A stretch of DNA of 39,810 nucleotides from Lentisphaeria bacterium (lineage in GTDB: Bacteria > Verrucomicrobiota > Lentisphaeria > Oligosphaerales > Oligosphaeraceae). Made by a program: the position numbers and the translations under genes. This document shows, one piece after another, positions 1-39,810 of this stretch. The stretch spans positions 1-39,810 of the forward strand of contig JAEEYQ010000036.1 in assembly GCA_016288215.1 (NCBI GenBank), in the 5' to 3' direction. The notes beneath the pieces were generated by a model. The model was not told where the DNA came from and did no database searches. It saw nothing but the letters and a program-made list of their open reading frames with translations. The stretch's first letter is position 1; every line of letters begins with the position of its first letter.

Positions 1-723
1 CGCACCAAATGGGACTTCCGCCTGGCCATGATGGGAAAGCGCCATCCCGCCTGGTCAGACAAGGCGGTTCATCTGGACGGCAAGGGAAATGTGGTCTTCG
101 AAATCCTGCTAGAGAACGGCCATCCGGTCAGCTCCCAACTGCAGACTGGCTACAATTTCATGGACGAGCCGGTTCAGCAGACAAAATTCGGCGTGGACCA
201 CCTGCAGTGGCCCATCGGCAAACTGCGGAGGAATCTGTTCACGCACACCTACGGCTACTATGAGTGCCGCTGCCGTCTGCAACAGCGCACGGAGGGCTGG
301 TGGAGTGCCTTCTGGATGCAGTCGCCCACCATCGGCGCCACGTTGGATCCCGCCGAATCCGGAACGGAAATCGATATCATGGAGTGCTTTGCCAAAGGGG
401 AAGTGGTCACCCACAACGTCTTCACGGGAGGATATGGCCTAGATTTGAAGAAGGCTTCCGCCGGCGGCATGGACGGCCTGGACCAGACGGTCTTCCATCG
501 TTTTGGAATGCTTTGGGAGAAAACAGGTTACACCTTCTACATCGACGGAGAGGAAAACGGCCACATCTCCGAATATGTCTCCCATCGGCCTGAGTTCATT
601 CTGATTTCCACAGAGGTATTTGGCTATCGCGGGGAACTCCATTACCCCAAACGGGAGGCCTATGACATTGTGGGCCAGGACCAGTTCATCGTCGATTATG
701 TCCGCGTATTCGACAGAGTTTAG
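1..723 (+). CDS. Glycoside hydrolase family 16 (laminarinase/beta-glucanase type), 5'-truncated at window edge
   Basis: Frame 1 is open from base 1. Translation carries the GH16 signature WWSAFWMQSP...GTEIDIMECF, with the ExDxxE catalytic motif as EIDIME. Stop TAG at 721-723. The N-terminus and any signal peptide lie upstream of the window; the ATG at 28 is a possible internal start only. Confidence 0.8.
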   Translation, partial: RTKWDFRLAMMGKRHPAWSDKAVHLDGKGNVVFEILLENGHPVSSQLQTGYNFMDEPVQQTKFGVDHLQWPIGKLRRNLFTHTYGYYECRCRLQQRTEGWWSAFWMQSPTIGATLDPAESGTEIDIMECFAKGEVVTHNVFTGGYGLDLKKASAGGMDGLDQTVFHRFGMLWEKTGYTFYIDGEENGHISEYVSHRPEFILISTEVFGYRGELHYPKREAYDIVGQDQFIVDYVRVFDRV

Positions 724-762
724 TCATAACATATTGCACATCAACATGTTATGACTTTTATT
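722..762 (+). terminator. Rho-independent terminator-like hairpin after the GH16 gene
   Basis: Perfect 11-bp inverted repeat agtcataacat / atgttatgact (722-732 and 746-756) with an 11-nt loop, followed by ttttatt. Confidence 0.5.
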
Positions 763-794
763 CAGCAGGCCGCCAATGCCATGGACGTGATGTC

Positions 795-3404
795 ATGATT
801 CCACTTTGTCCACCCTTTCCAGCAGGCGAACCCGGCTTTGTGGCCGAACTGCGCCGCCATGCTCCCTTCGTTCCCAATTGGCCTGCGCTGCCGCCGACGG
901 AAACGGTGACAGGCAGCCTGGACGCGCGAAGGGGCCTCTTCGTGGCGGCGGAGGGCATGGACCCCCTGCTGGAGACGGCCATCCACGACCTGCGCCGCTT
1001 CATTCAGGAGGCGGGACTGGCGGGAGACGCCATCGCAATCCGGTCGGGCCTGTCGCCGCAACTCAATGCACGAGAACAGTTTCGGATTACGGTGGGAAAG
1101 GACGCCATCCGACTGGACGCCGCCGACACGGAGGGGCTCCGCCGCGCCCTCTACGCCCTGCAGGACCAGCTGGCGGCCTCCCCTCTGCTCCCCTTTGGCC
1201 AGAGAACCCGTACCCCTTGGTTGAAGCATCGCATCTCACGGTGCTTCTTCGGCCCCATCAAACGGCCGCCCCACTGCATCGACGAACTGATGACGGACGT
1301 GGACTACTATCCGGAGGAATATCTGTCCCGTCTGGCCCACGACGGCGTCAACGGCATTTGGCTCACCATCGCCTTCCGCGAAATCTGCACAACCACCTTG
1401 CTGGGAACCCATCCGGACGCCTTGCGCCGTCGGGAGAAGCTGCGGCGCACAGTAGAGAAATGCCGCCGCTACGGCATCGGCGTGTGGTGCTTCTGCATTG
1501 AGCCGTACTGTTGGGGAACCGCCATGGGAAATCCATGTCCTTCCGGTGCAGAGGCTTGCAAAGGCTTCGGCTTCTCCTATGCGGAGTACATGGAGGAGAT
1601 GCACACCTTCTGCCCCCGCTCCGAAATGGCACAGCAGTACCTCCATGAATGCACCCGCTCTCTGTTTATGGAAATCCCTCATTTGGCGGGACTTATTGAT
1701 ATCAATTACGGCGAGCGGCCCACCTCCTGCATCAGCATGCAACAGCCCAACGCCCCCTTCCGTCAGCTCTGCGCAGACTGCCAGCTGGCTCCGGAGGAAA
1801 TCTTTCGCATTCTGACCACCCCCATGCTTCAGGGCATGCGAGAGGCCAATCCCGCCGCCGATTTCATCAGCTGGTTCTACATCCCCACCGAACACCCCAC
1901 GGACTCCTGGCTGCTCCGACTGCCGCTTCAGTCGCCGAAGGGCCTCCAAATCGCGTTCAACTTCGAGTCAGGCGTCCGCAAGACCCAGTTGGGACGGACC
2001 CGCGCAGGGGGAGACTACTGGCTCTCCGCCATCGGCCCCGCCGACCGTTTTCGCCGTTTCGCAACGGCGTGCAAGGGGCATTGCGCCGTGGTGGCAAAGC
2101 TGCAAGTCGCTTGTTCCCATGAACTTGCAACCGTTCCTTATATTCCCGCCCCAAGCTTGATCTACAGAAAATACAGGGCGATGCGCCGCCTGGGCGTCCA
2201 AAGCGTCATTCAGTGCTGGTATTTCGGCAACTACCCCGGCCTCATGAACCGCTGCGCCGCCGGCTGTCTGCCCTTTGAGACATTCCGCTCCAACGAGACG
2301 GATTTCCTTCGACGGCTCGCCCAAACCACATGGGGCAAGGACGCCGAAGCCGCCGTCGCCGCATGGAAGGCCTTCACGGACGCCTACCAGAACTATCCAC
2401 TGGACAACATGGTGCAATATTACGGCCCCATGCACGATGGCATCGTCTGGCCGCTGCATTTGCGGCTTCAGGCCCGCTCTCTGACCCGCTCCTGGAAGCC
2501 GGAGGCCGAGCCGGCGGGAGATGCAGTGGGCGAGATGCTTTGGAGTTTCTCCCTCCACGAGCTGGTCGTTTTGGCCAACCGTCTGGCCGACCAGTGGGAG
2601 GCGGGTTTGAGGTGCCTCCCCCAGGGTCGAACCGCCGAACTTCAGCGGGAAGTCACGCTGGCGGAAGCCCTTTCGCTGCTCTTCCGCTCAGGGGCTAACA
2701 TCCTCTCCTTCTATGAGATGCGCAATGACATCCTGCGAGGCGGCTCCCCTGCGCAGCTCAACCGCATGGAGGACATGGTCCGCGCGGAAATCACCGCCAG
2801 CCGCCGCATGATTTCCCTTTGCAAGGAGGACCCGCGACTGGGCTACCACTCCGAGGCGGAAGTGATGAAATTCCACCCCGCCAAGCTAGCGTGGCGGGTC
2901 CAATGTCTTAAAACCTTGTTGAAGAAGGACTTCGCCATGGCTCATACTCTCAAGGAGGAGCCGGAGCGTCTGCAGAAGTTTCTTTTGAACCGCAGACGGC
3001 CCGCGTTGCCGCGGCGGATTTACGGCTCCCATGGCATCCATTGGTCCTATACGGTCACAAGTTGCCATATTCTGCTGAAAATCAACCTGTTGGCTCCAAA
3101 GGACCGCCCCGAGAAGGCCACGGTTTTTCTCATGGACGAGCTTGGCGAGAATGTTCCCAAAGCCCCTTTGGTCTTCACGCGGGAGAAGGGGACGGAGACA
3201 ACCGACGGATGGGCCATTTCCCTGCGGGTGCCCAGGAAGACATTCTCCGGCGGAGCCTTCCGCGTTGGCGTTGAACGCTTCTATGAAGACGCCCATGGGC
3301 AACCGCATTTCGACAACGACCTGTCGGGGCGCTTCTCCCACGATGTGAGGCTGAGATACCTCTATTTCATGGCGGAGAAGACCCGCCTGGCCCTTCTCGT
3401 CTAG
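795..3404 (+). CDS. Large hypothetical protein (869 aa), possibly carbohydrate-active (glycosidase-like); no assignable family
   Basis: Uninterrupted 869-codon ORF with coding-like composition. No signal peptide seen. Sits between a GH16 gene and a secreted glycosidase-like protein. Overlapping ORFs in other frames and strands (806-1501, 1236-1949, 1968-2558) are treated as GC shadows. Confidence 0.6.
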   Translation: MIPLCPPFPAGEPGFVAELRRHAPFVPNWPALPPTETVTGSLDARRGLFVAAEGMDPLLETAIHDLRRFIQEAGLAGDAIAIRSGLSPQLNAREQFRITVGKDAIRLDAADTEGLRRALYALQDQLAASPLLPFGQRTRTPWLKHRISRCFFGPIKRPPHCIDELMTDVDYYPEEYLSRLAHDGVNGIWLTIAFREICTTTLLGTHPDALRRREKLRRTVEKCRRYGIGVWCFCIEPYCWGTAMGNPCPSGAEACKGFGFSYAEYMEEMHTFCPRSEMAQQYLHECTRSLFMEIPHLAGLIDINYGERPTSCISMQQPNAPFRQLCADCQLAPEEIFRILTTPMLQGMREANPAADFISWFYIPTEHPTDSWLLRLPLQSPKGLQIAFNFESGVRKTQLGRTRAGGDYWLSAIGPADRFRRFATACKGHCAVVAKLQVACSHELATVPYIPAPSLIYRKYRAMRRLGVQSVIQCWYFGNYPGLMNRCAAGCLPFETFRSNETDFLRRLAQTTWGKDAEAAVAAWKAFTDAYQNYPLDNMVQYYGPMHDGIVWPLHLRLQARSLTRSWKPEAEPAGDAVGEMLWSFSLHELVVLANRLADQWEAGLRCLPQGRTAELQREVTLAEALSLLFRSGANILSFYEMRNDILRGGSPAQLNRMEDMVRAEITASRRMISLCKEDPRLGYHSEAEVMKFHPAKLAWRVQCLKTLLKKDFAMAHTLKEEPERLQKFLLNRRRPALPRRIYGSHGIHWSYTVTSCHILLKINLLAPKDRPEKATVFLMDELGENVPKAPLVFTREKGTETTDGWAISLRVPRKTFSGGAFRVGVERFYEDAHGQPHFDNDLSGRFSHDVRLRYLYFMAEKTRLALLV

Positions 3405-3523
3405 CCGTTTTCAACTCGTTGACGCGCAACAACTTGAAATCATGGCAACCATGATTAACCATTTATATAACTTACTCACAATCAACAACTTATATCATTA
3501 AATCAGAAAAGGAAACATCCACC

Positions 3524-6247
3524 ATGCGTTGTCTTCTGTCCGCATTCATTCTGCTGGCCATGGCTGGCGTTGCCCAAGAGCAAATCTCACAGGAGGAATG
3601 GGGGCGGATGTGGCGGCAAGTCAAGGCGAAGCCCCGCCATCTCATCGTCAACGACGACGGCTGCGATGCCACCGTGTTCCCCAAATCCAAACCTGTCAAC
3701 GAGGCGGGCTTTACAAGCTACATGTTGGACAAGCTGCAGGGGACCAAATTTGACGTGCTGTGCTATTGTCCTGGTTCCGTGGGACTTACATTCACCTATG
3801 ACTCCCACTTCGCCGACCGTTTCAACCCTGGCCCCTCTGGCGACGCCTACAAAGACGTCACAAAGGAGCTGGAGGAGGCCACCGGAAAGCATCCCATGGA
3901 GTTGGCCCGCGAGTTCGCCCACCGCCACGGCATGGAGTTCTTCGGCTCCATCCGCGTCAACGACACCCATGACCGCTTCTTCCCTAACTCCTTCTCCCAG
4001 TTCAAGAAAGACCATCCTCAATGGCTCTGCGGAACGGCGAAGGACGCACCGCCGCGAGGCTCTTGGACCAGCTTCAACTATGGGCTCCCCGAAGTCCGAC
4101 AGTATCTGGTGGAAATCGCCGATGAGATGATGCGCAAATTCGATGTGGACGGCATGGAATTCGACTTCTGCCGAGACGACTGTCTGCTCAAATCGTGGGC
4201 GTGGCAGGAGGTGGTGACTCAGGCGGAGCTGGATGGCCTCACCGACATGGTCCGCGACATTCGCCGCAAGGCGGAGCAATACGGCAAAGAGCGCCGTCGG
4301 CCCGTGCTCATCGCCATGCGGACAGCGGACTCCCCCGGAATCTGCAAATCCATGGGCATGGACATCGAACGGTGGATGGCGGAGGGGCTTCTGGATTTGC
4401 TGTTCTCCGGCGGCGACCATGGCAACTTCGCCCCCTATTCCGTCATGGGAGCCCTCTGCAAACGCCACAGCGTGGGCTTCTACCCCGGCGTCGATTTGAG
4501 CAACATCCGCTGCAGCGGCGTCTTTGATCGAAACCAGCAGAGCGCCTACGACGGACAGGCCGCCGCCGCCTACGCCGCCGGAGCCGACGGTCTCTATTCC
4601 TTCAACATGTTCTACAACACATCCTATTTCAAATATGCGGAGACCTCCCTTGAAAAGGTCATTCATCGGAACAAGACCTATTTCCCCACTGTCCAGATGC
4701 GTTGGTCCAACACCATTCTTGTGCGGCCGGAGGAAAAGGAGCACGATCAGCTGCCGCTGCTTTCGCCTCTCTGCCCCCATCCCATGAAGGCCGGCCCCTA
4801 TCGGGTCATCGTTCAGACAGGGGAGGATCCGGCCCGCGTTCCCATGGAGAAGGCGGAGCTTCATGTGGCCCTGACAGGGAATGCGGACAGTCTCCGCGTC
4901 CAATTCAACGGGACACCTCTTGAGCGCGTCCGCCAACAGGACAGCGTGGCCACTTACGGCGTTCCCGCGGAAACTCTCCACACGGGCCTCAACGAGCTTT
5001 TGTTTGAGACTTCACAAGATGTTCATTATGAACAAGATAAACTTATTCTGAAAGGAGACCGCCTGTTGAGGATGCCCGAACAGCTTCCATGGCGGCGCTT
5101 GGCGGCGGGAGGGCCGTTTCCTCCTGGAACAGAGGTTATTGCAGACGGAGCCTACCGCATTCACGACCAAAGCGGCGAAAGCAGCTTCCATCTGCTCTAT
5201 CCGCTGGCGGGACTGATGGGCGCCCCGCTGGAACTGGCCTTCTCCATGCGTGTCCTGCCGGATGCCATGCCCTACACCGCCGTTTTGCGGGCGGCCAACG
5301 GCGTCAACGTGGAAATCGTGGATTTCCGCCCCGGACTCATCCATCTGAAGTATGCGCAGGCGGACATTCCCTTCGACACCCTCCGTTTCCACGACTATTC
5401 CCTGCGGCTGGCGAAGGAAAGCCTGTCTCTCACGGCGGACGGTGCTTTGCTGTGGAGCGGACCGTCCCTCACTTTCGCGAAGGACCCACGCCGCATTCCC
5501 ATTCCGAACTGCCATGACACGGTGCCGGAGAAGGACACTGCAAGTCTCCTCATCGGCTCCCTTTCGCAAGAGGGAACCGGAGCCTCCGAATGGCGGCAAC
5601 TGGTTCTGAAGGAGTCACTTGCCTTGAAGGACGCAGTGCTGGAAGTCACCATGCCACCCATGCTGACGCCCGAGCTGAAGGCCGCTCTGGACCGCCCCCA
5701 CCCATGGAATCTGGATGTCCATTACCCCAATCCCGTCTATCCGCAGGGCACCCGAAATGAATATTCAGCGACGCCACATCCAGATGGCGGTTCGGTCTTC
5801 GACAACGACACCGCCCACACTCATCGGCTGATCCATGTTGGTGCACAGCCTTTTCTGTCGTCAGCGGGACGGTTTGCCGCTTTGGAGTTCGAGGTCGCCG
5901 CCGAACGGCCTCCCAAGTCCCCAACGGACTACAACGGCATGGCCGCCATGTTCGTCCCCGCCCTGAAGGAGGACCGCGGCTGCTACGCCTCCATACTCAA
6001 ATTCAGGGCCAACAGCCTCCAGACCCCATGGAGAAGCCTGCCGCTGGAAGGGGGCCTTCATCGCATCACCATGGCCATTGACCGAAAGACCGAATGCGGC
6101 GCCCTTTGGGTGGACGGCAATCTGGCCGCCTCTGGCGAACTGCGGCCGGAGCCCGGCTCTCCCGCCGTCTATTGGGGCGATGGCTCCAGCGTCATCTCCG
6201 GCAGCTTCCGCATGACCTTCCTCCGCGCCGCCGTCTGGGAAGAATAA
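3524..6247 (+). CDS. Secreted 907-aa protein: N-terminal signal peptide, central TIM-barrel glycosidase-like region, C-terminal beta-sandwich (concanavalin/LamG-like, tentative)
   Basis: AAGGAAA RBS about 8 nt upstream of the ATG. Signal peptide MRCLLSAFILLAMAGVAQEQ. Central acidic/aromatic motifs (VNDTHD, DGMEFDFCRDD, WTSFNYGLPEVRQY) are reminiscent of glycosidase TIM barrels. C-terminal ~150 aa (…ALWVDGNLAASG…FRMTFLRAAVWEE) look lectin/LamG-like. The family call is inference only. Confidence 0.75.
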   Translation: MRCLLSAFILLAMAGVAQEQISQEEWGRMWRQVKAKPRHLIVNDDGCDATVFPKSKPVNEAGFTSYMLDKLQGTKFDVLCYCPGSVGLTFTYDSHFADRFNPGPSGDAYKDVTKELEEATGKHPMELAREFAHRHGMEFFGSIRVNDTHDRFFPNSFSQFKKDHPQWLCGTAKDAPPRGSWTSFNYGLPEVRQYLVEIADEMMRKFDVDGMEFDFCRDDCLLKSWAWQEVVTQAELDGLTDMVRDIRRKAEQYGKERRRPVLIAMRTADSPGICKSMGMDIERWMAEGLLDLLFSGGDHGNFAPYSVMGALCKRHSVGFYPGVDLSNIRCSGVFDRNQQSAYDGQAAAAYAAGADGLYSFNMFYNTSYFKYAETSLEKVIHRNKTYFPTVQMRWSNTILVRPEEKEHDQLPLLSPLCPHPMKAGPYRVIVQTGEDPARVPMEKAELHVALTGNADSLRVQFNGTPLERVRQQDSVATYGVPAETLHTGLNELLFETSQDVHYEQDKLILKGDRLLRMPEQLPWRRLAAGGPFPPGTEVIADGAYRIHDQSGESSFHLLYPLAGLMGAPLELAFSMRVLPDAMPYTAVLRAANGVNVEIVDFRPGLIHLKYAQADIPFDTLRFHDYSLRLAKESLSLTADGALLWSGPSLTFAKDPRRIPIPNCHDTVPEKDTASLLIGSLSQEGTGASEWRQLVLKESLALKDAVLEVTMPPMLTPELKAALDRPHPWNLDVHYPNPVYPQGTRNEYSATPHPDGGSVFDNDTAHTHRLIHVGAQPFLSSAGRFAALEFEVAAERPPKSPTDYNGMAAMFVPALKEDRGCYASILKFRANSLQTPWRSLPLEGGLHRITMAIDRKTECGALWVDGNLAASGELRPEPGSPAVYWGDGSSVISGSFRMTFLRAAVWEE

Positions 6248-6254
6248 TCAAAAG

Positions 6255-6517
6255 TTGCAATAAATGCATTAAAACACATGCATAAAATGCATGCCCATCT
6301 TGAGCCGAAAACGCGAGGAAAATTGGCCAAAATCGCGTGCGGAAGAGCGAAAAATGACCCTCTTTTTTGGGGAAAAGGCCCGTAAAGGCTCCTAGAATGC
6401 GCTCTGCTGCGTTATAGGGGCGACCCTGTATATTAATACCTCCCCTATGCAAAGGGGCCAAAAATGGCCACTTTTTGAGTTTGGCCAAACTTGCATTTTA
6501 TTGCAATTTTATTGCAG
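6255..6517. repeat. Intergenic element bounded by inverted copies of a 10-16 bp AT-rich box (ATAAA(A)TGCA / TGCATTTTAT), two copies per side
   Basis: Left boxes ttgcaataaatgcatt (6255-6270) and cataaaatgcatg (6281-6293). Right boxes ttgcattttattgcaa (6491-6506) and ttttattgcag (6507-6517). The reverse complement of the right arm matches the left arm at 15/16 positions with one indel. Inside lies a 7-bp stem ataggggc...cccctat (6413-6447). The element sits between convergent gene ends. Confidence 0.5.
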
Positions 6518-6554
6518 TGTACTAAAAAGAAGGGAAAGCTGTTGGCGGAGCCGG

Positions 6555-7538
6555 CTAATAGGCGCGGAGCTGTTTGACGGCTGTCACAATGTCCTCCGCC
6601 TGAGGCAGAACGATTTTCTCCAAGGCAAGGGAAGAGGGAATGGGCACGTCTTTGGCGCCCACCCGCAGGATGGGAGCCTCCAAGGCGTCCAGACAATGCT
6701 CTGAAATCAGGGCGGAAACCTCCGCCATGACACCGCCAGTAGTGCAGGCCTCCTCCACCAAAATGACGCGGCCGGTCTTGCGGACGCTGGCGAAGACCGT
6801 ATCCGTGTCGATGGGCTGAAGGCTGACCAGATCCACGACCTCCAGATTGATGCCCGCCTTCAGAAGCGCGTTTTTGACGGCCAGACAGACGGGAGTCATG
6901 GAGGAGTAGCTTACCAACGTCATGTCCTCTCCGGCGGAGGCCACCACGGCCTTTTCCAACGGCAGAACGACATCGCCTTCGGGCACCATGCCCTTCTGCG
7001 GATATAGCCGCTTGTTCTCAATGACCACCACAGGATTGGGCTCCCGGATGGCCGCCTTCAAGATGCCTTTGGCCTGGGCGGCGGTGGAGGGGGCCACCAC
7101 CTTCAGGCCAGGAATGCCGATCAGCAGGTTGGACAGCATTTGGGAGTGGCTGGGGCCATAGCCGCCCTTGGCGCCGCCGGGAGTCCGAAGTACCATGGGG
7201 ACAGTGACTTGGCCACCATACATATAATGCAGCTTGCTGGCGCTGTTGAGCAGCTGGTCCAAAGCCAAGGCGATGAAATCCATGAACATGATCTCCACCA
7301 CAGGCTTCAGCCCCATCATGGCGGCGCCCACCGCGATGCCCGTGAAGCTGCCTTCGGAAATCGGCGTCTCCCAGATGCGGCGGGCGCCATATTTCTCCCA
7401 CAGCCCTTTGGTGACGCCGAACGCGCCGCCGTAGCATCCAATGTCCTCTCCCATCAGAATGACGGTTTCATCCCGCGCAAGCTCCTCGTCAAGCGCCTCG
7501 TTGACAGCTTTGGAATAGTAGATTTCACGGTCTGCCAT
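6555..7538 (-). CDS. 2-oxo acid dehydrogenase E1 component beta subunit (transketolase-like; pyruvate/acetoin/branched-chain family)
   Basis: Full-length match to the E1-beta pattern (MADREIYYSKAVNEALDEEL…GEDIG…GGAFGVTKGL…ISEGSFTGIAVGAAMMGLKPVVEIMF…). RBS-like AAAGGGA upstream of the ATG at 7538. Confidence 0.9.
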   Translation of the reverse strand: MADREIYYSKAVNEALDEELARDETVILMGEDIGCYGGAFGVTKGLWEKYGARRIWETPISEGSFTGIAVGAAMMGLKPVVEIMFMDFIALALDQLLNSASKLHYMYGGQVTVPMVLRTPGGAKGGYGPSHSQMLSNLLIGIPGLKVVAPSTAAQAKGILKAAIREPNPVVVIENKRLYPQKGMVPEGDVVLPLEKAVVASAGEDMTLVSYSSMTPVCLAVKNALLKAGINLEVVDLVSLQPIDTDTVFASVRKTGRVILVEEACTTGGVMAEVSALISEHCLDALEAPILRVGAKDVPIPSSLALEKIVLPQAEDIVTAVKQLRAY

Positions 7539-7582
7539 ATGTAGTCCCTTTATGGTAAAGCCTTTGCGTCATCACGTCATCA

Positions 7583-8554
7583 TCAGGCGAAGAGGCCGGA
7601 GAGGGCATCGTCGCGTCCACCGGCGGGAGCGGCCAACGCCTCCTCCGTGGCCTTGGCCACCTCTGCCCGCGCGTCCGCGGCGGCCTGGTCGATTTGCTCT
7701 TGGGAAAGTCCCCTAGCCAACAGGCTGCGGGTGGCCAGCAGAAGGCTGTCCTTCTCCATCATCTTGGCCTCCTCCTCCCGCGTGCGGTAGACTCGGGGGT
7801 CGTTTTTGGAATGACCGCATTGGCGGTAGGTCATCAGTTCCAGCAGCTCGGGTCCGCCCCCACCACGAACCCGCGCAATGGCCTCTTGGGCAACGGTATA
7901 CACCTCCTCCACATTGAAGGCCTCGTGTCGGCTGCCCTTCATGCCATAGGCCTCCGCCCGCCGGAAGAGCTCAGTGCTGGCGCAGGAATGGGCAACGGGC
8001 GTGCTCATGCCATAGAGATTGTTCTCCAAGACGAAAAGGACAGGCAGTTTCCAAAGGGAGGCGATGTTCAGGCTTTCATGGAAGGTGCCCTGGTTGCTGG
8101 CTCCGTCACCGAAGAATGCGATAGCGATGTCATTGGACTGCTTGTACTTAAGAGCCAAGGCCGCGCCAGTGGCGATGGGAATGCCGCCGCCCGTGATGCC
8201 GTTGGTCCCCAAAAAATGGAGGTCAATGGCGCTCATGTGCTGAGAGCCGCCGCGGCCGCCGCAGTAGCCGGTCAGCTTGCCCATCAGCTCTCCCATGACC
8301 CGAGGGACCTGCAATCCCCTGGCCAGAAGATGGCCATGCCCACGATGATTGGAAATCAGCCAGTCCGTGGGCTTTGCGGCGAAAATGACGCCCACCGCGC
8401 TGGCCTCCTCTCCAATGCAGAAATGAGAGGTGCCCCCAAGGACCCCCTTGCTGAATAGATTGCCAAGGGTCTCCTCAAAGGTGCGGATGACGACCATCCT
8501 GCGAAACATGTTCAGCAGGTCATCGGTGGAAAGGCTGGAATTCGGGAACGCCAT
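7583..8554 (-). CDS. 2-oxo acid dehydrogenase E1 component alpha subunit (TPP-dependent)
   Basis: 323 aa, with E1-alpha motifs …HFCIGEEASAVG…NHRGHGHLLARG… and the TPP-binding region GDGASNQG. It lies immediately upstream of the E1-beta gene on the same strand. No E2 or E3 gene is adjacent. Confidence 0.9.
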   Translation of the reverse strand: MAFPNSSLSTDDLLNMFRRMVVIRTFEETLGNLFSKGVLGGTSHFCIGEEASAVGVIFAAKPTDWLISNHRGHGHLLARGLQVPRVMGELMGKLTGYCGGRGGSQHMSAIDLHFLGTNGITGGGIPIATGAALALKYKQSNDIAIAFFGDGASNQGTFHESLNIASLWKLPVLFVLENNLYGMSTPVAHSCASTELFRRAEAYGMKGSRHEAFNVEEVYTVAQEAIARVRGGGGPELLELMTYRQCGHSKNDPRVYRTREEEAKMMEKDSLLLATRSLLARGLSQEQIDQAAADARAEVAKATEEALAAPAGGRDDALSGLFA

Positions 8555-8670
8555 AACTGCTGCCTCGCGTTTGAAACTGAAAAAAGGGCGATATTGACCA
8601 TTAAACGCATGAATTCAGGGGCATATTGGGCGGAGGGGCAAAATCCCGCGGTGACATGAGAGGAAAAAGG

Positions 8671-8712
8671 GGATAATTGGAATTAGAAATTAGGAATTAG
8701 AAATTAGGAATG
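8671..8712. repeat. Six tandem degenerate heptads (AGRAATT), equivalent to two and a half copies of GGAATTAGAAATTA
   Basis: ggataat|tggaatt|agaaatt|aggaatt|agaaatt|aggaatg read directly. Located in the divergent promoter region between the E1-alpha gene (minus strand) and uraA (plus strand). Confidence 0.6.
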
Positions 8713-8955
8713 TATACCACATTAGGGTAGAGTATGTTTTTGTCGAAACGACATTGTAGTTCGCGCTTCAGTCATGGGGGCAAATGTGTCTCCTCTGATT
8801 TCACAGCCCCAACAAGCTGTATTCATCGCATTCGGCAACGGCGGCATTCGTTCAAGTGGGACCAATGTGCTATATTATAGAAAGGGATTTTGGCGGTTCC
8901 TTCAGAGCGTGAACGGGGCCGCCGGTTCATCAACCCATCAAAATGTGGAGGATAC

Positions 8956-10272
8956 ATGTTAAAATCACAAGACTATGCCCTTGGTTTTCAGCATCTTCTG
9001 GCCATGTTCGGATCGACGGTGCTGGTTCCGCTGATCACCGGCCTGTCGCCGGCGGTGGCGTTGTTCACGGCAGGCGTGGGCACCTTGCTGTTCCATTTGT
9101 GCACCAAGGGCATGGTTCCGGTGTTCCAAGGGTCAAGTTTCGCCTACATTGGCGCCCTTTGCACCATCATCGGCCAGAGCGGAATTCCGGCGGCGCAGAG
9201 CGGCATCATGGCGGCCGGTCTGGTCTACCTTGTATTGGCCGCTATTGTCTATTTCATTGGGCCAGACAGACTTAGACAAATTCTTCCACCCATTGTGACG
9301 GGACCGGTCATCATCATCATTGGATTGTCGCTGACAGGCGTGGGCGTCAAGGATGCCTTCGGCTTCGTCGGCGACTGCGTCTTTGACACCGCCGCCCTGA
9401 AGAACATCCTCATCGCGCTTTTCGTCTTCGCCGTGGTCATGGCCGGCATGAATTCGCGGCGCCGCCTGTTCAGCATGGTTCCCATCCTCTTGGGCATCCT
9501 GCTGGGCTATGTGCTCTGCTGCGTGCTGAGCCTGTGCGGCATCTTCCACATGGACTTCTCGCCCATCGCCAACGCCCCATGGCTCAACCTCCCGTTCATC
9601 GGCGACAAACTGGGCACGAGCCAGATCGGCAACCCCTTCAGCATTCCCGAGTTCAATCTGACCGCCATCGTGATGATCGCCCCCATCGCATTGGTCACCT
9701 TCATGGAGCATGTGGGCGACATCACCACCAACGGCGCCGTGGTCGGCAAGGACTTCTTCAAGGACCCGGGCCTCCATCGGACTTTGGTGGGCGATGGTCT
9801 TGCCACCTTTGTGGCCGGCCTGCTGGGCGGCCCCGCCAACACCACCTATTCGGAGAACACTGGTGTGCTGGCCACCACCAAAAACTACAATCCGGCCCTT
9901 TTGCGGGTGGCGGCGGTCTTCGCCATCATTTTGGGTCTGGTCGGCAAATTCGGCGCCGTGCTGCAGACGATTCCCGCCCCTGTCAAAGGCGGCATTGAGC
10001 TGATTCTGTTTGGAATGATCGCCTCCGTCGGCATTCGCACCATCGCGGAGGCCAAGCTGAACATGGCCAGCACCCGCAACCTCTGCATCATGGGCAGCGT
10101 GCTCTGCGCGGGCATCGGCCTGGGGGCCACCAATGGCATCAACGTGGTCATTGGCGGCATTCCCATCAACATCTCCGCCCTCTTCGTGGCCACGGTGGTC
10201 GGCGTCATCATGAACGCCATCATCCCCAAGGACTTCAATCAGCGAAACAACGAAGCGGACAACGGCAAGTAG
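8956..10272 (+). CDS. uraA: Uracil permease (nucleobase:cation symporter-2 family, UraA/PyrP-like)
   Basis: NCS2 hallmarks: MLKSQDYALGFQHLLAMFGSTVLVPL… and a polytopic hydrophobic profile. GGAGGA RBS at 8947-8952 precedes the ATG at 8956. The ORF-track start at 8890 would add a non-hydrophobic extension. upp lies directly downstream. Confidence 0.9.
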   Translation: MLKSQDYALGFQHLLAMFGSTVLVPLITGLSPAVALFTAGVGTLLFHLCTKGMVPVFQGSSFAYIGALCTIIGQSGIPAAQSGIMAAGLVYLVLAAIVYFIGPDRLRQILPPIVTGPVIIIIGLSLTGVGVKDAFGFVGDCVFDTAALKNILIALFVFAVVMAGMNSRRRLFSMVPILLGILLGYVLCCVLSLCGIFHMDFSPIANAPWLNLPFIGDKLGTSQIGNPFSIPEFNLTAIVMIAPIALVTFMEHVGDITTNGAVVGKDFFKDPGLHRTLVGDGLATFVAGLLGGPANTTYSENTGVLATTKNYNPALLRVAAVFAIILGLVGKFGAVLQTIPAPVKGGIELILFGMIASVGIRTIAEAKLNMASTRNLCIMGSVLCAGIGLGATNGINVVIGGIPINISALFVATVVGVIMNAIIPKDFNQRNNEADNGK

Positions 10273-10308
10273 GGTAACTGAACATTATTTTCAGGAAGGA
10301 ATCGGCCC

Positions 10309-10941
10309 ATGGCAAACGGCACTCTCCATCTGATGGATCACCCCCTGATCCTCCACAAGATCTCCATGCTGCGCGACATCAAGACGAAGACGAAGGATTT
10401 TCGGCAGCTGGTCAACGAAATCGCCCTGCTCATCGGCTATGAGGCCACCCGCGACCTGCAGCTGGTCGATGTGGAGATCGAGACCCCGTTGTGCAAGACG
10501 ACAGGGAAGCAAATCACAAAGCAAGTCTGTCTGGCGCCGATCCTTCGGGCGGGCCTTGGCATGGTAGACGCCATGCTGGAGCTGATTCCCGCCGCCAAAG
10601 TCGGCCACATCGGCCTCTATCGGGACCATGAGACCCATCAGCCCGTGGAATACTACTTCAAGATGCCGCCGGATGTGGCGGAACGGGTGGTCATCCTGCT
10701 GGATCCCATGCTGGCCACCGGCGGCTCCGCCTCCGCCAGCATCTTCGCCCTGAAGAAGCGGGGCGTCAAGAAGATCAAGATGATCAACATCATCGGCGCT
10801 CCGGAAGGCTTGGCGGTCATCCGCAAAAACCATCCCGATGTGGACATCTATCTGGGCACCTTGGACGAATGCCTCAACGACAATGCCTATATCCTGCCTG
10901 GATTGGGCGATGCCGGCGACCGGCTCTTCGGCACCATCTGA
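10309..10941 (+). CDS. upp: Uracil phosphoribosyltransferase
   Basis: Full-length UPRTase with the PRPP-binding motif [13 protein letters not shown] and a C-terminal [16 protein letters not shown]. Located 36 bp downstream of the permease gene. Confidence 0.95.
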
Positions 10942-11004
10942 CACCTCTTCCGTCGGCTCTTCCATGGAAGCAAGTTCCATGGAAAGACCGTCGGCACAAA
11001 AAAA

Positions 11005-11026
11005 GACCTGCAGAAAACTGCAGGTC
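11005..11026. terminator. Bidirectional terminator hairpin shared by upp (plus strand) and tRNA-Met (minus strand)
   Basis: Perfect 9-bp stem gacctgcag-aaaa-ctgcaggtc. An A-run lies on the left, giving a U-run on the minus strand just after the tRNA 3' end. ctaaaa follows on the right. Confidence 0.6.
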
Positions 11027-11032
11027 CTAAAA

Positions 11033-11108
11033 TGGTACCGGGCATCGGGTTCGAACCAATGACACGTGGATTATGATTCCACTGCTCTACCGACTGAGCT
11101 AGCCCGGC
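11033..11108 (-). tRNA. tRNA-Met (anticodon CAT; elongator-type, tRNA-Ile2/lysidine identity not excluded), CCA encoded
   Basis: The reverse complement folds as a cloverleaf. Acceptor stem GCCGGGC/GCCCGGU (G1-U72). D-arm GCTC-AGTCGGTA-GAGC. Anticodon stem-loop GTGGA-AUCAUAA-TCCAC. 5-nt variable loop. T-arm ATTGG-TTCGAAC-CCGAT. Discriminator A, then CCA. Confidence 0.85.
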
Positions 11109-11123
11109 ATTGACAACAACCTT

Positions 11124-11151
11124 AAATTAATCGGCTTTCCCGCTTTGTCAA
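11124..11151 (-). promoter_or_regulatory. Sigma70-like promoter candidate for tRNA-Met (-35 TTGACA, 16-nt spacer, -10 TAATTT)
   Basis: On the minus strand TTGACA lies at 11151-11146 and TAATTT at 11129-11124. The distance to the tRNA 5' end (~15 nt) is long, so this is tentative. Confidence 0.3.
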
Positions 11152-11270
11152 CTCCGTTGCCCTAAAAAAACGTCGTTGACCGTGATTTTATCGTTCGGCC
11201 AGCGGGAGGAAAGGGAGAGGAGACAGCCCCAAAAACGTCATGGCCGCCTCCCGTCAACGGCATGGGCCGC

Positions 11271-12527
11271 TTATTCAAGCTCCGCGATGGGGGCGTCCTC
11301 GTCAAGGCAATAGGGGCCGGGGACGATGGGGCGCGGGTTGATCCAGTCTCCATGGGTGAAGTCCGGAACGGGAACCGGAAGGGAGCCCATGGCGATGGAC
11401 TCTTCGCTCAAGGGGGTGATGGCCATCCACGCCGCCGTGTCATAGACGTCGATGGGCGTCTGGGTGCCCTTCTTGACCGCGCAGATGAAGGCCCGCAGAA
11501 CCAATCCGTCCATGCCGCCATGTCCGCCGAAAATGCCGTTTTCGCGGTATTTGACCCACAGGGGATGTTCATAGCGGTCGTAGTAGTTGTCCAGATCCTC
11601 CCAACATTCGGGATCCCAGCCGCCCTGATTTTTGGTGATGCCCTCAATGGAGATGGAGTGTTTGTCCTCCATCCAGAGGCCACGGGTTCCCTCGACCACA
11701 TTGCAGCGGCTGTAGGGGCGGGGAAGAGAGCAGCCATGCTTCAGGAAGATGGTCTCGCCATTGGCGCAGCGAATCATGGTGGTGACGATGTCACCTTCGT
11801 TGAAGCGGGCCTTGGCCAGCGCGTCATCCTCTCCGCGGTTCCGCCGTGCCCATTCGTTCAATCCCACAGACTTGGAGGACATGGCGACCAGACTCACCAT
11901 CCGGTTGCCCCTGTTGATGTTCAAATATTTGGCGATGGGGCCGATTTCATGGGTGGGATAGATTTCACCGTTGCGGTGGCGAAAATTCTCCAGCCGATAA
12001 TGGCGGTTCTCCGCCCCCATGCAGATTTCGCTGCGCAGGTCGTGGCAGTAGCCGCCCTCCGCATGGACAACCTCGCCGAAGAGCCCCATGCGAATCATGT
12101 GCAGAATGGTCAGCTCCTCCCGTCCATAGCAGCAGTTCTCCAACATCATGCAGGGAACCTTTGTCTCTTCGTATTTGCGGACTAGGCTCCAGCACTCCTC
12201 GACGGACGTGGCGCCGCCCACTTCTGTGGCCACGTACTTGCCGGCATCCATGCTATCCAGACAAACCCGCACATGGCTGGTCCAGGAGCTAGGGGTGATG
12301 ACTGCATCTAACTCCTTCATTTCCAACATCTTACGATAATCCGTGAAGCCCTTCGGCTCCGGCTTCCCCTTGTCTACGGCGGCTTTTTGAGCCGCCTTCA
12401 CTCTGTCTTCATACAGGTCGCAGACGGCCTCCACCAAGACATCGGGCATATCCAGAATCAACGGAAGCAGCCCGCTTCCACGCGCCCCAAGACCCACGAT
12501 TCCAAGTCTGACTTTTTCCAAAGACAT
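11271..12527 (-). CDS. Gfo/Idh/MocA-family NAD(P)-binding oxidoreductase (GH109-like architecture)
   Basis: N-terminal Rossmann motif LGIVGLGARGSG, then the family's conserved EKP-like region. The ORF-track start at 12536 is GTG. I chose the ATG at 12527 (MSLEKVRLGIVG…) with GGAG about 10 nt upstream. Confidence 0.85.
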   Translation of the reverse strand: MSLEKVRLGIVGLGARGSGLLPLILDMPDVLVEAVCDLYEDRVKAAQKAAVDKGKPEPKGFTDYRKMLEMKELDAVITPSSWTSHVRVCLDSMDAGKYVATEVGGATSVEECWSLVRKYEETKVPCMMLENCCYGREELTILHMIRMGLFGEVVHAEGGYCHDLRSEICMGAENRHYRLENFRHRNGEIYPTHEIGPIAKYLNINRGNRMVSLVAMSSKSVGLNEWARRNRGEDDALAKARFNEGDIVTTMIRCANGETIFLKHGCSLPRPYSRCNVVEGTRGLWMEDKHSISIEGITKNQGGWDPECWEDLDNYYDRYEHPLWVKYRENGIFGGHGGMDGLVLRAFICAVKKGTQTPIDVYDTAAWMAITPLSEESIAMGSLPVPVPDFTHGDWINPRPIVPGPYCLDEDAPIAELE

Positions 12528-12740
12528 CAAGACCACTCCATGTTTTCGTTCAATGAATGGACGGAAGAGAACTCTCCCCTATATACCTATATATAATATA
12601 GTGTTGATTCAAAACCCTGTAAAAATCCACATCAAACACAAAAATAACCAAAAAGACATTTCAGACAGCATCAGCCTTTTCGCAGAACGGAGGCGAACTT
12701 CAGCGCCCTCCATGTCTGTTGTGGACTATAGACAGCCCGT

Positions 12741-13865
12741 TTAGCTGAAGAACTTCTTGGCCTTCTCCACAAAGGCCTTCCATTTGGGATAGATTTGGTT
12801 CTTGTCCCCACTGTCCTCGAACTTCTGCAGCAGCTCCTTCTGCTCCGCGCTCAACTTCGTGGGAACCTCCACGACCACGTGGACGTACTGGTCGCCCCGA
12901 TCCCGTCCCCTGACCAACGACGCCACGCCTTTTCCCTTCATGCGGAAGGTGGCGCCGTTTTGGGTCCCTGGAGGAATGGTCAACTCCGCCCGTCCGTCAA
13001 TCGTGGGGACTTCCACCTGGCCGCCCAAGGCCGCCGTGCAGAAGGAAATCGGCACTTCGCAGTGCAGACTCGTTCCGTCCCGCTCGAAAATCTCGTGGGG
13101 GCGAACTCGAAACAGCACATACAAGTCCCCCGCCGGCCCGCCGTTGCTGCCCGCCTCCCCTTCTCCGGAGACACGGAGCCGCGAGCCGGTGTCCACGCCA
13201 GCGGGCACCCGCAGAGAAATGGTCCGCTTCTTGCGGACAACCCCCTTGCCACGGCAGGTCTGGCAGGGCTTCTCCACAATCTGACCCGTTCCACGGCAGG
13301 TGGAGCAGGTTTGGCGGACACTGAAAAAGCCTTGGGACATCGTCACTTGCCCACGGCCATGGCAGGTGGGGCAGGTCTTCTTGGAGGAACCCGGCTCCGC
13401 GCCTGTGCCGTGGCAATGGTCGCAGTTTTCCGTGTGCTGGAAGCTGATCTCCTTGTTGCAGCCGAAGACCGCCTCCTCAAAGTTGATTTGCAGTTCGTAG
13501 GAGAGGTCATCCCCTTCCATGGGGCCGTTGGCGGCACGGCCGCCGCCGCCGAACAGATCGCTGAAGAATCCGCCGCCGGCGCCGCCGAACACTTGAGAGA
13601 ACAAGTCCTCCGCGGACATGCCGCTTCCGCCAGCGTTGCCTTTGGTGTACATGTCATGGCCCAGCTGGTCATAGCGCTGCCGTTTGTTCGCGTCCCCAAG
13701 AACCTCGTAGGCCGCGGAAATCTGCTTGAATTTCTCCTCCGCCGCCTTGTCCCCCGGATTACGGTCCGGATGGTATTTCATGGCCAGTTTTCGGTAGGCC
13801 TTTTTGATGTCCTCCGCCGAGGCGTCACGGGACACTTCCAATATTGAATAATAATCCTCTGCCAT
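12741..13865 (-). CDS. dnaJ: Molecular chaperone DnaJ
   Basis: J-domain with HPD ([11 protein letters not shown]…KYHPDRNP). Gly/Phe-rich linker. Four CxxCxGxG zinc-finger repeats. C-terminal peptide-binding domains. Confidence 0.95.
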
Positions 13866-13906
13866 ATTGCTTCGTTTTCCTTATCCTATTGAGCACGAGA
13901 TCGTTA

Positions 13907-14767
13907 TCATTCTGCCTTCGGTCCATCGCCCGCCGCCGTCGCTTCCGGCTGATCCGTCGATTCCGCCGCCTCCGGCTCCGCTTTGGGCTTGCCGCTGCTG
14001 ACGACCACCGTGGCCGGACGGAGCAGATGGTCACCCACCTTGAAGCCAGGCTTCCATTGGCGGATGATGACGCCTTCCTCCACGGTCTCGCTGGCCTCCT
14101 GTGCCACCGCCTCATGCAGCTTGGCGTCGAAGGGGCAGTTCACGGCCGGAATCTCGGCCACGCCCAAATTGCCCAAGGTCCGTTTGAACTCGTTCAAGAT
14201 CATGTCCATGCCCTGCTTCAACGGCTCCAGGTCATTGGAGTGGGCCGCATGGTCCATGGCCATCATAAAATAGTCGTAGACATTTAGGAACTCGCTGATG
14301 GTGTTGATCTTAGCGCTTTCCCGATTCTCCGCGTACTCCCGCGCCATCCGCTTGCGATAGTTGTCGAATTCCGCACGGCAGCGCAGCAGCCGGTCGTTCA
14401 GCTCCGCGACCTTTGCCTCGCTTTCCGCCAGCTTCTCCTCCAACGTGGGCTCTTTCGGCTCCTCGGGCTTGGGCGGCTCCTCTTCCTTTTCGCCCTTCTC
14501 GCCTTTTTCACTCTTTTCGCCCTTCTCGCCGGACATGCCCATCTTGTCCTTCAACTTTTGGAAGAAACCGGTTTTCTCCGTGGCATCGCCGCTGTTGGCC
14601 GCATCGCCGTTTTCCGTCGCAACATTTTCGCCATCAACGGTTTCCTGCTGTTGCGCCTCTTCCGGGGCGGCCGCGGTTTCCATTTCTTCTGTCATCGTCT
14701 TTTTTCCCATGTCTTCTGTTTCCATCATCTTCACCTCGATTTCCCTTCCCCTCTGCCTATAAGTCAT
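13907..14767 (-). CDS. grpE: Nucleotide exchange factor GrpE, with a long acidic low-complexity N-terminal extension
   Basis: The core (…LEEKLAESEAKVAELNDRLLRCRAEFDNYRKRMARE…) is typical GrpE, positioned 41 bp upstream of dnaJ. The longest ORF starts at 14767. Alternative ATG starts exist at 14728 (preceded by GAGGTGAAG) and 14542 (preceded by AAGGACAAG; would give a typical ~212-aa GrpE). The true start is uncertain. Confidence 0.85.
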   Translation of the reverse strand: MTYRQRGREIEVKMMETEDMGKKTMTEEMETAAAPEEAQQQETVDGENVATENGDAANSGDATEKTGFFQKLKDKMGMSGEKGEKSEKGEKGEKEEEPPKPEEPKEPTLEEKLAESEAKVAELNDRLLRCRAEFDNYRKRMAREYAENRESAKINTISEFLNVYDYFMMAMDHAAHSNDLEPLKQGMDMILNEFKRTLGNLGVAEIPAVNCPFDAKLHEAVAQEASETVEEGVIIRQWKPGFKVGDHLLRPATVVVSSGKPKAEPEAAESTDQPEATAAGDGPKAE

Positions 14768-14835
14768 AACTTCTTCTGGCAGAATAACTTACAAAAACAA
14801 ATCTATCTTTCCTCCCCTAGATGCAACAAGACAAC

Positions 14836-14857
14836 CCGTGTGCCTTCGCACACGGAT
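14836..14857. terminator. Hairpin downstream of rpsA (perfect 8-bp stem ccgtgtgc-cttc-gcacacgg), no U-run
   Basis: Perfect inverted repeat lying between the rpsA stop (14893) and the grpE start. Confidence 0.4.
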
Positions 14858-14892
14858 TGCCTGCATTGCCCTCCGTCAGCCGATTTCGGCCC

Positions 14893-16377
14893 TCAGAGGT
14901 TCAGCTTGCCGAACACATCGCCCAAGCTGCCAAAATCGGAGCTTTCGGCGTCTTTGACATCGCGAATCGCGTCTCGTTCCTGCTCTTGCTCCAAAATTTC
15001 GGGCAGAGACAAAGAAATTCGGCGGTCGGTCACTTCACGCACCACGACTTCCACCTTCTTGTGCAGGGGGAAGGCCTTGTAGAGGGCGCGGACCTGCATG
15101 TTGCCGTTGCCGGTGATGCCAGTCTGGCTGATGTGCAGGAGACCAGTCTCGCCGTTGGGCAGCTTGATGAAGACGCCGAAGGGCTTCAGGCTTTCCACTT
15201 CGCCTTCAACCCGCTCGCCGGCGTTGATGGCGATGATCTCCTTCTCCTCCTCCAGAGACAGCTCCGCTGGCTTTTCCTCCTTGATTTTGGGCTCTCCAAT
15301 GCAGAGGGAGATGCGGCGGCGGTCCAAATCCAGACCCAAAATGGTCACATCGACCTCCTGCCCTTCCTTCAGCACGTCGGCGGGGTTGTCCACATGCTCT
15401 TCCACGCCCAGCTGGGAGATGTGGGCCAGTCCCTCCACGCCAGGCTCCAGCTCGATGAACGCGCCGAAGGAGGTCAGGCGGGACACCTTGCCGTGGCGTT
15501 TGGCGTTGATCGCATACGTCGGATCCTCCGGAATGCGCTCCCAGGGGCTCTTCTCTGTCTGCTTGATGCTCAAGGAGATGCGTTCGCGGGTATTGTCATC
15601 GCCCCAATTCACGTCCAGAACCTTGACGGTGACTTCCTGCCCTTCGCTGACGCAATCCTCCACCTTCAGGCCGCGGCCCCAGCCCATCTCGCTGACATGG
15701 ACCATGCCTTCCACGCCGCCCAAATCCACGAACGCGCCGAAAGGCATGATGCGGGTCACTGTGCCCGTGCGGATGTCTCCGACGGCCAGGCTGGCCTTGA
15801 GCTCATCCCGCTGACGGGCGGCTTCCTTCTCCAAAATCTTGCGGCGAGACAGCACGATGTTGCGTCCCTCTTCGCTGTATTCCGTGATCTGGAAGGGGAA
15901 GACCTGGCCGATGTACTCCGCCGGCTCTTTCTTCACGCCCCGCGCGTCAATCTGCGAGAAGGGGCAGAAGCCCTCCGCATTGGCCACCTGGACCGTGAAA
16001 CCGCCCTTGCGCTCGCCAGTGACCTTGCCGTCGATGGGCATGCCTGCATTGTAGGCATCCTCCACGCTGGAATCCACCGCGCTGCGGCCCATGCTGCGGA
16101 CCAGCTTCAGCCCGTCCTCCGTGGACTCCATGCAGTACGCCTCGATTTCATCACCGACCTTGAACTTCATTTCGCCCTTGGAGTCCAGCAGGTCCTTGGG
16201 GTCCATGATGCCGTCCGCACGGGTGCCCAAATTGACGAACACCGTGTTCTTGCCTATCATGGAAATGGTGCCCTTTACCTTTTCGCCCAGATGGACAATG
16301 CGGTTCTCTTTTTTGATGCTGGCTTCGAAAAGGCTTCCGAATTCGTTGTTTTCCTGAGACATGTTCGACCTTTGCAA
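14893..16377 (-). CDS. rpsA: 30S ribosomal protein S1 (multi-S1-domain RNA-binding protein)
   Basis: 494 aa with six tandem S1 domains. Repeated G-x-V motifs in GxVxG context (VKGTI, VDGKV, RTGTV, VTVKV…). AAAGG RBS before the ATG at 16377; a second ATG at 16362 also has an RBS. Confidence 0.9.
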   Translation of the reverse strand: MQRSNMSQENNEFGSLFEASIKKENRIVHLGEKVKGTISMIGKNTVFVNLGTRADGIMDPKDLLDSKGEMKFKVGDEIEAYCMESTEDGLKLVRSMGRSAVDSSVEDAYNAGMPIDGKVTGERKGGFTVQVANAEGFCPFSQIDARGVKKEPAEYIGQVFPFQITEYSEEGRNIVLSRRKILEKEAARQRDELKASLAVGDIRTGTVTRIMPFGAFVDLGGVEGMVHVSEMGWGRGLKVEDCVSEGQEVTVKVLDVNWGDDNTRERISLSIKQTEKSPWERIPEDPTYAINAKRHGKVSRLTSFGAFIELEPGVEGLAHISQLGVEEHVDNPADVLKEGQEVDVTILGLDLDRRRISLCIGEPKIKEEKPAELSLEEEKEIIAINAGERVEGEVESLKPFGVFIKLPNGETGLLHISQTGITGNGNMQVRALYKAFPLHKKVEVVVREVTDRRISLSLPEILEQEQERDAIRDVKDAESSDFGSLGDVFGKLNL

Positions 16378-16584
16378 ATTGACTATGAACGACTACAATG
16401 ATGGAGACCTCGCAAAACGGCCACGCCATTCCGACAGACATCCAAGCTGCCTTCGCCTCCATTGCCGTTGCATCGCATACGCCATGCGACGGGCAGACTT
16501 TCGGCGGGACAGTCTCGAATCCCATGACAAAATCCGCTGTGCTATTTTCCTTGGCCTCCTAAAACAAATCCTCTATTAATCCTC

Positions 16585-17793
16585 TTATGAGAACGCGGCG
16601 GGCGGCCGAATGCCGTCTGCCCAAACAAGACAACTTCCGGGTTCGCAGGGACTTATCTTGCCCTCCCGCAGCAATGCGGGCCGGAACCAGCTGCTGCCGC
16701 GGCGGGCCAGCCAGGTCCTTCCGGAGGCCTCCAGACGGAAGCTTCCCTTCAAGACCAAGAAGACGCCGCCATTCTCCGGAAGAGCGGTGACGTCCACAGT
16801 GCAGTCCTGAAAGAATTCCACCGCAAACTCCTCCACAGGAACGGTATAGACACTTCTGCCATGGCCGTCCTCTTGAGGCGGAACGGGGGCCAATGCCAGA
16901 GGCTCGAAAACAAGCGTTGACATAAGTGCCTTGATATCAACGGCTTTCGGAGTCAGTCCCGCTCGAATCACATTGTCCGAATTCGCCATGCACTCAATTC
17001 CCGTCCCTTCCATGTAGGCATGGGGCACATTGGCCGGAATGAAGAGCGACTGGCCCGGAGCCAGCGTGAGGAGGTTCAGCACATAGGCGAAAAGGACCCC
17101 GCGGTCCCCCGGATTGGCGGTGATCAGCTTCAGACAGAGCGCATCCCGTTCATTGGGCTTCTCCAGGCAGGCAAGCTCTTGACGGAGAGCCCGCAACACG
17201 GGACGCATCACCGCAAAGGGCAGCTTGAACAGCGTCTCGCACAGGGTGCGCAACGTCAGCGGCTGGGCCTCCTCCAGAACCTGTCTCCAGCGGGCAAGGG
17301 ACTCAAACCGCTCCACGTCCGCCCAAATGTCCTCCAATGGCCGAAATCCGGCCAAGGCCGTGAATCGGGTCAGAGCGATCATGATCTCCGGCTTGTGGTT
17401 CGCGTCCGGATATTGGCCGGGTCGATCCTGATGCAGCCGCGCGGCATTGGCCTTGTCAGGATGGCTTTGGATGGAAAGGGGCCGTTCACAGCTGAGGACT
17501 TTCAGCAAAAAGGGAAGACTGTCGTATCCCGCCTGCCGGGTCTCTCGTCCCAACGCCGCATCCGCATGCTCCTGAATGAAATGCAGCAGCGTCTCATCGG
17601 AGCGCTCATCCCCCACCAACGCGCTTTGGGACGGATGGGCTCCAATCCACAGCTCCGCCCACGGCGTGGAACAGTCCGTGCCCTTCCCAAGCAAGTCCGC
17701 AATGTACGGCACATGCTCCCCATGGGCTCGACAGCCCCATAGGTAATGCCGCACAAAGCAATGCAGCGGATAGAATTGCTCGGAAATTTCCAT
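16585..17793 (-). CDS. manA: Mannose-6-phosphate isomerase, type I (cupin PMI)
   Basis: PMI-I signature …PFLLKVLSCERPLSIQSHPDK… plus the N-terminal YLWG motif. The ORF-track start at 17802 is TTG; I chose the ATG at 17793 (MEISEQFYPL…). Confidence 0.85.
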   Translation of the reverse strand: MEISEQFYPLHCFVRHYLWGCRAHGEHVPYIADLLGKGTDCSTPWAELWIGAHPSQSALVGDERSDETLLHFIQEHADAALGRETRQAGYDSLPFLLKVLSCERPLSIQSHPDKANAARLHQDRPGQYPDANHKPEIMIALTRFTALAGFRPLEDIWADVERFESLARWRQVLEEAQPLTLRTLCETLFKLPFAVMRPVLRALRQELACLEKPNERDALCLKLITANPGDRGVLFAYVLNLLTLAPGQSLFIPANVPHAYMEGTGIECMANSDNVIRAGLTPKAVDIKALMSTLVFEPLALAPVPPQEDGHGRSVYTVPVEEFAVEFFQDCTVDVTALPENGGVFLVLKGSFRLEASGRTWLARRGSSWFRPALLREGKISPCEPGSCLVWADGIRPPAAFS

Positions 17794-17968
17794 GTTGCCC
17801 AATCGCTGATTTCCACGTTAATGAAAGAAGCTTTAATATAATAGATATACCCTCCCTTTCCACTTGACACGGCCAACATCTTACAAAAGAAGCCCCATGA
17901 AAGCGGCAATTCCCCGCCATGGACACGTCCCGTGTCTCACCTTCCATGTCCAATTTTCGCAAACGGCG

Positions 17969-18691
17969 TCACGCCAGCAGCTGCTCCTCCATGGCGAAAA
18001 TTTCCCCAAGTCCCTTTCTGGCAATGGTTAAGAGACGATTCAGATCGGTGTCGGAGAACGTGGCCTCCTCTCCGCTGCCCTGCAGCTCCACATAACGGCC
18101 GCCGGCGGTCATGACCACATTCATGTCCACATCCGCTGCCGAATCCTCCACATAGGCCAAATCCAGCAGGGCCTCCCCCTGAAGCAACCCCACGCTGACA
18201 GCAGCCACCCGATTCAAAATCGGCCATTGGTCGATCTTGCCCTGCTCCATGAGCCGTTTCGCCGCCAACTCCAATGCCACGCCCGCGCCGGTGATGGAGG
18301 CGCAGCGCGTGCCGCCGTCCGCGTCGATGACATCGCAGTCCACATGGAGAGTGATGCCCGGCAGCTTCTGCAAGTCCACCACCGCCCGCAGGGAGCGGCC
18401 CACGAGTCGCTGAATCTCCGCGGAGCGGCCGGACAGACGGCCTTTGGTCACCTCCCGATCCGTTCGGGTTCCCGTGGCCGACGGCAGCATCTGGTACTCC
18501 GCCGTGATCCACCCGCCAGGCACCTCCTGCTCCTTCATCCAGCGGGGGACAGACTCTTCCATGGAGACGGCGCAGATCACACGCGTCCCCCCGAATTGGA
18601 CCAGAACCGAACCCAGCGGATGAGATTGGAAGCCAATCTGAAAAGAAATGGGCCTTAATTCATCCAATTTGCGTTTATCTTCCCGTTGCAT
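17969..18691 (-). CDS. rph: Ribonuclease PH
   Basis: 240 aa, with RNase PH family motifs (…GSVLVQFGGTRVICAVS…DGGTRCASITGA…) and an ATG start. Confidence 0.95.
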   Translation of the reverse strand: MQREDKRKLDELRPISFQIGFQSHPLGSVLVQFGGTRVICAVSMEESVPRWMKEQEVPGGWITAEYQMLPSATGTRTDREVTKGRLSGRSAEIQRLVGRSLRAVVDLQKLPGITLHVDCDVIDADGGTRCASITGAGVALELAAKRLMEQGKIDQWPILNRVAAVSVGLLQGEALLDLAYVEDSAADVDMNVVMTAGGRYVELQGSGEEATFSDTDLNRLLTIARKGLGEIFAMEEQLLA

Positions 18692-18787
18692 TTTGTTTAT
18701 CTCCTTGCGTGGTGTATGTTATGGGGTTGGAAAAATCACTTTTGCCGACCAATCCGTTTGTCATCCCTATAACGTGTCCTCTTCTTC

Positions 18788-19864
18788 ATGCTTTGCCAAT
18801 CGACAAGTCGTTTTTTCTTCATCTTCTGCCTCTGTCTGGCGCTGATGGGAGCCGTCGGGTGCCGCAAACAAAGGGCCCCCGACTACAACCGCAGCACCTC
18901 TCAGGCGGTGGCTGACGTCTGCGCCGCTCTGTTGGCAGGGGACGACAACGCCGCCGTCCTCGCCATCCAGAAGCTCCAGCAGAATCCGGAGTCCGCCGGC
19001 TTTGCGGAGATCACCATGCACCATGTCATGCGCCTCCAGCAGCTGCGAGCCTTGAACAACATCCTTCTGGATGGTGACTATGAGCTTCTGCGGGAATGGC
19101 TTAAGGAAACGGAGGACTGCGGGGAGGCCAGCGTGGATCTGGTGGCCTACAGCGGCCATCCGGATGCCATGGAGGCGCTGGCCAACTATTTGAAGGGCAT
19201 GCCCTACACCACGGCGGAGGCCATGCGGGATGAACTGGACAAACTGCAGGCCCATCTTCACATCCTCAACACCTCCACCTTCTTCAGAGAATTCTATCTA
19301 TCTCAGCATCAACGACTTACAGAATTACGACAAAAGGCCGTCCAATCCACGGAGGCCCGCCTTCTCACCGCTTTGGACAAGGCGCTCTTCAGCGGAGATT
19401 TGGTCGAGGAGGGCAAGCTGGCCAACGCCTTGGCGGCCATCCATCCAAAACATTCCTATCTTCAACTGCAACAGACACTTCCAAATACGTCCTCCCTTCC
19501 CGGCCCCAAAGGGCGGGAACTGCAGCCCCTGCTTCTGGCCGCCTGCCGCGTCTGGGACGCCCTTCCCGCGGAGCTCAAGGGCCGACTGGCGGCAATGCGG
19601 CGGAGCCAGTCTCCGATTTCCCTCTGCGACGCCTGGCTGCCGTTCCGTGAAAGCGGCAATCAGGAGGATTATCTGCGGCTGTTGGCCTACTGTCGAAAGC
19701 GGCCGGACAATCTTCTTCCGCCGTCGCAGGCCACCAAAGATTATCTTCGGCATTATATTATGAATTCCATCAATTACCATGCCTGGTGCTGGCAGTCTCC
19801 ATGCGCCGGCGTAACGGAAGTCCTGGCCCGGCTCCATCAGGCCGGCTCCACCACCCCAAAATGA
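18788..19864 (+). CDS. Hypothetical lipoprotein (358 aa, helical)
   Basis: Signal peptide with lipobox …FCLCLALMGAVG-C. No recognisable catalytic motif. First gene of a co-directional run ending at cca. Confidence 0.65.
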   Translation: MLCQSTSRFFFIFCLCLALMGAVGCRKQRAPDYNRSTSQAVADVCAALLAGDDNAAVLAIQKLQQNPESAGFAEITMHHVMRLQQLRALNNILLDGDYELLREWLKETEDCGEASVDLVAYSGHPDAMEALANYLKGMPYTTAEAMRDELDKLQAHLHILNTSTFFREFYLSQHQRLTELRQKAVQSTEARLLTALDKALFSGDLVEEGKLANALAAIHPKHSYLQLQQTLPNTSSLPGPKGRELQPLLLAACRVWDALPAELKGRLAAMRRSQSPISLCDAWLPFRESGNQEDYLRLLAYCRKRPDNLLPPSQATKDYLRHYIMNSINYHAWCWQSPCAGVTEVLARLHQAGSTTPK

Positions 19865-19877
19865 ACAAGGAAACATC

Positions 19878-20987
19878 ATGAAGCTCAAATCCCTCGCGCC
19901 CACCATCTTGGGCATTTCTCTGGCCGTCCTGACCGCCTGCAACAGCGGCAAAAAGGAAGCCCCTGCGGAAGCCGCCGCCAAGCCCGCGGAAGAGGCCGCC
20001 GCCTCGACCACCACGTTCACGGCGGAAACCCCCACCGTCGACCTGCAGCTGCCTCAGGAGAACGCCGCCACGCTGGACGAGCTCTTCAAGCTCATTCCCG
20101 ACGTGGTCGCCACCTATGGAACCGACGGCAATGGCAAAATCACCGCCGCCGATCTGCGCAAAGTCTTGGAGCCCAATGTGAAAATCGCTCTTGAGAAAGG
20201 GGTTCCCATCGCCCCCGACCAATTCGTCGCCGTCGCGAAGCGAATGACGCAGAATATGGCCATGGAGAAGATCCTGGCCGAAGAGGCGGCGAAGGACGGC
20301 TTCAAGCCTAAAATCCAAGAGGCCACCGAGCAGGTTCAGAAAATCCGCGAGCAGGCAGGCGAGGAGTATGCCAAACAGCTGGCCGCCCAGAACACGACGG
20401 AGGAGGAGCTGATCAAGAAGCTGGCCGAAGGCCTTGCCATTGAGGCCTATCTGGAGAAGATCGCGGACATCAAGGACGAGGACATCCAGAAGTTCTACGA
20501 TGACAACAAGGAAACCATCTTCACGCAGCGTCAGGCCTCCCATATTTTGGTGAAAGTGGAGCCTGATGCGTCGGACGAAGACAAGGCCGCCGCCAAGAAG
20601 AAGCTTGAGGACATTCAGGCCAAACTGGCCGACGGAGCCGATTTCGCGGAACTGGCCAAGGCCCACAGCGACTGCCCCTCCAAAGAACAGGGCGGCGACT
20701 TGGGGAAATTCAACCGCGGTCAAATGGTCAAGCCCTTTGAGGATGCCCTTGCGGAGCTGAAATCCGGCGAAATCAGCAAGCTGGTGGAGACTCAGTTCGG
20801 CTATCATCTCATCAAGGCCGGCGACACCACCGTCGCCGAATTCGATGACGTGAAAGACGGCATCCGCCAGAACCTGTTCCGCAATCAGGTGGAAGAGATT
20901 CTCAAGCAGATTCAAGAAAACCAGATCATCAATGTTCTGATTCCGGACCCCGCCCCCGCCACGGCGCCAGCGGGAGACGCTCAATAG
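19878..20987 (+). CDS. Lipoprotein with C-terminal PpiC/parvulin-type peptidyl-prolyl cis-trans isomerase domain (SurA/PrsA-like)
   Basis: AAGGAAAC RBS. Lipobox LAVLTA-C. Parvulin domain …ASHILVKV…[35 protein letters not shown]…GYHLIK. Confidence 0.85.
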
Positions 20988-21036
20988 ACCCATTCGGCCC
21001 CTTGGCTCACATCTCACTGAAGAAAGGACTGTTATC

Positions 21037-22044
21037 ATGCCTATCATTGGAATGCTCAGTGTCGTGGCCTTCATCGCGATATTGGTGATGGCGTTCATCT
21101 TCTTCCACTATTTCGGCGTCTGGATTCAGGCCTGGGCCTCCGGCGCCCACATCGGCGTCTGGAAACTGGTGGGAATGTCCCTCCGCAAAGTCAACGCCTC
21201 CCAAATTGTCCGCGCCTACATCCAGTTGCGGCGGGCGGGGTTGGACATGATCAGCACCGACGAGCTGGAAGGCCATTTCATGGCCGGCGGCAACGTGCTC
21301 AACGTGGTCAACGCCCTTATCGCGGCGGACAAGGCCAACATCCCCCTGACCTTCAAGCGCGCCACCGCCATCGACTTGGCCGGCCGTGACGTCTTCGACG
21401 CCGTCCGCATGAGCGTCAACCCCCGCGTCATCGACTGCCCCAACCCCTCCAAAGGCCGCCTGACGGTGGACGCCGTCGCCAAAGACGGCATTCAAGTGAA
21501 GGCCAAGGCCCGCGTCACCGTCCGCGCCAACCTGGACAGCCTGGTCGGCGGCGCCACGGAGGAAACCATCATCGCCCGCGTTGGCGAGGGCATCGTCTCC
21601 ACCATCGGCTCCTCCGAATCCTACAAGGTAGTCCTTGAGAACCCGGACAACATCTCCCAGACCGTTCTCAAAAAGGGGCTGGACAGCGGAACCGCCTTCG
21701 AAATCCTCTCCATTGACATCGCCGACGTGGACGTTGGCGACAACATCGGCTCCCGCCTCCAGGCCGATCAGGCGGAGGCGGACACCCGCGTCGCGCAGGC
21801 GAACGCCGAAGTCCGCCGCGCCGCGGCCGTCGCCGAAGAGCAGGAGATGCGGGCCCGCGTTCAGGAGATGCAGGCCAAAGTCGTGGCCGCCCAGGCGGAA
21901 GTGCCGTTGGCCATGGCCGAAGCCCTCAAGAGCGGCAAACTCGGCGTCATGGACTACTATCGGCTGGAGAACCTGCAGGCGGACACGGAGATGCGCAACA
22001 GCATCACGGGTCCCGAAGCCTCCGAGTCCAAGAAGACGGAATAG
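21037..22044 (+). CDS. floA: Flotillin-like protein FloA (YqfA/UPF0365 family, SPFH superfamily)
   Basis: Near-colinear similarity to B. subtilis FloA: N-terminal TM segment, …[16 protein letters not shown]…[41 protein letters not shown]…, and a C-terminal EA-rich coiled coil ending [25 protein letters not shown]. Confidence 0.9.
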
Positions 22045-22053
22045 TCCCCCAAG

Positions 22054-22076
22054 CCCCTGCCCATGACGGGCAGGGG
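22054..22076 (+). terminator. Hairpin after floA (perfect 9-bp stem cccctgccc-atgac-gggcagggg), no U-run
   Basis: Perfect inverted repeat starting 10 bp after the floA stop codon. Confidence 0.4.
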
Positions 22077-22179
22077 AGCGTCCTGCGGGGCATGAATCAT
22101 AAGTTCCTATCCCACAGGATGTTACATATTATTCAGCGACTCTGCGCAAAGCCATCATTCAACTGGATTGCCCTTCGTC

Positions 22180-22920
22180 ATGAAAGAAGTTTTCCCTTTC
22201 ATCATCGCGTTTGCATTCGTGGCCCTCAGAATCTTTCTGGCCGCCAAACGCAATTCCGCGGAACGCTCCTATCGCGAGTCATCCCCCAATCCGCCCAATC
22301 GGCCCTCGCATCAGCCCCCTAGCCTCCGCGGCAACACCACAACTGGCGGACGCCCCGTCGGCGGCCCTCGGCCCTCATCCATGGGCCGTCCGTCGCCAAT
22401 CGCCCCGCCGTCGTCCCCGCCGCCGCAGCTCCCCAGCCTCTTTGACGAGCTGCTAGGGCTGGACAAGCTGGAGCAGGAGGAGGCCGCCAAAGACGCCATG
22501 CCGTTGGAGCCGCAACGTCCAATCGACTCCCAACCGACGGCGCCGCCGCTGCCTCGACAGGAGAGACCCCAAAACCAACGGAAGAGCCATAAGGGCCAAC
22601 GGCAACGGGATGAGGCTTCCGCCTTCGGCGCCGCCGCCCATGGAAAGAAAAGCAACGCCATGGGCAAGGTCTTCACTCAAAAGGACAAGTCCCATGTGGA
22701 CAGCTCGACCTTCGCCAAGAGCAAGACGACGGCCATCAGCCCGAAGGACAGCGCCCCCAAGAACCTCGCCCAGATGATGGAGCAGCTCAAGTCCAATCAG
22801 CGACGGTCCAAACGGGGCCTGAGGCTCCCCTACCCGGTCACGTTCACAAACCGTCAGGAACTTCGCAAGGCGTTGGTCATGAACGAGATCCTCAGCCGTC
22901 CAAGGGCCTACGACATCTAA
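22180..22920 (+). CDS. Proline-rich low-complexity membrane protein (hypothetical), single N-terminal TM helix
   Basis: An ATG at 22180 gives MKEVFPFIIAFAFVALRIFLAAKR (a TM helix), then a P/S/Q-rich disordered region. The ORF-track start at 22168 is TTG. In high-GC DNA it could be spurious, but it occupies the slot downstream of floA. Confidence 0.5.
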   Translation: MKEVFPFIIAFAFVALRIFLAAKRNSAERSYRESSPNPPNRPSHQPPSLRGNTTTGGRPVGGPRPSSMGRPSPIAPPSSPPPQLPSLFDELLGLDKLEQEEAAKDAMPLEPQRPIDSQPTAPPLPRQERPQNQRKSHKGQRQRDEASAFGAAAHGKKSNAMGKVFTQKDKSHVDSSTFAKSKTTAISPKDSAPKNLAQMMEQLKSNQRRSKRGLRLPYPVTFTNRQELRKALVMNEILSRPRAYDI

Positions 22921-23058
22921 CCGCGCCCCGCTAGCCACATCCGCTGAAAAATCGTATCGTCAAATCAAAACGATGCAAAATGTGGCATGAAATTTGCTCT
23001 ATATACCATATACTATATGGTACGCAAAACACCGCCAACTGTCAATCCCGAAATCTTA

Positions 23059-24429
23059 ATGAGCTATTCCGTTGTCCTTGACATATGCCGCCGCATACAA
23101 GACGCCGGCGGCCGCGCCCTGCTAGTGGGCGGTTGCGTGCGGGATGCCCTTATGGGGTTGGACAGCAAGGACTTCGATATCGAGGTCCATGGCCTATCCC
23201 CCGAACAGCTGCGTCAATGCGTCGGCTCCCGCTATGATTTGGACTTGGTGGGAGCCAGTTTCGGCGTCTTCAAGGTGCATCATTACGACATCGACATCTC
23301 TTTGCCCCGCGTGGAGAACAAGACGGGAGCCGGTCATCGGGGCTTCATGGTGGAGGCCGTGGCGAATCTTCCCATCGAACAGGCGGCGGCGCGGCGGGAC
23401 TTCACCATCAACGCCATCATGAAGGATCCGCTGAGCGGCGAGATTCTCGATCCATGGAAGGGGCTGGAGGACTTGAAGGCCAAATGCCTTCGTCATGTGA
23501 GCGACCACTTTTCCGAAGACCCGCTGCGGGTGCTCCGCGGCATGCAGTTTGCCGCCCGCTTCGCCTTCCATGGGGCGCCGGAGACCCTTCGCCTCTGCGC
23601 CACCATGAGCCAAGACGAACTGCCGCGGGAGCGACTGGGCACGGAATGGGAGAAGCTGCTGCTGAAGGGGATACGCCCCTCGGCGGGGCTTGAGTTTCTC
23701 CGCGCCTGCGGCTGGCTTCGCCATTATCCGGAGCTGGCGGCCTTGGTGGGTTGCCAACAGGATCCCCGCTGGCATCCGGAGGGGGATGTGTGGCAGCATA
23801 CCCTGCGGGCCCTTGACGCCGCGGCGGGCCGTCGCACAGGAGAGCCGGCCGATGACCTTGCCGTGGGACTGGCGGTTCTTTGCCATGATTTCGGAAAGCC
23901 CGCCACCACCCGTGTCCGCAAAAGCGATGGCCGCATCATCAGCCATGGCCATGACACCATGGGCGAGGCGCCGACTCGCCATTTCGTGGAGCGGTTGTGG
24001 AATCAGCCTCGGCTGGAGGACCAAGTGGTTCGGCTGGTCCTCTGCCATATGCAGCCGGAGTGCCTGGTCCGCAACAACGCTTCCGACAAGGCGTTCCGCA
24101 AACTCGCCCTGCGCGTGAAACGGCCGGATCTCCTCGCCAACGTGGCCGCCTGCGACGCCTTGGCCGCCAATCCCGACGCGGACCTGTCCTCCATCGATCA
24201 GTTCATGGAAAAGATGCAAGCCCTTGCCGTGGAGAAGGCTCCGCCAAAACCCATCATCTTGGGCCGTCATCTTGTCCAGCGGGGCTTTGCCCCCGGCCCC
24301 AATTTCAAACCCATCTTGGACAAATGCTTCGAGGCCCAGCTGGATGGCAAATTCACCGACGAACCCGGCGGCCTCCGCTTCCTGGACCGCCTTCTTGCGT
24401 GGAAAACCCATAAACCGCAGACAATCTAA
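23059..24429 (+). CDS. cca: CCA-adding tRNA nucleotidyltransferase / poly(A) polymerase family with C-terminal HD domain
   Basis: Pol-beta NTase head motif LLVGGCVRDALMGLDSKDFDIEV…, RRDFTINA and an HD motif (CHDFGKP). I chose the ATG at 23059 (MSYSVVLDICRR…); the ORF-track start at 22987 adds a 24-aa extension spanning a palindrome. Confidence 0.85.
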   Translation: MSYSVVLDICRRIQDAGGRALLVGGCVRDALMGLDSKDFDIEVHGLSPEQLRQCVGSRYDLDLVGASFGVFKVHHYDIDISLPRVENKTGAGHRGFMVEAVANLPIEQAAARRDFTINAIMKDPLSGEILDPWKGLEDLKAKCLRHVSDHFSEDPLRVLRGMQFAARFAFHGAPETLRLCATMSQDELPRERLGTEWEKLLLKGIRPSAGLEFLRACGWLRHYPELAALVGCQQDPRWHPEGDVWQHTLRALDAAAGRRTGEPADDLAVGLAVLCHDFGKPATTRVRKSDGRIISHGHDTMGEAPTRHFVERLWNQPRLEDQVVRLVLCHMQPECLVRNNASDKAFRKLALRVKRPDLLANVAACDALAANPDADLSSIDQFMEKMQALAVEKAPPKPIILGRHLVQRGFAPGPNFKPILDKCFEAQLDGKFTDEPGGLRFLDRLLAWKTHKPQTI

Positions 24430-24629
24430 AACCGATTCAATAATCGTAAATTATTAATAATAAATAACTTATATTAATTCTAAAAACAGCATTTGGCTTT
24501 TTCTTCATGCAAATCATCATGCTGAATCGGTCTCTCCCCCAGACATCAAAATGTGCGGAAAAGGCTATAGAGGCAGAAGGCGAGGCATGCTGAAAAAGAA
24601 GAGCCGCTTTGGCGGCGGCAGGATATTAG

Positions 24630-24782
24630 CCGTGGGTAAGCGCAACGCCGTAGGCGTAAGCGTAACCCACGGTGCACGAGAAAAATAGAGTTTCAGAACC
24701 GCGAAGCGTTGACAGGAGCCTGACGTGGGCGAAGCAAAGCGAAACCCACGAACAGATTTCCTGCCACCATTAACGTGGTCCC
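24630..24782. repeat. Two tandem related hairpins, plus a third partial one, built on CGTGGG/CCCACG boxes and AAGCG repeats (REP-like or small structured RNA)
   Basis: Hairpin A: ccgtgggt-[aagcgcaacgccgtaggcgtaagcgta]-acccacgg at 24630-24672. Hairpin B is a shortened copy: cgtggg-[cgaagcaaagcgaaa]-cccacg at 24724-24750. A further cgtgg box lies at 24774. The segment is ~52% GC, wedged between the AT-rich flanks of the island edge. Confidence 0.4.
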
Positions 24783-24914
24783 AATTGTGTCTTTCAGGAA
24801 GAATAGTGTTTTATATAACTATTCAGAATCCTGATAATCCTGGAAAGCCGTTCCCATGGCTGAATTATGACCATGAACTTTGATTTTATGGATAGGTTCT
24901 GAATAGTAACAATC

Positions 24915-25583
24915 TCATGATTTATGGAAATTTGGAAACAGTAGGATTTCAAAAAATAGTTCTGGGTCGTTGCAACTGTCAACAGGTACCACTGGCTTAT
25001 CTCCCATTTTTGTGACTTTTAAGGTAATAGCTGGTTTTAATTCAGTAAAAATACAATATATGAATTCTGTGCAATATATCTTTTCAGATTCTGATAAATC
25101 CAATTTATAATCAAATGGCCTATTCATATATTTGTTGGTTATGTTCAATAATATAGAAGAATCTTCAATACTTTGATTCTTTTCTCGAAGACGATAGACA
25201 GCCGCTCCATCACCATTCAACAGAAAGTCAACAAGAGACACTTCTGTAACAGAACCAATACCTGTATAGTCATTTACATCAGCATGCAAGACGGTGACAT
25301 TTTTATCATTCTCATTGATTATGATTCCCACATGTGAAAACCGTTTATCATGTTGTGAAAAGTCACGGCACATATCTGACCAAAATCCATTTCCTTTTCG
25401 ACAAATAACATCTCCTGTTTTAAGTATTTTATTAATATTATTTTCAATAATATAATGATTTATTCTTTCTTTTGTTATGGATAGTTTTATTGCGGAATGA
25501 TATTTATAAACAATAATAAGAAAAATAGAAAGAAATAATAATGAATAAAATACCACAATTATTTTATTTCGATATTTTTTCAT
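24915..25583 (-). CDS. YiiX/YaeF-family permuted papain-like (NlpC/P60 superfamily) amidase with N-terminal membrane anchor
   Basis: Colinear with E. coli YiiX motifs: GDVICRK matches GDIIF, SHVGII matches SHTGM (catalytic His), FDYKLDLSESEKIYCTEFIY matches YDFSFSWSDDRQYCSEVVW (catalytic Cys). N-terminal TM helix IIVVFYSLLFLSIFLIIV. Confidence 0.8.
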   Translation of the reverse strand: MKKYRNKIIVVFYSLLFLSIFLIIVYKYHSAIKLSITKERINHYIIENNINKILKTGDVICRKGNGFWSDMCRDFSQHDKRFSHVGIIINENDKNVTVLHADVNDYTGIGSVTEVSLVDFLLNGDGAAVYRLREKNQSIEDSSILLNITNKYMNRPFDYKLDLSESEKIYCTEFIYCIFTELKPAITLKVTKMGDKPVVPVDSCNDPELFFEILLFPNFHKS

Positions 25584-25668
25584 ATATTTATGCTTTTAAT
25601 TAGTAAAATCTCCTCTAACTATTATTCAAAATTCATGTTAGAGGAGATTATCTTATCAATACTTATAC

Positions 25669-26124
25669 TTAATTGAAACTCTGCTTTGTAACACATACTT
25701 TCCAATTTCCATTCTCATCTTTTTCAGCAGGAATGGAATATTCTTTTGGTTCATCATCCAAGTATGATAAAATATTAGCGACACCTTTTTTTTCACTGAC
25801 CATTTTAACATCGACTACATCTAGTTTAGAAATTATGAGTGCCTCGTCTGCTTGTTCATTCATTCCCATAGTAGCTAACTTTACCATTGAACTTAATTGC
25901 TCAAATGTTTCATACCCTGTTTTATTGCAAATTTCTTTGGCCATATCTTTGTTACTTGTATAAAGTGCTAGCATAAACTTCTGTCCAAGTTCACCGATGA
26001 TTTCTTCATCACTCTTTCCATTTCCACAGCCGTTCATAGTAGCCATTAGTCCAATTACAAATATGATAGCAAGTCCTCTCTGGACAAGTGTTTTTTTAAT
26101 AACCTGACAAATTGTGTGTGTCAT
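25669..26124 (-). CDS. Small lipoprotein (hypothetical)
   Basis: AGGAG RBS 6 nt before the ATG at 26124. Signal peptide and lipobox …GLAIIFVIGLMATMNG-C. The ORF-track start at 26190 adds 22 aa lacking an RBS. Confidence 0.65.
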   Translation of the reverse strand: MTHTICQVIKKTLVQRGLAIIFVIGLMATMNGCGNGKSDEEIIGELGQKFMLALYTSNKDMAKEICNKTGYETFEQLSSMVKLATMGMNEQADEALIISKLDVVDVKMVSEKKGVANILSYLDDEPKEYSIPAEKDENGNWKVCVTKQSFN

Positions 26125-26153
26125 TTTTGACTCCTGTTCATTGATATTAACCT

Positions 26154-26206
26154 GAATCCGTGAAGTAAAAATCAGTTGGTTCCCCTTCACGGATTCTGTC
26201 GTTTTT
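26154..26206 (+). terminator. 12-bp perfect inverted repeat (gaatccgtgaag / cttcacggattc) with 19-nt loop, followed by TGTCGTTTTT
   Basis: Read directly from the sequence. Lies ~30 nt upstream of the lipoprotein SD on the minus strand. On the plus strand it looks like an intrinsic terminator, with no annotated plus-strand gene upstream. Confidence 0.4.
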
Positions 26207-26598
26207 CATAAAGGGAATCTTCCAACTTGCTTTTCAATGCTTCGCGGTGTGCTATTGCCGTTCCACATCTTCTCTGTTTTTGAACTCTATGTTTTCATAT
26301 TTGCTCCTTTTTGCTCATTGAATACAATCTCTTCCGTCTTTTCAGTACACGTCACGCTCTGCCTCTGCCTTAGAGACATCCAAAAGCATGCGTTGCAATT
26401 GGAACACTTTTCAGCAATTCTCAAAAAAAGCGAATCAACAAAATTACATCATGTTTGCCTCATTGATGGCGGTTGGAAAATGGAAAATATGTTCTAGAAT
26501 ATACTGTTAACCAATATGTTGTAGAATTATTTTTCTGCATTTTATTTGTTTCTTTGTAAGTTTAATTTACGGATTCTGGATTACATTATTGGGATATT

Positions 26599-27039
26599 TC
26601 AAGGAAAGTCAACTCCCATAAATGGCGAGCATCTATATAATCTGTGGACTATCATTGGCAATGCAATGAATAATCCATATTTCATTGTGGCTATTTTGGC
26701 ATAATTTGAACATGAAGGTCTCATACAGCATCTTAATCGTATATAAGAGGGAGCATAATGTTGATAAATAATGATGAAAAGAAGGAATATAAAATCACTA
26801 CAAACTAAAATATCAAAACACCAAAAAATAAGCTGTAACTTTGTAAACCACATTTTACTATAGCATATTGAATAACTACATAAAATATGTATAGAAAGTA
26901 TGTGAATTCCCTGAAGAATTAATAATAGAAAAAATAAACTTATAATATATGAAATTTTAACTTTTGGTCGATAAAGTCGTTTTATTGGAGCTGTTACCAC
27001 ATTATACTTTGGGGAATTGAAATAAGTTACAGTAATCAT
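26599..27039 (-). CDS. YidD-family (DUF37, membrane protein insertion efficiency factor-like) protein with a ~60-aa hydrophobic N-terminal extension
   Basis: C-terminal 80 aa …IIIYQHYAPSYIRLRCCMRPSCSNYAKIATMKYGLFIALPMIVHRLYRCSPFMGVDFP align with the YidD consensus YQR.ISP…CRF.PTCS.Y……RC.P…GG.DPVP. An alternative start at 26853 (MWFTKL…) would give a canonical 84-aa YidD. Confidence 0.7.
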   Translation of the reverse strand: MITVTYFNSPKYNVVTAPIKRLYRPKVKISYIISLFFLLLILQGIHILSIHILCSYSICYSKMWFTKLQLIFWCFDILVCSDFIFLLFIIIYQHYAPSYIRLRCCMRPSCSNYAKIATMKYGLFIALPMIVHRLYRCSPFMGVDFP

Positions 27040-27161
27040 TTAACATTAACAACCCTATTTATTTTAATCGTTTTTTGAAAAACATTAAGGAAATAATAAT
27101 TCTTGCACGAAATTATGTATTTCATGCAAGAATTATATACAGAAACCAATTTTCTAATACT

Positions 27162-27842
27162 TTAGTTACTCTTCTTGTCTCGTAACTGCTGTTTCATTGC
27201 CTGAACCATTCGTTCAATATCTTCAGATGAATCCATAGCTACTTTAAACTTATCTCCTGGAACAACAATTTGAAATTTCGTGGTATCTATCTGTCGAGAA
27301 GCAACTCCCTTTTTAGAGAATATGCAACCTCCTTTTTGTGCGAACCATTTTGGTGTGACTGATTCACTTGTTGTTGATATCGAAGTAACATCTTTGTAAA
27401 AATACTCTTCAGTATTTTCTTCCTTTGCATCTGCACACATGCAGAATGAATATTCATATACATATATCTGGGTTTTTGAGAAAAATAGCCAAGTTGACAT
27501 CCATGTCGAACTGACATATTTTCCACTTTCCGTCTCACGCACAAAATTATCATCAATCCAATAGCCTATAAAGTTTACAGGTGGTATTTCTGATATTTCT
27601 TCTTCATCAAGCCCAATTTTGTTAATTGCACGTTCTTTCAGGTTGAGCGATTCAATTTTAGACTGAACCAGTTTCTCATAATCTGCATCCTTAAGACCAA
27701 AATGTCGAAGGATACAGCAATCTTGCAAAAAATATGACAAAACTTTTCGCTGTTCTGCATTTTTTGTCAATTTCTTTGCATGTCTAAGAATCACTTCTCT
27801 TGATGCATTTTCAGGAACATTCAGCGGAACTTTTACTGACAT
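27162..27842 (-). CDS. Hypothetical cytosolic protein (226 aa), fourth gene of the island cassette
   Basis: AAGGAGA RBS 8 nt before the ATG. No TM segments and no recognisable domain. Its start lies 45 bp after the stop of the upstream ZnR/TPR gene. Confidence 0.7.
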   Translation of the reverse strand: MSVKVPLNVPENASREVILRHAKKLTKNAEQRKVLSYFLQDCCILRHFGLKDADYEKLVQSKIESLNLKERAINKIGLDEEEISEIPPVNFIGYWIDDNFVRETESGKYVSSTWMSTWLFFSKTQIYVYEYSFCMCADAKEENTEEYFYKDVTSISTTSESVTPKWFAQKGGCIFSKKGVASRQIDTTKFQIVVPGDKFKVAMDSSEDIERMVQAMKQQLRDKKSN

Positions 27843-27887
27843 TGTACCGTCTCCTTTTGTTGCGTTTTTCTATCACTAATGAGGATA

Positions 27888-28823
27888 TTATTCCTCAAAA
27901 TCATCCTTATTTATTTGCCATGTCTTGATGCCAGTAGCAATTATCGTAATGACTTGGATTATTGTCCAAATAATTATGGCAACACTCATTACCTCACTAC
28001 CTTCGTTTTCAGTATTTCCAACAATAATGAATAATATAATTGAAATTAAAAGCCAAATTACACCATATAGTATCTTTCCAACATATATCAAGCCTGCACC
28101 TGGGAAAATAAAAGCAAGAAGCAAAGCTTCAAACATACTCTTCTTTTTCTTAAATGCAGTAAAAGTTTGTTTTGGACCTTCATCTGCAATTGAGAGTCTT
28201 ATATTATCCTCTTGTGGTAGGGAAGAAATATCTAATCGAGAGAGTGGATTAACACCTAAAACAGAATAGAAATTTTTGATATCTGTCTCAGATACTCCAG
28301 CCTCTTTTGCCTTTGCCAATTCCTCATTCCATTTAGGTGAAATTTTCAAGAATTTTCTTTCAAAATAATCCAGTTTAACATAAGCCTTAGCAAAATAATA
28401 GATGCCACGTGGTTCAATCATAATTGCAGAGTCAAGATATTTCATTGTTTTATCAATGGTAGCTCGATCTAGTAAACTTGCCTTTTTTCCATTTAGCAAG
28501 CAAATAGCAGAATAGAAAAACAATTCTGAATTATCAAAGTTTGATTCAATTGCTTTTTCAAATGCCTCTAAGGCTTTTTCATGCAGTTTTAACTTCAAAT
28601 AGCACATTCCAATGGAAGCATTAATATCTGCATTTTCTGGGTTTTCAGCCAAAGCCTTCTTATAGGCATTAGCATATTTGTTCAATTCCGCCATTGGCAT
28701 ATCACTGACACTATTGAAGGTCGTAACAACAATAGGTCTTTGACAAAACTCACAAACCTTTTGTGATGTATCCGTAGGCGCACCACAACTAGGACACATT
28801 AAATTGACTACTTCTGTTGACAT
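27888..28823 (-). CDS. Zinc-ribbon + TPR-repeat + C-terminal TM2-like two-helix membrane domain protein
   Basis: AAGGAG RBS. N-terminal CPSCG…CEFCQ zinc ribbon. TPR-like helices (AYKKALAENPENADINASIGMCYLKLKLHEKALEAFEKAIE…). C-terminal FPGAGLIYVGKILYGVIWLLIS + IIWTIIQVITIIATGI, resembling TM2/DUF-type GxGxxYxG…GxIW helices. Confidence 0.8.
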   Translation of the reverse strand: MSTEVVNLMCPSCGAPTDTSQKVCEFCQRPIVVTTFNSVSDMPMAELNKYANAYKKALAENPENADINASIGMCYLKLKLHEKALEAFEKAIESNFDNSELFFYSAICLLNGKKASLLDRATIDKTMKYLDSAIMIEPRGIYYFAKAYVKLDYFERKFLKISPKWNEELAKAKEAGVSETDIKNFYSVLGVNPLSRLDISSLPQEDNIRLSIADEGPKQTFTAFKKKKSMFEALLLAFIFPGAGLIYVGKILYGVIWLLISIILFIIVGNTENEGSEVMSVAIIIWTIIQVITIIATGIKTWQINKDDFEE

Positions 28824-28841
28824 TTTTTCTCCTTCTTGTTG

Positions 28842-29600
28842 TTATTTCTTGCACTCTGCAATAACTTCTTGGAGTCTTCCATCAATCATGGATAGTTCTT
28901 CAAGCAAATTGTCCCTATTTCCACTCATCATCTTGTCATAAAAGTCTTGCACTTTTTGAGAAACTACCCGATATTTCTCAGATTGTGAAATATTCCCTAC
29001 TCTTGGAAGAGAATACTTAATCTTTTCTTTACAGGCCTTGATTCTTTTAACAATATCCTTATTCAATGATGGCTGCTTCTCACATATTTCTAAAAATACA
29101 TAAAGATCATCAGGTGTTCTAACATTTTGAGGCAACAATTCCATTCCATCATTTTGAAGTTTTTGTGCAGTCAATAGAAGAAAAATCTTTATAAGACACA
29201 CCACAACTACTACAATCTGACAACTAATCTCTAGAGAAAAATAGAAGCGTTCTGTTGGAAGCCATAAACTAATTAACCACAAGCAAAAAGATAGAATAGT
29301 TGCTTGACTAATTGCTCCAGCTATTCCAATATATCCTGCTCCTGTTTGTTGGCGTTTCTTCAAAAGTTGCGGAAGTACCCCATTAATAATTCCATAGAAT
29401 GCAAATATAACAATTAATTCTATCCAAATGAGTCTATACCAGAAATATTGACTTCTATGCCAGAACGATGATGCGTCTGCATCAATTCTAAACATTATCA
29501 TCCCTATTATGACAATTGCAATTGCTACAATTGGACATAGGATAATGCCAATTATCTTGTGTGCTCCTAAATTTTCTGCTCTACTATCTTGATTTAACAT
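28842..29600 (-). CDS. Polytopic membrane protein (about 4 TM helices) with ~100-aa C-terminal cytoplasmic helical domain
   Basis: AGGAG RBS. Four hydrophobic helices (IIGIILCPIVAIAIVIIGMIMF, LIWIELIVIFAFYGIINGVL, IGIAGAISQATILSFCLWLISLWL, ISCQIVVVVVCLIKIFLLLTA). Its start lies 11 bp after the SPFH gene stop. Confidence 0.75.
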   Translation of the reverse strand: MLNQDSRAENLGAHKIIGIILCPIVAIAIVIIGMIMFRIDADASSFWHRSQYFWYRLIWIELIVIFAFYGIINGVLPQLLKKRQQTGAGYIGIAGAISQATILSFCLWLISLWLPTERFYFSLEISCQIVVVVVCLIKIFLLLTAQKLQNDGMELLPQNVRTPDDLYVFLEICEKQPSLNKDIVKRIKACKEKIKYSLPRVGNISQSEKYRVVSQKVQDFYDKMMSGNRDNLLEELSMIDGRLQEVIAECKK

Positions 29601-29611
29601 GTATGTTTCTC

Positions 29612-30628
29612 CTACATCTGGTCAATAATAGCAGCCTTTTTAACCTTATATTCCTCCTCTGTCAAAATTCCCTCTTCAAAAAGCATTTTCAGTTTTTTTA
29701 GTTTAGCCAGTACATCCTGTTCTCCCATTTGTCCATTGTTCTGGGAAACAGATTGTGCCGTTTGAGAAGCTAAAGGGATACCAGCATTAACTGCTAAACC
29801 CAGACCTGCTCCTAGCCCCATCATATTACCAACTGCTCCATTGTTATTTGCTGCATCTTTCATGACTTCAAATCCTTTGGCGGCCATATATCCTTGACCA
29901 ACTTGCACAGAACTCAATTGTTGCATTTCCATCTTCTTTGCCATCACATCCTGAATCTTCTTCATTTCCTCAGGTGAGATGCTAATGCTGCTACAAGAAA
30001 AGTTTACCAACTCAATCCCAAATCGATTAAATTCATCTACAACATTATCTCTAACAGTTTGAGAAATATCAGCTAGTTTTGAGCTCAATTGAAAAACAGA
30101 CAATCCATTGCTAATCATATTACTGACAGTTTGATTAAATTTTTCAATAATCTCACCGATAAAATACTCGTATATTTTTTTACTATCTGCTCCTAGTTGT
30201 GCCCCCACAACCTGCGTAACAAAACTTCTTGAATCATCAATTCTAAATCCCCACTGACCAAATGCTCCTACATTAATCGGAAAACCTAATGCAGGATCAA
30301 AAAGAGGAATACGCTGTGGTGTCCCCCATTTCATATTTCTTTTGACTGTTTTATTGACATACCAAACCTCAGCAGTAAATGGGGTTTTCCCACCAAAAAA
30401 TGAGTTTACCAATTTCCCAAGTAAAGGAAGATTTCCAGTTACTAGCGTATGCGTACCTGCTGTAAATGTGTCTAATGCAACCCCACCCTTAACGAATATT
30501 GCTTCTTGCCCTTCATTTACAACAAGTTGACTACCTAAGCGAAGTTCATATTGATTTTCTGACATAAACTTATGTACAATAAAATCATCTGAAGGAACAT
30601 CCCATTTTACCAAATCTAATACCGCCAT
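29612..30628 (-). CDS. SPFH/Band-7 protein of the Band_7_1 (COG4260, YdjI-like 'virion core protein') family with C-terminal SHOCT domain
   Basis: AAGGAGAAAAACC RBS. N-terminal region is colinear with B. subtilis YdjI (MAVLDLVKWDVPSDDFIVHKF…GSQLVVNEGQEAIFVKGG…). Gly-rich linker. C-terminal DVLAKLKKLKMLFEEGILTEEEYKVKKAAIIDQM is a textbook SHOCT. Confidence 0.85.
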   Translation of the reverse strand: MAVLDLVKWDVPSDDFIVHKFMSENQYELRLGSQLVVNEGQEAIFVKGGVALDTFTAGTHTLVTGNLPLLGKLVNSFFGGKTPFTAEVWYVNKTVKRNMKWGTPQRIPLFDPALGFPINVGAFGQWGFRIDDSRSFVTQVVGAQLGADSKKIYEYFIGEIIEKFNQTVSNMISNGLSVFQLSSKLADISQTVRDNVVDEFNRFGIELVNFSCSSISISPEEMKKIQDVMAKKMEMQQLSSVQVGQGYMAAKGFEVMKDAANNNGAVGNMMGLGAGLGLAVNAGIPLASQTAQSVSQNNGQMGEQDVLAKLKKLKMLFEEGILTEEEYKVKKAAIIDQM

Positions 30629-30687
30629 GGTTTTTCTCCTTGTTTTGAAGGCCTGTGTTTTTCACACAAAAAAGAGCGCCTCTCTTC

Positions 30688-30805
30688 GTGATTTCCTGAG
30701 GTTTAGGACGACCTACGTAATAGCACGAAAAGAGACGCTCAACGCGGAGTGCTCCAGCGTGTGCTATTACGTGAAATTCTAAAGGTCCTAATTTCAGGAA
30801 ATCAC
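30688..30805. repeat. 118-nt three-segment nested inverted repeat (12 + 7 + 11 bp helices), a long imperfect hairpin at the island border
   Basis: gtgatttcctga (30688-30699) pairs with tcaggaaatcac (30794-30805). ttaggac (30703-30709) pairs with gtcctaa (30785-30791). cgtaatagcac (30716-30726) pairs with gtgctattacg (30761-30771). The central loop is 34 nt. Confidence 0.6.
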
Positions 30806-31016
30806 AAAGCACTACTCCAGCGATAAGTACCGCTGGCTATGTCAAAAGAGAGATAACGCTTTTTCTATGTTTTGAAGACTCCTTGATTAAATGACATCCT
30901 GTAGCCGAATGCTACAAAAACAATTATAATTTATCGCTCTAACCTTGATTTACAAGTTTGTTCAAAAAAATATCTTCACATGCTACTCAAAAAGGTTGAC
31001 AATGGCCACTGCCAAA

Positions 31017-32243
31017 TCAGATGTCGGCGGCCGGAATGCAGACAACATTTTTGTTCGGTAGCGGGACAGGGGTATCGCAGGCGCACAGGACCGCTCCCTT
31101 CAGGACCGGCTTGCCGAGTTTCCCAAGGACCTTGAAATGGCTTGCGTCATCAGACTTTGGCGTGGCCGTTTTCTTGCATTCAACGGGGTGGAAGCCCTCC
31201 GCCGTGTCGATGACAAGGCCAATCTCCCGCTGGTCGCGATCCCTGTAGTAGAACAGGTTATCGATTTTCATACCCGCATTCCAATATGTCTTGATGATTT
31301 CGGAGATGCACCATGTCTCGAAAATGGCCCCTGCCATCGCGCCCGCCTCCAGTGTCTCTGGCGTTGGCCAATGCGTGAGGTAGGAGCAGAGCCCCGTGTC
31401 CAAAAAATACAGTTTCGGCGTCTTGACCAGTCGGGCAGTCAGACTGCTGGCGTAGGGGGGCAGAAGATGGATGAGATGCGACTCCTTGAGAATGGCAAGC
31501 CAGTTTTGGACCGTCGTCACATCAACACTCGCGTCGCGCGACAGTTCGCTGGCGTTGACCATCTGTCCCGTTCTCGCCGCACAGGAGCAAATGAACTTGT
31601 AGAAGCGGTCAAGGTCATGCACGTTCTTGAGATTCCGTATATCGCGCTCCAAATAGGTGCTTACATAGCTGGAATAGAACAAGTTACGCTCCTCGGGCGT
31701 GGCGTTCAGGACCTCTGGATATGTCCCCTGCCATATGCTGCGGAACAGCTCCATGACGCCTGGCCTTTTTCCTTCGGCGAGAGGGACTTCCGGCGTGAAT
31801 GGAAGGTTGCCGCGCCCCGCGAGCTCGGCCTGCGAGATGCCCCCCATGTCGAAAATGCCAATACGGCCCGCAAGAGAGTCGGACACGCCTTTCATCAGCT
31901 CAAACTGCTGCGAACCGGTCAGCCAAAACATCCCCTTGGCATTGTCTGGATCGCTAAAGCGCCGCTCGTCAATGACCATCTTGATGTAGCTCAGAAGGCT
32001 CGGAACATATTGGACTTCATCAAGCAGGACCGGAGGGCTGAAGCGGTCCAGAAAGCCCTTGGGGTCCTCCTTGGCCAGCAGCCGCAGATCCACATCATCG
32101 AACGTGACGTATTTTCTGTCCGTTCCCGCAAGTTTCCGCAGCAAAGTCGTTTTCCCCACCTGACGCGCTCCTGTCAGCAACAAGGCAGGGAAGAAGCGGT
32201 TAGCCGCCTCGACGGCCTTTTGGATCTGCCTTTCAATGAACAT
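31017..32243 (-). CDS. AAA+ superfamily ATPase with C-terminal DUF4143 (COG1373-type)
   Basis: Walker A LLLTGARQVGKTTLL, Walker B-like VLLDEVQ, and a DUF4143-like C-terminal half. The antisense 429-aa ORF (31137-32426, plus strand) is rejected as a shadow. Confidence 0.85.
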   Translation of the reverse strand: MFIERQIQKAVEAANRFFPALLLTGARQVGKTTLLRKLAGTDRKYVTFDDVDLRLLAKEDPKGFLDRFSPPVLLDEVQYVPSLLSYIKMVIDERRFSDPDNAKGMFWLTGSQQFELMKGVSDSLAGRIGIFDMGGISQAELAGRGNLPFTPEVPLAEGKRPGVMELFRSIWQGTYPEVLNATPEERNLFYSSYVSTYLERDIRNLKNVHDLDRFYKFICSCAARTGQMVNASELSRDASVDVTTVQNWLAILKESHLIHLLPPYASSLTARLVKTPKLYFLDTGLCSYLTHWPTPETLEAGAMAGAIFETWCISEIIKTYWNAGMKIDNLFYYRDRDQREIGLVIDTAEGFHPVECKKTATPKSDDASHFKVLGKLGKPVLKGAVLCACDTPVPLPNKNVVCIPAADI

Positions 32244-32500
32244 GATGTTCCTTTGATGTTGGATTTTTCGGAAAATTTTGTTTTAAAACCTAAATTAGCC
32301 GCTAAATTCCGTTTTTCCAATTGGAACGCAAGATTTTTCCGTTATGTTTTGGGAAACCGTTATCCCTCACCGATGCCAATTGCTTTTGTCATAGACTTGT
32401 CATTGGCCGTGGGAACAATATATTAATAGATTTGTTGCATGTCCGTTTGGGAAGTGAATGGCGGGCATGAGTGAAAACGTATCAACGGAGCTTGAACACA

Positions 32501-33502
<1,002 letters not shown>

Positions 33503-33700
33503 CCAATTCGCAATTCGTGATTTATCGACATATTGCAACAAGAACGATGCCGCTTATCGATAAAAATGGCCTCAAAGAGGCGGAGTATCCGTAACCTCTT
33601 CAAGGCGGAATCGCTTTGCGGCTATCGTCCATATATGTTTTTTGGCTGCATATATTATATATAGTGGTATATAGAGAAGGGCATGCCCCGGAAGGAAACC

Positions 33701-34771
33701 ATGATGACACGACAACGTTTGGCGATGATGGTGGGCCTCCTCTTGATGCCTTTTTGGGCGTTGGGCGCCAGCGGAGATTCGGTCAGCGGCCTGAAAAACG
33801 CAGGCAAGTTGTTTGAAATCAAGCCCATGGTGGAGCCGGAATGGGTCAACCGTCCGGACAATCCGCTGTTCACGCTGGCGTGGATGAGCGACTATCACAT
33901 TGTGGATGAAAACAGCAAGAACCAAGTGGCCAAAGCCTGCAGCGTGGCCAAGTTCAGCATCCGCCCCGCCTTCACCCTGATCACGGGGGACAATTGCGGC
34001 ATGCCTTTCACGGATACGGCGACAGCCACCGCCGGCGAGTTGCGTCAAAAGTGGTTTAAAGCATTTTTGGACAATGTGTTAGGAGAATATGCCGTCATTC
34101 CCGGAGACAACTGGTATCCAGGCTTCGACAAGGTGTTCGGCCCCACTCATTACAGCTTCAACTACGGCGGTTTCCATTTCCAGTTCGCCGCCACGGACAT
34201 CAGAGGCGAGCAGGACCCCTGCTCCGTCTTCTCACCCGAAAGCAAAACATGGATGGAGCAGGATCTGGCCGACAACACGAACCGGCCCTGCATCTTCGTC
34301 ATCCATGAAACCGTATGGCCTGCCTCCTTTTTGGATGCGCCGTATCTGGCCGAGCTGTTCAACGCCAACCCCCAGGTCATCTGCGTCTTCAGCGGCCATC
34401 TCCATCTGGATCTGCAGTTCCAGCGGGGCACCTGGACCCAATTCATCGCTCCGTCCGTGGGCAGCAGCCATCGCCCGGGCTTCAAGAGCCTGAAATTCTA
34501 TGCGGACAGCATTATACTGGAGAGCTATGAACAGGATCCCACCTCGAAGGAATTTCAGCAAGTTTCTAAATGGCAAAGGGTTATGATTCCTGAAAAGTAT
34601 CAGTCAGCCCTGAGTCGGCCAGAGACCGAAGGTGTCCCGAAGGACATCTCCAGCCTGCCGGCGGCCCCAAAGAAGGTTGACCTCACTTTGGACCAACGCC
34701 AACCCGAAATCTCGCGGCATGTGTTGGATTGCGTCATGACCTTGGGCTTCAAGACCATGCTGAATCCCTGA
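33701..34771 (+). CDS. Secreted calcineurin-like metallophosphoesterase
   Basis: AAGGAA RBS before the ATGATG at 33701. Signal peptide MMTRQRLAMMVGLLLMPFWALGA. Phosphoesterase motifs SDYHI, GDN, GDNWY, HE, GHLH. Confidence 0.8.
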   Translation: MMTRQRLAMMVGLLLMPFWALGASGDSVSGLKNAGKLFEIKPMVEPEWVNRPDNPLFTLAWMSDYHIVDENSKNQVAKACSVAKFSIRPAFTLITGDNCGMPFTDTATATAGELRQKWFKAFLDNVLGEYAVIPGDNWYPGFDKVFGPTHYSFNYGGFHFQFAATDIRGEQDPCSVFSPESKTWMEQDLADNTNRPCIFVIHETVWPASFLDAPYLAELFNANPQVICVFSGHLHLDLQFQRGTWTQFIAPSVGSSHRPGFKSLKFYADSIILESYEQDPTSKEFQQVSKWQRVMIPEKYQSALSRPETEGVPKDISSLPAAPKKVDLTLDQRQPEISRHVLDCVMTLGFKTMLNP

Positions 34772-34861
34772 CGACAGCGCCGAATGAGACAACGCAATGG
34801 CCTCCTCCTGTCCTTCTGAATCCTACTCAAAAACCGATTTCCAACCAACAAAGGAAAGACC

Positions 34862-36196
34862 ATGACGGACTGCACAAGACGGAGTTTTCTCAAGGGTGGA
34901 TTGACGACGGCCGCTCTGGCCGGCTTTGCCCCGGAGGTGCTGGCGACCCGTTGGTTCGGCGGCAAGGTGAAATTCGTCGACCCCGGCCGAAAGGTGAACA
35001 TCGCGGCCGTGGGCTGCTGCGGCAAAGGATGGTCGGACATCGACGGCGTCAGCGGCGAGAACATCATCGCCCTCTGCGACGTGGACCGCGGCAACCTGCT
35101 CAACCGCGCGAAGGATTTTCCCCAAGCCCGTCTGTATGAGGACTATAGGAAGATGTTCGAGGACTTGGGGGAGGAAATCGATGCCGTGACCATCTCCACG
35201 CCCGACCATATGCATTTTCCCATCGCCATGTTGGCCATGCAGATGGGAAAGCACGTCTATGTGCAGAAGCCCTGCGCCCACACCGTCTGGGAGGCGGTGG
35301 AGATGGGCCGCGCCGCCAAGCGCTACGGCGTGGCCTCCCAGATGGGCAACCAGGGCCATGCCAGCAACGACACCCGCCGCGCCTACGCCTGGCTGCGGGA
35401 GGGCGCCATCGGCGACGTCACGGAGGTCCATGTCTACTCCGACCGCCCCATCTGGCCGCAGCGCACCCCGTGGGGCGGCCCCGCGCCCGTGCCCCCCAAC
35501 CTGAACTGGAACCTATGGTGCGGAACGGGACCCCTGCGCAACTACCCCAACAACATCAACGTGCATTTCAACTGGCGCGGCTGGTGGGACTACGGCTGCG
35601 GCGCCATCGGCGACATGGCATGCCATATCATGGACGTCGCCTTCTGGGCCTTGGACTTGCGCTCGCCCATTTGGGTTGAGGCCGAATCCGACGCCCCCAA
35701 TTCCGACACCACGCCAAAATGGTCGCGGGTCACCTATTATTTCGGACCGCGGGGCTCCCTGCCGCCACTTACGCTTAAGTGGTTTGACGGCAAGCATTTC
35801 GATATTCCGCGTCCACCCCTGCTGGAAGAGGGACGCTCCATCTTCGAGGGCAATGGCCAGGTCTTCTACGGCACCAACGGCTGCATGATGGCCGGCTGCT
35901 ACGGCGGTAGCCCGCGCATCTTCCCCGAAACCCGCATGAAGGAGGTGGGCCGACCGAAGAACCCCCTGCCTCCCGTCAAGGGCGGCCACTACGGCGAATG
36001 GCTCAACGCATGCCGCGGCGAGGCCCATTCCTCCGGCGACTTGGGGGACTATGGGGCGGACTTGACCAAACTCGCCCTTCTCGGCAATTTGGCCATTCGC
36101 TCCGGTCGTCGCATCTATTGGGACGAGGAGAATCTGTGCTGCAAGAACGATCCGGAGGCCACCTCCTTCATCCGTCATCCCTATCGGAGATTCTAG
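34862..36196 (+). CDS. Tat-exported Gfo/Idh/MocA-family oxidoreductase
   Basis: AAGGAAAG RBS. Twin-arginine signal MTDCTRRSFLKGGLTTAALAGFA. Rossmann motif NIAAVGCCGKGWSD and a conserved VYVQKP region. Confidence 0.9.
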   Translation: MTDCTRRSFLKGGLTTAALAGFAPEVLATRWFGGKVKFVDPGRKVNIAAVGCCGKGWSDIDGVSGENIIALCDVDRGNLLNRAKDFPQARLYEDYRKMFEDLGEEIDAVTISTPDHMHFPIAMLAMQMGKHVYVQKPCAHTVWEAVEMGRAAKRYGVASQMGNQGHASNDTRRAYAWLREGAIGDVTEVHVYSDRPIWPQRTPWGGPAPVPPNLNWNLWCGTGPLRNYPNNINVHFNWRGWWDYGCGAIGDMACHIMDVAFWALDLRSPIWVEAESDAPNSDTTPKWSRVTYYFGPRGSLPPLTLKWFDGKHFDIPRPPLLEEGRSIFEGNGQVFYGTNGCMMAGCYGGSPRIFPETRMKEVGRPKNPLPPVKGGHYGEWLNACRGEAHSSGDLGDYGADLTKLALLGNLAIRSGRRIYWDEENLCCKNDPEATSFIRHPYRRF

Positions 36197-36290
36197 CCGA
36201 CGGGGACGGTTGTCTGCATGGCCCCCTTGGGGGAAAAGGCTCTTCTAAAGTCATAACATCTTTATATACAATATGTTAGGAGTATTTACC

Positions 36291-37589
36291 ATGATGAGAA
36301 GGTGGTTGGCAATCGGAGTGGTTCTGCTGATGGCGGGAAATGCGGTCCTGGCGGACATGCTCTGCCTCAACACAGCGTCCTTCCCCTCAACGGTGGAGGA
36401 TGCCCTGGCCATGGCGAAGACTCTGGAGCTGGACAAACTCTGCCTGTCCTATCGCATGCAGTTCACGGATGCGGACGGCGAATCCGTGCCCATAACACCC
36501 GCCATGGGGGCTGAACGGATGGCCCGCCTGATGGACATGCTGTCTGAGGCGGGCGTTCAGCCAGTTGTCTACGAGCCCGCTCCCGCCGCGACGTTGCAGG
36601 AGTGGTTTGCCATGGCGATGTTTGCGAAACGCCTGAAATGCGCCTATGTGATCATGGAGGCCAAGCCGGAGAATTGGCGTCGGAATTGGAGGGAAGTCCT
36701 TCGCATCAGCAAACTTACACTGTTGGAGAGAGGAACGGAGCCGACGGCGGAATGCGGCAGCTGGGAGAAGCGGGCACTGCTCTATGCCAGTGGATATGCC
36801 TTTGCCCCAAGCACTTCCGACGGAAAGGCCTTGACGATGATGGACGTGGAGTCGCCTCGTGCGCCAGACGTCAACGAGGCAGCCCGCATGCAGCAGGTTA
36901 TGGCGTTGGCGAAGCGGGCGGGATGGAATGGCCTTATCCGCGTCACGCCGGCGGAGCAGGATGTCTTCGGCACCCTGAAGCGGCAAGTGCTGATGCTGCG
37001 GGCCTGTCTGGCGGCGCCGCTGGAGCAGCTGGCCAGGGGAACCGTGTCTCTGTCCATGCAGGTGGAGGCCATTGAGGACACCTTCTGCCTCTTCAACCCC
37101 ACGGCGGACGCGGTGGCCCGGTTCTATTCCCCTGAACGGCTGGCTCTTCCCGCCTACATAAACGTGATGACCGAATGCGGAGGGCAGCATCAGGCCTCCG
37201 ATGCGGGCTTTGAGGACACGGAGTCGCCGGAGATGGCGTTCGACCACAATGTCCGCACCAAATACGGCACGCCCCATCGGCGGCCGTGGCTTCAGTTCCA
37301 ATTCCCCAATGGCCAAACCCCTGCGGTGGACGCCTATGCGTTGGTCAGCGGCAACGACTGCGAATGGCGAGACCCTGTCGCATGGCGGCTCTTGGCCTCT
37401 ATGGACGGCATCTCCTGGGTCACGGTGGACGAACAGAAGGATGTCGCATGGGCCAACCGTCAGGAACTGAAGGTGTTCAAACTTCGTAACACATTGAAAT
37501 ACAACGTGTTACGACTTGAAATCCAAGCGGTCGCCGGCGACAAGGAGGAGTTCCAGCTCTCTGAATTCCTTCTGTATCGCAAAAAGTGA
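36291..37589 (+). CDS. Secreted xylose-isomerase-like TIM-barrel (sugar phosphate isomerase/epimerase fold) protein with C-terminal F5/8 type C (discoidin) domain
   Basis: GGAG RBS 8 nt before the ATGATG at 36291. Signal peptide MMRRWLAIGVVLLMAGNAVLA. N-terminal LCLNTASFP…VEDALAMAKTLELDKLCLSY fits the XI-like TIM-barrel start (tentative). C-terminal …WLQFQF…VDAYALVSGN…WRLLASMDGISWVTVDEQ… fits the discoidin pattern. Confidence 0.7.
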   Translation: MMRRWLAIGVVLLMAGNAVLADMLCLNTASFPSTVEDALAMAKTLELDKLCLSYRMQFTDADGESVPITPAMGAERMARLMDMLSEAGVQPVVYEPAPAATLQEWFAMAMFAKRLKCAYVIMEAKPENWRRNWREVLRISKLTLLERGTEPTAECGSWEKRALLYASGYAFAPSTSDGKALTMMDVESPRAPDVNEAARMQQVMALAKRAGWNGLIRVTPAEQDVFGTLKRQVLMLRACLAAPLEQLARGTVSLSMQVEAIEDTFCLFNPTADAVARFYSPERLALPAYINVMTECGGQHQASDAGFEDTESPEMAFDHNVRTKYGTPHRRPWLQFQFPNGQTPAVDAYALVSGNDCEWRDPVAWRLLASMDGISWVTVDEQKDVAWANRQELKVFKLRNTLKYNVLRLEIQAVAGDKEEFQLSEFLLYRKK

Positions 37590-38605
37590 GCCTTCCTGCA
37601 AAGAGCGGCGCCGTGCGTCTATTCTCCACATTTGTCTCCGGCTTTGAAAGCGTGATTGAGGAGTTGCTGCGGCGGGATGTCCCCAATGTCCGCATCCTGC
37701 GGCTCCTTGACGGCGCCGTGGACTATGAGACGGAGGCCTGGAGCCGCTTTCTTCCCTACATGAACAACACCTTCGCGGTTTGTCGGACAGCAGGGGAGCG
37801 CGGTCATGACTCCCCCAAGCTGGAGCGGCTGGCGGAGGACCTGATTCGAAAGCCGTTGACCTTGCCGACGGGACTGCGGCGGCCTCGGAGCTTTCGGTTG
37901 GTGGCATCGCGAGAGAACCAATTGGTTTCCCTGACGGGTTCCTGTCAGTTCAGGTTGATTGACAGTCTGAGCCATAGCCTACACGCCACTTTTTCCGGCA
38001 GACAGGCGGAGGGCGAAATCTGGCTTCTGGAGCGGAGAGAGGGCCTGAGCTACGGCCTGCTTCGCCTCACGGGCCTGAAACGGGACTGCCCCCGCGGCGA
38101 ATTGCGGCCGGAGCTGGCCACGCTGCTCTGCGAGATGTCCCACCCGCAGCCGGAGGACACCGTTCTTGACCCCTTTGCCGGCTCAGGAGCCATCCCGCTG
38201 GCCCGCAGCCGCTGCGGCGGGTTTCATGGCATTTTCGCCGCCGACAAAGATTCCGCCCAGATGGATGCCTTGAAGAAGGTGGTCAACGGCATCTCCAGCG
38301 CCCGCCTCCGCCGCTCCTTTTTCGTCCGCTGTCAGGATTTTCTTGAGAACACCTATGACGACGGCTTTTTCAGCGCCATCATCACGGATCCGCCGTGGGG
38401 CCTCTACGCATCCATTCCATGGGACTTCTATCCGAACGTCCTGCGGGAATGTCAGCGCCTGCTGAAGCCGGAGGGCCGTCTGATTCTTCTAAGCGCACGG
38501 ACTGACCTGGAGCAGATATGCCCTCCGCAACTGCTTCTACGCCAATGCCTTCACGTGCTCGTGTCAGGCAAGAAGGCGATGGTCTACGCCTTCGTCCGTG
38601 AATAA
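37586..38605 (+). CDS. THUMP/UPF0020-type class I SAM-dependent RNA (m2G-like) methyltransferase
   Basis: SAM motif I VLDPFAGSGAIPLA and motif IV IITDPPWG. GTG start overlapping the upstream stop as GTGA, which suggests translational coupling. Confidence 0.75.
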   Translation: MSLPAKSGAVRLFSTFVSGFESVIEELLRRDVPNVRILRLLDGAVDYETEAWSRFLPYMNNTFAVCRTAGERGHDSPKLERLAEDLIRKPLTLPTGLRRPRSFRLVASRENQLVSLTGSCQFRLIDSLSHSLHATFSGRQAEGEIWLLERREGLSYGLLRLTGLKRDCPRGELRPELATLLCEMSHPQPEDTVLDPFAGSGAIPLARSRCGGFHGIFAADKDSAQMDALKKVVNGISSARLRRSFFVRCQDFLENTYDDGFFSAIITDPPWGLYASIPWDFYPNVLRECQRLLKPEGRLILLSARTDLEQICPPQLLLRQCLHVLVSGKKAMVYAFVRE

Positions 38606-38634
38606 GTCCTCCGTATTATGCGCCGTCTGACTCG

Positions 38635-39810
38635 TCACAGCGGCTCAATGATCGGCAGGTCGATGTTGCGCTTCTTCGGGTTGAAGTTGACGCCGACGAG
38701 GGTCACGGGGCGGGGGCCGGCGGCCCATTTGTCCGCGTAGCCGCGGTCGCGGATCTGGCGGATGGCCTCCTCCGCCGTCCGATCATATTTGTACTCAATG
38801 ACATAGACGGCGTCCGGACGCTCCACCACAATGTCGGCGTTTCCGCGGGCCGACGGGAACTCCGGCTGCGGGTTGGCGCCGAGCAGGGTGAAGAAGAGCT
38901 GAAAGTAGCGCTTGGCCTCCGCCTCGTCCTTCAGCCGCCACTCCGGCGGGATGGCGGCGTAGAGCGAGAAGAGCATGGTCTCCATCACCTCGCGGATGTC
39001 GCCTTTGGCGATGAGCCGTTTCGCGCGGTCCATGATCGTGTCGAAGGCCTCCTCCTTGAGGCCGAGGATTCGGGACACATAGCCGTCCTTCAGCGTCTCG
39101 CGGATCTCGCGGTTCGGCGGCGCAAGCCGGTACACAGCATTGGCCTCCACCTTTCTCTCCTCCGGGTCCTCCGGCCGGATGATCTCCTTGATGGTGAGAT
39201 AGCCGCCCTGATAGAGCAGCGACTCCATGGGCAGCGTGTCCGCATCGCACACGTCCAGCTGGATAGGCTTCACGCGGACATTCTCCAGGTCGGGAGGCAT
39301 CTTGCCGGCGGCCTGGAGGCGGTTGAAGACCAGCGTGGCGCCGCCGGTCGTCTCCCAGTAGCTCTTCAGCTCGCCGCCGTCCTCGCCGAAGAGGCTGCCC
39401 AAAGAGACGGGGTTGAGGACCCGCTCCTCGCTCTGCGGGGAGAAGCGGTAGCCGTCATACCATTCCAGCAGCCGCGCCTTGGCGGTCTCGAAGTCCATGC
39501 CGTTCCGTGAGCCAAAGGATTCCACGTTCTCCCGCAGCGCGCCGTCCAGCTCCTCGTGGGTGTAGCCCAGCAGCGTGGCGAAGCGGGGGGACGTCGAGAG
39601 GTCCTTGAGGTGGTTGAGGCCGGAGAAGACCGACAGCTTCGTGAGCTTCGTCACGCCGGTCATCATGAGAAAGCGGATCTTCTCGGAGTTGCTCTTGAGC
39701 TTCTCGTAGAAGTCGTGGAGGACGGAGCGCACGCGGTGGAGCGTGGGGAGGTCGTCCAGGAACTTGGCCACCGGCTCGTCGTACTCGTCGATGAGCACCA
39801 CGATCTGGCC
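38635..39810 (-). CDS. AAA-ATPase-like domain + PD-(D/E)XK nuclease (DUF1703/PDDEXK_9) family protein, N-terminus beyond window end
   Basis: The C-terminus …GNADIVVERPDAVYVIEYKYD… matches the PDDEXK_9 signature. The upstream part matches the predicted-AAA-ATPase family common in gut Bacteroidota and Verrucomicrobia. The ORF is open to the window edge. Confidence 0.8.
   Translation of the reverse strand, partial: GQIVVLIDEYDEPVAKFLDDLPTLHRVRSVLHDFYEKLKSNSEKIRFLMMTGVTKLTKLSVFSGLNHLKDLSTSPRFATLLGYTHEELDGALRENVESFGSRNGMDFETAKARLLEWYDGYRFSPQSEERVLNPVSLGSLFGEDGGELKSYWETTGGATLVFNRLQAAGKMPPDLENVRVKPIQLDVCDADTLPMESLLYQGGYLTIKEIIRPEDPEERKVEANAVYRLAPPNREIRETLKDGYVSRILGLKEEAFDTIMDRAKRLIAKGDIREVMETMLFSLYAAIPPEWRLKDEAEAKRYFQLFFTLLGANPQPEFPSARGNADIVVERPDAVYVIEYKYDRTAEEAIRQIRDRGYADKWAAGPRPVTLVGVNFNPKKRNIDLPIIEPL

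Follow-up and report, generated by a model that had tools for sequence, protein, structure and literature searches.

A low-GC islet in a Lentisphaeria chromosome with a five-gene SPFH operon and a candidate structured leader RNA

The low-GC segment at positions 24758-31016 of the window, the whole 39.8-kb stretch of DNA that was analysed, is a real and fairly ordinary horizontally acquired island with unexpected regulatory features. It is considered ordinary because the same operon is found as a low-GC islet at different sites in seven related contexts. The segment would be a chromosomal islet that lacks mobility genes of its own, and its core (26599-30965) a five-gene operon for a membrane-scaffold complex. 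By analogy with YdjGHI/SamGHI of B. subtilis, we assign a probability of about 60% to the reading of this operon as a membrane-scaffold module that was acquired horizontally and is tightly regulated.

The GC content of the island is 34.0%, compared to 58.8% in the remainder of the window, and the GC3 values of its seven genes (0.21-0.29) lie below those of six flanking genes (0.71-0.87). All seven island ORFs are on the minus strand. The compositional block and the co-orientation of the genes given in a preliminary description are thus confirmed, and so is the recovery of GC content at 31017. The adjacency of the island and the DUF4143 gene is also present in the independent contig L002, which shows two SNPs relative to the window. 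The left edge needs correction. It had been placed exactly at the cca stop codon, but the intergenic DNA at 24430-24757 is native: it consists of an AT-rich spacer and, after it, a hairpin-rich element of 55% GC, and is shared with an island-free strain (L001/L098). The start of the foreign block accordingly lies between 24757 and about 24800. Earlier guesses about protein families agree with the Pfam assignments in Table 1, both for the island (Peptidase_C92/YiiX, YidD, zinc ribbon plus TPR, Band_7_1 plus SHOCT) and for its right flank (DUF4143 plus AAA_14).

Table 1. Features of the island and its borders, in window coordinates
Feature	Position	Strand	Basis
cca (CCA-adding enzyme / poly(A) polymerase family), native left flank	22987..24429	+	Pfam PolyA_pol+HD; GC3 0.74
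Native non-coding element, ~330 nt, GC-hairpin-rich, REP/BIME-like	24466..24800	+	common to L001/L098
Compositionally foreign island, ~6.2 kb	24758..31016	-	34% GC
Peptidase_C92 (YaeF/YiiX family) membrane-anchored permuted papain-like amidase	24915..25583	-	PF05708 E 2.7e-13
Small secreted / lipoprotein-like protein	25669..26190	-	ORF; signal peptide then Cys
470-bp non-coding spacer between operon and two accessory genes	26128..26598	.	minus strand without substantial ORF
YidD-like protein with N-terminal hydrophobic extension, last operon gene	26599..27039	-	Pfam YidD E 2.7e-12; TIGR00278
18-bp near-perfect palindrome between p4 and YidD-like genes	27096..27136	.	repeat search
p4, 226 aa, no known family, possibly PH-like	27162..27842	-	weak bPH_3 (E 0.016), PH (E 0.046)
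Zinc-ribbon + TPR protein	27888..28823	-	TPR_1 and related families; weak Zn_ribbon_3 match
252-aa 4-TM membrane partner, uncharacterised family	28842..29600	-	four long hydrophobic helices + C-terminal helical domain
SPFH protein, operon gene 1	29612..30628	-	Pfam Band_7_1 E 6e-43, SHOCT E 1e-6
Structured leader RNA candidate, 179 nt, upstream of SPFH gene	30667..30845	-	conserved structure
AT-rich upstream region with promoter-like sequence, island right end	30846..31016	-	small hairpin 30897-30919
AAA_14 + DUF4143 ATPase, native GC, right flank	31017..32243	-	Pfam; PADLOC candidate defence family PDC-S01

The conserved gene order of the operon is SPFH, 4-TM partner, zinc-ribbon/TPR, p4 and YidD-like. 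In the SPFH protein a low-complexity segment rich in Gly, Ala and Met occurs along with a SHOCT domain at the C-terminus, and 2815 homologues were found at E<=1e-20. The combination of Band_7_1 and SHOCT is a common architecture (PMC3581485). The 4-TM gene directly follows the SPFH gene in every recovered operon. Its product has no match in Pfam, NCBIfam, PADLOC or PHROG, and among 1.84 billion proteins its family has no more than 126 representatives, each about 240-265 aa long. The AF2 model predicts four long N-terminal helices with low confidence, which are hydrophobic in the sequence, and a helical region at residues 160-252 (pLDDT ~71-89). The zinc-ribbon protein, present at the orthologous position in every operon, has an N-terminal CPSCG...CEFC motif and hydrophobic helices at its C-terminus. 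For p4 there was no Pfam family at threshold and no PDB match, and the AF2 single-sequence model was poor; it follows the zinc-ribbon/TPR gene also in L083, L084, L085 and L100-109. L083, L085 (an uncalled ORF) and L100-L109 have a YidD-like homologue at the corresponding position. The host already encodes a FloA of native GC at 21037-22044.

Past the spacer lie the two accessory genes. The lipoprotein-like gene likely starts at the ATG at 26127, judging from its sequence, and searches of Pfam, NCBIfam and PHROG gave no family. The NCBIfam YiiX match of the YiiX-type amidase is weak and below cut-off, and only eight homologues were found, the best with 61% identity. Both genes are absent from all other operon loci compared and may be extra low-GC cargo with envelope-related predicted products. 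The notion of a coherent envelope toolkit that forms a single unit is not supported: the predicted products are membrane- or envelope-associated, but only five of the genes travel together.

The pspA-ydjGHI (samGHI) operon of B. subtilis suggests what these five genes could do. YdjI/SamI is a soluble SPFH protein whose membrane targeting requires two membrane proteins, YdjG, which has a zinc ribbon, and YdjH (PMC8581546; PMC11237479; bioRxiv 10.64898/2026.02.06.704340). In the island, too, the SPFH gene has as neighbours the genes for a membrane protein with a zinc ribbon and for another membrane protein, about 250 aa long. However, its gene order is reversed, with SPFH first, the C-terminal domain of the SPFH protein is SHOCT instead of a zinc ribbon, there are additional PH-like and YidD-like genes, and the host belongs to a different phylum. 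Because the 4-TM partner lacks the TPM domain of YdjH and a pspA gene is missing, the parallel is one of analogy and not of orthology. The two-gene SPFH-NfeD operons (QmcA/YbbJ, YqiK/YqiJ, FloA/NfeD2) also couple an SPFH gene to a small polytopic membrane partner, but Pfam detected no NfeD domain in the island proteins, and the sequence of the island SPFH protein shows no membrane anchor at the N-terminus. In the proposed mechanism the 4-TM protein would recruit the soluble Band_7_1 SPFH/SHOCT protein to the inner side of the membrane, and the zinc-ribbon/TPR membrane protein, the possibly PH-like protein and the YidD-like protein would complete the complex. In line with YdjGHI/SamGHI, such a complex would most likely detect or buffer disturbances of the membrane and also organise other proteins in it.

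The leader RNA candidate lies between the promoter-like region and the first gene. It has a P1 hairpin and a long hairpin of about 45 bp that would act as the antiterminator; its 3' half can alternatively form a terminator, a 17-bp stem followed by U6. Across the three distinct sequences on which its conservation rests (window, L083 and L096) column identity is 89%, whereas the L096 SPFH protein is 59% identical to that of the window. The alignment contains 57 pairs with 97% of cells paired, and 11 pairs are changed on both sides; the terminator helix is 96% paired. The observed covariation was reached in none of 500 shuffles, slid controls gave 0-1, and the folding z-score was -6.4. There was no Rfam match, and we regard the leader as a structured element not previously described. 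Its position, its compensatory changes and its mutually exclusive antiterminator and terminator plus U-tract folds are those of attenuation and riboswitch-type leaders, from which it differs by having no Rfam family, by the unusual length of its nearly perfect antiterminator hairpin and by being represented by three sequences. Expression of the operon would be gated by the choice between the two folds. The region further upstream is partly conserved with L096, by eye to about 30965.

In sister operons (L085-L090, L094, L100-L105) the first gene is preceded by a (GCAA)n tract. At a given locus the number of repeats varies from sample to sample (6, 8, 9; 6, 13), and several contigs end inside the tract. 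Phase-variable contingency loci with tetranucleotide repeats occur for example in Haemophilus and Neisseria. The sister operons resemble these in the position and variable length of the repeat, but the operon in the window has no such tract.

The operon, or its SPFH/4-TM/zinc-ribbon core, was recovered in seven other contexts (L083, L084, L085, L091, L094, L096, L100-109) with different neighbours in each. Its GC content there is 37-42% versus 45-57% in the flanks, and its GC3 0.26-0.46 versus 0.56-0.76. Simple acquisition followed by amelioration would not predict that GC stays low in every host. The named relatives belong to Lentisphaeria, Opitutaceae and Chitinivibrionia, and everywhere the operon is a low-GC islet in a higher-GC genome, which argues against the low-GC Firmicutes or Bacteroidota donor initially expected. 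No true low-GC donor genome was found among the relatives recovered. The 4-TM partner was absent from the plasmid and phage collections searched, and among IMG/VR viral contigs there was no relative of the SPFH protein. The operon may thus belong to a small family moving among bacteria of the PVC group (Lentisphaeria, Opitutaceae), low in GC throughout and at a site that differs per genome.

The island-free strain is nearly identical to the window up to the island. There is one mismatch in 1919 nt (22765-24683; 99.95% identity), and the cca protein is the same in L001. Downstream of cca, L001/L098 carry a tyrosine phosphatase gene and SGNH-hydrolase-like ORFs of native GC that are missing from the window. 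The strains thus differ by more than the island alone, and the search for an empty cca/DUF4143-ATPase junction gave no clean one. Together with the GC3 contrast and the related operons at unrelated sites, the different genes after cca support the horizontal acquisition proposed at the outset. The native element of about 330 nt recurs at 89% identity in a different locus, L099, which also has an inverted partial copy. In L001 and L099 as well as in the window, it follows a gene on the plus strand and is situated between convergent genes. An Rfam search of the element gave no match and covariation analysis was uninformative.

Three other explanations concern the origin of the segment. The cca-island adjacency could be an assembly mis-join at the repeated intergenic element, in which case the true location of the island and of the DUF4143-asd side would be elsewhere in the same or a related genome. 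The similarity to L001 indeed collapses within this element, at 24683/24684, by a burst of SNPs and a 34-nt indel, and none is left after 24757; moreover, the left junction is spanned by a single contig with the switch point inside the repeat, and the 154-kb contig of the comparison strain runs on into different genes past cca. We consider a mis-join unlikely, in view of the independent confirmation of the right junction and of the low-GC-in-high-GC pattern, and of the single copy of the element within the window. The only other known copy is 89% identical, so there is no known exact repeat long enough to mislead an assembler. It is improbable that all seven genes are a coherent envelope toolkit that arrived together in a single recent transfer from a low-GC donor in the Firmicutes or Bacteroidota. 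Similar GC3, shared orientation and membrane- or envelope-associated products would fit, but only five genes co-occur elsewhere, the lipoprotein-like and C92 genes lying beyond the spacer; the named relatives are PVC bacteria and Chitinivibrionia; and the best plasmid-borne SPFH match, on a Bacteroides plasmid, has 39% identity over two thirds of the protein. Very improbable is an ancient resident region whose AT-richness results not from transfer but from selection, for instance to favour silencing or slow translation. That the operon is low in GC in each of the eight contexts, although protein identity falls to 59%, would agree with this, but the flanking genes differ in every genome and the near-identical strain has no island at the cca site.

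A different function is conceivable, though we doubt it: the operon could be a contingency or defence module, membrane-acting and possibly of abortive-infection type, within an accessory 'defensome'. It would be kept off by the terminator leader or switched by the hypermutable repeat, with low GC resulting from constant horizontal turnover. Its patchy distribution between strains, its varying sites and the sample-dependent (GCAA)n lengths and contig breaks of the sister operons are consistent with this, as are nuclease, toxin-antitoxin or defence-type neighbours in some loci. These include AbiEi/AbiEii and SLFN_AlbA_2 in L083, DUF4143/PDC-S01 in the window, an NYN or Mrr_cat gene inserted between leader and SPFH gene (L083, L101), Endonuclease_NS at the tail (L101), and integrases and a P22 antirepressor adjoining the operon in L096. 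The partner proteins also diverge much faster than the SPFH protein (45% vs 93% identity to L083). However, no island protein matches any PADLOC model, the five-gene core has no recognisable effector enzyme, the repeat tract is missing from the window's copy, neighbours are purely metabolic in three contexts (L085, L091, L094), and none of the papers listed in literature searches connects SPFH proteins with phage defence. The membrane-scaffold reading is preferred.

The island resembles classical genomic islands and integrative elements in its sharp compositional contrast, strain-variable presence and intergenic position between housekeeping genes, but it is only 6 kb long and its small operon is met again as an islet in many places. 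As noted in the preliminary description, mobility functions are missing: a Pfam search gave no integrase, recombinase or transposase in the island, the sole tRNA of the window is tRNA-Met at 11033, so that the island has neither a tRNA nor a tmRNA as target, and a repeat search found neither direct nor inverted repeats flanking the island. Insertion probably occurred by recombination, with one crossover within the repeated intergenic element just downstream of cca. The 10-bp identity GTGTGCTATT pointed out earlier exists and is statistically unremarkable, as chance alone would give about 20 such 10-mers in 6.6 kb (N^2/2/4^10); the right copy forms one arm of the leader RNA hairpin.

The low-GC block between cca and the gene for a DUF4143 ATPase is a horizontally acquired islet, as the preliminary description had held. 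Its GC content is 34.0% (24758-31016) compared with 58.8% in the remaining window; along the sequence the value dips to 28-39% at roughly 24.75-31.0 kb against a window mean of about 59%. Third codon positions display the same contrast, with GC3 values of 0.21-0.29 in the seven island genes and 0.71-0.87 in floA, cca, the DUF4143 ATPase gene, asd and two more flanking genes. All ORFs of the block (7/7) are on the minus strand, and the block is absent after cca in a near-identical strain. The deviating composition is shared with genomic islands in general, but the integrase, tRNA target and direct repeats of such islands are not. Their absence, also remarked on earlier, was confirmed: Pfam detected no recombinase or integrase domain in the window proteins, a tRNA scan found no target at the island, the sole tRNA of the window being 13 kb off, and a repeat scan found no repeats flanking the block. 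A 10-bp identity (26253 and 30762), previously put forward as a possible insertion repeat, does exist but is regarded as fortuitous, as chance alone would produce about 20 matches of this kind in 6.6 kb; its right copy is one arm of a hairpin in the leader RNA of the island operon. As a genomic island, the block represents a routine, ordinary kind of event. What is new is an uncharacterised operon family, PVC-only as far as seen and compositionally foreign wherever found, together with a structured leader RNA that is missing from Rfam and a length-variable repeat in sister copies of the operon.

Features of the island, its flanks and the related loci (L handles are contigs recovered for comparison; all other coordinates are those of the window)
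Feature	Location	Strand	Basis or remark
floA (FloA flotillin)	21037-22044		
Hairpin-rich non-coding element, ~330 nt	24466-24800; L099 1191-1665; L001 1702-2100		
Peptidase_C92 (YaeF/YiiX)	24915-25583	−	Pfam
Lipoprotein-looking protein, no family	25669-26190	−	Pfam, sequence
Non-coding spacer, 470 bp	26128-26598		
YidD (YidD-like protein)	26599-27039	−	Pfam
Near-perfect palindrome, 18 bp	27096-27136		
p4, no family	27162-27842	−	Pfam
Zinc ribbon + TPR	27888-28823	−	Pfam
Membrane protein (4-TM partner), no family	28842-29600	−	Pfam
Band_7_1 + SHOCT (SPFH)	29612-30628	−	Pfam
Leader, 179 nt	30667-30845	−	
DUF4143 ATPase	31017-32243	−	AAA_14 + DUF4143
Zinc-ribbon/TPR gene, form lacking the extension	L083 4959-5543; L085 11884-12477		
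(GCAA)n tracts	L085 9824-9855; L088 316-339; L090 70-105; L094 9752-9843; L100-L102 ~7591-7642; starts of L103-L105		
NYN gene	L083 2518-3084		
Mrr_cat gene	L101 7879-8898		
Endonuclease_NS gene	L101 12920-13672		
66-nt hairpin	L083 6954-7019; L096 13078-13143		

The gene content of the block can be judged from related loci. A search with the SPFH protein gave 2815 relatives at E ≤ 1e-20, and genomic contexts were recovered for relatives at 93, 88, 69, 63, 60 and 59% identity, with one further locus found via the partner protein. In all of these contexts the SPFH gene is directly followed by a gene for a membrane protein of about 250 residues and then by a gene for a zinc-ribbon protein. The closer set (L083, L085 and L100-109) has the order of the window, i.e. 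SPFH, 4-TM partner, zinc-ribbon/TPR protein, p4 (about 200-226 aa) and YidD-like protein, and the contig L084 follows it up to the contig end. The lipoprotein and C92 genes occur in none of the other recovered loci and are separated from the operon by the spacer, for which reason we describe the island as a five-gene operon with two accessory genes; the coherent seven-gene unit proposed earlier is not supported, since only five genes recur elsewhere. The spacer has a slightly higher GC content (38-44%) and contains no convincing ORF. The palindrome lies in a 122-bp gap between the p4 and YidD-like genes, which abut or overlap in L083 and L101.

The neighbours of the operon differ every time: AbiEi/AbiEii and an SLFN_AlbA_2 gene in L083, a Ser/Thr kinase in L084, glycoside hydrolases and metabolic genes in L085, L091 and L094, integrases and a P22-type antirepressor in L096, and an acyl-carrier/radical-SAM cluster in L100-109. 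In each of these other contexts the operon has a GC content of 37-42% compared with 45-57% in the flanks, and a GC3 of 0.26-0.46 compared with 0.56-0.76; in L101 the low-GC block measures 6.7 kb and also includes an Mrr_cat and an Endonuclease_NS gene. A genome with the operon at native composition was not found. The only named organisms among the relatives are Lentisphaeria, Opitutaceae and Chitinivibrionia. Searches of plasmids and phages gave no match to the island DNA (distant mode) or to the 4-TM partner (tblastn), the best plasmid-borne SPFH match being 39% identical, and IMG/VR contained nothing for the SPFH protein or the leader motif. Because of the identity of the named relatives and this lack of related plasmid, phage and IMG/VR sequences, the Firmicutes or Bacteroidota donor that had been anticipated is unsupported. 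That the operon is foreign in every genome in which it was found raises the question of its reservoir, and of how a recombinase-free unit of 3-7 kb relocates.

The boundaries of the block were examined by strain comparison. On the right, the DUF4143 ATPase gene borders directly on the island with its stop codon, and the same junction is present in an independent 2.5-kb contig (L002) that differs by two SNPs; this edge (31016/31017) is where the preliminary description had placed it. The ATPase itself has a host-like GC3 of 0.71 and matches the PADLOC candidate defence family PDC-S01 (E 5e-104). The left edge had been set at the cca stop codon, but the contig L001 of the island-free strain, which encodes an identical cca protein, matches the window further on, with one mismatch in 1919 nt (22765-24683). 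Past 24683 the two sequences differ by six SNPs within 26 nt, then by a 34-nt indel and two further SNPs, and after 24757 no similarity is left. The AT-rich stretch after cca and a patch of 55% GC (24530-24790) are native because they are shared with L001 and with L098, a 154-kb contig of the same type that equals L001 over a 1.1-kb overlap beginning within the intergenic element. Beyond the divergence point, L001/L098 continue with a tyrosine phosphatase gene of native GC and with ORFs that resemble SGNH hydrolases, all absent from the entire window. With regard to an empty site, the island is missing after cca in this strain, whose identity up to 24683 is 99.95%, and other genes occupy the place instead of a clean empty junction. 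A species-level comparison was not provided by the GTDB genome scan, as the closest cca was only 58-59% identical (Lentisphaerae MAGs), and exact look-ups found no record for the DUF4143 ATPase or for asd, the latter with two start choices.

The switch from identity to divergence falls within the hairpin-rich element, which the AT-rich stretch and the 55%-GC patch make up between them. In the window this is single-copy and located directly downstream of a plus-strand gene, between convergent genes. A copy with 87-89% identity occurs in L099, a different locus and genome context, where it lies downstream of a helicase gene, again has convergent neighbours, and precedes a partial copy in inverted orientation. 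A metagenome scan with the junction motif gave two contigs only, one from the island-free strain and one with the different locus that carries the element. In L001 the element includes an additional module of 34 nt as well as a low-complexity tail rich in GAGACG. No Rfam match was obtained, permissive E-values on both island ends giving noise only, and fold-alignment of both strands revealed no informative covariation. The element behaves like a REP/BIME-type extragenic repeat.

A switch inside such an element can mean either a recombination crossover or an assembly mis-join at the repeat. The independent contigs exclude an artefact of assembly for the block as a whole. For the left junction, which one contig alone spans, a mis-join is possible, but the only known second copy of the element shares just 89% identity with it, and the element is single-copy in the window. 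The homology break, the one concrete clue to how the block was inserted, is likewise compatible with recombination in the repeated element. That the block would instead be an ancient AT-rich resident region is unlikely because the operon occupies different sites and the strains are polymorphic.

The SPFH protein begins its operon with a Band_7_1 domain (E 6e-43) and a SHOCT tail, plus a low-complexity stretch rich in Gly, Ala and Met; Band_7_1+SHOCT is known as a common architecture (PMC3581485). Its sequence has no visible N-terminal hydrophobic membrane anchor. For the 4-TM partner, AF2 gives four long N-terminal helices, hydrophobic in sequence but predicted with low confidence, and a C-terminal helical domain with pLDDT of about 71-89. 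This protein and 40 relatives have no Pfam, NCBIfam, PADLOC, PHROG or PDB match, and the family is small, with 126 representatives of near-uniform length among 1.84 billion proteins. For p4 there are only weak bacterial-PH and PH hints, and AF2 gave no usable model from the single sequence. PDB sequence and profile searches with SPFH, p4 and the partner yielded nothing meaningful. Compared with L083, the SPFH protein is 93% identical and the partner proteins 45-64%, so the partners diverge much faster. In the window and L084, the zinc-ribbon/TPR protein continues into a hydrophobic C-terminal extension of about 110 aa, which weakly matches phrog_10292 (E 4e-5) and is absent in L083, L085 and L101.

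The nearest functional precedent is the YdjGHI/SamGHI complex of B. subtilis, in which the soluble SPFH protein YdjI/SamI depends for its membrane localisation on two membrane proteins, the zinc-ribbon protein YdjG and YdjH, and which has a role in envelope-stress signalling (PMC8581546; PMC9239133; PMC11237479; bioRxiv 10.64898/2026.02.06.704340). The parallel appears to be architectural only. The island SPFH is likewise a Band_7-family protein without a visible anchor. The island zinc-ribbon/TPR protein combines a zinc ribbon with hydrophobic helices at its C-terminus; however, its middle part is TPR, and that of YdjG is described as YpeB/NTF2-like (PMC11237479). YdjH has a TPM domain, whereas the 252-aa island partner and its 40 relatives have neither TPM nor any other Pfam family. 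The gene order also differs, and the pspA gene of the B. subtilis system has no counterpart among the island proteins, which give no PspA/IM30 match. SPFH-NfeD operons are set apart by their NfeD partner, to which no island protein matches. In view of the B. subtilis precedent, we propose that the operon may be a membrane-scaffold or stress module, in which the 4-TM and zinc-ribbon/TPR proteins would dock the SPFH oligomer. The operon family, with its dedicated 4-TM partner, could broaden the concept of membrane receptors that recruit soluble SPFH proteins: its partners would be a second set, unrelated to the first and from a phylum that has received little study. The host possesses a native-GC floA two genes upstream of the island, and therefore the island SPFH is an additional system, not a replacement. 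After floA (region 21037-22920) lies a 250-aa Pro/Ser-rich ORF of no family.

The main rival to a scaffold or stress module is a role in defence or contingency. The neighbourhood, the patchy occurrence, the fast-evolving partner proteins and the variable repeat would all fit such a role. Yet none of the seven island proteins matches PADLOC-DB 2.0, where only the flanking ATPase does, none of the papers listed in literature searches connects SPFH proteins with phage defence, and several of the contexts have purely metabolic neighbours.

The leader is located in the gap that separates the ATPase stop codon from the SPFH start codon. It has 89% column identity with sequences upstream of the L083 and L096 operons, even though identity at the SPFH protein level drops to 59% for L096. 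In the RNAalifold prediction, a short hairpin comes first and an extended one of about 45 bp second. The structure comprises 57 pairs with 97% of cells paired, and in 11 pairs both sides have changed; these counts are reached by 0/500 shuffles, slid controls give 0-1, and the window sequence folds with z = -6.4. About ten G-U pairs are possible only on the operon-sense strand, which speaks for an RNA rather than a cruciform in the DNA. Taken alone, the 3′ half forms a 17-bp stem directly followed by U6 (-31 to -33 kcal/mol in 3/3 sequences), and this terminator stem and the long hairpin are mutually exclusive. The stem is 96% paired and nearly invariant, hence conserved rather than covarying. 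The layout is a strong candidate for a terminator/antiterminator switch, with read-through as the predicted default fold; because three sequences are few, it is not a proven family. The best Rfam scores, 19.5 and 17.3 bits, fell far short of their thresholds (70 and 50), an Rfam scan at gathering thresholds returned nothing except the tRNA, and a covariance model run over 1.41 Mb of recovered PVC loci retrieved only its training sequences.

Other readings of the long palindrome were rejected. An integron attC site is contradicted by the lack of an integrase, the position of the hairpin, which precedes the first gene and sits about 170 nt in from the island edge, conservation extending past the hairpin, G-U pairs favouring sense-strand RNA, and the absence by eye of GTTRRRY/RYYYAAC cores. 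An ssDNA hairpin was judged not to fit the position, the conserved sequence or the G-U pairs that are possible on one strand only. The alternative-fold (terminator) model was preferred, as the simpler one, to a pseudoknot of the apical hairpin with the 3′ tail.

The sister operons in L085-L090, L094/L095 and L100-L105 lack this leader; in its place there is a (GCAA)n tract, after which come a palindrome and a hairpin that has a T-run. The unit numbers are 8/6/9 in L085/L088/L090, 13/6/13 in L100/L101/L102 and 23 in both L094 and L095. Tract length varies between samples of one locus, and several contigs begin within the tract; the window has no tract of three or more units. Such a pattern is typical of a hypermutable repeat, and the tract is a candidate phase-variation switch. 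The leader RNA and the (GCAA)n tract provide directly testable regulatory hypotheses. In L083 and L101 an inserted nuclease-type gene (NYN and Mrr_cat, respectively) separates the upstream device from the SPFH gene, and an Endonuclease_NS gene is located at the tail of the L101 operon; all three genes are low-GC, as is the operon.

These observations can be assembled into a broader picture, which we regard as unlikely in its entirety. The operon would be a previously undescribed accessory module, PVC-restricted and self-contained, possibly for membrane-acting phage defence or contingency, kept AT-rich by continual exchange. It would be switched by either of two interchangeable upstream devices, the terminator/antiterminator RNA with its 45-bp hairpin or the hypermutable (GCAA)n tract, and would have a leader-adjacent slot for nuclease genes (NYN, Mrr_cat).

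A further hairpin, of 66 nt and accompanied by a Shine-Dalgarno-like sequence, is located upstream of the SLFN_AlbA_2 gene of L083. It is kept at 77% downstream of the L096 operon, where no SLFN_AlbA_2 gene follows, which suggests an ancestral arrangement of operon and SLFN gene.

Follow-up and report, generated by a model that had tools for sequence, protein, structure and literature searches.

Within a low-GC segment of a Lentisphaeria genome, four closely packed genes encode an SPFH protein, a multi-spanning membrane protein, a zinc-ribbon protein and a protein previously described as having no recognisable domain. The question is whether these genes form a functional unit and, if so, whether that unit belongs to any described system. 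The window, i.e. the whole stretch of DNA analysed, comprises forward positions 1 to 39,810 of contig JAEEYQ010000036.1 (Lentisphaeria bacterium, GCA_016288215.1; 39,810 nucleotides). The preliminary description treated the genes as a unit of four. We found that S-P-T-A is part of a five-gene operon, S-P-T-A-Y, acquired recently by the host genome, whose fifth gene had been overlooked. The relevant features are as follows:

29612..30628, minus strand: S (G1), 338 aa, Band_7_1 SPFH domain, Gly/Ala-rich linker and C-terminal SHOCT domain
28842..29600, minus strand: P (G2), 252 aa, 4-TM protein with a cytoplasmic helical domain of ~90 aa
27888..28823, minus strand: T (G3), 311 aa, zinc ribbon and TPR, with a C-terminal 3-TM segment that is extra in this lineage
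27162..27842, minus strand: A (G4), 226 aa, helical bundle and PH-like domain, with a basic conserved C-terminal helix
26599..27039, minus strand: Y (G5, the fifth gene), 146 aa, two TM helices and a cytoplasmic YidD domain
27096..27136, minus strand: hairpin with an 18-bp stem, within the 122-bp A-Y spacer
30629..31016, minus strand: non-coding region upstream of S, presumed promoter and leader
24430..31016, no strand: low-GC island bearing the module, delimited by composition
25669-26190, inside the island: lipoprotein-like cargo gene, unrelated to the module
24915-25583, inside the island: cargo gene encoding TM and Peptidase_C92 domains, unrelated to the module

The tight packing and strong Shine-Dalgarno sequences noted earlier were confirmed: S, P, T and A lie on the minus strand with gaps of 11, 18 and 45 bp, and AGGAG occurs 6-11 nt before each of their start codons. 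The 6.6-kb island that bears them has a GC content of 0.29-0.37 (over ~24.4-31.0 kb) vs 0.52-0.64 outside (contig ~59%), and the GC3 of its genes is 0.21-0.29 vs 0.71-0.83 for flanking genes. The island and its module are foreign to this genome and accessory in it. Foreign origin, as originally proposed, is thus upheld by GC and GC3; as for the mechanism of the mobility proposed with it, no integrase, tRNA or flanking direct (terminal) repeats were found marking the island. Relatives of the two cargo genes adjoining the module in other loci were not found either. The hairpin between A and Y may serve for attenuation or processing within the operon; in a 78%-identical relative (L003/L004) this position likewise holds a perfect hairpin, of 15 bp and with another sequence. 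Upstream of S, an inverted repeat at 30684-30809 forms a hairpin of ~125 nt (RNA fold -86.2 kcal/mol, z = -5.7), which had no match in Rfam and is not kept in relative L003.

That the genes act as a unit, as had been supposed, is borne out by the recurrence of their adjacency across phyla. A, the module's signature gene, has relatives in 232 of the 185,579 species genomes searched. From the carriers 80 loci were fetched, which together with 8 fetched earlier gave 88. The 80 loci belong to Bacillota, Bacteroidota, Lentisphaerota, Spirochaetota, Elusimicrobiota, Synergistota and one alphaproteobacterial MAG, and the carriers are nearly all gut, rumen or termite-gut anaerobes. Beside A, T was present in 83/88 loci, Y in 84/88 (almost always directly 3' of A) and S in 72/88, with a P-type 4-TM partner after S in 56. 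The gene orders observed, AYSPT (24 loci), TAYSP (7), SPTAY (4, plus 3 SuTAY) and TAYH..SP, are rotations of one cyclic T-A-Y-S-P order. Some loci contain duplicated A paralogues, and in a few T-A-Y is present with S-P not nearby, so that the two blocks perhaps do not form a single complex in every case. The GC content of the module is below that of its flanks by 5 points on average (19.5 at most; ~25 points in the window), and the flanks contain matches to integrases (5), relaxases (2), resolvases (2) and XRE HTH proteins (7). In Bacteroides the module occupies a stable housekeeping setting beside pgeF-obgE-adk-hpt. Viral contigs yielded no relatives. We conclude that this is a five-gene membrane-associated module that has been passed horizontally between gut and rumen bacteria belonging to seven or more phyla.

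The identification of S as a Band_7_1 protein proved secure (PF13421: 147.3 bits, cut-off 24, profile positions 6-204 of 211; Pfam Band_7: 39.1 bits). Its SHOCT domain passes narrowly (PF09851: 28.7 bits, cut-off 27, residues 309-334), and this segment retrieved 40 SPFH tails of the module in a jackhmmer search. S is cytosolic; no TM helix was detected by hydropathy (no hydrophobic 19-mer above threshold), and a Pfam profile search gave no match to a zinc ribbon. Across the module loci its C-terminus varies between SHOCT (35) and GYF_2 (26), and since GYF_2 also occurs on some A-family proteins, S and A appear to be linked. YdjI of B. subtilis presumably belongs to the same Band_7_1 family and is, under the name YdjI/SamI, the only characterised member known to us.

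Hydropathy identified four hydrophobic helices in P, as the preliminary description had stated, and the AF2 model shows a 4-TM bundle followed by a C-terminal helical domain; TPM_phosphatase was not matched in a Pfam profile search. P is probably the membrane anchor of S. This is supported by the lack of a TM helix in S, by the membrane protein encoded next to it in 56 loci and by the precedent of the soluble SPFH protein YdjI, which is recruited to the membrane by YdjG and YdjH (PMC8581546; bioRxiv 10.64898/2026.02.06.704340).

The proposed architecture of T, i.e. a zinc ribbon, TPR repeats and a TM2-like two-helix domain, was retained in part. The TPR_1 match passes (33.3 bits, cut-off 27.8) and the TPR core is conserved in 75 relatives. 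The score for Zn_ribbon_3 is below threshold (16.6 bits, cut-off 27), but the zinc ribbon is credible because, among these 75 family members, at least 70-90% keep the CPxCG...CxxC motif. The TM2 assignment fails (PF05154: 16.2 bits, cut-off 27.9), and hydropathy shows three TM helices, not two. The 75 relatives are typically 197 aa long and mostly lack a TM tail; in the lineage of the window the three helices are fused to T. A, for its part, does have recognisable structure: its model contains a helical bundle and a beta-sandwich of seven strands with a C-terminal helix as its cap, the arrangement of a PH-like fold. In Y, the C-terminal 60 residues match YidD (PF01809: 46.7 bits, cut-off 27; curated equivalog TIGR00278: 52.2 bits, cut-off 40), and the motif YQ..YA..R..C..P.CSeY..KYG..R..C..DyP, including its three cysteines, is kept in 80 relatives. 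According to the positive-inside rule and hydropathy, all soluble domains of the module face the cytoplasm.

Twenty of the loci (about a fifth) are extended by the insertion of a HerA/FtsK-like ATPase followed by a hyper-acidic protein, while ~77% of loci, including the window, contain neither. The ATPase (~890 aa) matches Pfam DUF87 and scores 94.6 bits against the CedD-like NCBIfam model, far below its 600-bit cut-off. The acidic proteins have an N-terminus of 40-50% Asp/Glu, middle regions in common and divergent C-termini, one of which (1 of 11 proteins; locus L059) is of the WHH/colicin-DNase type. An ORF of 156-169 aa, which matched no immunity family, often follows the acidic gene in tight coupling, at -1 to +6 bp in several loci.

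Of the defence systems expected in such islands, the surroundings of the module show few signs. Most of the 150 immediate neighbours compared with PADLOC are housekeeping genes, and the top families have 2-3 members each (none more than 3). Single defence-type neighbours do occur, namely Abi_2 adjoining the module in locus L008 and PDC-S01 adjoining it in the window. The link of the module to defence islands appears weak. Among the window proteins, S, P, A and Y had no match in PADLOC-DB 2.0.0 and T only a weak one (PDC-M14A, E 0.019), and 146 module proteins from diverse loci gave no core-family match, only the HerA-like ATPases being recognised. The missing PADLOC matches for the five proteins, the weak neighbour signal and the Bacteroides setting speak against a conflict role, and the five-gene core has no recognised enzymatic effector.

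Our tentative preference is for a sub-membrane SPFH scaffold complex that would serve membrane surveillance in a conflict setting (of the defence or abortive-infection type), a role which, judged from the sequences, we consider quite possible though short of likely. The five products would gather on the cytoplasmic face of the membrane, with their interactions deduced from synteny only. S, having no TM helix, would oligomerise into a scaffold held at the membrane by the adjacent 4-TM protein P, comparable to the anchoring of YdjI by YdjH in B. subtilis. The ZnR-TPR protein T (as adaptor), A with its helical and PH-like parts, and the YidD-like Y anchored in the membrane would form another sub-block that docks on this scaffold or is organised by it. 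Y and/or P might act as built-in effectors, and in about a fifth of loci the HerA-like ATPase and the hyper-acidic nuclease/toxin-like protein might add a further effector arm. A conflict role is suggested by the patchy cross-phylum spread, the low GC content of the module, the mobile-element, XRE, Abi_2 and PDC-S01 neighbours, the duplications of A and the HerA and acidic inserts. Membrane-anchored anti-phage systems such as Zorya and Kiwa likewise combine a multi-TM membrane complex with soluble cytoplasmic parts, optional nuclease or ATPase arms, patchy spread and horizontal transfer; however, they share no sequence relationship with the module, whose own association with defence islands appears weak.

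A different role, possible but on the unlikely side, would be envelope-stress response or membrane-protein quality control. The S and P scaffold would then organise a membrane patch in which Y (an insertion factor), T (TPR chaperone-like) and A (PH-like, membrane-binding) aid the insertion or repair of membrane proteins, triggered by stresses of the gut type such as bile salts, antimicrobial peptides or organic acids. The YidD domain of Y, which exceeds the curated equivalog cut-off and keeps the three cysteines and the YQ, PxCS and KYG motifs, speaks for this role: to our knowledge, the sole known function of YidD is to aid YidC-dependent insertion. SPFH proteins and factors of the YidC pathway have reportedly been linked biochemically, HflK/C-FtsH-YidC contacts among them, although we know of no such link in the form of an operon. 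Canonical YidD is a small single-domain protein encoded in the rnpA-yidD-yidC context; in contrast, Y is twice as long, carries two N-terminal TM helices and resides in an accessory operon lacking rnpA and yidC. The cytoplasmic, membrane-proximal position of all soluble domains, the gut-type habitats of the carriers, the Bacteroides housekeeping setting and the scarcity of defence genes in the flanks also agree with a role in quality control, as does the precedent of YdjI/SamI, a Band_7_1-type protein whose action in membrane stress involves two partner proteins in the membrane (PMC8581546; bioRxiv 10.64898/2026.02.06.704340). The module further resembles the SPFH-partner operons (HflK/C-FtsH, QmcA-YbbJ and FloT/FloA-NfeD) in pairing an SPFH gene with an adjoining gene for a dedicated membrane protein. 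Unlike them, however, S has no TM anchor, P is not an NfeD protein (4-TM and helical, with no OB-fold) and no protease is encoded; the island contains no PspA/ESCRT-III, TPM, NfeD or FtsH-type partner. Moreover, presence in so few of the species genomes searched, together with strong signs of horizontal transfer, would be unusual for a housekeeping stress system, and the HerA and acidic nuclease/toxin inserts fit a repair role poorly.

The same inserts form the basis of a third reading, in which T-A-Y-S-P is the envelope core of an unrecognised protein-export or toxin-delivery platform, the ATPase pumps out the hyper-acidic proteins and the small downstream ORF confers immunity; loci with the core alone, the window among them, would draw on cargo encoded elsewhere or be remnants. 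We regard this as improbable. The 20 extended loci, with the ATPase inside the operon, acidic proteins with divergent C-termini, in one case a WHH toxin domain and in several a coupled small ORF, are indeed reminiscent of type VIIb secretion and polymorphic toxin loci, and type VII secretion also has both an ATPase of the FtsK/HerA kind and a protein with a PH-like fold (PMC3482391). The ATPase, however, is single-domain and HerA-like rather than EssC, and neither WXG100/LXG-like or signal-peptide features nor EssA/B or EsaA were seen. Furthermore, a toxin domain was found in just one of the 11 acidic proteins, most loci lack both ATPase and cargo, and the hosts include monoderms and diderms, with no outer-membrane component.

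Far less probable still is the original interpretation of the locus as a PspA-less YdjGHI (SamGHI) module of the B. subtilis type with shuffled domains. Both systems encode a soluble SPFH protein of Band_7_1 type, with a low-complexity linker and no TM helix (PMC8581546 for YdjI), beside membrane proteins that probably recruit it, and both include a zinc ribbon in a neighbouring protein. The SPFH gene is nevertheless the only one in common. YdjH is a TPM-domain membrane protein, and YdjG joins a pair of zinc ribbons to an NTF2-like domain and a TM helix (PMC11237479); their places are taken here by the 4-TM helical P and the ZnR-TPR protein T, which are not homologous to them, so that the interpretation is contradicted at the homology level. 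Nothing in the ydj operon corresponds to A or Y. The module lacks PspA (no PspA_IM30 match among the island ORFs, and PspA is absent from the top 25 when the Pfam families of 150 genes flanking related loci are ranked by frequency), and it is horizontally mobile rather than confined to Bacillota. Nor has a zinc ribbon migrated from the SPFH protein, as had been suggested: in 83 loci the ZnR-TPR protein invariably has a gene of its own, and it is the SPFH tail that varies, being SHOCT or GYF_2 here and a zinc ribbon in YdjI. Finally, the idea that unrelated genes came together by chance in an AT-rich island, for which nothing speaks beyond the missing annotation, has a negligible probability and is refuted by the recurrence of the same five families, side by side and in one orientation, in dozens of loci that cover at least seven phyla.

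The module matches no described system found in these comparisons, in agreement with what the preliminary description had anticipated for its architecture. Returning to the SPFH scaffold in a conflict setting, a broader and rather speculative proposal, which we hold to be unlikely as it stands, is that T-A-Y-S-P represents the membrane core of an unrecognised class of conflict machinery in which an SPFH cage is the organiser. In an anti-phage version the system would sense the membrane, with the YidD-like and 4-TM proteins as effectors and an optional HerA-driven acidic nuclease arm, while in an export version a HerA/FtsK motor would move hyper-acidic, DNA-mimicking polymorphic toxins.

The membrane cassette of the Lentisphaeria contig JAEEYQ010000036.1 was shown to be part of a five-gene, co-oriented and tightly spaced module that several phyla share in conserved form and that reached the window by horizontal transfer. 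The preliminary description recognized four packed minus-strand genes (gaps of 11, 18 and 45 bp), each with a strong SD. The ORF listing bears out this arrangement, and AGGAG occurs upstream of each of the four start codons. A fifth gene (Y), which comparative data place within the module, had been omitted. The genes are as follows:

29612-30628, minus strand: G1 (S), 338 aa, Band_7_1 SPFH protein
28842-29600, minus strand: G2 (P), 252 aa, 4-TM partner protein
27888-28823, minus strand: G3 (T), 311 aa, zinc ribbon and TPR protein
27162-27842, minus strand: G4 (A), 226 aa, helical bundle and PH-like domain
26599-27039, minus strand: Y, 122 bp past the end of G4, a YidD domain preceded by two TM helices

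Both domains originally assigned to G1, Band_7_1 (147.3 bits, cut-off 24) and SHOCT (28.7 bits, cut-off 27), score above the Pfam cut-offs, and hydropathy analysis revealed no TM helix in this protein. G3 had been described as a fusion of a zinc ribbon, TPR repeats and a TM2-like domain. TPR_1 exceeds the Pfam threshold and TM2 falls below it, so the latter assignment is not supported; Zn_ribbon_3 is also sub-threshold, though the zinc ribbon is credible because its four-Cys motif is conserved across 75 relatives. Since these relatives are typically 197 aa long, the three C-terminal TM helices of G3 are peculiar to the lineage of the window. The YidD domain of Y scored 46.7 bits with PF01809 and 52.2 bits with TIGR00278 (cut-off 40). 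PDB sequence searches with G1 and Y gave no match. A direct homologue search with G2 returned 4 proteins only, and profile-profile comparison linked it to the P family (probability 90%, E 1.4e-6), whose own profile search returned chiefly a short, 189-aa form. The structural model of G2 is uninformative on function, as it matched only generic helical bundles. Neither the A nor the P family has any Pfam model. A conserved 'EIPPV' motif of A was considered as a ligand of the GYF_2 domain and dropped, since in the model it forms the first beta-strand of the PH-like domain and not a free peptide.

A word-indexed protein search identified 79 homologues of G4, and 1.84 billion representative proteins searched with a profile (E<=1e-3) yielded 1299 A-family clusters at 50% identity; with one genome taken per species, relatives were present in 232 of 185,579 species. 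The 80 loci fetched from G4-bearing species represent Bacillota, Bacteroidota, Lentisphaerota, Spirochaetota, Elusimicrobiota, Synergistota and one alphaproteobacterial MAG, and nearly all come from gut, rumen or termite gut samples. ORFs were called in all loci, and partners were counted using jackhmmer seeded with the window proteins. Among 88 G4 loci (these 80 plus 8 obtained earlier), Y is found in 84, T in 83 and S in 72, while the gene following S belongs in 56 loci to a single family, P, with TM helices and a helical tail. Where at least 3 kb was available on both sides, 20 of 35 loci contain all five genes despite crude gene calling; several apparent gene gaps are calling artefacts, and a few loci are truly T-A-Y without S-P. 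The orders AYSPT (24 loci, mostly Bacteroidota), TAYSP (7 loci) and SPTAY (4 loci, plus 3 with a divergent partner; this group includes the window) were observed, as was TAYH..SP, where H is an inserted HerA-like ATPase. All are rotations of one cyclic order, T-A-Y-S-P. Chance adjacency is excluded by this recurrence of gene set and order, and the gene-neighbourhood check suggested in the preliminary description thus yielded an association that recurs in loci of many phyla.

Two hairpins accompany the genes of the window. One, of about 125 nt (30684-30809, minus strand), lies in the leader upstream of G1; the fold of 30629-30860 has an energy of -86.2 kcal/mol (z = -5.7). The hairpin is identical in one fetched locus (L001), cannot be aligned with L003, a relative at 78-87%, and lacks an Rfam match. 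The other, a strong hairpin at 27096-27136, occupies the spacer between A and Y. A relative keeps a perfect 15-bp hairpin of unrelated sequence in the same place (L003, 10534-10567; L004, 960-993), which suggests that a structural role, for example as an attenuator or processing site, is conserved.

The island carrying the module spans about 6.6 kb (about 24.4-31.0 kb), with a GC content of 29-37% against 52-64% in the rest of the contig, and GC3 values of 0.21-0.29 in its genes versus 0.71-0.83 in flanking genes. Its foreign origin is clear. The proposal of an accessory mobile island holds as regards origin; as possible marks of an insertion mechanism, a tRNA, an integrase and terminal or att-like direct repeats were sought, and none was found. 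An Rfam search of the island returned nothing credible, and exact-sequence look-ups of G1 and G4 retrieved only short metagenome contigs, with no added context. Two non-conserved island genes encode a lipoprotein-like protein (25669-26190, minus strand; lipobox MNGC) and a TM protein with a Peptidase_C92/YiiX permuted papain-like amidase domain (24915-25583, minus strand). The spacer (51-55% GC) that separates a PolyA_pol-domain gene (22987-24429) from the AT-rich island contains two GC-rich palindromes (CGTGGG...CCCACG, at ~24630-24672 and ~24724-24750), which may represent terminators or REP-like elements of the left island border. Abutting the island is an AAA_14/DUF4143 ATPase gene (31017-32243, minus strand) of host-like GC (56%), whose product matches the PADLOC candidate defence family PDC-S01 (346 bits) and whose 90%-identity cluster has named members from Victivallales; on this basis the host is probably a gut bacterium of the Lentisphaerota. 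About 3 kb to the left of the island lies a FloA flotillin-like gene of host GC (21037-22044, plus strand; Pfam FloA 514 bits), and the host thus has its own canonical SPFH protein.

In most loci the GC content of the module is lower than that of its flanks (mean 5.3 points, maximum 19.5), which points to repeated transfer. The commonest Pfam families among 150 immediate neighbours are XRE-type HTH proteins (7) and integrases (5); relaxases and resolvases were hit twice each, the remainder being housekeeping genes, and the top PADLOC families account for just 2-3 neighbours each. Core proteins, whether from the window or among 146 diverse module proteins, had no PADLOC match. In Bacteroides finegoldii the module adjoins pgeF-obgE-adk-hpt and is annotated by NCBI as HTH / hypothetical / yidD / SPFH / hypothetical / zinc ribbon. 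A phage origin was rejected, as no G4 relative was found in 2.9 million viral contigs and a PHROGs search with the core genes gave nothing meaningful. Plasmid carriage was likewise rejected: the single plasmid match, B. finegoldii NZ_OY725907.1 (PLSDB 'plasmid 5'), contains rny, dinB, obgE, adk and hpt and appears to be a piece of chromosome. In L003, the closest relative of the window cassette, the upstream gene (3634-6321) encodes an 895-aa Ser/Thr protein kinase matching the PADLOC mad6, PD-T4-6 and MkoA kinase models.

The module also varies in composition. The SPFH protein ends in SHOCT in 35 loci, in GYF_2 in 26 and in neither in 7; some A-family proteins elsewhere carry GYF_2 as well, which connects S and A at the domain level. 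Certain loci have A in duplicate. In 20 loci an ATPase of ~890 aa, matching Pfam DUF87 (HerA central domain) and the PADLOC HerA/mad8 models and scoring below the cut-offs of the NCBIfam CedD/HerA-like models, is inserted between Y and S. The protein that follows it has an N-terminal stretch of 200-400 residues that is 40-50% Asp/Glu and a C-terminus that differs among loci, being a WHH/colicin-DNase domain in Faecalibacterium prausnitzii (L059). One speculation is that the ATPase might see the acidic N-terminus as a nucleic acid mimic. Downstream of several acidic proteins, at a distance of -1 to +6 bp, comes an ORF of 156-169 aa. Extended variants include L005, L015, L018, L031, L032, L042, L059, L061 and L062, among others; in L018 the acidic-protein C-terminus resembles a Cys-His peptidase by eye, with no match in Pfam. 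The window has none of these inserts.

The closest characterized system is PspA-YdjGHI of B. subtilis (lately renamed SamGHI), in which YdjG and YdjH recruit the soluble SPFH protein YdjI to the membrane and YdjI organizes PspA (PMC8581546; bioRxiv 10.64898/2026.02.06.704340). The membrane protein YdjH has a TPM domain, and YdjG comprises two zinc ribbons, an NTF2-like domain and a TM helix (PMC11237479). The likeness lies in the SPFH family and probably also in the logic of a membrane partner recruiting a soluble SPFH protein. However, G3 is not of the YdjG type, G2 is not of the YdjH type, PspA is absent, and nothing in the ydj operon corresponds to A or Y; the module is therefore not a member of the YdjGHI system. 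The T-A-Y-S-P combination is not described in the literature searched (SPFH, YidD, TPR, defence and polymorphic-toxin), and the preliminary description likewise saw no described counterpart of its four-gene architecture. As a variation on the theme of an SPFH protein with a membrane partner, the cassette is new and well conserved, and it has three extra conserved components.

Hydropathy and the positive-inside rule predict a cytoplasmic location for all soluble domains. S would form an oligomeric scaffold tethered by P, and T, A and Y may come together in the same patch of membrane as a second sub-assembly; T of the window lineage has itself become membrane-anchored, as would fit a function of T at the membrane. 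Of four candidate roles we tentatively rank first a membrane-surveillance conflict or defence module, judging from the patchy cross-phylum transfer, modular rearrangement, swapping of tail domains, HerA and nuclease-type inserts, and occasional mobile-element and Abi/PDC neighbours. A role in envelope stress or membrane-protein biogenesis, which ranks second and seems rather unlikely, is favoured by the YdjI precedent, the YidD domain, the gut-restricted hosts and the housekeeping context in Bacteroides. An export platform for hyper-acidic polymorphic toxins ranks third and is improbable; the ATPase, toxin and small-ORF inserts speak for it, as does the analogy with the T7SS, which combines an FtsK/HerA ATPase with a PH-like protein (PMC3482391). 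The original interpretation, a PspA-less YdjGHI with shuffled domains, comes last and is very hard to sustain, the SPFH gene alone being common to both.

SPFH proteins are universal membrane scaffolds and, to our knowledge, their clients in bacteria are mostly not known. The module is genetically compact and widespread among phyla, and its conserved gene neighbourhood singles out the likely clients, namely a YidD-like factor, a PH-like protein, a TPR adaptor and a 4-TM protein serving as a dedicated anchor. It also establishes A and P as protein families of some size and places YidD, a poorly understood domain, in a second genomic setting. Moreover, the variants that pair a HerA-like ATPase with a hyper-acidic nuclease-type protein hint at a new mechanism of defence or toxin delivery that gut commensals such as Bacteroides, Faecalibacterium and Ruminococcus may possess.
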